Assembly (NCBI GenBank): GCA_002104945.1
Contig: MCFH01000040.1
Coordinates: forward strand, 310,001-374,000
Direction of reading: 5' to 3'
DNA from: Piromyces finnis finn
Lineage: Eukaryota > Fungi > Neocallimastigomycota
DNA: 64,000 bases
Shown here in pieces: positions 1-64,000 of the stretch (position 1 is the stretch's first letter; the number at the start of each line of letters is the position of its first letter). A program made the position numbers and the translations under genes. The notes below the pieces were generated by a model. It was not told where the DNA came from and searched no databases. It was given only the letters and a program-made list of their open reading frames with translations.

Positions 1-1179
1 TAAAAAAAAAAAAAGTATTCATCTACATAATGTAGTGCATTAACCAATCATATTGTAATATTATGTAATATTAATTTGAATTTTAAAATAAAGTTTAATA
101 TTAATTATAAACTCTATTTCTTTACAATACATTATTTATTATAGTAATTTTAGATTACATTATTTTTTGATCAATACTAATTCTATTGATCTAATATATT
201 GAATCTTGATATATTATCAATACACTATTAATATAATAATTTTATATTGAATATTACAATTTAAATAGAAATATGCAGATAGTAAAAAAAAAAAAAAAAA
301 GTTGATGTAACATCACCTTAATCTATAAAAATTTAAAAAAAACAATATATTTTAAATTTTAAATTTTTTATATATTGAATAAAGAGGTTTATTGGTTTAA
401 AATGGCATTTTCATCGCTTTATCTATTGTTGTTGAATGGATGGCCAGATCAGTATCACACCTTTTAAAAGAAAAGGTTCCTTTTTTTTTTTTTAATATTA
501 AAAATATCATATTTTATATTTTTTATTAGGGGTAGAAAGTGTAATAGGAATCATGACTACCCAAAAACTTTCTCTTTGAAAATGTTATAATTTCAATTAT
601 AAAAAGAAGAGTATCAATTTTCTTTTTTTAAAAAAAAAAAAAAAAGATATGAAAAATAAAAAATATGTATAGGAGGAATGACTGTATGAATTTCAATTAT
701 AATTTTTTATTATTAAAATGTAAAAAAGAAATATATATGGGTGTTTAATATAAAGGAATTTGAAATTATATATATAAATTAATATTATTAATTTTTTTTT
801 TGATTGTATGGTTATAATTATTGGGAAAATATCTATGTTTAGTTTATCAAAGAATAACAAATATTGGGTATTATTATATTTTAGAAGTTTGAATAACTAG
901 AAACAAACAAGAATAACTAGTATTAGATATTTAAACAATGCCTTTACTGCAGTCATTTTAAATAAAATAAAAGAACAAAAAAAAAGCACAATTCAAAATT
1001 TTTTTTAAAAAAAAAAACTTTCTTTTTATTAATAAATAAAATTAAGATGTTTTACTTTTTAATATAAAAAAATTTTTTTATTAATAATATTTTTTAAAAT
1101 TATTTATTATAAATATATTATTATAATATTGAAAATGAAATATTTATTTTTTTTTTTTTAGTATAATTAAATTTTAGTT

Positions 1180-4100
1180 TTATATCTTTGGTGGATCAAC
1201 TTCTTTAATTTCACTCATTGTATCGTTGAAGAGAATAAGAATGGAGAATTTTTCAATATTTAATATGTCACTATTGGAACTAATTGTGACATAGTCAAAT
1301 CTTCCTAATAAATCAGTGTAACCATCTTTCCAGAAAGTGATTTTTCCACTTTTATCTTTAGAGTATACCTTAACGTAGACGCCTGGTGCAATAATATATT
1401 CCTTTTCTTTATTATTACTAGAGGAATTTGGCTTGAAGACACGAACAATACCAAGATTTTCATTTATTTGAATGGAAAGTTTTGATGGTTGGTAGATACA
1501 TTTATTCTTAATAAAGTAATCATTTCCTCCTTGAATTTCTACTATGGCTTGCTGTTGAATATAGTTTTTATTTAAAGGAACTTGAATTGATTGTTTATCT
1601 TCAGGTAATTCAATAACATCAATGTCTTTTGGAGAACTGTAAGTAATATTTGATTTCTTTCCCTTACTTTGATTACTTTTGTTTTCTGAGATAATAAATG
1701 GTTGAGCAGAAAATTGCATTTCAATATCAATTGGGTAGTAACAAATCTTACAATGACTCAAGTTTTTGTAGTTAATATGAATTGTTTCGTTAATAATAAT
1801 CATACTAAGTGATGGTGTGTTATTAATGATATTATTAACTTTAGTAGTTTTGTTTTCTGCATCATCAATACTCATGGAACTATTATTATCCAAGTAATTG
1901 ATAGATTGAATAATTTCAGAAAACATATTATTCCAATTCTTTATTGGGTAATTATCATATTTCATAGATCTTTCACGGGCAATCTTTAATTTTTTATTAT
2001 GATGTTCATCAATATAACTTTCATTATAGAAATCTAAATAAGATGCGATATAATCCCTTTGAATTAAACCATTAATAGAATCAGACTTTGAAACATCTTT
2101 ATTAAGGAATCTCTTTTCAAATATTTTGAACAAGATGATGCCATCAGTTATACGATCCTGTAAAAGAAGTGCACAAACTAATTGAAGATAATCTCTAGAA
2201 TTAAATGATTTGGTTGGTTTATGGAATAAATAGACAAGTAAATCATCATAATAATCAGAGAAATCTTTATTGGAAATCATTTTACTTCCATTGGCTTCAT
2301 GTAATTTATGGACTTTAATAGTATAGGAATATAGGAATGATAAAAATAGTTATTAGATTATTATATACATTTTATTTTATCACTTATTAAAAATTAAAAT
2401 AGTAATATAATTTCATAGTATGATTAATCATTAAATAATAATAGCTTACCTCTTTTATTAATTAATGGATAATAATCTAACAAAGTAAAAGTCTTGGATT
2501 CAATTGAGTCAATAACAAAATTGTTACAAATAAAGTAAACGAACTCATAATTATCGATGTATTTTTTATTATTCATTAAATATTCAATAGTAATATCGAC
2601 ATTATCATGATATATACCATAGGACCATAAAGTTTGGTCATATTCATAAACTGTTCTATAGAGTTCAATTACACTATTAAAGAATGACTTATCCTTTAAT
2701 CTCCAATAAGCTTGATTTAATTGTTTGATGCTTACAGGATCATTTTTTAACCATTTTAAAACATCTTCATTTTTACTATAGTTAGCAACATCAACCCATG
2801 AATCAAATTCTTTGCCTTCAGTATTTTTAATGTTTACAGTAATTGTGGTTTCAGGGAAATAAGCATTAACATACTCTTCGTTATAAGAAATATTTACTGG
2901 TGTATGTTTATATTCACCAGCCTTTGGGAAATAGAAGTAGAATTTAATATTTTTTGAGGAATATTTATCTAATTTAATTTGTTCAATATTTGTTTTTTTA
3001 CTAGAGTTCACACAAATTGCTCCATTTGGAATTTGATATAAAATATCTAAAAATTTTGTATTCATAGAAACATCTATAATTATCAAATAAATTAATTAGT
3101 ATTAGTGTAAACAATATTAATAATAATGATGCATAATTTAATATTATAGTGTTTATTAATTTAAAACAAGGAAAGGAAAGAAAAAAAAAAAAGTTAAAAT
3201 ACAACTTACTTGTAACAATAATTTCACAACCATAAATCTTTCCAGGTTCAAATTCATTTGGATTAACTTTTGAATTATCTTCATCATCATCGTTTTTATT
3301 TAAATTTTCTTTCTTAACATCAAAATAGCTTCTTAAGCAGAATATGCTATCATTTTTATTCAATTCTGTTTCCTATAATATATTAATTATTAATATTGAA
3401 AATAAAATGATGGGTGATAAAAGTAAAAATATTATATATAAAAATTATTATTCTATTCAATTTATTTTCAAAAAAAAAAAAAAAAATGTTTTTTTTCTTA
3501 ATCTATTTATCTATTTTATTTTTACCACTAATTGTTTAAATAAAACGATAACATTTGATTTTGTATTAATTTTATAGATTTGAGAGTTAATTGTAATATC
3601 ATGGTTGGTATTATTTGTTAATGGTAAATCCAATAAGGCACAAGCAAAGATTAATTCGGTAAAGGACTTATTAAGAACACTTAAAAAGTTTTTTGATAAA
3701 ATTTTTTCTTGAGAATTTAAATGTTCAAAAACATCTTTCCAGAATGGATTCATTTCAATGTTAACTGTTTCATTAATGGAGGATTTCCAATAACCAGTTT
3801 CACTCCAAACAGTAGTCTTTTCAATTTCTTCATAAAACATAGGTCCTTCCTTTTTCACCTTATCCCTAATATCCTTTAATTTTTCCATATTTTTAGCACG
3901 CATACTAGCATTAAATGTTGGTGCCGCTGCAAAAAGGTTATTACCAGTTACTGCCATAGGTTCCATTAATGGTGCTGCTCCAGAAAATGAAAAACTAGTA
4001 GGTACTGATGCACTTGCCAATGGTGCCATCCTAGATGATGATGCTCCGTTGAAATACCTTCTATCCTTATCTCTATTGGCAAATGAAGTTGATTCTTCTC

Positions 4101-7100
4101 TTTCATTTAAACTAGATGGCATAATATCTGTAGGAACTTCTTCTATATCAAGATCTTCATCAGAGTTATCCTCATCCTCATCCTCATTTAATTCTTCCCC
4201 ATTTTCAATAATGGTGTCGAATATTTTTTTCATTTTACCAATGTTTGATTTATTCTTTTTTTCCATTCTTTCGATTTTGTTTTTTAAATAGTTAGTTAAC
4301 TTTTCGGCAATAGAATGATTATCTTTAAATGCTTGTTTCAAAAGAATAAGTTCGAAATCATTTAATGCATAAAATTTCTTAGAATCATTGATATATTCCA
4401 TCAAATCTTCGTGAAGAAGCCATTTATCAATAAAGCATTTAATTAATTTACTTTTAAGGAATGGCATAATGACTTGATTGAAAAATTCCTTGTCTTTGAA
4501 ATAAATAAATACATTTATTTCATTACAAATATGACTGGAATATTTTTGGCTTTTTTCTTTGAAAGTGAAAGAATCCCATTTTGTAAGAATTGATGAAAAT
4601 TCTTTTATGGTATTAGTAATACTAGGATTGATAATAGATGCTAATGATAAAACCTTGGCTATAGATTCCACAGTAGTAATCTTTGTTCCTGATGAAGCCA
4701 AAATTTCAAAAGATTCACCAGACGCTATTGTAGCAGTTTCTCTTTTTTCGGTATAGTATTTATCACTATGAAGTTTAGAAATCATTGAAGTATCAGACAC
4801 ATTTTGAGTAAAAATGTTTGAGGATCTAGGTGGTTCAATAATTTTTGATATAGATCCATGAGAATTAATGGCAATGATTTCAATATAAGAATAATCTTCA
4901 TTAATACTATCTAATGGAATACTAATAATACCATTTTCATTTGGAATTAAATTACATAAACATTTTCCCGGATGACTTAAGAAATCTTTTATATATTAAA
5001 ATTGGAAATAAAAAAATTTATATAAAGTTAATAATATAGTTAAATGATTAGAGTATTTTATTAAAAAAAAAAAAAGAGTGAAAAAATAAATTTAAAAATT
5101 ATAATTTAATTGTATGAGTTACTTGTATATATGATTATAATTTAATTTATATATATATATATATATATATATTTTATAAAAAAAAATGTATATATTACTA
5201 TAATTAAAGGAACAATGTGATGGTATTGTTGAATAATTTCCAAATCCACAAGTATTGTCATCATTGCATTCTACACACATATAATCTCTACATTTGTCAG
5301 TATTCATTTGTGCTCTTTTCATCAAATGAAAATCATTTATACTATGATTAATAGCGCCACCATTATATTCATCTTTCTTTTCTTCAGTAGCTTTTTTATT
5401 TTCAAATGGAACTAAAATCGTTGTTGGTTTTCTTAACATATTTCCAATTAAATTTTTATTCATTTTTCTTGATTGAATATACATTTTTTCTTTTGACATT
5501 TTAATATCATTATTATATAAATATTCTATATCAGAACATGGTTTATTAGAGATTGGATAGTTAGAGCTTAATGATAAGTTTTCGTAGTACGAGGATTTTG
5601 GATAGAAATTTGAAAGAACAACATGAACTCTTGATGTACTTGGATCATTAGAAAATAATTGAATATTTAAATTATTTCTTTCTAAAGTTGTATTTATTTG
5701 TAATGGTATAGATTCTTCTTTGTTGTTGTACTTATTATAGTAATTGTTATCAGGTCCAATAACTAATTTAGTAACATGTTGAATTTTTTCCTTTACACCA
5801 ACAATAATTTCAATAGCATTGTTTTGATATGGGAAATCAAGTTGCATTAAATAACATCCAAATTTTAAATCTTTAATGGAAATGATATTATTAGCGGTAT
5901 TGAAATTAAGTTTACTGGATAAATCTTCAATAACAGAATATTTATTACTATCATGCATAATAAAAACGAAAGAATAAGAGAAAAATTATTATTATTATTA
6001 AAAAATTAAAAAAAAATTCTAAAAAAAAAAAAAATATAATGAAAACAATAAAACTTATAATATTCATTAATTTTATTATAAAAGAATAGAATACTTACTA
6101 TGAAGAAACTCTGTATAAAGCATATAAATTTGGATAATTTTGAAGTTCATTTAATTCATATGGATAAGCAAGGTTTATGGTTTCACCTTCTACGATAACA
6201 ATACGATCTGGTAAATGGAATTGTTTTGGAGATAAATCCCAATTCTTTTTATATTTATTATTAGAATTGACACAGCAAGCTAAAGTTTTGATATATGGAA
6301 GTTTACTAAATATGAAAATATTTAAAAATAATCAATAAATGGAATTATGTTAAATTATTATTATTATTGTTATTATTGTTATTATTATTATTTCTATATA
6401 CAAAAAAAAAAAAAAAGAAAAATATATAGAAAGTTAGCATTTACTTACCCGAGTTCTATAATACCATTTTGATCTGTTTGAAGAGTACTTGTAATTAATT
6501 CTTTAACAAAAATATGTTCCAATTTTAATTCAGCAACATAATTAGGTATACGTTCACCATTTTTACCAAGAGCTATTAAGTAATATCCAGAACTATTTTT
6601 TTTTAATTGAATATCTGTTATTTCATTCATGATATCAATTCTTTTTTTGTAAAAGAAAAAAAAATAAAATAATAACAAAAATTAATTAATAATAATAAAT
6701 AATAATATAAAAGTTTATTTCTTTTTTATTTAAAAATATTGCTATTATAGTTGTTACCCATTAAATTTAAAAGATTTATTTTCCTTAATATCATATTTCT
6801 TATCACCAGACTGAGATGAAATGGAAATAGAACCATGGAAAGAAACAGATATTTTGCTGACTTTTTTTTTTAAAAAAAAAAGATTATATAAATTATTAAT
6901 ATTTATGATCTAATAATTATGTAATATAAAAAAATAATTTTTTTTTTTTACCATTTTCTGGAACGGTAAATTCAACAGTAGCATCATTATTACTATTAAA
7001 TTTAATGTTAGTAAATGATTTATCAATACTAATATTATCCATACTAGTGATACTAATATTTAATTCGGCATTTTCAATTAATTCACATGGAATTGGAACA

Positions 7101-9930
7101 TCATATAATAACTTTGGTACTACTCTCACTACTAAATTTGCCTTATTTCCCATAGTAATAGCTTCAGAATTTAAAATGAAATCAACATCACAAGAATATT
7201 GTTCTGGTTGATGACTGAAATAATGTCTTCTACCAAATTTTCCATCAGAAAGAATAATATTTTCACCATTAAATTTGTTACCATATGGTATAATGAATTC
7301 ACCATCTTTATTAGCTTTAATAATGTTATTGCCAAACCATACTGAATAATTATCACCAGTAACAAATTCATTATTTTCATCAATGATATGAATTACATGG
7401 CCATATATTTCTTTATTTTCAATAAAATTCAAATCACCCTAATAAAGGTAAATAATAGATAATTAATATAATTTTGATTAAAGGAATTAATAATAATAAA
7501 TTAATTATTTTAATCCTCCCTTTTTTATATATATATCTATATCTATAAAAAAAATTATTATTACTAACATTTCTAACAATAGCTCTACATGCCAAATTTT
7601 TTCCCATGAATTCAATAATATAAACACAACGTTTATCATAATTAAACTTGAATTCCTCAACCCATCTATTATTTAAATAATATCATCAAAATTAATGATA
7701 GTTTATATAAATATTTAATATACTTTTAAATATATATAATTATTATGAACTATAACAATAACGTAACTTTTTTTTTTTACCTTTCTAATGGATTTTTATC
7801 ATAAACATAACTTTGTTCTTTGATTGGTAATAAACCTGAAACATCAAAATTTAAATAAAAGTTATCTTCATCTTCGATATTTTCTTTACAAACAGCTAAA
7901 GTATTAATTTCATATTCTTTTATATATAAATTGTTTATGTTTTTCAATGATAATCTGAATGTGGTAGTTTCATTATTTTTATTTTGTTTAATTGGATTTG
8001 TATACTTTTCAAAATTTAATTCAACTTTATTAATAAAATCATTATCAATACAATCAAAAGATTTTTTCAAAGCTTGTAACTCATTTGGATATTTTGTCAA
8101 TCTAGCTTCAACAAAGACTATTCCCCATCATTATTAAAACAAAATATTTTTTTTAAATTAATTTATATAAAAATAATATAAAAAAAAAAATTAATTTAAA
8201 TAATTTTATTTACTCTTTTTAAGATGTCTTTCATTTAAAAGATATTTAGTATATTTTTTCCATTCATTAACATCAAGTTTATCATTCTTTTGGAAGAAGT
8301 ATGTTAAATAAATCTTTATTAAAGAATTATCATCTTCAATTTCTTTTGTATAAGCTTCATCCTTTTATTTTTAATATAATATAATTGTAAAAGAGTTAAA
8401 AATGGTTTAAATTACCATATTATTAAATATAAATTAAATTCTCTTTATTTACCAAATAAAGATCTTCTTTATCTTTCGAATCCCTGCCAACAGATCTATT
8501 ATCAGTTCTTAGATTAGCTAATGCTTTATTTCTTAATAATGAACAATATGGTATTTCTAAATATCTATTTAAGTATTATTGTATATATTTAATATAATAA
8601 AAAAAAAAAAAAAAGTTAATGTAATTTTTCTATAAAAATTTTTAACTTAATTTACATTAAGTTTTTATAAATATGTTAATATAATAATAATTACTTTATG
8701 AAATCTCCTTCATTTAAAGGTAACTGCTCTTTAATAGAATTTTTCAATTTTAAGTGTAACATAAAGTATTGTAATTCATATTGATAATTTGTATTTTTAA
8801 GTGTTTTAACAAAATCTTCTAATTGTTTAAATTCAATAGAATCAATTTTTAATTTTTTTGGATCATTTGGAAGAATTTTTTTTAAATAAATATAAATGTA
8901 TGATTTATTATTAACAATGCTATCATCTAATTTTGCTAATTTCTGTATTTGGCTTAATGAAAGTTTTTCAAGCTTATCTTGAACATCAATTGAACTTTTG
9001 TCTTTTTCTTTAATAATAAACTTTAATAAACTATCAGAATCATCTACAGAGTTCTTAAGTACATTTGCAAAACGACATTCTAAATAATTAGTTTCAAAAC
9101 TCTTATTTTTAGCTAACCAAGCATAAGCTTCATAATTGAATAAATTATTTATGGTTTGTGACGGATTGTCACACTTTTTATAACGTAAATAAGTCGATTC
9201 TAATACTTCTTTTAAATCTGTCAATTTAGGATCCAATTTGGAAGGATACTTTTTTTCTGTTAATACTTTTGTTTCATTCATTTTTGAGTGGTTAAACGAT
9301 AATCCCAATTGAATAATTTTTGACTTTTTAAAATCTTTCCATACATTACTGTCTGAAGAATTTTTTTTTAATGATAAATAGAGTAAATCCAATTCCTATA
9401 GATATCCATTAATTAATATAAATATATAATGAAATAATAGGTATAACAACGACAATAATAGTAATAATATATAAATAACAAGTAGAAGAATAAAAATAAT
9501 ATACAATAATATTTAATATTTATATCAAGAATATTATTTTTATTATAAATAAAGAAATAACAAAAATGAAATATATAATATATATTAAACAACTAAAGTC
9601 ATTCAAAATAGTTTAAAAAATCATAATAATATATACTTCGTGTAAAGTTCTAATACTTTTTGAAGAATTGTTGGAATATTTATATGAGCTAAGAATTTCT
9701 TTCCCTTCTTCATATAATTTATCAATTTCTTTATCAGAAAAATTATTATTTTTATCTTGAAGTTTATTCAATAATTCCTGAAATTTTGAATAGTCAAAAG
9801 TAAATGAGCCTTCCACTGGAACATTAATATCTGTAATTTGCTCATTTTCATTTTCACAAATATTTTTTATTACATGTCCCTCAACTGCAGATATATCTAA
9901 TGAATCTGAACAAATAAAAGTATGTCCCAT
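1180..9930 (-). CDS. Large conserved uncharacterised protein (~2,280 aa, 15 exons), possibly macroglobulin-like beta-sandwich/alpha-helical architecture
   Basis: ORF-track pieces at 9613-9930, 8691-9392, 7777-8100, 6917-7432, 6445-6678, 5119-5958, 3511-4800, 3001-3363, 2424-3086 and 1180-2280, plus small exons (e.g. 8453-8564), join in frame through GT-AG introns that I traced by hand. Examples: exon 1 ends 9637 before GTATAT; exon 2 is 9395-8695; exon 3 is 8564-8453. Motifs YGCEIIVTN...LDILYQIPNGAI...FYFYFPKAGEYKH and C-terminal YVKVYSK...FWKDGYTDLLGRFDY match, from memory, a family of ~2,000-aa hypothetical proteins. Function not established. Confidence 0.85.
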
Positions 9931-10394
9931 TTTTTTTTTATTTCAATATAAATTTTTTACAGTAAATAAACTTATTTATTTATTAGTTTTCTTTTTTTTA
10001 TATATACTCAATTATTCTTTATTAAACGTTATATATATATTTATATTTATATATATATATATAACAAAAAAGTATAAAAAGGATAAAAAAAAAAAAAAGA
10101 AAAAGAAAAAGAAAAAAAGAAAACTTGATTAATAATTATTAAAAATTTAAAGTTTTTTTTTTTTAGACTATTCTATATATGAAAATTTTAAAATAGAAAT
10201 AAGCACAACTTTAAAATTTTTCAATTTTAAAATAGAAATGGACGCCACCTAAATTAGAATAGAATAATGATGTGTACTTTAATATATGAAAATTCATTTA
10301 AAATATATAATATACTTTTATAACTAAATAGAATGCATATCTTTTTAGTAATTTTAAATATATATTTAAAATACAACAACATAATTAATTAATC

Positions 10395-10404
10395 ATTTAT
10401 CTAT

Positions 10405-10455
<51 letters not shown>

Positions 10456-10460
10456 TCTAT

Positions 10461-10503
<43 letters not shown>

Positions 10504-10504
10504 T
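10395..10504. repeat. (ATTT)n microsatellite
   Basis: About 25 near-perfect ATTT units with occasional ATCT variants. Confidence 0.95.
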
Positions 10505-10984
10505 TTTATTATTAATTAATTATTAAATCAATTAGTAATGATGCATTTTTTATTACTAATTATAAAGTAATACGTTATTTCATTATAAAAATATTTTATA
10601 TTCTATATTCAATAAAATTGGAAATAAAGTTATTATGTAAAAATATTACAGAATAAATTAACAATAATAAAATTAAAACAAAAATGGTTAAAATAGTTTA
10701 GGTTGAGATGCTTATACCTACATTTATTAATCTATACAATATACAATGCTTTTAAAAAAACATTAAATATTCATAAATGAATAAATTATGTATATATTGT
10801 AGAGAAGTAATAATGATTTTTAGGTAATGAATATATTCCTTTTTTTTTTAGCATTCACTACAATACAAATACTATACATTCTTAAAAATAGTCATTACCT
10901 ATCACATTAAAAAGTTGTCTTATTAATTAATATAAATAAAAGAAAGAAAACATCTGAAGTTACTCTTAAGACACAATAAGAAAA

Positions 10985-11101
10985 GTTTTGTTTTTTTTGT
11001 TTTTTTTGTTTTTTTGTTTTTTTTGTTTTTTTTCTTTTTTTCTTTTTTTCTTTTTTTTTTTTTTTTTTTTTTTTTATTTTTTTTTAATTTTTTTTTTTTG
11101 T
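10985..11101. repeat. T-rich tract with (T6-7G)n and (T6-7C)n units
   Basis: Directly visible low-complexity run. Confidence 0.85.
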
Positions 11102-11573
11102 TTCTATCTACATAAATATTATTTTGTTTTATATAAACATTTTATATAAAAATATTATTTAGATACATTGTTACTTTTTAAAGTTAACATTGATCTTGTA
11201 TTTCTATACTGTTTTTTTCTTAATTTATACATAATAAATCTTTATATTAAACCAGTTAATACAAAGATACCTTTTATCTATTTTTAAATTAGTTTTTTAG
11301 TTTGTTTTTTTAATTTCTTAAATACTTTTAATATTTACAATATTATTTTTATATTTAATTTTTCTTTTTAAATAACTTAAATAAATTAAAAGTTGTTCTG
11401 ATTAAAATTGTTTTGTTTTTTAAAAAAAAGTGTAAATAAATTAAAATAAATTAAATTATGAATTGGTTTGTAAAAATTATAAACTCATTCATTTTTCTAT
11501 TTTATAAAACTTTAAATATTGATTTTATACAATTTAGTGAGAAAATTATAAAAAAAATTATTATTCTTTAAAT

Positions 11574-12650
11574 TTAATTCTTTTTGGTAACAATTTTAAT
11601 GACTGTTTTGACAACAGTAACACCCTTCTTAGTTGTGGCTATTTTTTTGTTTGTTGTAGTTGTTCTTTTTTTAGTAGTAGTTGTTCTTTTAGTGGTAGTA
11701 GTTTTCCTAGTGGTGGTAACCTTCTTGGTAGTGGTCTTCTTTGTGGTGGTTTTCTTTGTAGTAGTGGTTTTCTTAGCTGTAGTTGTGGTTTTCTTTGTAG
11801 TGGTAACTTTCCTTGAAGTTGGGAAACCATCATCAAAACTTGAACCACAGTAAGTTTTTCCATTAAAGATAATACCTTCTTGAACTAACTTATGCTTTTC
11901 CTTGACAATCATACTCATACCAAGGCCATTCAAGTTTTTACATAAGGCATCTCTATATTTTGAGACACCATTGTAGGTAACACCAAAGACTGGTTTTCCC
12001 TTATTAATGAAATTCTTGTAACGATAACATTCATTATATTTTACACATTCTTCATTAATAGCAAAATCAAAGTAATCACCAACGTCTTCTATAATTCCTA
12101 AAGTATTTTTTAAACCAATTGAAAGTCCTAAACTATGAGCAGTAGTTGCTAACCATTTAGCATATTTAATAGCATCATTTTTAGTAAGAGGATTTTTCCA
12201 TGCTTGGACTTCATCCATTTGATAACCATCTAAATTATCAACTTCAACACCATCACAATTTTTGCTAGCAGCTCTCTTCATACGAGCTTGTATTAATGGC
12301 TTAACACCACTAACACGGTAATCAAGCCAACGTTCTTCTGGCCAATCTTCAAAAGTATTCTTAACTAATCCTGGAACCTTCATAAATTGATCAAAATCGT
12401 CACGAAAATCTTCAATTGTACCACCAGAGAAATAACAAATGACTTTCTTTCCAGCGTTATGAAGACTTTCAATTTTTTGAACACTTTTATTTATATCCAT
12501 ATCAACAACATCGGCTTTTTCAATCGAAACATCGACATCATTACCTAAAACATAGTTCCATGTAAGACCAACACGTGGAGTCCATCTAGCTTCAACATTA
12601 TTAGTTAAAACTATAGAAGTTAACATTATAACTGGTAATAATAATTTCAT
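11574..12650 (-). CDS. ega3: Secreted GH114 endo-alpha-1,4-polygalactosaminidase (Ega3-like) with C-terminal Lys/Thr-rich tail; intronless
   Basis: Signal peptide MKLLLPVIMLTSIVLT. GH114 motifs: WNYVL, ICYFSGGTIEDFRDD, WPEERWLDYR, CDGVEVDNLDGY (catalytic Asp region), SIGLKN, FDFAINEEC (catalytic Glu region), GKPVF. Confidence 0.88.
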   Translation of the reverse strand: MKLLLPVIMLTSIVLTNNVEARWTPRVGLTWNYVLGNDVDVSIEKADVVDMDINKSVQKIESLHNAGKKVICYFSGGTIEDFRDDFDQFMKVPGLVKNTFEDWPEERWLDYRVSGVKPLIQARMKRAASKNCDGVEVDNLDGYQMDEVQAWKNPLTKNDAIKYAKWLATTAHSLGLSIGLKNTLGIIEDVGDYFDFAINEECVKYNECYRYKNFINKGKPVFGVTYNGVSKYRDALCKNLNGLGMSMIVKEKHKLVQEGIIFNGKTYCGSSFDDGFPTSRKVTTTKKTTTTAKKTTTTKKTTTKKTTTKKVTTTRKTTTTKRTTTTKKRTTTTNKKIATTKKGVTVVKTVIKIVTKKN

Positions 12651-15187
12651 TTTTTATTTTAATTTTCTTCTTAAAAAATTTTTAATAAAATTTATAATAG
12701 TTTTTTATTTGTTTATTTATTTTTTTTATTAATTGTTTATTGATACTTTTTAAATTAGTTCTATAAAAAAAAAACTTTTATTAATTTTTTTTGTATAGAA
12801 GATTAAATTATTATTATTTTTATATTACAATTAGGTTTTATCTTTAATCCTTAACTTTTATATTTACAAAAGATTATTAAAGATTAAAGATTTTAAAATT
12901 TATTTATATAAATTTATTTTTATATTTATTTATTGAAGAAAGAAAAATGGGAATGAAGCTAATTTTCATTCCTTTTATACTTTTTTTATAAAGAGAAAAA
13001 AAAAATGAAAAATGATTTAATGTCATTAAATTTTTAATTAATTTTTAATTATTTATTTTATTATTCAATAAAAAAAGTTTCTCATAGAAAAAAGTTTAAT
13101 TAATATAATTTTTATAAATCATTCAAAAACTTATATATAAAAGGAAAATGTGCCGTTAAAATAATTAAATGCGGTAGGTTTATAATAATAAAATATTGTG
13201 AAGCTTTATAATTAAAAGTTGAAAAATAATAAAAAAATAAATAAAATAGAAAAAAAAAAATAGAATAGAATATTAATAATAAATAAATGTTTATTTTTTT
13301 AAAAAAAAATAATAATAATAATTCTATACTATTTATCATTATCTTTATATACATGAAAATATCACATTTTAATATTAATTTTTATATGCTTTTAAATTAA
13401 AAAAAAAAAAAATAAACTAAATACATTAATCTTTTTTTTTTCTTATTTTTGACTTTGTAAAATAAGAATTAACGGTGAATTTCATTACATTTATAATATA
13501 TGACATTTATTTATTAATATATTATATATATATTAGAAACAGTTTTCAGTTTTTTTTATAATAAATTCAATGAATATTTAAAAAAATACAGATTGATTTG
13601 TTATTATTCGATTTTTCTCCAACTAATTAATAAAAAAAAAAAAAAAAGCGGCATATTTCTATTTTTTATTAATATAAAAGTGTTACAAAAATATTTTTTC
13701 CCTTCAATAATGAAATTAAAAATTATATATATCTATTTTTTCAAAAATTAATTAATATAAAATTTAAGTATTATTGAAAATTATTTTTATAATTAATTTA
13801 ATTACTAATATTACAATATATGAATATTATTGGTTAAAAGAAAATTTAGTGTTACAATGATGTATAATGCATTAATATTTAATTAATAGGAAAATAAATT
13901 ACATAGAAAATCATTAATGTAATAATCTGCTTTCATTATTGGTTAATTTTTCTGTAATTATTATATGTAATAGAAAAATAGTAAAAACATTTATTAAAAA
14001 TTATCTAATATAAATATACAATGTAATATAAATACAATATAAGATAATGTAATAATACTATTTAATAATCTCATTAAATGCCACTTCTTTATCATAAAGA
14101 AAGAAAGCAAAGAAAGTGGAAGAAAAGAGAACTATTATTTTATTATTTAGAAAATATAATTAGAATAAAAAGTTTTAATAAAATTTAAAAGATAATAGTA
14201 TCAAGATTACCAAGAATTTCATTTATAATCGCTTATTATTTTATCAAGAATGTTTATAAAATCATTTAATAGGTTTAAATTTATTATACATATATGTATG
14301 TTTTACTATAAAAAAAAAAAAGTTTAGAGGTTTATTTTCTCCTCCTTCCTCTCCCAGATACATCATTATTAAAGTTTTTAATAATTTTTTGTTAAAACAT
14401 TCATAATTTAATTTTTAATAATTATTGAAATTTTAAAACTTTTAATATCACCACCACCACCAATAGTTTAAATTATTATTTGACATTTTAATAAAAAAAA
14501 TTATAGGATTAGAAAAAGAAATATAAAGTTTATAATTATTGTATTATATTAACATTAATTAAAACCTTTCATTATTATTATTATTATTATCACTTATTAA
14601 TATAAATGAAAGGATTATTACATTACATCATTACAGTCTTTTTTATTATTAAATATTACTAAAAAAAAAAATCAGCCTATTTTTTTAATCTATATTTAAA
14701 AATTAAAAATTGAATATTATAAAATATATATATATAATGAATATGACTATTTTATTATTAATTATTAATAATGAAAATAAAAAAAAAAAGCATGTATTTG
14801 AAATAAAATCTCTTTAACTTGTTTCTAAAAATATCAAAAAAATGGTTTTTTATTAAATGTATTATATAGTTATTATAGAATTTATCCTAGATTTTTTTAT
14901 TACTAAAAAAATTTTAAATACTTTGTAGTATCTTTGGTGCTGATTAGTGTTTAATGCTTGGTAATAAAAATTTGTTAGGAGAAATTATTATTATTAACCA
15001 GAAATTTAAATAGTTTTTATTAAAAAAAATAAAAGCAATAATCTTTTATTTTCATTAATTCCACCATTGTATCTTTATATTCTATTATTGTATTGTGATA
15101 GAAAACCCAATACACTACATTTTATGTTTTATTTTTAACTATTAATTACCTTATTTTATTTTTACAAAAAAAAAAATGTGAAAATTA

Positions 15188-15227
15188 TTAAATAGACAAT
15201 TATATAATTATATAATTGTCTATTTAA
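15188..15227. repeat. Perfect 40-bp palindrome
   Basis: ttaaatagacaattatataattatataattgtctatttaa equals its own reverse complement. Confidence 0.9.
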
Positions 15228-15464
15228 AATATATACACTATAAACAGAGTAAAAGAGTGAATAGAACGGAATAGAAATGGAATGTAAATGAATTGAAAAC
15301 TATTCAAATATAAAAACAATACAATATTTTAATATATTACAAAAAATAAAAAAATGTATTATATGTAAATGACTATACTACGGATGTCATTATTTTTTTA
15401 AATTTAACATTTATTCTTTATGCACAATAAAAATTCATTTCTAATTATTAAAATTTATAATATT

Positions 15465-15501
<37 letters not shown>

Positions 15502-15765
15502 AAATCATTTTGGTTAATTTTAATTTCTTTCTTTTTTTTTTCTGTTTTAATTCAATTGGTTATTTATTTATAATTTGCAATTTAAATTGTTTTTTTATAT
15601 TTACAATTAATTTTCTTTATATATATTTAAAATTTACATATTTATGTTGTTATTGTTTTTTTTTAACATTTAAAAGCATATCTACATTCTATTCTTTTTT
15701 TTTTTTCTTAAAAAAAAAGAATTCATATAACTTTTTCAGATAAATAATTATAAATTTTTCTTAAT

Positions 15766-16200
15766 TTATTTTGGCTTTGAAAAAGTACCATAAATTTCAG
15801 CAACAGCAATCTTGTTAGCTTCAGCTTCCTTGTAAAAGTCATCAACATTATTAGCTTTCATAGTTTCAGTTTTTAAGGCATAAACCTTAAAAAAGTATCT
15901 GTGGGTACCACTTGGTGGTCTTGGACCCTTGTAACCCTTAACACCCCAAGAAGTAGTAACTTCTTCTCCTGGAACAGAATTTTCTGGAACACTATTAACA
16001 TTAGCTGGAATGTTTTTAACTAACCAGTGAACCCAAGTTCCAATTGGACAATCTGGATCATCATTAATAATACAAAAACTCTTTGTACCTTCTGGGACAT
16101 TAGTCCAAGTTAATTCTGGATTAACGTCTTCACCAAAGTTGGAATATTTTATATCAAGTGGACCTTTGTTAGTAAAACTTTTAGAAGTAACAGTAAACAT
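15766..16200 (-). CDS. YbhB/YbcL-type phosphatidylethanolamine-binding (Raf kinase inhibitor-like) protein; intronless
   Basis: 144 aa with PELTWTNVPEGTKSF, DDPDCP, WVHWLVKNIP, GYKGPRPPSGTHRYFFKVYAL; a bacterial/archaeal-type PEBP signature. Confidence 0.9.
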   Translation of the reverse strand: MFTVTSKSFTNKGPLDIKYSNFGEDVNPELTWTNVPEGTKSFCIINDDPDCPIGTWVHWLVKNIPANVNSVPENSVPGEEVTTSWGVKGYKGPRPPSGTHRYFFKVYALKTETMKANNVDDFYKEAEANKIAVAEIYGTFSKPK

Positions 16201-18172
16201 TTTTGTTGAATTACTTTTTTTTTTTTTTTTAAATATATAATAAAATATAAAATATTGATTAAATTAAATTATTACTATATTTTAAATTAAAAATTAAAGT
16301 ATTTTATTATTGTTGTTGTTATTATTATTGATTTATTTAAAACTAAATTCTAATATATACTAAAAATTTCAAATTTTTTTTATGTTACCTTTCTTTTATT
16401 TGTGAAAAAATAAAGAAAAAAAATGCTATTAAAATTAAATAATTACTAACTCTTTTATAATAAGATGGAACAAACATTTTTATCAAAAAAATAATAAGCT
16501 AATTCATTCTATAATTTATAATGAATTGACTAAAAATTAATTAATTTATATTATGATAAATATATTAATAATTAATTTTTATTTCTATCAATAAATACAT
16601 ATAAAAATGTATTGTTTTAATAATTTTATGTTTCTGGTCTTATGAATTTCATGATTGTTTTAAATTTCATTTAACAATTTTTATTTTATACTAGTTTCCA
16701 CTAAAAATTAATCAAAAAAAAAAAAAAAAAAAACATTTTATTATTATTTTAATCTTTATTTTATATGAAAGCATTTATCATAAATAATTCTTTTCTTTTT
16801 ACATAAAACAATAAAACAAATATGAATTGTTTATATATAAAAAACCCATAATATCAGATTATTTAAAAAAAAAACATAAACATCTAATATGTAGTAAAAA
16901 AAACTATTATTTTATTTTTTATTCTATCAATTTTTTTTTTCATGAAAATCTTTTTCCTTAATAATAATAATAAAAAGAATAATAATTTTCTATTAAAAAA
17001 AAGCATAAGAATAGTTTGTTATGGGACAAGAGTCATTCATTATTATTATAGTATTAATTATACTAATATTATTTTTATTTTTTTTTTCTTTCTTTTTTTT
17101 AATAAATAAAATAAAAAAAAAATAAAATAAAGGAAATAATGGAAATTTTACCGCTAGAATAATTTTATATGAATAATAATTATTCATTAAAAATACAGAA
17201 ATACATTCTTTAGAATAATGACATCCCTTATTATGTCTTTTTTTTTTTACTTTTAAAACAGATACAATTAAATATTATGATCTAAGTTTAATATAATATA
17301 TAATTATAACAAAAAAAATAGAGGTGGTTAATATTTAACCTATATTTAAATTCTTTTAATGGTTCAACTTTTCCTTTTTTCATTTTATCATCCTTCCATT
17401 AAAGTTGTCGAGAACTTTCTTTAAAAGTAACTACATTTTTATATATTACGTTATTACTTCATTACATATATTATAAGATCACATATTATATTTATTATAT
17501 TATATTATGATAAATAGAAAATAAGGTTTTTTAAATAAAACTTTAATACGATCATATATTATATGTCATATGTCAATTGAAAGAAATAAAGTTATTAAAT
17601 CAAATTATTACAAGATCATATATTATACATTATATTCTAATAAGATCATCTACTAATATATTATATTTTATGGTTATTGGCTAATCATAGTTAAAAATGA
17701 GGAACAATTATGTTGTATACATTATAATATGTATACATTAATTTTTCAATTAAAATAATAATATTAATTTATTTTAAAATAATTAAATTAAAAAATATAT
17801 TATAATGATTATAAATTATTATATATATTTATTATATATTATTATATTTATATATTTTTTAATTTAATAATTAGCAATTTTAAAGTTTTCTTCTTTAAAA
17901 CAAAAAAAAAAAAAAATTAAAAAAAAAATTTATATAAATAGTGGTTTTTCCTTTTATGAATAAGAATGGTTCAATCGATAAAGAAACTTAGAATTTCTAT
18001 ATTAATAAAAAAATTAAAATTTTCCTATAAAAACAAAATAAATAAAAAGGAAAGAAATATAAAAATAAATAGTAATACTCATAGTACAAACAATAAAGCT
18101 ATAATTACTACAACGTCAACTTTACAAACCAAAGATAAAACTATACCTTTAAATAATAATAAATTTAACAAA

Positions 18173-19165
18173 ATGTACAAGATTGCTTTCTTTGATTCAA
18201 AGGAATATGATATCAACTCCTTTAACAGTAATACTACTGAGGAATTCGAATTAAAGTTTTTCGAAACAAAGTTAACTGTTGATACCGCTATTTTAGCTCA
18301 AGGTTATGATGTTGTTTGTGTTTTTGTTAATGATGCTATTAACAAAGATGTCATAGATATGTTAGTTGCTCAAGGTGTAAAACTTCTTGCCTTAAGATGT
18401 GCTGGTTACAATAATGTTGACTTAGAATATGCTAATGGAAAATTACCAGTTGTTAGAGTTCCAGCTTATTCACCATATGCTGTTGCTGAACATGCTATGG
18501 CTCTTCTTCTTACTTCTATTAGAAGAATTCACAAGGCTTACATTAGAACTAAAGACTTTAATTTCAGTTTAAATGAATTAACCGGTTTTGATCTTCATGG
18601 TAAAACTGTTGGTGTTGTTGGTACTGGTAAAATTGGTAGAATCTTCATTAATATTTGTAGAGGTTTTGGTATGAATGTTCTTGCCTATGATAAATTCCCA
18701 GCTAAGGATAGTGATATTAAATACGTTACTCTTGATGAAATTTGGGAAAAGAGTGATATCATATCTTTACATTGTCCATTAACTGATGAAACCTATCACG
18801 TTATTAATGAAGAATCCGTTGAAAAGATGAAAAAGGGTGTTGTTATTCTTAATACCTCTCGTGGTGCTTTAATTGATTCTAAAGTTCTTTTAGACGGTAT
18901 TAAGAAGAGAAAGATTGGTGCTGCTTGTCTTGATGTATATGAAGAAGAATCCAATGTATTCTTTAATAATTTCTCAGGACACATTATCGAAGATGATGTT
19001 CTTGCTAGACTTATCTCATTCCCTAATGTTATTGTTACATCTCATCAAGCTTTTCTAACTCGTGAAGCTTTAGCTAATATTGCTACCACTACCTTAGGAA
19101 ATGTTAAACAATTTTTCACTGAAAATAAATGTGATAACGAAGTTGTTTACAAACCAAATAATTAA
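18173..19165 (+). CDS. ldhA: D-lactate dehydrogenase (D-2-hydroxyacid dehydrogenase family); intronless
   Basis: Probable start MYKIAFFDSK at 18173, in frame with the longer ORF; the upstream extension is AT-rich non-coding. Motifs ALRCAGYNNVDL, VRVPAYSPYAVAEHA, GVVGTGKIG, SLHCPLT, NTSRGALID, LDVYEEE, VTSHQAFLT. Confidence 0.95.
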   Translation: MYKIAFFDSKEYDINSFNSNTTEEFELKFFETKLTVDTAILAQGYDVVCVFVNDAINKDVIDMLVAQGVKLLALRCAGYNNVDLEYANGKLPVVRVPAYSPYAVAEHAMALLLTSIRRIHKAYIRTKDFNFSLNELTGFDLHGKTVGVVGTGKIGRIFINICRGFGMNVLAYDKFPAKDSDIKYVTLDEIWEKSDIISLHCPLTDETYHVINEESVEKMKKGVVILNTSRGALIDSKVLLDGIKKRKIGAACLDVYEEESNVFFNNFSGHIIEDDVLARLISFPNVIVTSHQAFLTREALANIATTTLGNVKQFFTENKCDNEVVYKPNN

Positions 19166-19172
19166 ACATGAT

Positions 19173-19207
<35 letters not shown>

Positions 19208-19876
19208 CATAAAAAAAAAAACAAAAATACCAATAATAATAAATATCGTTTTTCACTTTTATTTTTTGTATTATAACATTTTCAATATCATTAGTAATAT
19301 AATTTTTTTAAAAAAAAATACAATTTACATAATAAAACAAAACATTTTGACTTTTGTATACTTTTTTAAAAAAAACTTCAACTGCATTTGTCGCTAATCA
19401 TATAATTAAAAATTAAATAAAATAAATAGCAAAATAAATGAAAAAAAAAAAAAAAGTGTTTATATAAATGAACTGAATGTGTATATATTGGTTGTAATAC
19501 ATTATATATATTAGAGTTGAATATGTTTATTTCCATTTTCTAAAATATATTTATAATAGAAATGTTAATTATACTCTATTATTATTCCTATCAATTGAAT
19601 CTAAGCTACTCCATTAACATTTTTTAATAGACTACTTTTATGTAATAAAAGTAAAAAGAATTAAAAAATATAAAATATATTTAAATTTATATGTAATTTT
19701 AATTTATTTATAAAACATGAAAATATTGAATTTTATGTTGAAAATAAGCATGTTATAAAAAAATATTATATAAATATTTATAAATATTTATTATATCATC
19801 GCATTACTTTTTATTTATTCTTTTTTTTAAAAATAAATAAAGTTAAAAATTATACTTCTTTTTTTATTGAAAGAAA

Positions 19877-21142
19877 TCATAATTCATTAATTACTTCATC
19901 TAATAGATCATCAATTTTTGATTGTAAAATTTCTATGCATAAGTTTTTAACTGATTTGTTTCTATGTAATGATAATTCTTTTAATTTAGTCATTAAAGAA
20001 GTTGGTAAATTTATTTTTAATTGTGTATTTTCATTTTCAATGATTGAATTGGATTCGTCTCTATTTAAAATAACATTTCCTTTTTCCTCATCTTCTTCTT
20101 CCTCGTTTTCTTCTTCTTCTTTCTCATTATCATCTTCTCCTTCATTATCTTTTTCTTGTTGTTCTTTTTGTTCTTGCTCTTTCATTAAAATATGTTTTTT
20201 GTATAAACGATACATAATATCAGAGATATCAAAATAGGGTTGTTGATTATATCCATAGCTCCATATGGATGTTTCCCCTTGATTTACTATATATTCAGCA
20301 ATTTTTTCTATCTCTAATACAATTTTTTTTTCAAAAGGTTTAAGATAATCTTGTATATGTCTAGTTGGCAAATTTCTTTTATTTGCATTATATATAGATA
20401 AATTATTTGAGGTTATCTGAAACAAATAACTGAGAGCTTCATTCTTCGTAGTCACTTCTTCCATATCAGCACCATGTTCTACTAAAAATTGAATAGCACC
20501 AAGTCGGTCACCGCCCAACAAAAAATGTAATAATGTCTTATTTTTTCTTTTAGGATCCTTTAACTTAAAAATCATGTTCCAACAATTAATTTCTTTCATG
20601 ATAGTTTTCTCATTAATATTTCTTCTTGTTGTACTATAATAATTATTCCTTTGAAAATTTATTTCTTTAGTTGTTTTAGGGAACATACCATTTATTTTGA
20701 GCATCATTTGTAAATAAAAAAATTTATGGATTTTTAAATCCTTTGTTAATTCATCTGGCGTAAAGCCGTTTTTATTTTTTATTGAAAAATCCGCAAAAGG
20801 ATATACCGTTTCAATAACATTAACTATCACATCATAGGTCGGCTCTGAATTAAAATAAAATATTCCATTTAAATTCTTCATATGTTTATTTACATTATCA
20901 TAATCTTCAGAATGATCTACTCTTTGACATAATAAATGTAAAGGGGTATTACCATCATCATCTTGACTACTAAAAATTTCATAAGCATGCAGATGATTTA
21001 TAACACTTTCAAGTATTACACCAAGTTCATTACTACAAATCAAGTATAATAATTTTTTTTTATTGAAAAAATTATTATTAATAATAGATGATATAGCATC
21101 ATTCAAAGAAACGTTCTCTGTATCTAAGCAGTGTATGTTCAT
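19877..21142 (-). CDS. Ankyrin-repeat protein with acidic linker and C-terminal ribbon-helix-helix-like segment; intronless
   Basis: Ankyrin motifs DDGNTPLHLLC, NKNGFTPDEL, KTLLHFLLGGDRLGAIQFLVEHGADM. E/D-rich stretch. C-terminus QLKINLPTSLMTKLKELSLHRNKSVKNLCIEILQSKI. Confidence 0.75.
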   Translation of the reverse strand: MNIHCLDTENVSLNDAISSIINNNFFNKKKLLYLICSNELGVILESVINHLHAYEIFSSQDDDGNTPLHLLCQRVDHSEDYDNVNKHMKNLNGIFYFNSEPTYDVIVNVIETVYPFADFSIKNKNGFTPDELTKDLKIHKFFYLQMMLKINGMFPKTTKEINFQRNNYYSTTRRNINEKTIMKEINCWNMIFKLKDPKRKNKTLLHFLLGGDRLGAIQFLVEHGADMEEVTTKNEALSYLFQITSNNLSIYNANKRNLPTRHIQDYLKPFEKKIVLEIEKIAEYIVNQGETSIWSYGYNQQPYFDISDIMYRLYKKHILMKEQEQKEQQEKDNEGEDDNEKEEEENEEEEDEEKGNVILNRDESNSIIENENTQLKINLPTSLMTKLKELSLHRNKSVKNLCIEILQSKIDDLLDEVINEL

Positions 21143-21554
21143 TTTTTTTTATAATTATTAAAAAATATTATTTTAAAAAAGGTAGTCTTTAATAATAGTT
21201 GTCGTTGTTTTGTTTCGTTGTTTTCTTTTTAATAATTAAAAACTTGATATGATAATTTAAAGAAAAAAAAAATATAAATATAAATTATTGAATTAAAAAA
21301 AAAAATAAAATAGAATCAAATAATGGTCATTTCATATTCTTTGACCTTTTTTTTTAAAAAATAATTTAAATTTTTGGTCACTTTTTTTTTTTTTTTTTTT
21401 TTGAAGCTGAGCCTTTATTTTAATCAAAAAAAAAAAAAATGATAATAATATTTAAATTCTATAATTTTTATATAGATTGTAAATATAAAGAAGTATTGTA
21501 TCTTTTCATTGGCAAATGCCCTCCTCTAGTATCCTAAAATAATAATGAACTTGG

Positions 21555-21900
21555 GATCAAAAATTAAATTTTGTCAGAGGTTAAATTTTGATTCCTATCT
21601 CCATTGGTCTGTCTTGACTTATTTATTAATATTGATTCATTGTTGACTAATAACAAGAATTTAATAGGGTTAGAAGTTCTGATGAAACTATGTTAGAGTT
21701 TTGTCTAAATATAAAACCAATTAAAAGTTTCATATTTCACTTTTTTTATAAGAATTTTATGAAAATTTGTAATTTGAATATGATTTGTAATATTTGTAAT
21801 AAAGTTAACATGATTTATTAAAATATTAGAGAGTAATAATACTGTTAAACTTTGGGAAACCGTCCTTACACCATTAAACATAGTACTGTTAAAATATTAT
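21555..21900 (-). mobile_element. Degenerate 3' fragment of a LINE related to the 23.6-28 kb element
   Basis: Minus-strand translation gives IVSSELLTLL (LINE: TVTAELLTKI) and KSRQTNGD (LINE: RASATNGD). It shares the 12-mer atctccattggt and a gatcaaaa..attttgtca hairpin with the LINE 3' end. Confidence 0.6.
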
Positions 21901-22099
21901 AATTAATAATTTATTATATTTACAATTAATATAAATATTTTATTAAATATACAAATTTTATTAATGATAAAGATAAATTATAAAAAAAAAAAAAAAAAAC
22001 AAAGAGAAAAAAATATTTATATACACAAAAAAAAATTAAGAAAAAAAGATCAATACATTATAAGCTAATAATTTTAATTCCTTTTTTTTTGTTTTTATT

Positions 22100-22915
22100 A
22101 AAATTAGTAATTATCCTAGTTTTTTGGCGATTTTAGCAAGACTTTTTTAGCTAGAAGAAATTCGTCCTCTACCAGATTTTTAGCTAAGAGTTTTTCAAAA
22201 AAAAAATTTCTTTTACTAAAACACCTTTTTTTTTATCATATTATTAAATGAATAATCTTTTTAATTATTATTAAATCAAATATTTATTTATTTATTTATC
22301 CTTTTTTTTTTTTTTTTTTTTTTGATATAAATCAAATTAAATAATGATTTTTACTTTTCTTCTTTTTATCACATGAAGTAAAAAATCTTTGCCTTAATAT
22401 ACGTCTTTTATCTTCATCAACATCCTAATATTCCTTTTTAAATCTTGGTAACTCAATAAAAATGTATTCTTTACCAGGCATTTTTAAATTTATATTATCT
22501 TCTTTATACATACAAAAGTGATAATAATTTTTTTTTTTTTTAATTCTTTACCTTTTTTTGGATAAAAAAAAAAAAAGATAATCTAAAAAAAATTGATAGA
22601 ATAAACTTTTTTTTATTATCATAACCTTGTCCTGATTCGAAAAATTACTATATTTTTTCGAACTATTTAACATTTACTCGACGTAGAAAATAATTTTTCT
22701 TCATGTACCTGCACTTCAATGAGATATTCATTCCCTATTTTATCACAATAACGTACATCAACTACTACTGGTCTTTTTTTATGAGTTTCTACTTCAACAA
22801 CGACCCACAGTTTGTTGATTTTCTTCTTTTGATGTTTCAAATCTTGTTCTTCCTTCCTTCATTTTTAATTTTTTTATGAATTTTTTCATCATCTTCAAAT
22901 ATCTGTTCCTTCAAA
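22100..22915 (-). pseudogene. Rpn family / PD-(D/E)XK nuclease-transposase (PDDEXK_2-like) pseudogene
   Basis: Frameshifted minus-strand translation: KRPVVVDVRYCDKIGNEYLIEVQV (D...IExQ nuclease core), then ...FLRRV..., ...SNQ...GYD..., ...LDY, MPGKEYIFIELPRFKKEY*DV, and LAKNLV near the end. Multiple frameshifts and a stop. Boundaries approximate. Confidence 0.65.
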
Positions 22916-23341
22916 TATTCTATACACATTTAACAAATAAATTAAAAATATAATATAATATAATATAATATTACTATAAAAAAAAATACACATATCTACG
23001 AATTTTTTTATTTAGTTAGTTATTTATTTTATTTATGCTTATTCCTATTTATGTTAAAACAATTTTAATTGTTATAAAAATAGATATTTTAGCTTATATC
23101 CCCTTTTTAAAAATGTTTTATAATTATTAGGGTGAAAGGGTTAAATTTTTTTTTGTACATATTACTTTTTTTATTTTGATATTATATATTTCTTTTTTTT
23201 TTTTTTTTTTTTTTTTTTGTTAAAAAATGAAAAAAAAAAAAAAAAAGTATAATGAATTGTTTTAGAAATAATAATTTAAATTTTGTGTTCTTATTTTTAA
23301 AAAAAAAAAAAAAACAAATCTTTTGAATTAAGATATATTTT

Positions 23342-23389
<48 letters not shown>

Positions 23390-23593
23390 GGCATCAAATA
23401 TTTTAAACTTTATTATTAATTTAATTAAAATTATAATACATAAATAAAAATAAAAAAAAAATATGTTTAAATAAACACAAATGAATAAAAATTGGGTATA
23501 ATGTATTCTAGTAATTTTAATTAAAGTAAGAAAGCCACTATCATACTAAAGTATAATAATTGTATTTGACTTCCAATGGGACACCGAGCCAAA

Positions 23594-23627
23594 GATCAAA
23601 ATTTTGTCATGGAACAAAATTATGATC
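23594..23627 (-). other. 3'-terminal stem-loop of the LINE, overlapping the stop codon
   Basis: gatca-a-aattttgt catgga acaaaatt-a-tgatc: 13 bp with one mismatch and a 6-nt loop. Confidence 0.6.
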
Positions 23628-26600
23628 TCCATTGGTTGCGCTGGCCCTCCTGGCCTGTCTTACTGTTTCTTCAGCATTGACGCTCTTGGATGTTGCTTCA
23701 AACCTTTTGAACATTGACCATTGCTGGCCAATAGCAAAAGGCATGATTTTGGTTAGAAGTTCCGCGGTTACCGTCAAGAATGGTGCTCCTTCATTAGTAC
23801 CAGATTGAATCTGACGCTTACAAAGTTCTTTCCATTCCCTTGAATTGTAATTAATATTGTTAAAACTTCTTCCCCCAAGAAGGAATTTAAATATTTTACT
23901 GCACACACTAGAATAATCATACACATTAATATTCACCGGATTATTAGAACTATTACTATCATTAACTAAATTACTATCTAAATTAGAATTATTATCTTCA
24001 CTATTGCTATCATTACTAATATTATTATTTCTATTATTGTTATTATTACTATTGTTACTATTACTATTGTTACTATTACTATTGTTATTACTACTATTGT
24101 TACTATTACTATTAATGTTATTACTATCTCTACTGATATTATCAATTTCATTATTATTGATAGGACTATTGGAATTACGTTGACTGAAAAAATTTAATAG
24201 CTGGACTATAGAATCATAATGTTTAATACGGATATCTCTAAATGTTGGACAATCTAATAACCAATGTTTAATACTTTGATCTCCACACTTGCAACATGGA
24301 CAGTAGTTAGGACAAACTGGATCAACAAATTTGGCAGCTTTGGCAACTCTAGCATCCAACTTGTATCCGCTTCTTGCTTTCAATAGCCAGTAGAAGCCAT
24401 AGGCAAACTCTGGGTACTCATAACATAATTTAATAAAATCTTTAGTTTCAATAAATTTATTATCATCATAATATTGCGCTTTGATTGAATTCCCTTTGAG
24501 ATCTTTCCAATAAAAGTTTTTAACTGCTTTAACATCTCCATGTTTCTTTAATTTTTTATCAAGTGTCCTACTTGATTTGCACCACGTGTATTTTCTAAAT
24601 TTAGGAATGTAATTGACAAGGTGTGAGATAATACAATTCGAGTTTTTCCATTTGTTAAAACATCTAACCTGAGCTAACGCACATTTGGCTGACAATGGAG
24701 GAATATTCAAATCTTTTGAAATAGAGTATAAAGATATAAACGATACAGCTTTATGAACTCCGGCAACCTATCGTATTCCTTTGTTAACATGCTTCTGAGC
24801 AATCCTAGACCTAGCTTTGTTGGATCCAAGTAATGGTGCAAAGTATGAAACTCTGCTAATCACTTATGAGTTAAGTACTAGTTTTTTGAAAGGAATAGGA
24901 ATATTAGGATTTCTTAAGAATTTACTGACTGAGAAAAGCCCTTTCAAAACCTTGTTATTAAGAGCTTTAATTACTGGTTTAAGGGACAAATTCTTATCAA
25001 ATGGAACACCAAGATAAGTATAACAATCAGTAGTTGGAATGGGTTGTCCTGCTAAGTAAAATGTTGGATCTCTCTTGTTCTGATTTTCTATTGATTCAGG
25101 ACGAATCACCATCGTTGAACATTTCTGGATACCAAATTCCATTTCATTATACAATGCCCATTCATTAACTCTTCTAAGCATCTTTTTTAAGCATCCTCTT
25201 GTTGGAGCACAAATAACTATATCATCTGCAAAAAGTCCACCACAGCATCGAGTGTCACCTAAACTGACTCCTAGATCTTCGCACTCTTTAAATATATCAT
25301 TAATAAAGAGATTAAAGAGAATAGGAGAAAGAGGGCATCCTTGACGGACTCCTTTCTTCACATCAAAAGATTTCGAGAATTGTCCATCTCGGATTCCTAA
25401 ACAATCTAATTTATGGAGAATATTACCGATTGGGACTGAATCGTATGCTTTCCTGAGATCTAAAAAGGCCAAATATGTCTCTTTATTATCTAATTGACGT
25501 CTACGGCATATTTCTTGGATTGAAATGAAAAGACTAATACTTTCTTCCTTTTTTCGAAAACCAAATTGTTCAGGTCTAATGAAATTATTCTTTAAACCAT
25601 ATTCTGAGATTCTAGTGGTGACAATTTTGGAAATCAACTTAATACCATTATTGATAAGTGATATACCTCGATAGTTATCACAATCTGTCAAATCTCCCTT
25701 CTTAGGAATAGAAACAATACTGGATTCATTCCATGAGTTGGGGAAATCTCCATCCCAAATACGGTTGAATAATTTAAGAATAAAATTTAAACCATGAGCA
25801 TCATTATCTGAAGTAGTATTACCAGAAGAATTATTATCTGTAGCATTATTAGAATCATTACTTGATGGAACTAATGCTTTGTAAAATTCAATTGGAATAC
25901 CATCCGGACCTGATGCTTTATAATTTGGAGTAGTGAGGATAGCTGACTTGACTTCATCAATACTAATATCTTGGTTGATATCCCACTCATCAAGCATAGG
26001 AAGTGAAAAACGTTTATTCGTTGGTTCTTCATACCAATGCTCCAAATCAAGACTTACACCACTTGGGTCTGATGCAAGATTTTCGAAATGATCATGCCAC
26101 ACATCTAGTTGTTCTTCCGTAGCAACAACTAATTCTCCATTTTTATTTTTAATTGGTTGAGCAATAAAGAAAGAATCTTTTCCAATTTTTGCAGTTTTCT
26201 TGATCCATTTCCAGGCCTTCTTAGGATTATGACTCTTCATATACTCACATCCTGTTTTAATCCAATGAAGATATTCTTGCTTCCTAAATTCATTACATCT
26301 TTTGTGGATGTAATCAATGAGTTTACGGTAGATTTTAATTCTTTTAATAAATTCATCTATATCATAAATTCTTTCTTTTTTAAATCTCTTATACAACTTC
26401 ATTTTGATTTTTTGAAGATTAAAAATTTGTTGTGAAATATGAAATGAAGACTTTATAACATTATTTGCTGAGGTAATACTGAGCTCGTCTGCAATTGAAA
26501 AAGCAGTTGAAGTAAACTCTTTGGAAAGTTCATCTGTAGAAACATTAGGATCGTTGGATTTTGCTGAAAGTATTTGGAATTTATTATGACTGAGAATAGA

Positions 26601-28082
26601 TTCCTTTTCCTCAATACATTTTAATCTATTCCATTTCAGAATTTTCTTAGGAACATTAAAGTCATTAGAAAAATCTTCCATAGGAATAATTTTACCATTA
26701 ATAAGAAGTGGCTTATGGTCTGATACAGGATAAAAATTATTTATAAATGATCCTGAGTGAATAAGATCTTTCATCTTCGAATTGATAAGAGCATGGTCAA
26801 TGTCGGAAGATTGATCACCTCGAGTCCAAGAGATAGTAGACCCTCTAAGCGGAAGAATTTCCCAATCTCCTAATCCATTAGTTGATAACCAGTTGGATAA
26901 TTTTACTTTAGACATATTAAAATCACCAACAAGAATCGATGGATGGGATGAATGAGTTTGTAACCACAAGCGAACTTCTAACTTTGCATGATCAACATAG
27001 ATGTTGTGATGACTATGAGGCATATAAACATTTCCAATCGAGCATTTGAATCTATTCCAGAGACTAAAAGTATAAATAGAAATAATATACTTTCCAGAGA
27101 AGTTTTCAAGTGAGGCTTGACACGAATTGTGAAAACCTAAATATAAACCTCTCATTCCCGGAACCGATTCGTCAGCTTTCTTGAAAAAGTGTCTATAGTT
27201 TCGCAAAGTAACACGACAAGGATAATCTGTATTCGATCTAGAACCATTACCAGTTTCTTGGAAACATAAAAATAATGGTTTGAAAATAGCTGTGAAATAG
27301 CTAATACTATCTCTCTTTTCATGATTCCACCCATTGGTGTTCCAACTAAGACAAAAAGAAAAGTTATCAGGCTTGTTGGATGAGGAAGAATCGTTGCTAT
27401 TATTATTATTATTAAAGTCATCGTTATTAATGGATGATGCATCAGAGGAATAAGTAGAACTATTACTAGATGGCTGTGAAACTGAAGAACTATCAACTAT
27501 TGAACTGTTATCAGAGTTGATAGAACTATTAGAATTAATTGTTGAATGTTGAGATTGAAATTGTGTTTGCTGTAGATCTGGAATATTTTCATGATGGGAA
27601 ACTTGTTGAAGATCCTGTTGAAGATCTTGTTGAAGATCGGATTGTTGATGAGATTGTTGAACTGATTGTTGAACTGATTGTTGAAATGATTGTTGAATAG
27701 AATGTTGATATTTATTAGAAACTAAAATTTTACGTTTGAGAGTGGAAAAAGTGTATTTGTGATTCCTTCTACTACGAGCTGAAAAGGAAATTGAGGTAAC
27801 TGAAAGTTTCTTCTTTAACATGTGTAAGATTTTAATACAATCTTTCGATGAACCATGAACCTTGACTAAGAAAAAGTGATCATTGAAAGTTTGAAAATAT
27901 TTAACACTAATAACTGAATTAAATTTATCTTCTAGAATAACCTCGAGTTTTTCCCATAGCATATTTACTGACCATGATCGAATACCACGGATAAAGAAGG
28001 AGCGAATATCATCTAAGGGGATACCATAAGACCGGGTACCACGTCTGATATAATTCTTATCTTTAATATAAAGGACTGACAT
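23607..28082 (-). pseudogene. LINE APE-RT polyprotein (~1,490 codons) with two in-frame stops and a probable internal RT deletion
   Basis: ORFs 24864-28082 and 23607-24710 are in the same frame, separated by TAA (24864-24866) and TAG (24768-24770; IR*VAG, likely TGG>TAG). RT reads LGIR|DGQFSK near 25390, where homologues usually carry ~20 more residues (inference). Confidence 0.85.
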
Positions 28083-28625
28083 GATAATAAATTCTAATTA
28101 AAAAATATTGAATATAAAATAAATACTAATAAAAATTACAAATATAACGTATATGGAAAAAAATCTGTCTCTCTCTCTCTTCTTAAAAGTACTGGATAGT
28201 ACAAAAATTGTTACGATGCTTTGTTTAAAGTTTCTTTTTTTTTGAATTCTAGTTGTAAATTTTCTTTAAAAATTCTAGTTTTGGTTTGTTGTTAGTAAAT
28301 TCGATTCGCTTTTTGACACTAAACTTGTTTGACTTTACTTTTCATTAAATATTTAAATTGGTAAAAAATTTGAATCAAGAATGTCGACACCAGAAAGCTT
28401 GTGAATAGTATTTTTACATGATATAGAGTGAATCAGTCTCTTACAAGAAACAATACAACAATAGCTACATGAATATAAAAGTACAATGCAAATGCTAAAG
28501 TTGACTACATTGGATTCTTACAAGAGAAGAGTAGTACTACATGAATACATGAATAAAAGAAAAAATACAGCAACAAAATGTATTACTCTTCTAATTAAAT
28601 ACTATACAAACTTACCTGAAAAATC

Positions 28626-28974
28626 AAACATTCACTTATTCATCAAATACTTAAATTTGATGAATAAAATGTTTTTTAATCGCTCAGTACCATGAGCTTA
28701 GTCCTAATAATTTTCCCTTAAAGACTAACCAAGCATCCATTGCGCAATGCTTGGATTTAATTCTTTCTACTCTCTCAGTACCATGAGCATGAGTAGACCC
28801 CCTTGAGAAATTACATTTATTAAATAAATGAAGGCACATTCCTAAGAGGGCACCAAGCATCCATTGCGCAATACTTGGATTTAATTCTTTCTACTCTCTC
28901 AGTACCATGAGCATGAGTAGACCCCCTTGAGAAACTACATTTATTAAATAAATGAAGGCACGTTCCCAAGAGGG
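28626..28974 (-). ncRNA. Candidate structured RNA leader (hairpin array) on the LINE sense strand
   Basis: Near-contiguous stems. G-U wobbles are accommodated only on the minus strand, and there is one compensatory C-G/U-A change between monomers. It does not match the hammerhead, HDV, twister or hairpin ribozyme consensus that I could test by eye. Confidence 0.5.
28728..28974. repeat. Tandem duplication of a 124-bp GC-richer, hairpin-forming monomer upstream of the LINE ORF
   Basis: Copies at 28728-28850 and 28852-28974 differ at 4 positions, all transitions. A third partial copy (gctcagtaccatgagc) lies at 28682-28697. Confidence 0.95.
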
Positions 28975-29389
28975 AAGATATATTTTAATATTTATAGATT
29001 ATTTTTTGTTTGTTTTTTATAAATTTTATATTTTTTATAATAGATTTTAATATTGCTAATGATGAAGTAAATAAAAAGTATATACTATATGTATAATCCT
29101 TTTTATTTCTGTCTATACACAACTACTTCAAAACAATACTAATATAAAGAAAAAATATATATATAAATAAATACTATATATGTATATATATATATATTTT
29201 TATAATATATTTAATATATAATAACAAATAACAATATTTAATTATTTCTTTTATAATTTATAATTAATAATATATGTGTATTAATGTATATGTATATAAA
29301 TATATATGCTTATTTTTAATACTATTTTTATGATTTTTTTTTTTTTTACAATCTATTTAATTTATTATATTTATTAAGAATTGATTTGT

Positions 29390-31938
29390 TTATTTTTTAG
29401 TGGTTCTTCTTCTAGTAGTAGTTTTTTTGGTGGTGGTTTTCTTGGTAGTAGTCTTTTTGGTAGTGGTAGTCTTAGTAGTAGTTTTCTTAGTGGTGGTAGT
29501 AGTTTTCTTAGTAGTGGTGGTTTTCTTAGTTGTTGTAGTTTTCTTAGTAGTGGTGGTTTTCTTAGTGGTAGTGGTTTTCTTGGTAGTAGTAGTAGTAGTA
29601 GTAGCAATTACAATTGGTTTTTGAATGGAAGAAAGATCAACCTTCCAAGAAACAGCTGGAGATAATTCAATAGTTTGAGTGTCACCCTTCTTTAATGGAA
29701 CCCAAACAGTTAATGGATCATGACCAATTTGTTCAACAGTAGCCCCTTCTGGAAGAGAAGATTCCTTAACACCACTTGGAACAGTAATTGGAACAGTACA
29801 ATCACCAGTAGAAGCAGAAACTTCAATACTAACAATTTTATCATCTTCCATGATTAATCTAGATTGATGACCACAAGCTTCTCTTTCAGCACGTTCAATG
29901 AAAATTTCAGCTTGTCTATTAATCTTAATAGAAATTAAAGGCCAATCAACATATTTGGTGTAGGCCTTAACAACAGCTCTAGTCCAATCTTCTAAAAGAC
30001 TTTCACCATAATTACCAACCTTTGGATAGGAACGAAGATTAGCTTGATGGAATTGATGAGCTTCATGACGAAGTCTAAGCATTAAAAGAAGAGTACGACT
30101 AGCTTCACTTTCAGCAATTTCATCCCAAGTTAAGTTTCTTGAGTAATATTCGTAATACATATTGTTAAACATCCAGGTATCTTCTTCTCTACTAGAACAT
30201 AAGTAGTAAATTTCAGTTGGAGTACGTGGAATAACTGGGAAACCAGCATAATTACTGCTTTCAGTAGTAGTGTAGAATGGAAGATATGGATTTTCCATGT
30301 TACAAATGGCTTCACGACTAAGATCACCTGTAGCAGAAGTGATACCATACTTTTCAAAGACTTCAAGAGCATCCTTGTTATGAAGACCAGAAATTTGTGG
30401 AGTGACAATAGCATGTCCAGACCACCATTCCTTGTCAGTAAGACCTAACATTTCAGCGACTTGAATATTTAAACGAATTTCATTATCAACATCAGAAGTT
30501 GAAGCATTATCAAGATTTTCATGACTGAAAGTGTGAGAACTCCAGAAGAATTCCTTTTGAGCAGTACTATTGTTTGCAAAATATTTAAAGAGACTATCTT
30601 TTTTGAAAGTATTAAGTTGAGTCTCTGAAAATTGATAGTTTGCCTTTGGCCAACGTTTATCACCAGTACCTGGTTCCTTAACATATTCAATATCAACATA
30701 ACGTTCACCATCAATTTCAAGAGCCTGGTCATAATCAGCACTAATTAACATACCGTTACCATTGAAAGCTAATTCAGATCTGAAAAAGGAACCTTCCGGC
30801 ATATCCTTTAAAATATCTTTTTGGAACTTAGCAATTTTTTCAAAATCATATTTAGAAGTACGGAATTCTTCACTGTATTTGGAATATTCTAAATTATTCT
30901 TAACATCAACTAATTCTGTAGAAAGGAAAACATCATCAATATGTGGAGTAAAGTATACACGACGGAAACCATTGTATAAGGAACGAGTACCCCATGATAA
31001 CCATAAGTGATTAAGAACAAGACTAGTTACAGTCCATTCACCAAATCCGAAATAGAAATGCATCTTTTCACGTCCATTTGGATAAGTGGTAACAGCAGCA
31101 GCAACAGCACCCTTGGCACCCTTATCAGAATAATATAATAATGGTTTAGTGTTGACAGGATTGATAATTTTAACACGAGTATGATAAATACTAATTATAT
31201 CGATTTACATAAATTTTTACAAATTTTTGTTTATAACAAAGATCAATAAAAAAAAAATTAATGCATTAAAAAATGAATAGAATTTAATTAATTATATTTC
31301 TGTAAACCATACTATTTAATAATAATTATAATAATAATTATTATTCCTTATTAATTTTTAAAAAAGTAAATTATACTTTTTCATTATTAATATTTTACTT
31401 ACTCATTAATATCTAATGGAGCAGTAGTTTTAATACCAGCATCATTAAAGATTTGTTCAGTGAAAGAAGAGTCATCAACAATTAATGGTTGATCAGCAAT
31501 AGTAGAACCCCATTTGTTTGGGTTTTCGATAGCAATTTCAGTATCATCTTCATAAATTTCTTCTTCAATAACAACTCTACGAACCCCATTCTTAGCTTCA
31601 TAGTCTTCTAAATAAGCCCATTGAGACTCTGTTAAAGCACTGATATATAATTTGTTAACTTCAAAAGCAAGAGAGCCACCATTAACAACAATAAGGTTGT
31701 ATTTTGGTTCATTGTTTTTATCATACAAACTTAAATTACCTTCTAAATCATTAGCTTTAGAAAAATTTATAATATCATATGGAATACCATAAGATTGAAA
31801 ATTGTGAGTAATATAATCAGCATCAAATGTTGTTGTAGATAAAACTAAAGCCTTCATTTGAATAGCTTCTTTTGCAGCAACAGCAGTCAAACATATTGAC
31901 ATGCCTACAATTTTAAAAATATTTAATATGCGAACCAT
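29390..31938 (-). CDS. agd3: Secreted Agd3-like (CE18) polysaccharide deacetylase, 2 exons (31403-31938, 29390-31190), 778 aa, Lys/Thr-rich tail
   Basis: Signal peptide from ATG 31938. GT-AG intron 31191-31402 restores the frame (...DIND IYHTRVK...). Motifs RRVYFTPHIDDVFL and FFWSSHTFSHENLD (DD and HxxxH metal-binding), TPQISGLHN, HQFHQANL, as in Aspergillus Agd3. Confidence 0.82.
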
Positions 31939-34900
31939 TTTTTGAATATAATATTTTTTATACAAATAAAAATTCTAATATATTGTGTTGTTCAATTTTT
32001 TATTTTTTTTTTTAAATATTAATTATAATTTTTTTTTTTTGGAAATTTAAATGAATTTTATTTTATAATTCTTTAAATTTATTTTTTGCTTTTTTTTTTG
32101 TTTATATATATATAGAAAATATATCTTTTATAATAAAAACTATTATTTTATTATAAATATTATTAAATAATCACTTTAATAATAATAATTATAATTATTA
32201 TTATTTATTCCTTTATATATATATTTTTTATTTTTTATGGCAAAGAGTTTTTTTTTAAAAAAAAAAATTAATTTTTTAGTCTTTTATACTTTTTTTTTTT
32301 TAATATATAAAATTAATATTTTGTACTTCAAAAATTTACCCAAAAGAAAGTGGACAAAATCAAAGGAAAAAATTGGTTAATCATTTTAAATTTATGATTG
32401 AATCAATGTCACCCGTTTCTTAGAGGTAAATAAATTAAAAAAAAATTGGAAATAATAAAACGACATTTTAAGACAATTTTTATTTTTTTATGTAAAAATT
32501 AGGCGTACTATTGTGGTTAGATTTATTTATTAATTAATGGAAAAAAAATAATTAAATCCATTAATTTATTATATTAAATTTTATAACAAATAATAATAAA
32601 GTTTTAAAAGTTTTTTTTTTTAATATTATTTATTAAAAGAAATGATAATGATATGATAAATATTCAGGATAATGAATAAGAGATTACGATTTTTATTTAA
32701 AGTATCTTTTTCTCTAGTTATTATTTATTATAATTATTAGTATATAACATATAGTATAACAACTAGTATAATTTTATATTTAGATTTTTTATTGACATTT
32801 TAAAATTTTTAAAATTATTATTGAAAAAAAAAGGTTACACAGAAAAAAAATTTTTATATAATATTTTTTATATTAAAAAATAAAACTTTTTTCATATAAA
32901 AAATTTAAAAAATATTTATACAAAAATTATTTTACCATAAAACTACCATCATTTTCTTGACATATTATGACATAATAAATATTTTAGTTTTTTATACTAT
33001 TATTATTTATTTATTTATTTTTCATATTTATGGACTTTTTTTTTTTAAAAAAAAGTTTAATTTAAAATAGAGTTGAAATTTTAATATTATTTTATTGAAT
33101 ATGTATTATTTAAACTATCATAATTATTAATAAATATTAGTTAGAGCTTTACATAAAAAAGGGAAATTTTAATAATAAATAAATAAGGGATTTTACAATA
33201 ATGATAATTTTATTTTAGTATTTACCATTACTATTATTAAATATTGATATTATTATTATTTTATGATATTGTTTTATTTTTCATAATAATATACATTATT
33301 TTAATTTAGCTTTTATTATAAATAAAATTTAAATTTTTTATTTTTTAATTAATCTTTTAAACAGCTTGAAAACTTTATTTATTATTTTTTAATAAATATT
33401 AATAATTAAAAATAAAAAATAAAAAAAAAAACATAAATTATATATTATATTATTTTAGTTTTTTTATCATAGTCTTATAAAAGTACCTTTTTTTTCTTTT
33501 TTTCTTCTAATGAAAATAACACGTCAAAAGAAACTGATATTTATATGAAAATTATACTACAAAATTTTGTTTTAAATAAAATAATATTAAAATTTGTGTT
33601 TCATATTAATTAATTTCATGTTGTACAAATATTTAAACATTGTCAATTTTTATACATAAAAGAATATTCTATACATATTATTAATATATATAAAAAATAT
33701 TTGTTAATAAAAATATTGCCATAAAGGCAATTATATAAAATAGAATATTATTTTTTTTTTAAAAAAAAAAGGTACTTTTATTATCATGAATATAAAAAAA
33801 TTATTTTTTTTTTCAATTTTAAAATAGTTTAATTATTTTAAATAAATTATTATGTATTAATTTTAATATTAGTAGTATTACTATTACTATTTGCATACTT
33901 TTCAAAGTTTTAATTAAGGATAATATTTTCAAAAATTTAGAAAAATTTTTGAAAAACGCATTATCTTAGTAAAAATTATTATTATTATTATTATTATTAT
34001 TAGTAGTAGTAGTAGTGGTAGTAGTACTAATATTATGTAGGCATTTATTAATATTACTCAACAAGTAATACATATTCTTTTATTTTGGCACTATTATATA
34101 TTATTATATCTTTCATCATTTTATTGTTTCTATATGTCAATATTAACTTAATACAAATTAAATAATACATTATTTTAATAAAATGATAATTAAAATTTAT
34201 AAAATCTACGATTAATAAATGAAATATAATAATAAAGGTTTTTATCACTGTAGTAATATATTAATTATTCTTAATACATTATAATCGATAGAATCTATTT
34301 AAATTTTATTTTATTAACTCAGTTATCATTCATATTCTAAATTGAGCAGTATTTATTCATAGAAATATAATATATAATATTTAAACCTTTTTTTATTATT
34401 ATTATTATTTTAAATTTCAGATTTATAATATTATAATATTATATTACATAAAATACTAAATAATTATATGTTTTTCCTTTTTTTTAAAAAAATTTACTTT
34501 TAAAATCATATTGGTCATCATGGTTATTATTATTATCAATAGTATCGTTTGAATTGGCATTGTCGTTGTCTTTATTATTGCCATTAATTTTATATAATTT
34601 TTTTTTAAAAATTTATTAAATTAGGTAAAAAAATATACAATAAAAATAAAGATTTATTTGTAATAATTAAAAAAATAATAGTAAAATATAAGCATAAAAC
34701 AATTTTAAATTATTTAAATTATTATCCCCTTTTATTTGAATTTGTATAAACTTAACATACCTTAAAATATAATTATTTTAAAAATAAATTTATTAATTAT
34801 AAATTTAAAAAATTAAAAATAAATTTATATAAATACATTAATATTAAAGTAAAGAAATACAAAAAAACAATACTCATCTTTTTTATATTTTAGTTTATAA

Positions 34901-37076
34901 TATTCATATAACTTTTTAATTCCTTTGATAAGAATTTTTTTTCTATTCCAGAACAAGTTTTTCTATTTATTATTATATATATTAGAATAATAATTTATTA
35001 TGTAATATTAACAAGGTAGTAAAAAGCAATATTAAATATAGTCTTACACTTTCATATATAATAAATAATAGTAATTGATATTAAGTAGTTGTAGATAATA
35101 TCTTTTTAATATAAAAAAATTAAAATTATTTTTTGAAATTATACATTTAATTACAAAATAAACTTTAATATTTTTTATTTTATTATACTAGTTTTCTTGT
35201 TTAATTATTCAAATCTAAATATTACTTTATAAATGCAACTATACAAATTTAATATACTTCATGCCTTATTCCTTTTAAAATGTTTTTTTTATTGTATTGC
35301 TTATTATTACTTTTTTAAATAAAATTTAGAATTTTTTTATTATTAAAAATTAAAAATATTACTAATTAAAGTTATAATTATTGACAACTAAAACATTTAT
35401 TAAATTAAAAATTTAATATATTTCCTTATAAAAAATATTTAAAATAAAAAATAAAAAACTAAAAATAATAAAATAAGAAATAATTAAAAATTGTTTTATC
35501 TTTATAAAAAAATAGTTTTTTTATATTTTTTTAATAATAGAAATAACAATTAAAAAATATTATATACTTTTTTTTTTTATCTATTTCATGCATAAAATTT
35601 CTATTTCAATATTCTGGGTAATGAGGTGACACTATTAATAATAATTAAATAGATTAAATTTAATTTAATTAAGTTTTTTTTTATTATTTCTCTATTATGT
35701 CTTTGGAGTATAACTTGGTTCAATGGAATTTTATATTTTAAGGGTTTGTTATGATTCTTTCTTTTTATTATTGTTATTGAATAAAAATATATTTCTTTTA
35801 TTATGATTTAAAAAAAATGTGTACATTTTCAATAATTATTTTTTACTATAATATAAATAAATATAGTTAAAAATTAAAAAATATATAATAAAATTATTCA
35901 TCTTTTGGAAAATTAAATCTATAAAAACATTGTTAAACACAAAAAAAAGACATTTATTTATGTAAAAGAAAATTCGTGATGATCATGATTTATAATTAGC
36001 GCCACAACAAATAAATTTTTATTAATTTCTGATAGTTAAAATAAAAAGTTATTGATTTGCAATTTAAAAACGTTTATTGTAATGAAAGAAATTGATAATA
36101 TTCCATGTAGTTTTATGCTTTATTAATGGAATAAAAGAATTACCAGACTCTATAATTGCTATAATCTCAGAAAAATCATTAATAATTATCAACTATTTAA
36201 CTGATGAAATAGTTAAAAATTAAAGACGGATGCATTATTTGGTTTTCATATGTTTTAAACAGCCTACTAAATAATTTGTAATATGCATATAATAGAGTCT
36301 CGTATCAGTTTCTTTTGATTACTAGTATACAATATATTTTTCAATTCTGTGTAATATCTTTAATTATGTTTCAATTCAACAAGAGTAACAAAAATAGTCT
36401 TCTCATTAATATAAAATTATCATGGTTTTATAATACGCCACAATGTGTTTATTTTAAACCTATAAAATTTATCAAAGTATTATTTTATAATTATTAAAGT
36501 TTATATTCTTTCCTTTTAAGAATGATTAAAAATAATTATTCATTTTGTTACAATAAATCGAAAATAATAATAAATAAAGTTTATATTTGAAAACCCACCA
36601 ATAAACTTTAATGTGTAATTAATAATCATTAATATAAAAAAATTTAGTCATCTTTAATAATTATTGAATGTTATTATAATTTAAATTAAAAATAACTTCT
36701 TTTATATTGTATTGTTGTTTAAATATATTAAATAGTGAAATAAAGTAGAACTTATAACTTATAAATATATATATATTTTATTTATTTTATTTTTTCTTTT
36801 TTAACACTTTTTTATTTTTTTAAAAAAAAATAATAATTAATTATAAATTATTTGCTTACTGGATAAGCTATAGTAGTAAAATTAATAATTAAGAGAAAAG
36901 AAATAAAAAGTGAAAATTTTAGAAATTACAAAAAGTATATAATTGTTTTTATATAGTAAATATATTCACAAAAAATATATATATATTTATTAACAATAAT
37001 ATATTAATAATAAAACTAAAAATAGTAAATAACAGAAAAATAAAGTTTTTAAAAGTATAAAAATAAAAAAAAAAAA

Positions 37077-39047
37077 ATGATATTCAATAAAGCAATTACT
37101 ATTGCTGCTTTGGCTTTTATTGGAGAAGCATTAGCTAGTTGTACTCATGCTTCAAAGCAAGGTTATCCTTGTTGTAAATCCTGTACAGTTGCCTTCGTTG
37201 ATGGAAATGAAAAATGGGGTGTTGAAAACAACGACTGGTGTGGAATTGATTCTTCTTGGTAAGTTATATATAATAATTATTCATACTATTAATATTGGTA
37301 ATATACATATATATTAATCCTCTATTCTTAACTATAATTTTTAAAATATAAAAATATATTAGTGATTCACAAGACGTAAACATTTTATATTAATATATAT
37401 ATATATTTGTAAAATATATAAATGATTTTATTTTAACATTATATATATATACTTTAATATTTACTTTTAATAGTGTTGGTCTCTTGCAGAAGGTTATAAA
37501 TGTTGTAGTGAAGGTACTCCTGTTGTACTTACAGATAGTAAGGGTAAATGGGGTATTGAAAATAATGATTGGTGCGGTATAGTTACTAAGACTGATGATA
37601 AATCTGTAAGTTAAATTTTATCATGCTACATGAATATATAATCATTAAAAACTAATAATATTTAAATATAAATGTAAATAATATCTAAACATAATAAAAT
37701 AATTAGTGCTGGGCAGCTAGTGAAGGTTACAAATGTTGTAGTGGCTGTGAAGCTATATTTACAGATGGTGAAAAGAAATGGGGTGTTGAAAATGGTCAAT
37801 GGTGTGGTATTATTGAAAGTCAATGTCAAATAAAAACTACTACTACAAAAACAAAAATCACCACTACTACAAAAACAAAAACCACCACCTCAAAAACTTC
37901 AACTTCTACTAGTACTAGTACTGATAATGATATCTCAACTCAAACTAAACCAGGTTGGACTCCAGGAAATGATCAAGTATTACCAGGTTATCTTTCCACT
38001 AAAGGTAAATACATTGTTGATGAAAAGGGTCGTAAAGTTAAATTAGCTGGTATCTCTTGGTTCGGAGGTGAAACCACTAATCTTTCTCCACACGGTTTAT
38101 GGGCAAAACCATTAGCTCATTTCATTAAAGTTATTAAGGATCATGGTTACAACCATATTCGTTATCCATGGACTAATGAAATGTTATTCCCAGGAGCAAA
38201 AACTCAATCTGTTGATTCCTTACAAAATCCAGATCTTGCTGAACTTTCTCCATTAGAAGTTATGGATGCTGTTATTGATGCCTGTGGTAAAGCTGGTATT
38301 AAGGTTTATCTTGATCGTCACAGACCTCTTTCTGGTGGTCAAAGTGAATTATGGTATATTTCAAAGGTTGATGAAGAAAAATGGATTGAAGACTGGCAAT
38401 TTCTTGCTAAACGTTACAAGGGAAACCCAACTGTAATTGGAGCTGATCTTCACAATGAACCACACGGAACCGCATGCTGGGGTTGTGGTGAAACTAGCCG
38501 TGACTGGAGACTTGCCGCTGAAAGATGTGGTAATGCTATTCATGAAGTTAATCCAGACTGGCTTATTATTGTTGAAGGTAATGATCACTATGGCGAAGAA
38601 GGTTGGCAAAAAGGTGAATCCTACTGGTGGGGTGGTATGTTAAAGGGTGTTAAAGAAAACCCTGTTAGATTAAATGTTAAGAATAAGCTTGTTTATTCTG
38701 CTCACGATTATGATAAGAATGTTCACTTACAAGATTGGTTCACTGTATCTGACTTCCCAGATAACATGCCAGAAATTTGGGATGACAAATGGGGATATAT
38801 TGTTAAGGAAGATATTGCACCAGTTCTTATTGGTGAATTTGGATCACTTTTAAGAGATAATAAGGATGTTAAATGGTTACAAAACTTAGTATCCTACATG
38901 ACCAAAAATGATGTTCACTGGACTTTCTGGTGTTTAAATCCAAACTCTGGTGATACCGAAGGTATTCTTGGTTACGATTGGGAAACCGTCAATACTAAAA
39001 AGGATGGTATTCTTGATCCAGGAAAGAAACCAAACTTTTTATTATAA
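37077..39047 (+). CDS. Cellulosomal GH5 endoglucanase with three N-terminal fungal dockerin (CBM10-type) modules; exons 37077-37258, 37363-37375, 37474-37605, 37707-39047; 555 aa
   Basis: Signal peptide. Three dockerins (GYPCC/GYKCC...[30 protein letters not shown]) and a Thr-rich linker. GH5 motifs [23 protein letters not shown] (acid/base), VYSAHDY, IGEFG (nucleophile), [15 protein letters not shown]. Frame continuity requires the 13-nt exon. Confidence 0.93.
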
Positions 39048-39578
39048 TCTTATCCCTAACATAATATTATGAAAAAAAAAAAAAAAGTAGATAATGTATA
39101 CAATTCTTCCTAGGTTAATTTTATAGAATTGATTCAAACATAAATGTAATGAAATGACAATTATAAAGTAAAAAAAAAAAAAAATTAAAAAAAAATTAGT
39201 AAAATAAATAAAAATTAAATATTCTGTTTAATCTTTTAATATCGAGATTAATTTATGATTAATAATTTGGTTTTAATTAAAAAAAATCTTTTTTTTTTTT
39301 TTGGCAAATAATAATATATGAATATATATATTTTTTTTTTACTTACAAGTATTCCTATTCATCTCAGTTACTAGTAAATACGTAGTCCTAAATTTTATTA
39401 ATTAATTCATTATAGAGTTTAATCTATTTAAAGCTTTTGTTTCAATCCAATACACGACTTTTTTTCTTTTTATTAAATTTAATATAATATATAGTAATAT
39501 AGTAATATAATATGGATAATATTTTTATAACATTTATAGCTTTAATAGTTAACACAAAAAATACAAAAAAATATTTAA

Positions 39579-39689
39579 ATTTTTATTATTATTATTATTA
39601 GTAGTAGTAGTATTATTATTATTTATTATTATTATTATTATTTATTACTATTATTATTATTATTTATTATTATTATTATTATTTATTAC

Positions 39690-39782
<93 letters not shown>
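39579..39782. repeat. (ATT)n microsatellite, ~200 bp
   Basis: Directly visible; it explains the poly-Ile ORF in the track. Confidence 0.95.
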
Positions 39783-39784
<2 letters not shown>

Positions 39785-40664
39785 CTATTACCATATATTC
39801 ATTTGCAATAAAAACTTTTAAAAAATAATAAACATTTTTAATATTAAAAAAAATAGAAATATTAAATATACACATTCTCCTCAATTGTTATACTCTAAGC
39901 ATTGAAAATTGAGAACTTCTGAAATATATATATATACATTCTAGTAATGAAAATATTTAAACAAATAAATGATTTCTAATACCATTAACAAGTATACCTA
40001 CAAAAAAGATATTATAACAACTTTTTTTTTTCTGATTTTAATAATTTTAATTGTGTAACAATAAAATAATTATTATTTATATTGCAAATAGTAAATAATA
40101 TTTTAGTAGAAAGTGGCTTTTTTTTTCTTCTTTCTCGTATACAAAAAAAACTAACATTCATTATTACCATTATTATTACTATTATTTGTTATAATTACCA
40201 TTATATAAATACTAGAATATATTTATTTTTATTTATAAATAATTATTTCATTTTTAGTAAATTGAAAAACTATTTTTTTTTTTTACTATAAAATTAAAAT
40301 GTTACACAAATTTTTTAAAGGTAAAATATTATAAATTTTATAATTTTTTTTTTGTGAAACTTATCAATATAAATAAATTTATTTATTTTATTATTTATAC
40401 ATTTTTTAATAATTTTAAAATGGAACATTAATATTTGTGTTTAAAATAATAATAAACTTTATTATTTATTAAAATAAAACAAGAATATCATTTTATGATT
40501 TGTTTTTTTTTTTTGTTTTTTTTTTTATTTTTTACTGTAATTTATCTTTAATTTATATATATTTTTTCAAGAGTAATTAACTTTTTCTAAAGTATTTTTT
40601 TTAGGAAAAAAATAAAGAAAATAAAATATATATATATTTATTTTTAACATTAAATTTAAATAAA

Positions 40665-41954
40665 ATGAAATTTATTCAAATTTTCAATTTATTAGTACTT
40701 GGTATCACTGCGAAAAGTGCTGTAATTCCAACTTTAAAAGATGAAAAAATTAGAAATGCTCAATGTCAAGATTCTTTCAAACTCATCGAAAAATGTATAT
40801 TATTAGACGAAAAGAAAGTTGGTCCACGTACTTGTGAAATTTTTGAATCCGCCCAATGTCAACAATTATATGAAAACATTGATGATGAATTAGCATTATG
40901 TCAATATTCTGATGTAAACATCACTGCAGGATTTGTTAGAGATTTTGTTTATAAATTTTCTGCCGTTTGTACTAAAGATGATAATGGTGAATATTGTCCA
41001 TTAGTATCTATTGTCACTGCAGATGATTTAAGTGGATTTGTTCTTGATAGTAATAAATCTGATGCTGAAATTCTTGTAGATATCTACTCCTTAAATTGTG
41101 TTTCAGTAGTATGCAGAGAAGCAGCTATTGATTTCATTAAAATGAACAGAGAATCTCTTAAAAAAAAAAATAGTCAACTTCCAGAAAATGATGATAATTT
41201 AGTTGAATCTATTAATGAATTAGGAAACCTTATTAGTTCTTTACAAACTAAGCAATGTATGAATAATAAAGTATCTAAAAATACAAATGAAAATGCTGTA
41301 GATTATGTCATGACCGAACCAAAGGATGATATAAATGATACTGATGATGTTAATGAGGCTCCAATTGAACAAGGTGTTGACGATGACGTTAATGAAGCCC
41401 CAGTTGAACAAGAAGCTGTTGTTGTTCCAGTTACTGACGATGATGCTAATGAAGCCCCAGTTGAACAAAAAGCTGTTAATTCATCAGTTAATGAAAATGA
41501 AAATTCTTCTGACGAAGAAAATGTTGTTGCTGTCGATGATGCTTCTCTTTCTGAATCCTCAGAATCAGATGATGAAACTATTAAAGCATCAGATGATAAT
41601 GATAATAATGATAATAAGCCATCTTTAAATGCAATTACTTCGAAAAAAGAATATGCCGCTGTTGTTCCAGTTATTGATGAAACTTCAAATGAAAAAATAG
41701 TCAATACTATCCCAGTTGTTAAAACTACTACTGCCACTGATATTTCAACTCAAAGCATAAATTTAGATAATGAAGAAATCAAATCCCAAAAATCTGAAGA
41801 AAGTCAATCATTAGAAGTTATTAAAAATTATGAATTGAAACAAGCTATTAAACCACTTTACACAATTGCTAAGCATGTCAAGATTGAATCTTCTACTAAG
41901 CCAGTTGCTAAGAAGCCAAAGAAGAAATGTTTTGTTAAATCTTCAAAGCATTAA
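40665..41954 (+). CDS. Secreted protein with Cys-rich N-terminal domain, acidic repeats and basic C-terminal KKKCFVK end; intronless
   Basis: Signal peptide, 8 Cys in the N-terminal ~200 aa (e.g. CTKDDNGEYCPL), three DD(V/A)NEAP(I/V)EQ repeats, gene-like codon usage. Confidence 0.8.
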   Translation: MKFIQIFNLLVLGITAKSAVIPTLKDEKIRNAQCQDSFKLIEKCILLDEKKVGPRTCEIFESAQCQQLYENIDDELALCQYSDVNITAGFVRDFVYKFSAVCTKDDNGEYCPLVSIVTADDLSGFVLDSNKSDAEILVDIYSLNCVSVVCREAAIDFIKMNRESLKKKNSQLPENDDNLVESINELGNLISSLQTKQCMNNKVSKNTNENAVDYVMTEPKDDINDTDDVNEAPIEQGVDDDVNEAPVEQEAVVVPVTDDDANEAPVEQKAVNSSVNENENSSDEENVVAVDDASLSESSESDDETIKASDDNDNNDNKPSLNAITSKKEYAAVVPVIDETSNEKIVNTIPVVKTTTATDISTQSINLDNEEIKSQKSEESQSLEVIKNYELKQAIKPLYTIAKHVKIESSTKPVAKKPKKKCFVKSSKH

Positions 41955-42663
41955 ATTTATTATTAACTCTTTTTTTTTTTTTTTTTTTTTTAATGGATAT
42001 ATTAATTAATATTTTTTATAGTATCTATTATTAAATATTAAAAAAAAAAATATTTATTAATTAATTTTCTTTTTGGTTTATTTATTATATATAATTCACA
42101 TCTCATCATATTATTATTTAATGTTAAAAAAAAAAACATTTTTTATCAAAAAAAAACCTATTATATATCATATATCATATTGTTAACCTTTATTCTATCA
42201 AAACATCCCAACTATCTTTTTTTTTTTTCATTCTTTCTATTTTAACATTATTAATCTCATTTAACATGTACATTGACTATCCATATCCATAATCATTAAA
42301 TATTAATATTCACATTCATTAAAAAATAGTAATACTTTATTATTTTTTTTTTTTAATTAACCCCATTGATATCCCATTTCCTATTTATATTTAAAATTAA
42401 TAAATATTCTAATATATTATAAAAAAAAAAAAAAAAGAATCATTAAAAAAATTTTTTTTTTTCTCATTAACATTTTCCTTTGACAATTTAAAATATTATT
42501 CTAAAGTTATCTATACAAACACAAATAAACAACTATTTTTTAAATATAAAAAGTTTATTATTCCCTTTTTTTTAATAAATTACATATAAAAATAATGTGT
42601 ATAAATAGATATATATTTTTTTTTAATATTTTTTAAAATAAATCATTATTTCCACAAAAAAAG

Positions 42664-45600
42664 TTAATCTAATAAATATAAATGATCATCACGACTTCCT
42701 ACAATTAATTTAGTATTATTTATTACAAAAGGGGATGAAAAAATAGGACCAGATAATTTAATAATACGAAGAGATTGGATTTCTGCCTTTGTTTCATTCG
42801 AAGCTTGTAATTTTATTTTTTTATTGAAAAGTGTTTCTTCAAAATCAAACCTTTCTTCTTCAATAGGAGTTGTCTGTACCTTTTCGATTAAGAAAGGATC
42901 ATGCGTTGGTATATTAAACCTTACTTTTATAGTATAAAGATTCCCATCTATATCTACAGCATAAATTCTATTATCCCAAGTATTATTGAGGGTATTGAAA
43001 GTAGAACAAAAAAATGGAGAAGCAAATACTGGAGCTTTTGTTTTAATTCTCCATTCATACTCTTTAACAATTTTATCCTTGCTATAGTCATTTTCACTTT
43101 GATTACTTTTATCATGATTATTCACGCACTTTGAATTAAGATGGTTGTGTTGTTTTTTATGTTGAACGTCTATACAATAAATATAATTAGAATGACTTCC
43201 TATCACCAATTTAGAATCATGGTTAAATAAACATGGAGATGAAAAAATTGGACCACCTGTATCAAATTTCCAAATCTAGAAAAAAATTTTAATTTTATTA
43301 ATAAAAATTAATAGACTAATTTTTTTTTTTTTTTTTTTTTTGCATATTTAAAAAAATTTTACCAATTTTCCTTCAAGAGTATTGATACAATATACAAATC
43401 CATCAACACAACCGAAATATATAAAATCACTATCATTAGATAATTGTGGTGTAGTAAATATTGGTTTATTATCTTTGATTGTATATACCCAATTAATAGA
43501 ATAATTTTTGATGCATTTTTTTTCAGAGGACGGCATTCCACTTTTATGCTTATTCCTTATATTTATTGAAAATAATTCCCCTTTCAAATTACAACAATAT
43601 AAAAACCTTGTATATATAATTATAATACATTTAAAAATTAAATAGAGTTGTTAATTTAAAAAAAAAAAAAGTTTTTTAAAATTGTATTGTTAAATAGATA
43701 TACCCTTTTTTTGAATCAATAACGGGTGATGCTAATATGGATCCATTTGTTGGTAACCTTCCCATAAGTTGTTTATCATCTATATCAATTTCATATAATA
43801 TTTTATCATATCCTCCAAACCAAACATGCCCATCTTCTGGATTAAGTACTGGGGTACATTTAACAATATCTTTTGTCTTGTATTTCCATACCACATGACC
43901 ATCATCAACCGAAAGAATATAAATATAATAGTCATAACAACCTACAATGATATAACGTCCACATAAAGAAAGACAAGCAGATCCTTCAATACGATCATTT
44001 AAAGATACCTTCCAATTAACACTCTTTTTGGTGATATTAATAGACATAAATAAAGAGGAGTGTGAACCAATAAAACATGAATATTCTAAATGATCCGATA
44101 CTTTTGAAATAGAAATTGTTGGTGAAGCATCGATACATTTTTTAAAATTAAAAGTTGTTTGATTATGAAACTGACACATGGTATTACCTAAGTTTTTATT
44201 ATCATCTAGTAAAGTATCATGATCAATAATGAATGTTTGAGCTTTACTTATAAAACCAATAAACTTTTTATTAGAATTAGTATCGTTTATTACGGCGGTA
44301 TCATATTTTATTTTATTATTAAATGCAACGACGCTTTGGTTTTCATTTGCATTTTCCTCGGAATCTAAAAGATTTTCTGTAGAATCTTGGCTCTTCATTA
44401 ATCGATATACCTTGTTTGCAACTTTTTGAAATGAATAATTCATTATACATAAAGATAATCTATATATTATGATAAATGATTTTAGTTATTAATTAATATA
44501 TTTATAAAATTAATATATATTATTATTATTACTCTTTTGAAAAATCTTTATCTTTATTTATTAGTTTATTTAATTTTTGTGCTATATGAGTTGCTTGTAA
44601 TGAATTTCCTCCCAATTCAAAAAAATAAAGTTTATCCGGATTAGTTTTAAAGAAAAGGGTTTCTTTACTATCCCCCATTTCATTTAATAAATATTTTATA
44701 ATTATTGATATTGCCTTTGGTTTCTCATACTGATTCATTATCGTTTTTATATCTAAAGAATATTGATAAGAATCATTCATTTGATCCTTGTAAATTTGTT
44801 GAAGCTTAATTGCATCAATTTTCCCATTTTTATTTAATGGAAAATCATCCAGTATAATGATATGCGATGGTATAGCATAAAAAGGTAATAAACGTTTTAA
44901 TTGACTTTTAATATCATTTTCCACTTTTTAAAAAATTTTTATTCATCCACAAATGTATTAGCATAATTAGTATGACATTCAAAAAGTTATAATAAATAAT
45001 AATTTCATTCATTAAATTTATAAAGAAATATAAAAATATATATATATAATTTATACGCTAAATTTTTTTTTTTTTTTACCTTTTGAATTAGTTATATTTC
45101 CATTATAGGTTATAAAACTAACTAATTCTTCTATATTTTCTATCTTCATCATCATTGTACTTTTATTAATACCATATATATTTTTAATAATAATTAATAA
45201 AGATGAATAATAATAAAATAGGATTACTATAATCGTACTTACTAGCACTTATTTACAAAACTTATCTATAATTATTTATTGATTTCATTATTTCATTATA
45301 TAATATATATATATAATGTTATTGTTTATTGGAAAATATTTTATAATAAATGAATTTCCTATTGGTTAATATTTTATTATTTATACTTTATATTTTTACC
45401 TTTTCCAATGCAAAATTGCACTGTTCCAAATGAATTCGATAACCAGAATATTTAATTTGTTGATTCGTTCGACCATAATAATAAAGATAATTATTTATTT
45501 TATTGAAAAGAACAATATCACCTGTAAATATATATTCTCCACATTGATAGTTATCATCAAGATCTACCCAACATTGTCTATTTCCACCGATCCATAATTC

Positions 45601-47751
45601 CCCAATGATATAATATTTGGAATTTACTACCCTCTCTATTGAAGATAAATTTTTTAAAGGTCTACCTTTTAAAAGTGTATTTTCTTGGTAATATTGAATG
45701 CTGTCTTTTTGGATAGTAATTAATTTTTCTATTCCATCCATATCCATATATCTTAATAAAAAAATAGTATTACTAAGTGGTTTTCCTAGTGGCACATTAT
45801 TACTAGAATAGTATTTTAAATCATTCTCTGTATACCCAAAATTTTGTTGAGTATTACAATTTTGCTTATCATCATCAGGAGCCATAGAATCATTATTATC
45901 AGAATTAGTTATTCTTTTTTCTTTATTATTCAAACAATTTAAAAAATCAAAGTTTTCAACTCTATATAATGATGCCCATACACTATTTTCAGTAATACCA
46001 TAAATATTCCATAAAGATATTCCTAATACAGAGTTTATGTCTCTGAAATTATTACTTTGGCCCGATATCATATCAATCAAGGTACTTAAAGAAGGAAATT
46101 TTTCTCCACCAAGAATTAAATTTTTAACATTTGTCTTTCCAGTTAATATTTCTCGTATACTATTTTTTCCAAAATTAAAAAGATGAGATGGAGTCATCAT
46201 AAGTGTTAAATTAATTTCACTATTATCACCAATAGGTATAACAGGACCTATGAAGCATGACTTATACAAATAATTGGTAGATTTAATAAGGTTTCTAGAA
46301 GGTATAATTAAAGTTCCACCAAGAGTTAAGGTTACAAATATTTCAATTAAAGATGGATCAAAGGATGGTGAAGTCATTAATATTCCATAATAATGAGAAA
46401 TTTCTTTTAATTTCAACTGATTTCTATGATTTATTAAAAAAAATAAATAAATATTATAAGCATTTAATTAGTTAATAATTTTTTTTTAAACTATAGTCTT
46501 TTATTTTTTACATAATATCAATCACATTAGAATATAATGAATCTTCAGATACTCTCACAGCAATTCCATTTTTATTCTTTCTAGTAGTTCCAGAAGTATG
46601 CATAATATATTGGAAATTGTATTTTTCTATTGGAAAAAAATTATTTTCTCTTGCTTTTTTAAGTATTGTATATAAAAATAATAGTTAATATTATATAAAT
46701 TAAATAACTAATAATTATTATATATCATCAAAGTCTTTTTTTTCTTCTTTTTCCATCCAATTTTTATATTATATATTATATATACCATCTAAAATTTCTG
46801 ATATTAATAATGAATATTCTGGATAAAAAGGACATGTAACTTGCTTATAATTATTTATACTCAGATTCTGTTTTTTTAAAAAAAATAGCAACAGTAATAA
46901 TAAAAAATCATTATTATTAAAATTATACTAATTTTCATAAAGTCATAGACAGAATTATAAAAGATATAATTACTTTTAATTTACTATTTTCTATAATAAT
47001 AAATTTATTATTTTGGATTGAATTTATATACCCTTCATTAATTGGAATATAGACATATTTTTTTTTCCAACATCTTTATATTTAAATAAATAATAGCGAT
47101 AAAATGTTATTATTAGTTAAATAATACCATATAAATAATGTATATAAATAAAATTTTAATACGTTAAAATAATAGACACAAGCATCAAAGAAGGATCCAA
47201 TAATACATATATATAATCACCTTTTTTCAACTATAATTATTAATAGTCCATAACAATTAAAATAATAAAAAGAGAAATAAGTTAAAATATAAAATTAAAA
47301 AAAGAAAAAAAAATTCATATCATATCATTTCTTGTTTATACCATTTAACAAACAACGAAAAAGTTAAATATTTACATTATATTTTTTTAACCAAATTTCT
47401 AAATTAAGAATATCATTATTTAAATGTTCATATGATAATGATTTATGAAAATAATTTTCTAAAAGAGAAGTATTTAAAGAAATAAAATGGGCAGCAATAC
47501 GTTTCGGATATTGATGAACTTTATTTAAAAATAAATTATATAAGGACTTTTAAAAAAATCAGAAAGTTTAAAATAAAAAACAGCATTTTAAAATTAACAA
47601 TTATTATAAAATTATCTTTTTTTATTATTATTATTTTAAAATATAATATAATTTAAAATATTTCGTATAATTAAAAATTCATAATAAACATCATATAATT
47701 ATATTTCATATGTTTATTTATTACATTTTCTTGGTCTGATTGATGATCCAT
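42664..47751 (-). CDS. AASDH: AASDH/ACSF4-like beta-alanine-activating enzyme (adenylation + phosphopantetheine carrier + PQQ-like beta-propeller), multi-exon
   Basis: Exon 1 MDHQSDQEN (47725-47751) splices in frame to SLYNLFLNKVHQYPKR. A-domain: YIMHTSGTTRKNK-type loop near 46560-46610, SPSFDPS, LILGGE, WNIYGITE, TGD, GRTNQQIKYSGYRI, LNKNGKID. Carrier FFELGGNSL. PQQ repeats (WKYKTKDIVKCTP, IFSSP, VGSRDDHLY). Not all internal exon boundaries were resolved. Confidence 0.85.
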
Positions 47752-49554
47752 ATTTTTTTTTTTTAAAGTTTACTGCTCAATTTTTATAATTTTAAATTTT
47801 ATCACCCATAATCAAAAATCAATTATTTCTTTCATTTACATTATTATTTAATGTACTATATTAATGTAAATGTAAATGTAATACATTATAAAAGATTTCT
47901 TTTAGTACAAATGGTAAAAAGAGAAAATTCAAACTTCATTTTGTATAATTAAAATGATAAAAATATAATGACATCATTCGTTGGATAAATTTTTGAGGCT
48001 TAGCTAATCAAAATAAAGAGTAGTAAGCCTATTCATAATATATCATTATTATATATAAAAATAGATTGATTATAAATTTATTATATTAATTTATTATATA
48101 ATATATAGCATATATGATAATATATTATAAATATATTATTTAATTTTCCTTTTGATAAGTGATAATTATCATCTAAACTAATGGGTTAAAAATAAAAAAT
48201 GTGATTTATTATGAAGAATGAATCTATAATTAATGGATATTATTAAAAGATTAAATCATCAATTTTTATTATTCATTAGTGTTAATTATTATTCGTTTAG
48301 TAGGGAGGTAGATATCAAGTATTTATTATTAGTATTTGTTAATTCTGGTGTTGATTTATCATTAATTACTAATAGTAATAATAACATATTTAGTGTTGAT
48401 TATTATTATTCATTAATATTATTCCTATAGTATTATATTTTTAGTATATCCTATTTTTTAAACTTTTTACAATACCTTAATTTATTATTATTTTAAATTC
48501 TTTTTATCATCTTTTTTTTTTTTTAATTTCATCATTTATTATTGAGTATCAAATAATATTGTTGATTTTTATTATTTAATTAATATAATATTTATATTAT
48601 AAATTTATATATCCTTTTTTTATAAAAAAAAAATATATTATTAAATAGTAAAAAAAGGTAAAAATAAAAAAAAAATTATTAAAATAAGTTTATCAAATAA
48701 AATTTTAAAAAAAAAAATTAATAATAATAAATAAATAATAAAAATAGTTTTAGGGAAACTTCAAAAAAAAAAAAAAGAAAAAGTAAATCTTTTAAGTAAT
48801 TTTAATTTAAAGAAATTTAAAAAAAAAAGTTTACTTCCTTTTTAGAAAGAAATTAAATAAAAAAAAAAGTAATTGTTGAGTAAAAAGAAATAAAAAAAAA
48901 AACATTTTATTGTGTATACAAAACGAGATTTGCTAAAAAAAAAATAGTTCAACTTTAAATCTTTAAATCATCTAGTATATATACATAACATTCAAAAGTT
49001 TTATTTTTCAAACAAAAAGAAAAATATATATATAAAACATATAGTATTTTATTTTAATAATATAATAAAAAATATATATATTATATAATTCAAATATTAA
49101 CATCAAAAATTGAATACATAATAAATTCAAAAGTATAATCTATAATTTAAAAATCGATTCTAATTGTGGAAACAACTTTACTGAATATATAATAACTGAA
49201 TACATAATAAAGAATAAAGGAATTAGAAAATAAATGTTGCGTATGGATTGTATCAGAAAATATGAAATAATACTTGCATTAAATTTTAAAAGAAATAAAA
49301 GGCAACGAAAGAGTAAATAACATCGCAAATGTGAATAAATTTGATAAAAATGGAAAATAAAATGGAAATTAATAAAGAAAATTAATATGAATGAAAGCTA
49401 TTAAACACTTTTTTATTATTATTAAAAGAAACTTATAATTTATTAATAGTATAAAATATATTAATAATTTATTTTTTTAACTATATATGAATATTATAAA
49501 TCCCACATAATAAACAAAAAATTAATAGTTAAAAAAAACAAAATTTAAATAAAA

Positions 49555-50017
49555 ATGAAGCTTGTATTAGTATCTCCATGCTGCTCAGTCTGTTGCACTG
49601 TTTTCTCAGTCTTCGGTGCAATCATTTTAGTAAGTACCAAAGAAATAAATTATAGTATTGGGAAATTAAAAAAAAAACATTTTATATATATTATATAATA
49701 TTAATATATAATATTACATTACAATAAAATAAAAGCTTGCCTTCGGTATTATGTTCAAGGCTGGTGTTCATGAATTAACTATGACTAAGGAATCTCCAGC
49801 TAACCCAGGTGATGTTGGTGTTAGTTGTTTCATTGCCGCTGGTATCTACTTACTCTTCATTCTCTTCTGTTCCTGCCAAGTAAGTTTAAATAAAATGTAT
49901 TTTAGTAATAAAGTAATAAATTAATGAATAAATATTTTAATATGAAATTTTATTAAATAATAGACTGTTGTCGCCAAGAAAACTAAGAAGCCAGAAGAAT
50001 TCGGTGCTTCCTCATAA
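49555..50017 (+). CDS. RNASEK: V-type ATPase V0 subunit f (RNASEK homologue), 3 exons (49555-49629, 49736-49879, 49964-50017), 90 aa
   Basis: Canonical GT-AG phase-0 introns. Protein MKLVLVSPCCSVCCTVFSVFGAIIL/LAFGIMFKAGVHELTMTKESPANPGDVGVSCFIAAGIYLLFILFCSCQ/TVVAKKTKKPEEFGASS. Two TM helices and the CCTV.S.FG..IL motif resemble yeast V-ATPase subunit f. Absent from the ORF track. Confidence 0.85.
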
Positions 50018-50532
50018 ACTATTTAATCTTTTTAAAGAATATTTCCAATAATAATAATTTTAATTCATCAAATAAATAATTTAAAAAAATAATAATACAA
50101 TAAAGAAATACATATAAAAAAAAGTAATGATATTTATTGCTTTCAACATTTATAGAAAGGAATTTTGAAAAGCATTTAATCCATTATTTTTAAGATAATA
50201 ATACACATTTAATATTAAGGAAAAGAATATAATTATTAATAAAAAGAATATTATATTTTTTAATATAATTTTTTTTTGTATATTATTATTTAAATTAAAA
50301 AAAAATAATAAAAGAATATAGAAAAGAAAAATAAATATATTTAAAAAAAAAAAAAGATTAAATATTATAACGAAATGTTTATAATATTCAATAAAAAAAA
50401 CGAATAACTCTTTAATTTTTGTTTTCATATTTAATATTTATAAATTTAAAAAAAAAAAAACAATAACAAAAATAATAATAATAATATTTAAAAACAAAAA
50501 AAACGTTTAAAAAACTAATTTATTAAATTTTG

Positions 50533-50566
<34 letters not shown>

Positions 50567-51036
50567 AATAACAATAATAAAGGAATAAGTAATAGAAAAA
50601 CTAACTTAATTATTAAATTTATCATTATTAAATACATTTTCTTAAAAATTTTGGTTTGAGGAAGAAGGAAAAAAAAAAAGAATTAAACATACAAATGTTT
50701 AAACTACATAGAGTATTCGATTTTAATTATTTATTTTTATTTTTATTTTTATTATTATTATTTTTTTTTTTTTTTTTTTTTTTTTTGATTAGGTGTAGTT
50801 GTTGTTATGATTGAGATTATTATTTATTGTAAATACACTTTTAAAGATAAGAAGTTTTCTTTATAAAAAAAAAAGATATAAATTAATATAATTATTTATT
50901 TATATTGGTATTATTTAAGGATATTAAAAGTTTTATGATATAAATGAAATAAAAATAGATATATATAGTTAGGATGTATACTTTTTTTTTTTTTTATCAT
51001 AATAAAAAAAAAAAAAAAAACTTTTAAAAATCAGGG

Positions 51037-51707
51037 TTAACTACTAATTCGTTCTACTCTTTGTATAGTTTTATTTTTTTGAGCTCTTGATTTAGCTAAT
51101 AAACCAGGTGTTTTTAATGCTAATAATTTCCACATAGACTTTGGCTTGGTCTTCTTTTTATAGTAATAACCGATAACCCATATCGTCCATAATGGAACAA
51201 CAGCATAATGGCCTAAATACCCTGGTGGAATAGAATAATCTTCACCTCGAATAACTACCTTATAAGATTCTGTTTGGCATTCAGCATTTCTAGTAGTAAC
51301 GGTAGAAGTGACAGATTTAGAAAATATGGATTGAATTTTTGTTGAAAGTAAGGTTTGTTGAGTATTAGATTTTCCTAAATAAATACCCTGAGATGGAGAA
51401 GGAGTAAATGATGATCCAGGTGAAGAAAATAACATTGGGTTGGTAAAGGTTTCTGGTGTTGTGATATAAAAAAAAAAATTATTATTATTATTATTATTAT
51501 TAAAATATTAATGATATATTTTAATAGGATGGTTTTCATTTCATACTATAATCAATATAATAAATAATAGTTTTACCTTTTGTATGGTTTTTCTGTTTTC
51601 TTTTATAATTCTTTTTATTTTTTACATTAATTGGTTTTGGTCCACTTGAATGTTCTTTAGTAATAGACAATTCAACGGAATTATTATTATTGTTATTATT
51701 ATTATTA

Positions 51708-51770
<63 letters not shown>

Positions 51771-52696
51771 CCATTAGTAGTATTAATGACATTATTATTA
51801 TCATTATCAATATATTTATTATTGTTAACTTCAATATTTTTATTTATTACTGTATTCTTTGTATTTTCGCCTTTATTACTAAGATCAACTTCAACTTCAG
51901 CATCTTTTAACCTTGTATTTGGATTTACTTTGATAGCTTCTGATAAATTACTTTGAGAATGGCGAAGAGAAAGATTTTTCTTTTTATTAATAATGATAGT
52001 ACTATGTTCTGAATTTTGATTAGTTTTATCTGATTCTTCTTCCTTCTCAGCCTCTTCACTATCTTTTTTTTCTCTTTTTTGTTGATTCCTTATTAATTTT
52101 TTAAAGGTTTCACTGATCTTTTTAATTTGCTGTAAATTACCAACAAAAGATTTTTCATCAGTAATATCATCAGCATCTTTTTCTTCTTCTAAATTTTCAC
52201 CAATACTAACAATTCGAACAGGTTCTTTTTGGTCATTATTTATGGTTTCAAGAATAATAACCTCACTAATAGAATCATTTATTTCTGTTTGAACCTCTGA
52301 TTCTGTCAATGATTGTGAATTCGATAGTGTTTGTGTTTGAATTGAAACTTGATCATTATGATCAATGACACTAGAAGAAGGCGTAGAATACAAGAATTGA
52401 GAATCAAATACTTTAAAAGCGTCAACTAATTTATACAATGCATATTTTAGTTTAGCATTAGATTTTGCTGCATTAATAATGGCATCTACTTTATTTTCAA
52501 TAATACTTTCCAAGTAACTTTCTTCGGCAGAAGATAAAACAGAAGAAATGTCTTTTTGAACTTTTTCACCGTCCTCATTTTCTTCATTCTTATTACTACA
52601 AAAATCCAATAAGTTCATTAAATTTTGTAAATCATTTTGTAATTTTTTTTGACTTTCATATAAGTCAGAAACATTTAATAAATCAAATACTTCCAT
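51037..52696 (-). CDS. Uncharacterised coiled-coil, Asn-rich protein with a C-terminal hydrophobic segment; 2 exons (51577-52696, 51037-51452), 511 aa
   Basis: Start MEVFDLL at 52696. Donor after AAA G (51577) and acceptor CAG at 51453 join the two ORFs in frame. Poly-Asn is encoded by (AAT)n. Hydrophobic YAVVPLWTIWVIGYYY near the end. Confidence 0.7.
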
Positions 52697-54504
52697 CTTT
52701 GTATGTTTTTTTTTTTTTTTTTTTAGGTTAAAAGAATATTTCAGTATTATATTTATATTATCAATTGTAATAATAAAAAAAAAAAATAGTTTTAATACAA
52801 TAATAAAAGTGTATAGTATACACCACGTTATTTTATAATATATATTTGTCTTTTGGAATCTTATTGAATTAAAATTTAAAGATATATTACAATAAAATAT
52901 ATCAAATTGTAATTTTTTTTTTTTTTTTTTTTTTTTTTTGGAGGGAAGGAAAAGGGTAGAATTCAATAATATATTTAAAAATATTATATTTATTAAAGGT
53001 AGAATGTGATATTTAAAAGGGATAGATAATTATATTTTTTAAAGAAAAAAAAAAAAATCCTTCAATGACCCGCTTGAAAATATATATATATCTTTTTTAA
53101 ATGAATAATTTTAAAATAAAAAAAAAGGTTAGTATGCATTCTATTAAAAAAAAAAAAAAAAGTATATACAAAATTAAAATAACATTTAATTTATTATTCT
53201 AAATTATTAAAAAGTGAAATAACAAATTGTAAAATGGTTATATAATAATGATAAAATAAGGTATTCTATTATGGCAATACATAAAATTACTTTATCTTTG
53301 CCTTTTTATTAGCTAAATTAAATTGATAATATTATAAAATAATTAAAAAACTTTTTAAAATTATATATGATTTTTAAATATAGTAAAAAAGAATATTTTA
53401 CCCAAATTATAATCTATAGGTGATAAAAAAAAATATTTTTATTCAAAATTGAAGTTTATATAAAATGATATTTTTTAAAAGTTAAATGTCTTTAAATTTC
53501 GAATTAAAATTTTGTTTTAAATTTTCTTCAATTTTTTTTTTTTTTTTCTTCTTCTTTTATATCAACATCATATAAAAATACTTGTTAATAAAACTCTTCA
53601 TATTTATATATAAAAGATTTGTAGAAATCCTTTAAAGAAAAAAAAAAATAAACTTATTGAATATCAAATTATTTAAAATCTACAAATTGAAATATTTTTA
53701 TGTTGAAAAAAGTGTTAAAAATAATGATATAAAATTGGCAAATGATAATTATGGATTTTTTCTTTCCTCTTTTTTGATAAATATATTCATTTCATTATGC
53801 TTTTTTGTTACTTTTCTTATTTTTTTATTATTATTTTATTTTATTTTGTTTAATAACAAAATAATGCTGTTTTTTTTTTATTTTCTTGGTTTTTAATTTT
53901 TGATTTTTTCTACTACACTTTCTTTAATTATTAATTTTTAATATATATTTAAGACAACAAAAATAATATATTAATATATATTAATATACTTTTTTGATAA
54001 TTTTTTTTAACAAATTAAATTTGAGAAACCTTTTTTTGAAAATGTCACAGTTTCAAATTTTAAATTATAGTTAAATTGTCAATTAGAAGATTATTATTAG
54101 CATAAGTTAACTAAGAAAAAAAAAAGACATACTCATCTAATAATAATTCTACTATTTTATTATACTTATTATTATTTTATTTTATTTTTTCTCTCTTTTA
54201 TTTCATTTTAAATAAAAAAAAAAATCATAATTGATATCTATCAATGATTTTTTGATATCAAAAAATTGATGGTTTTGATATAAAAACAGATTAATAAAAT
54301 TTTGAAAGGGTTAGGGAAAATTTTATATATTAAAATAGGATAGTTGATAGATTAGAGGTAGGTAATGATATGTATATTATATATATATCCATTTTCATCT
54401 TATAGATATAAAAATTGAAATATAAATAAACTAATAATGTTAGCTATTTATATTTTATGCAGGTATAAAAAAAAGTATAATTAAATATAAATTATTTGAT
54501 TTTT

Positions 54505-54533
54505 AGTTTGTTTGTTTGTTTGTTTGTTTGTTT
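54505..54533. repeat. (TTTG)n microsatellite
   Basis: Directly visible short array. Confidence 0.85.
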
Positions 54534-56027
54534 TTTTAATATCTTTTCCTAAAAATGCATTTATAGAGAAAAAAAATAAGACTTAGCAATATAAAAAAAT
54601 ATATAATTGATAATTGTAATGAATTCCACATTTTTTTTTTTAACTTTGTAAATTTTAACTTGTACTACCTTTAAAATAATGATTTTAAAGTTAAAACTAG
54701 TTCAAATTATCAAAAAATAAAATTTAAATATATATATATATATTGTTATATATTGTGTTACATTGTACAATTTTTAACCACAAAGTTATTTTTCAAAGTA
54801 GAATTAAAGCAGAAAAAAAACTAAAATTTAAATGTTAAAAAATATATATATATACAAAATTTAAATATTACTTCAATATCATAGTCTCTATAGAATCATG
54901 AGCATGATATTGTATTTTTAGAATAGAAAGAGTTAAAAATGTATTTATAAATGATAATTTTTATAATACAAATATTTTTTATATATTATTATTAAATTTA
55001 AAATGATTTAAATAATTTGAAATGACTAAATGTACATTAAACTATATCAAGTCACATATTTATATAAAAAAAATATTATTTTATAAATAAAAAAAAATTG
55101 TTAAAATATTGAAACTATTATAAAAGTATACTAATTAACTATTATAATTAATAATTATTCAATTATTCATAATAAATAATAAATTTTTACTTAATAATAA
55201 AACCTTAAATTCTATTCCTAATTCTTTTTATAATTATTTAAAATATAAATTATATAAAACATTTCATCTCATCATTTAAAAATTTTATTATAAATAAATA
55301 ATAAATGAACATTTGAATTATTATAAACATGGAATTAAGTGAAAAAAAGGAATTTATTTATCACAAGTTTTGTCTTTAGCAAAAAAAAAAAAAAAAAAAA
55401 TATATAATATCAAATTTTGATATATTCAAGCTTAAGCTCCAATAATTTTCTATTCATTATACTTAATACATTTCTTCATTAGTTTATTAAACGATCCTAT
55501 GATTTTTGTTTTTTAATTAGTAATTATTATATTATTCAATATTTAAATTAAATATGAAAAAAAAAAATAAACTTTTATCTTAAATATTAAAGTTTATTAA
55601 ATTTTACTTGGTGAATGCTTTTTTTCACTTCCATCCAAACAATAAAAGTTAAAGTTAATTCTAATATCATTTAATAATAATAAATTCATCTAATTAATTT
55701 AACTCTAAAAATTTTAATCTTATTTATAATGATAATTAAACATTAATTACATTTTGAAAAAGTTACATTAAAAAAATAAAACTTTTTCTTTTTACTTTTC
55801 TTTTAATCTAATAGATATAAAAAGACCAATTTTTCTACTTTTTTTTTTATTTTATTAAAATTAAAAATAATATTATCTAATATTATTAACATATTAATAA
55901 TTATTTTTAAATAACTTTTTGAAAATAATTGAAAAGAAACATTAGTTTTCTATTTAATAATTATATTTTATTAAATATTCAAAAAAAAAAATAATAATAA
56001 TAATAATAAAATCATATAACAAAAAAA

Positions 56028-56675
56028 ATGGCTAGAATGGGATCATCTATGGGCAACTCTAGAACCCAAAGAATTAATCAATCTAAATTTGGTGATATTA
56101 CAGTAAGATATGGTAAGGATAAACGTTCTAATGTGAATAAAAAAATGCCATCTACATTTAAAACAAGGGATTTTCAACAAAATAAATTGTCTAAAAAATC
56201 ATTTACTGGAAGTAGTACTCTTCATAAGTCTCATGCCAATAAAGAAACATATAATACTAATCATTCTTATCGTATTACTCTTTCAAGATTTATAAAAATG
56301 AGTACTTTTGTAGTGTTAATCTTATTAAGTGTATGGATTTATACTACTGGAGATGATACTACCGTAGTACGTCATAGACGTTCTGTATCTGATGTCATTT
56401 CTCAACTCTCTAATAAATATATTGACGGTGGTTATGCAAGTGGACAATCTGCTGCTGCTTGGTCTCGTTACCGTCGTTCTAAGGGAGCTTATGGCGATGA
56501 TATGTCCAATCCACACAATGGTGTTTCTGACGATGATAGTATTGTCCAAAAAGTTCTTGCTGATTTTGCAAAACTTGTCAAAAGTGAATCTGAAAACTAT
56601 GTTTCTGGTAATAAAATCAATAATGCCAATGATGATAATACAACTAATAACAATTCCAATAATAATGATTTATAA
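56028..56675 (+). CDS. Uncharacterised type II single-pass membrane protein (215 aa)
   Basis: Basic N-terminus, one TM (FVVLILLSVWIY), luminal part with RHRR and RYRR, codon usage like neighbouring genes. Confidence 0.7.
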   Translation: MARMGSSMGNSRTQRINQSKFGDITVRYGKDKRSNVNKKMPSTFKTRDFQQNKLSKKSFTGSSTLHKSHANKETYNTNHSYRITLSRFIKMSTFVVLILLSVWIYTTGDDTTVVRHRRSVSDVISQLSNKYIDGGYASGQSAAAWSRYRRSKGAYGDDMSNPHNGVSDDDSIVQKVLADFAKLVKSESENYVSGNKINNANDDNTTNNNSNNNDL

Positions 56676-59608
56676 ATAATATCATGATTAATGTCAAAAA
56701 TTAGCGGGATAAAATATATAATTTTATATGTCTTTTTTTTTTTTTCTTATAAAACTTTCTTTTTATTCTTTATAGTAGAATAAAAAAAAATCATAGTATT
56801 ATGATAATCGTGATTCCTTATTAATATTTATATTCAAATTGACATTATTTTCAATAATATATAATAATATATATAGTAGTAGTTATTAGTCTTATATTTT
56901 TTAATAGAATTTAAAAAATAATAATAATAATAATTTTATTAAAATACAATTTAAATAGTTAATCATCATTTAATAAATAATAATAATTAAAATTTATAAA
57001 AGAAATTTATATATATATATATTTTTTTTTTGAAATATTTCGTGTTTAAAAATGGTATGAAAAATATAAATATATAAATATAACAATAACTTTCAAATTA
57101 AAAATATTTTATTATTATTATTATTCAACTATATTAATAGTATTGTTAATAAAAGTATAAATGTAATCTCATAAAAATAAAGTTTTATAAAAAAAAATAA
57201 TAATCATTAATAAATGATAATGATTATTTTCTTTTGATTCCTATGAATTATATGATAAAAAATGTTATGATATGAATATAACATAGAAGAATTTTTAAAC
57301 ATGATTGATAGTTTGTTTTCCATTAAACTTCTCTTTTGATTTTGTAATATATATATCAAAATACAAATAAATAATCATTAATAAAATTCAATTTAATATA
57401 TTGTTATAATTAATCTATAAAAAAAATAATAAATAATAAATATTTTTTATGAAAGTTAATAATTAGAAAAGAAAAAAATATCATGGAGTAAAAGTAGTAA
57501 TTTCAGGCTAATCTCTTTCTTATTTATTTTTTAATATAAAATAAAAAATAAGTATGTAGTTATTTAGATAACCTTTTAAAAAGTATCATTCAAATGTCAT
57601 ATATTATTCAAATGTATATTTATTTAGATAATAACAATAAAAAAAAAAAGAAAACTAAAAAAATGATTATGACTATTTTTTCCTTTTGGTATTTATTAAT
57701 AAAATATTCTACTTAAAAAAATATCATTAACAAGGTATATGATCTAACCTTTTATATTAAAATAATCACAAAATAAAAAAAATCATTTTTTTATTTTGTA
57801 CTATGATCCCAAGTAATTCTATATATTTGTAATTTTAAATTTTCGGATATCTATAAGTAGTTAATAGTAATTTAGTCATTATTTATAATCTAGTTAATCA
57901 TAACTAAAAAGGATTATAAAAAGTTGAATATATATTTATAATCATATTTTTTTTAATTATAAAAAGTGGTATAAAATAAGCAAATAATATTTAGCAATTT
58001 TATTAATAAAATATTTTTGAATAAATTATTCATCATATAAATATTTGAGGTATTTAAAATAAAAGTTTTTAAGTAAATAATTTATTGTATAGATATAGAT
58101 ACTTCAACGTATTTTAAAAAAAAAAAATTAAATCGTTTAAAAATAAAATCATAATTTCATATCATCAGAATTATTAACATTAAAAGGTTAGATTAAAATA
58201 GATTACAATCCATTATTATTTTTAATTATTACATAATATTAAATTAACAAAAATTGATATTTAATTGTTAAAGCATTTTATTTATTATTTATTAATAATA
58301 ATTAAGCTTTTAATACTTTATATATAATAGGTTGTCAATATTTTATTAATGATAATGATTATTCTTCTTTATAGTAATTTATAAATTTCCCTTTAGGTAT
58401 TAAGTCTCATTTTTAATTTTAATCTTTGTTGTTTATATTTTTTAATCTAATCTTTTTAATTACTATTTAATTAATTTAATTTATTTTTTGTATATATTTG
58501 GATATGATTAAATTTTTAATTTTCATTGTTTATGTACATTTTTAATACATAAAATAAATATTTATTATCAATATTCATACATTATTAATACATTATGTAT
58601 TATTATAAGTCTCTACGAATTGCCACCTTTCATCATAATTTTAAAAAGTGTAATTTTTAAAATTTTAAAAATTTAAATTTGAAAATATGAAAAATCAATA
58701 TATTTTTAACCAACAATGAATAAGTAAATATGTTGTTTTAATACAATTAATATATTATGAATATATTAAATATATATTACTGTTTCATTCATTAAAACAT
58801 CGTGTAACCCTACTTTTCTTTGAAATATTTAATTAAAATTTGAAAACTTAAAATTTTAATTTATTAATAATAATTTTTTTTTGGCAAATTTATACCTAGA
58901 AAAAGTAAAAGTTGTGGTTGCAATTGTTGTGTAATCAGAAAAACTTTATTATCAATTTAGTAATCTAAAAATGTTTCAATGAATAAAGTATTAATAGTAT
59001 TATAAACTCAGTATTAACAATTATCAATTGAAAAAGAATGTCATTTTAAAGACATATTTATATCAACTTTAAATTCATAATTTAAAATAAAAATATTTCT
59101 TATTTATTTATATTATTTATGGTATTTTTTATTATTATTTATATTATTATTGATGTTATTATAACCATAACAAATTATATTCCACAATTTTTTAATATTC
59201 TATAAACAATAATAAAAAATTTAAAATAATATTAAAATAATATTTATTTTATGCGTTATATGAATGATAAATATTATAAAGACTAATTAATAATAAATTA
59301 ATAAAATCTAAAAATAACTTTAATATTTAAAATTTTGATATTTTATTTTATATATATAATTTCTTTTTTTCTTACTTTTTTTTTCTTTTTTATTTTCTAT
59401 AACTTTGTAAATTAAAAAAGTAAGATAAATATATAATTTATATATGTTACTTTTTTTTTTTTTTTTTTTTTTTTACTTCTTATGAATATATAAATATACT
59501 AATTGAAAAAGACTTTAAATTATTTATATATTTTTTTTAAATAATAAAAATAAATATTAACCATAACTTTTTTAATATTATAATTAGAAATATTTTATAC
59601 TATTAATC

Positions 59609-60354
59609 ATGAGTTCAACTACTTTAAAGCACAAGAATAGTGATCCATTACCAAACAGCGAACACGCTGGTTACTGGCCATATTCAAGAGAACAATATTC
59701 TCATGCTTCTATTATTTTTGAAAGATTTAAGTCTTGGAAGTACAGACTCGAAGTAAAAATAGCAATATTTATTTATATAATGTTAATTTATTATTTTTTT
59801 AAAATGTAAATATTTATTAAACCATTATTTATATTTTAAAGGAAGTTGAAGAATTTTTCGATGAAAATGAAAAGATTGAAAGACAATTATCAAAGCAATA
59901 TAAAAAGATTGCTGAAGCTTTCAAGCCAGTTGAAGACGAATATGGTAATTGAATATTATAATTTTCAAAAAATAATATATGAATATATATAAAAATTAGA
60001 AATGTCGAGAAATAAAAAATTGTTTAAATTTTTTTATTAATTATTATATAATTTAATAAATTGTTCATAATAATAGGAGGTACTTCAACTTATTTAACTC
60101 CAATTTACAATACTGCTATTACTTTATCAAAGGAACATGAAGATTTCTCAAAGGTTATGATGGAAAAAATTAACAAAAAAATTTCTGAAATCAAAAGAGA
60201 ACATGAAAATAAATACAGAGTAAGTAAATTATATTAAGTAAATTACATTTGAATAAATTTTTTATTGGAATTTGAAAAATATAAAGTTTTGAGCTATTTA
60301 ATGTTTGTGTAAAATTAAATGTCTAATTATTATTTTATTATATTATTATTATTA

Positions 60355-60442
<88 letters not shown>

Positions 60443-61759
60443 GATATTATTTATGAATTAGTACCTTAAAACTAGAGTTGAAGAAGCTCAAAAGGAAACT
60501 GCTAACATTCGTAATTTAACTATTTCTTCTATTAATAATCATGAAAAAGCTAATAATGTTAATATCAATGCTAAACAACAAATGGATCCATGGTTAACTG
60601 AAAGAGTTGTTGTTAATGTTCTTGATAAGATGATTACTCATGAAAATTCTTTCCAAGCTTTCATGAGTAAGATGTTCTCTGATATTGCAGCTTTTGATGA
60701 AAGCACTGTTCAAAAATTACAAACTATTTTCACCGAATACTCTAATTACAAGATTTCTCAATATAGTAATTTAAGTGTAAGAATAAAATTATTCATTAAT
60801 ATTGAAATGCATAAATATAAAAGATTAAAAAAATGAAACTTTATACTAAAATATTATTATTATTATTATTTTAATTTTAATTTAAATACTAATAGGGCCA
60901 CTACAATAATCTCCTTCCATTTGTTAACAATATTCAATCTGCTGGACCATTCAGAGACTTTGACAGACGTTATCAAATTACTTCTAATGATATTTGGAGT
61001 AAGAAGCGTACTTTAGAAGAATTCTCTTACAAGATTCAACCACACTCTATTATCAAGGAAGGTCCACTCTATAGAACTGCTGAAATTAGATCTAGTCATT
61101 GGAAACCAGTTTGGGTTATTCTTACTGAAACTGGTTATCTTCACTGTTTCAAGATGGATATGGAAAAGAAGGTTATTCGTGATTACACTATTAAAAGACA
61201 AGGTACTGGAAGCAATATTGTTGCTGAAGGTCAAAAGGGTTACAATGACTTAAAGAAGCCAGAAACTTACTTCAGTTTAAGAATTGGTAACAATATTAAG
61301 TGTGTTGAAAGTACTAAGAAAAAGGCTCCAAAATACACTTTTGATATAGTTCTTGATAATACTGTCAAGTCTAGAGGTCCAGGTGATTACAAGGTTGCTG
61401 CTGAAGAAATCAAGAGAAAGAAGACCTTCTTTGGTAGTAAAAAACAAGAATCAAATGTTGTCTTTACTCTCCGTGCTGATACTCAAGATATTTACAACAA
61501 TTGGGTTGACAAAATCAATGCTGTAGCTGAAAATTCAACAGTAAGTGATTCTCTTGCTTCAATTGTTGCCTCTCCATCTGTTTTATCTTCTACTGGTTCT
61601 ATTAGTGCTTCTGATAGTGTTAGAAGTACTCCTTCTGCTTCTCAAGTTAATTCTCCAGCTCTTTCCCCACTTTCTTCAGCAGCATCTCTTCCAGTTGTAG
61701 CTGAAGAAAAAGCTGCTCCAAAGGAAACTGAAAAAAAGGAAACTGAAAAAACTGATTAA
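59609..61759 (+). CDS. Slm1-like helical (BAR-like) + PH domain protein, multi-exon
   Basis: Exons begin at 59609, ~59842, ~60078, ~60462 and ~60896 with GT-AG introns. FERFKSWKYRLE...EEFF N-terminal motif. PH domain IIKEGPLYR...WKPVWVILTETGYLHCF...FTLRADTQDIYNNWVDKIN. Ser-rich tail. Confidence 0.75.
60328..60442. repeat. Intronic (ATT)n microsatellite
   Basis: Directly visible within an intron of the PH-domain gene. Confidence 0.9.
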
Positions 61760-62407
61760 ATTGTAGCTAAAAAGGTGTAAAAAAAAAAGTCAATTGCTTC
61801 ATAAATCTAGTTTTAAAGAAGCTTTTTTTTTTTTTTATAAATTATACAAAAACTATAAATTTTTTTTATTAATTTAATTATATAATATATATAGTAAAAG
61901 GTATTTTAATTATGTTTAATATCAAAATCAATTATTACTTATAATTCTCAAAAATATATATATATATATACATAGTAAAAAAGTAATATAAAGCAAATCA
62001 TAATTTGCATCTGTTAATTTATATTTTTATCTATCAATTAATATAAATAAGTTATATATATAAACATTATAAATATTATAACTATATAAGTTTATAACAT
62101 ATCATATAATATTTATTTTATATTTAATTTTTTTTTTTTTCATTTTTTGTTAGTTATACAAATTATTTATTAAAAATAATCTTACCAAAAATATATTTAT
62201 TATTATTATATATAGAATTTTGGTAATAGTAATATTGTATAAAAGACAAGAAAGAAAGGATATAAATAATATAATAAAAAAAAAAGCAAAAAACAAAAAA
62301 CAAAAAACAAAAAAAAAACAAAAAAAAAAATAAAGACGAAAGACGAAGAACAAAAAAACAAAAGAAAAAATAAAAAAAAAATTAAAAAACGACAAATAAA
62401 TGAACGA

Positions 62408-62408
<1 letters not shown>

Positions 62409-62459
<51 letters not shown>
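62409..62459. repeat. (AAAT)n microsatellite
   Basis: Directly visible, about 12 units. Confidence 0.9.
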
Positions 62460-62934
62460 AAAATGAAAATATCAGTAATAAAAAAGATAATGTAAATTTA
62501 TTTTAAAGGTTTCCCTATTATAATTATTAATTATATATATATGATCAATACATATACTATTCTATTAAAACTTTAGAATAATGATCATAATACTGCTGAT
62601 TTTTTAAATTTAAATTATATATTATTTTATATATTATTTTAATATATTTTTTTTTAATATATAATTTTATATTTTAAAAATTTTTATTATTTATTATTTC
62701 TATTTTAAAAAAGTAAAATCAGTTTAAAATAAAAATATTATATGATATATAATGGTAATTTTATTTAATTAATCTTTATATTTGACGTTTACATTTTTAT
62801 TATTTATTTATTATTTTTTTTTTCAATTTTTTTTTTTTTAAAGTCTTTTTTTTTTTTTTTTAATTATTGATAATATAACTATCAATATATATAATACATA
62901 CCATGATGTTTTTGCTTTCTTTACATTACATTAG

Positions 62935-64000
62935 AGTAATAACCATGACCAAAATATAATATCTCAAGATTTTCTTGGTGATAAAGAATTAAAAGCAGAG
63001 GAACTTAAAACAATAGATTTAGAAGAATTAACTCCAAAATTAAAGAGTTTGAAAGTCATAGAGATCAGAGATGAAAATTCAATGTTATCACAATTAATAT
63101 CAAATGCAGAAAATTTACAAAAATTGAGTCTTGAATATAGTAACTTCGTTGAATTACCAAATGAAATAAAAGACTTAAGGAATCTTGAAGAATTGAATCT
63201 CCAATGTAAAAATTCTTTAAATGAAATGTTGGCAAAAGAAATAATAAAACTAAAATATTTAAAAAAATTAAATCTCAGTAGTAATAAATTAACTAAATTA
63301 CCTAAAGAGCTTGGAATTTTGTTTCATATACAGGAATTAAATCTCAGCAATAATTTGTTAACTACATTACCCAAATCAACAGCAAATTTAAGAAATTTAC
63401 AAAAATTAGATCTCCATAATAATAAATTTATTGACCAACCTAAAAGAATAGGGTATTTAATAAATTTAAAGGAATTGTATCTCTCAGATAATAAATTAAC
63501 CAAGTTACGAAAAGAAATAAAATATTTGGTAAATTTACAAAAACTAGATCTTAGTTTTAATGAATTAGCTGAATTTCCTGAAGAGATAATAAATTTAATA
63601 AATTTAAAAGAATTGAATCTCGATAACAATCAATTAACAGAGTTACCAAAAGAGATTGGGAAACTAATAAATTTACAAAAATTAAATCTTAATTCAAATA
63701 AATTAACTGAATTACCAAAAGAAATGTGGAATTTAATAAATTTACAGGAGTTACATCTTTATTACAATCAATTAATTGAACTACCCAAAGAGATAGGAAA
63801 TTTAATCAATTTGCAGGTATTGAACATCAAATCTAATGAACTAAATAAATTACCTAAAGAAATTGGGAATTTAATAAATCTACAAAATTTAGAACTCAAT
63901 GATGTTCCTTTGGAAGAATTACCTAAAGAAATAGGAAATTTAATAAATTTAAAAAAGTTAAGTTTAAATTATGAGAAATTAAGTGAGTTGCCCAAAGAGG
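62935..64000 (+). CDS. Leucine-rich repeat protein (23-aa LRRs), partial, runs off the window end
   Basis: Open frame from 62935 (after a cattAG acceptor-like site; first in-frame ATG at 63082) to the window end. Tandem [23 protein letters not shown] repeats. 5' exon not identified. Confidence 0.85.

Follow-up and report, generated by a model that had tools for sequence, protein, structure and literature searches.

A tandem 124-nt unit at the 5' terminus of an abundant L1-like LINE of Piromyces finnis: a candidate cis-acting RNA head

An abundant L1-like LINE of Piromyces finnis begins with a unit of 124 nucleotides (nt) that is present twice, head to tail. We consider it rather probable that this unit is a cis-acting RNA head at the 5' terminus of the element, that it also acts as an internal promoter module, and that it was duplicated by template switching or unequal exchange. 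The copy studied here lies on the minus strand of the window (the whole stretch of 64,000 nt of DNA that was analysed) and carries two young heads and one decayed older head. The fold of the head matches no catalogued RNA family and is not that of any known ribozyme class. For this copy, the analysis adds proof of its limits by target-site duplication (TSD), a position-consistent pseudoknot candidate, a head swap between lineages with 43% protein identity, and the decayed third unit. An earlier note on the same DNA had proposed a cis-acting RNA or a promoter monomer, and both stand as descriptions: the fold is strand-specific, tied to the LINE 5' end and covarying, and the units are in tandem at the start of the 5'UTR, with the promoter role putative and drawn by analogy.

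The LINE copy and its tandem units

The LINE and its borders have the following features:

23344-28974, minus strand: full-length copy of an L1-like LINE, 5631 nt including an A43 tail, with TSD, poly(A), and APE and RT domains
28975-28988, minus strand: 5' target-site duplication of 14 nt, sense TTAAAATATATCTT, with an exact copy at 23330-23343
23330-23343, minus strand: 3' target-site duplication, directly after the poly(A)
23344-23386, minus strand: poly(A) tail of 43 A
23607-28082, minus strand: single ORF frame of 1491 codons, with N-terminal region, APE, RT and Cys-rich tail
28404-28565, minus strand: conserved 5'UTR block (LINE nt 410-571), with repeated YCATGTAG / CTTGTAG (CTTGTA) / TTGTAAGAG..TGATTCACTC motifs

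Read on the sense strand, the flank TTAAAATATATCTT is followed by CCCTCTTGGG..., which starts at 28974. Past 28991, the repeat depth of the source DNA run falls more than 100-fold, from about 3-6x10^5 to about 2x10^3, and contigs exit the element at 28974 into differing flanks. The repeats had been described as lying upstream of a LINE. This is not borne out: because of the 14-nt TSD, the A43 tail and the collapse in depth, they are the first 248 nt of the LINE itself (nt 1-248). The closest solved protein to the LINE ORF is human L1 ORF2p (E 2.5e-24). Two in-frame stops interrupt the frame (24864-24866 and 24768-24770), so that this copy, young-looking in its intact TSD and A43 tail, is unable to encode the full protein.

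Downstream of the repeats, the 5'UTR block is 68-77% identical to the 5'UTRs of five related LINE loci (L002:443-560, L004:304-460, L009:1357-1513, L010:129-246 and L019:254-371), and it is conserved across LINE families whose heads are unalignable. The many upstream AUGs in this block suggest that translation may be non-canonical.

Regarding the rest of the element and its neighbourhood, the C-terminal region of the LINE has a low-complexity Asn/Ser-rich stretch (23970-24170, minus strand), and similar Asn-rich coding repeats are found at 39572-39767, 51680-51827 and 60310-60449; the likeness among these stretches is probably compositional, not homologous. At 27652, within a 12-nt coding repeat (27602-27708), all three probable RNA runs lack 12 nt at full depth, a deletion absent from every contig of the DNA run. 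It may be that a distinct subfamily is expressed, or that the RNA runs derive from another strain. The LINE starts 416 nt downstream of a gene in the same orientation (29390-31965, minus strand) whose Agd3-type domains are divided over two ORF pieces; CBM87 comes first, followed by a deacetylase domain (E 3e-83) and the Agd3 C-terminal domain. Judged by these domains, this anaerobic gut fungus seems to have a galactosaminogalactan-deacetylase homologue.

The units and the elements of the fold of a single head are located as follows:

28851-28974, minus strand: head unit m1 (LINE nt 1-124), with terminal stem i, hairpin ii and hairpin iii
28727-28850, minus strand: head unit m2 (LINE nt 125-248), with 5 differences from m1
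28615-28726, minus strand: decayed third unit m3 (LINE nt 249-360)
28962-28974, minus strand: 5' strand of stem i (P1) of m1, from LINE nt 1, pairing with 28922-28935
28890-28921, minus strand: hairpin ii of m1, a two-tier stem with hexaloop UGGUAC at 28902-28907
28853-28878, minus strand: hairpin iii of m1, a 9-bp stem with octaloop GCGCAAUG at 28862-28869

The tandem 124-nt monomers of the earlier note were recovered by Tandem Repeats Finder at 28728-28974 (period 124, 2.0 copies, 96% matches, score 466), and a 30-nt core has exactly 2 occurrences in the 64-kb window vs 0 expected. Units m1 and m2 form an island of 41% GC vs 21% in the genome, and they are joined without poly(A). When the full 124-nt units are compared, five differences are found, at unit positions 8, 13, 40, 102 and 124. 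The earlier note had counted four, all of them neutral for pairing; the four paired sites are neutral indeed, but the range ended one base short of the fifth difference, which is the last base of the unit and unpaired. In the third unit, m3, hairpin ii is kept almost letter for letter at 28682-28697, stems i and iii are replaced, and both the CCC start and the pseudoknot partner are missing. The decay of this internal unit suggests that only terminal heads are maintained.

The proposed fold of three elements on the minus strand fits both units in every pair: 40 of the 40 nested pairs are standard in m1 as well as in m2, with nt 1-13 pairing with nt 40-53 in stem i of both. Between m1 and m2, pair 8/45 is G.U vs A-U, pair 13/40 is C-G in m1 vs U-A in m2, and pair 102/117 is U.G vs C-G. 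A copy with a single head in one contig (X7 record 32) has U.G at pair 13/40, and this U13.G40 is the intermediate between the C-G of m1 and the U-A of m2. The claim that the fold is specific to the minus strand, i.e. the LINE sense strand, also holds. Folding energies are -43.4 (m1) and -39.8 (m2) kcal/mol on the minus strand (z -4.7 and -4.0) and -29.0 and -32.4 kcal/mol on the plus strand, and the G.U pairs work in the sense RNA only. By simulation, the probability that four random transitions are all neutral and include one double-sided pair is about 0.014; a shuffle control on m1 and m2 alone is powerless with its two rows. Taken by itself, the comparison of the two copies points to a selected fold through differences that preserve the structure, which is suggestive, not decisive. 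A subfamily variant of m1 was also observed at 28931 and 28937 (sense C44>A and U38>G, 16-17 contigs each), of which C44>A would break the G9-C44 pair unless compensated by an unlisted change.

Heads of related LINE families

The protein search identified LINE ORFs at 29-68% identity, mostly in gut and rumen assemblies, and the related families with heads, from gut metagenomes, have 34-65% protein identity. These relatives comprise 14 loci found via their proteins and 25 loci found via an alignment of the APE region in a metagenome scan; the same kind of scan with the N-terminal 250 amino acids gave no relative, and scans of viral contigs gave no protein relative. Two 18-mer DNA matches in viral contigs were rejected as chance, the contigs being unrelated and of 46-63% GC. 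In the related LINE loci there is no BLAST-level similarity to the monomer, and the 5'UTR block alone aligns.

The heads can nevertheless be compared by position. One family is represented by three insertions, L004, L009 and L030, whose flanks are unrelated; all three have the same CCCC start, which is also found in L002. Beyond these, seven further heads in six loci start with a CCC(C)-initiated stem, and such a start is seen in L001/L033, L017, L018, L024, L031, L032 and L006. In the relatives, the stem analogous to stem i begins at nt 1-3. For the L002 family, RNAalifold predicts the same order of elements as in the window, with compensatory pairs: first a long terminal stem that has a small hairpin inside it, next a hairpin of two tiers capped by a hexaloop, and last a third hairpin.

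Because stem lengths differ too much across families for a MAFFT seed, hairpins ii and iii were tested separately, anchored on their loop motifs only. The alignment of hairpin ii includes the window units, L002, L004, L030 and L006, and that of hairpin iii includes the window and two copies in L001; both are small sets of related sequences chosen by loop motif, so that the scores given here are not probabilities. Hairpin ii has the loop YRGUAC, with 93% of cells paired, double-sided changes at 4 of 5 stem pairs and 0 of 500 shuffles reaching the observed score. Hairpin iii has the loop GCRCAAUG, with 100% of cells paired, double-sided changes at 5 of 6 pairs and again 0 of 500 shuffles. When the pairing partners are slid as a control, pairing falls to 25-75%. 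The octaloop of hairpin iii is kept in L001, L033 and L035 on unrelated stems, and a search of both strands of 209 kb placed GCRCAAUG octaloop hairpins with stems of 5 bp or more in LINE heads only, on their sense strand. Judged by these alignments, the head fold is kept by covariation in the related LINE families.

A further helix could form between the segment that follows stem i and the loop of the second hairpin:

28957-28961, minus strand: window GUGCC (nt 14-18), pairing with GGUAC in the hairpin ii loop (28902-28906)
L001: CCGUA after stem i, pairing with UGCGG in the second-hairpin loop
L002 and L030: CGUACU after stem i, pairing with AGUACG in the second-hairpin loop
L024: CUAGG after stem i, pairing with CCUAG in the second-hairpin loop

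With different letters in each, four families can thus form a pairing between nt 14-19 and the second-hairpin loop. When nt 8-40 were shuffled in a Monte Carlo analysis, a helix of at least 5 bp starting at nt 13-17 was obtained in all four families in 10 of 20000 trials, the interval nt 13-17 having been picked post hoc. L033, which has the L001 head with a G-to-A change in the loop, turns a U.G pair of this helix into U-A. The helix is not clearly shown by L006b, L017, L018, L031 and L032. It is probable, though not established, that nt 14-19 and the hairpin ii loop form a compact pseudoknotted fold.

The relation between heads and proteins is not fixed. L001:359-456 and L033:151-248 are about 97% identical over about 98 nt, are divergent on both sides of the head, and belong to elements whose ORFs have 43% identity. 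Such a pattern suggests that the head passed recently between the L001 and L033 lineages. Since an about 97% identical head stands on two lineages with 43%-identity proteins, the heads are, on the evidence of these sequences, portable units. Likewise, L035 has an ORF 44% identical to that of the window and a window-like hairpin iii with a compensating indel.

Heads are also found stacked or duplicated. L006:1-260 has two unrelated heads and the end of a third, stacked without poly(A). The 5' flank of L004 (L004:1-73) is a poly(A), followed by a 5'UTR fragment of a foreign family (matching L018:319-371), CA and the head. L032 has a 136-nt tandem of its own (L032:1-191), and in L031 the terminal stem contains an internal duplication of 49 nt (L031:105-187). 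For the LINE of the window, joints in front of nt 1 lead from 28974 to 28944, 28892, 28858, 28783 or 28772, with one extra base, and the joined pieces end at nt 31, 83, 117, 192 or 203. Template switching at the RNA 5' end and nested or self-targeted insertion into resident heads fit these joints equally well.

Function and origin of the heads

In the reading that we favour, the head must sit at the 5' terminus of the RNA and would act in cis. Its task would be either to mark out and protect the 5' end or to bind the RNP of the element or a host factor; the conserved loops would be recognition or tertiary-contact sites, and the clamp stem would hold nt 1. The DNA of the head probably doubles as an internal promoter and start-site module. 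Two considerations lead us to this role: an autonomous LINE copy needs a promoter that lies downstream of +1, and heads pass from lineage to lineage much like the 5' regions of mammalian L1. The most likely route of duplication is a jump of the reverse transcriptase, on arriving at nt 1, onto a second LINE RNA immediately behind its head; alternatively, the tandem could stem from unequal exchange. Heads would be appended in front of nt 1 and exchanged between LINE lineages. Under the switching model, m1 and m2 would be the heads of two source copies, and their differences would preserve the structure because each was selected while terminal. The extra heads would be inherited because the RNA is uncut between them, and heads turned internal would decay, as m3 has.

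Among the alternatives, the one that survives best, though still unlikely, is that the units are DNA-level promoter monomers only, of the mouse L1 type, the inverted repeats and palindromes being transcription-factor sites and the RNA fold incidental. The tandem array is indeed at the 5' end of the 5'UTR, as a GC-rich island (41%) in an AT-rich genome (21% GC), and inside hairpin iii there is a perfect 10-bp palindrome, ATTGCGCAAT, which we take to resemble a bZIP (C/EBP-type) site. Mammalian L1 lineages repeatedly acquire new 5' regulatory regions, and the swapping of heads parallels this behaviour. Mouse L1 monomers, moreover, are documented promoters (PMC9022269, PMC6454616). However, the G.U pairs make the fold work on the sense strand only, and the stems change double-sidedly while the loops stay, which marks a hairpin, rather than a duplex site, as the target of selection. 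The motif of L001 and L033 is not palindromic beyond GCGC; this non-palindromic version in L001, together with the stem covariation, led us to reject ATTGCGCAAT as a DNA-only bZIP site. Promoter and RNA roles are not exclusive, and a dual role is likely.

It seems very improbable that the head is a new self-cleaving ribozyme, or the substrate of a cellular endonuclease, cut just 5' of nt 1, by which the LINE RNA would be freed from read-through transcripts as with the HDV-like ribozymes of R2 and L1Tc. Independent insertions and different families share one exact 5' end, located at the foot of a GC-rich P1; this would agree with such a cut, as would the compact fold with its probable pseudoknot. 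The Agd3-like gene 416 nt upstream is co-oriented, which makes co-transcription possible. There is also a precedent in L1TcRz, nt 1-77 of L1Tc, with three stem-loops and a GC-rich P1 (PMC3383444). A hairpin at the extreme 5' end would hinder cap-dependent translation, and this suits an uncapped, processed RNA no less than the reading preferred here.

The searches and the genomic copies nevertheless speak against cleavage. Rfam (4227 models) gave no match on the repeat (28000-29600, E<=10) and none in 11 related loci at E<=1, apart from two chance-level matches outside the repeat; the Rfam check proposed with the earlier note is thus negative. The models for hammerhead, twister, twister-sister, pistol, hatchet, hairpin, VS and hovlinc gave no match, and the Rfam search bears out the remark, made by eye, that the motif fits neither hammerhead nor HDV, twister or hairpin. 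Stem i corresponds to an HDV-like P1 starting at nt 1, as a structural likeness only. An HDV-like P2 cannot form: among the families tested, none of the helices with that topology keeps its position or register, the isolated P2 candidates of 5-9 bp being in unrelated places, and the bases that follow P1 find their partner in the next hairpin's loop instead. Almost no invariant unpaired bases, such as a catalytic core would need, are common to the families outside the two loops. Regarding processing by a cellular enzyme, ARAGORN found no tRNA-like fold or RNase P substrate in 28000-29400.

The boundary between m1 and m2 was intact in the RNA behind the TSD-flanked copy, though m2 keeps every pair. 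In addition, a contig of a probable RNA run bridges 28817-28903, including the m1/m2 junction, and other probable-RNA contigs run from foreign flank into the head; these runs are small assemblies with one dominant haplotype, and their assignment as RNA is a guess. Because the internal boundary survived retrotransposition and contigs cross both unit boundaries, the evidence argues against efficient self-cleavage between units, and a novel self-cleaving ribozyme, as proposed earlier, is unsupported: there is no Rfam model, no HDV-like P2 and no cut between m1 and m2, and the junctions are bridged by contigs. A similarly low probability is given to a wider formulation, in which the pseudoknotted head would be a new catalytic or processing RNA that defines the 5' end, either by cleaving itself before nt 1, slowly or under regulation, or by blocking a 5'-3' exonuclease through its fold, and would be portable and specific to the L1-like LINEs of anaerobic gut fungi.

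Least probable of all is an RNA-RNA pairing device, in which the loops GUAC (hairpin ii) and GCGC (hairpin iii) would kiss between LINE RNAs or adjacent heads, bring templates together and promote template switching and stacking. The window and L002/L004/L030 have a self-complementary 4-mer in loop ii, L024 has one (CUAG) in the loop of its second hairpin, and the window and L001 have one in loop iii; stacked or chimeric heads exist in L006, L004 and L033. In L001, however, neither loop ii (GUGCGG) nor the second loop of type iii (GCACAAUG) is self-complementary. Loops of 6-8 nt commonly contain a 4-nt palindrome by chance, and kissing explains three families vs four by the intramolecular pseudoknot. 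Complementarity between head loops and the 3'UTR was searched for and none was found.

Comparison with known systems

The 5'UTR monomers of mouse L1 (A, Tf and Gf) are arranged head to tail, vary in copy number, are followed by a non-repeated stretch before the ORF, and belong to lineages that acquire new 5' regions (PMC9022269, PMC6454616). The fungal units favoured here as RNA heads are likewise head-to-tail at the 5' end of the 5'UTR, with non-repeated sequence between them and the ORF, and fungal lineages too gain new 5' regions. Unlike the mouse monomers, they are 124 nt long, vs about 200, and the fungal copies start exactly at nt 1 of a unit and not inside a truncated monomer. The fungal unit is also a covariation-supported, strand-specific RNA fold, its promoter role being putative.

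The trypanosomatid Pr77/L1TcRz of L1Tc/ingi is a module at the first LINE bases of several retroposon families, with a GC-rich P1 that includes nt 1 and a dual role as DNA promoter and RNA fold; as L1TcRz, it forms an HDV-like double pseudoknot and cleaves in vitro (PMC3383444). Like Pr77, the fungal head is at nt 1 and is common to distinct lineages (L001/L033). Unlike L1TcRz, it has no HDV-like P2 and no Rfam match, and its internal unit boundaries survive retrotransposition.

The R2 5' UTR RNA, with an HDV-like ribozyme and protein-binding ability, acts in cis on the definition of the 5' end and on late steps of integration. The fungal head resembles it as a structured 5'-terminal RNA of a non-LTR element, without any match in sequence or fold. 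R2 is site-specific, with a restriction-like endonuclease, and is co-transcribed with rRNA, whereas the fungal LINE is APE-type, L1-like and dispersed. The stacked heads of L004 and L006 resemble self-stacking LINEs of the Zepp and Cnl1 type, although those cases concern the choice of target and not a conserved 5' RNA fold; the window units, being joined without poly(A), are a true tandem and not a nested insertion.

To our knowledge, structured 5' ends of LINE RNAs are known in few systems (R2, RTE and L1Tc), and tandem 5' monomers mainly in rodents. In the present case, the 5' terminus is exact, the fold covaries and probably includes a pseudoknot, and the module is both duplicated in tandem and transferred between lineages with only 43% protein identity; the fungal phylum concerned has received little study, and its LINEs are very abundant. 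The head offers a defined RNA family for the catalogues, and with it one could conveniently study how the 5' end of a LINE is marked and regenerated, and whether 5' modules come by template switching of the reverse transcriptase.
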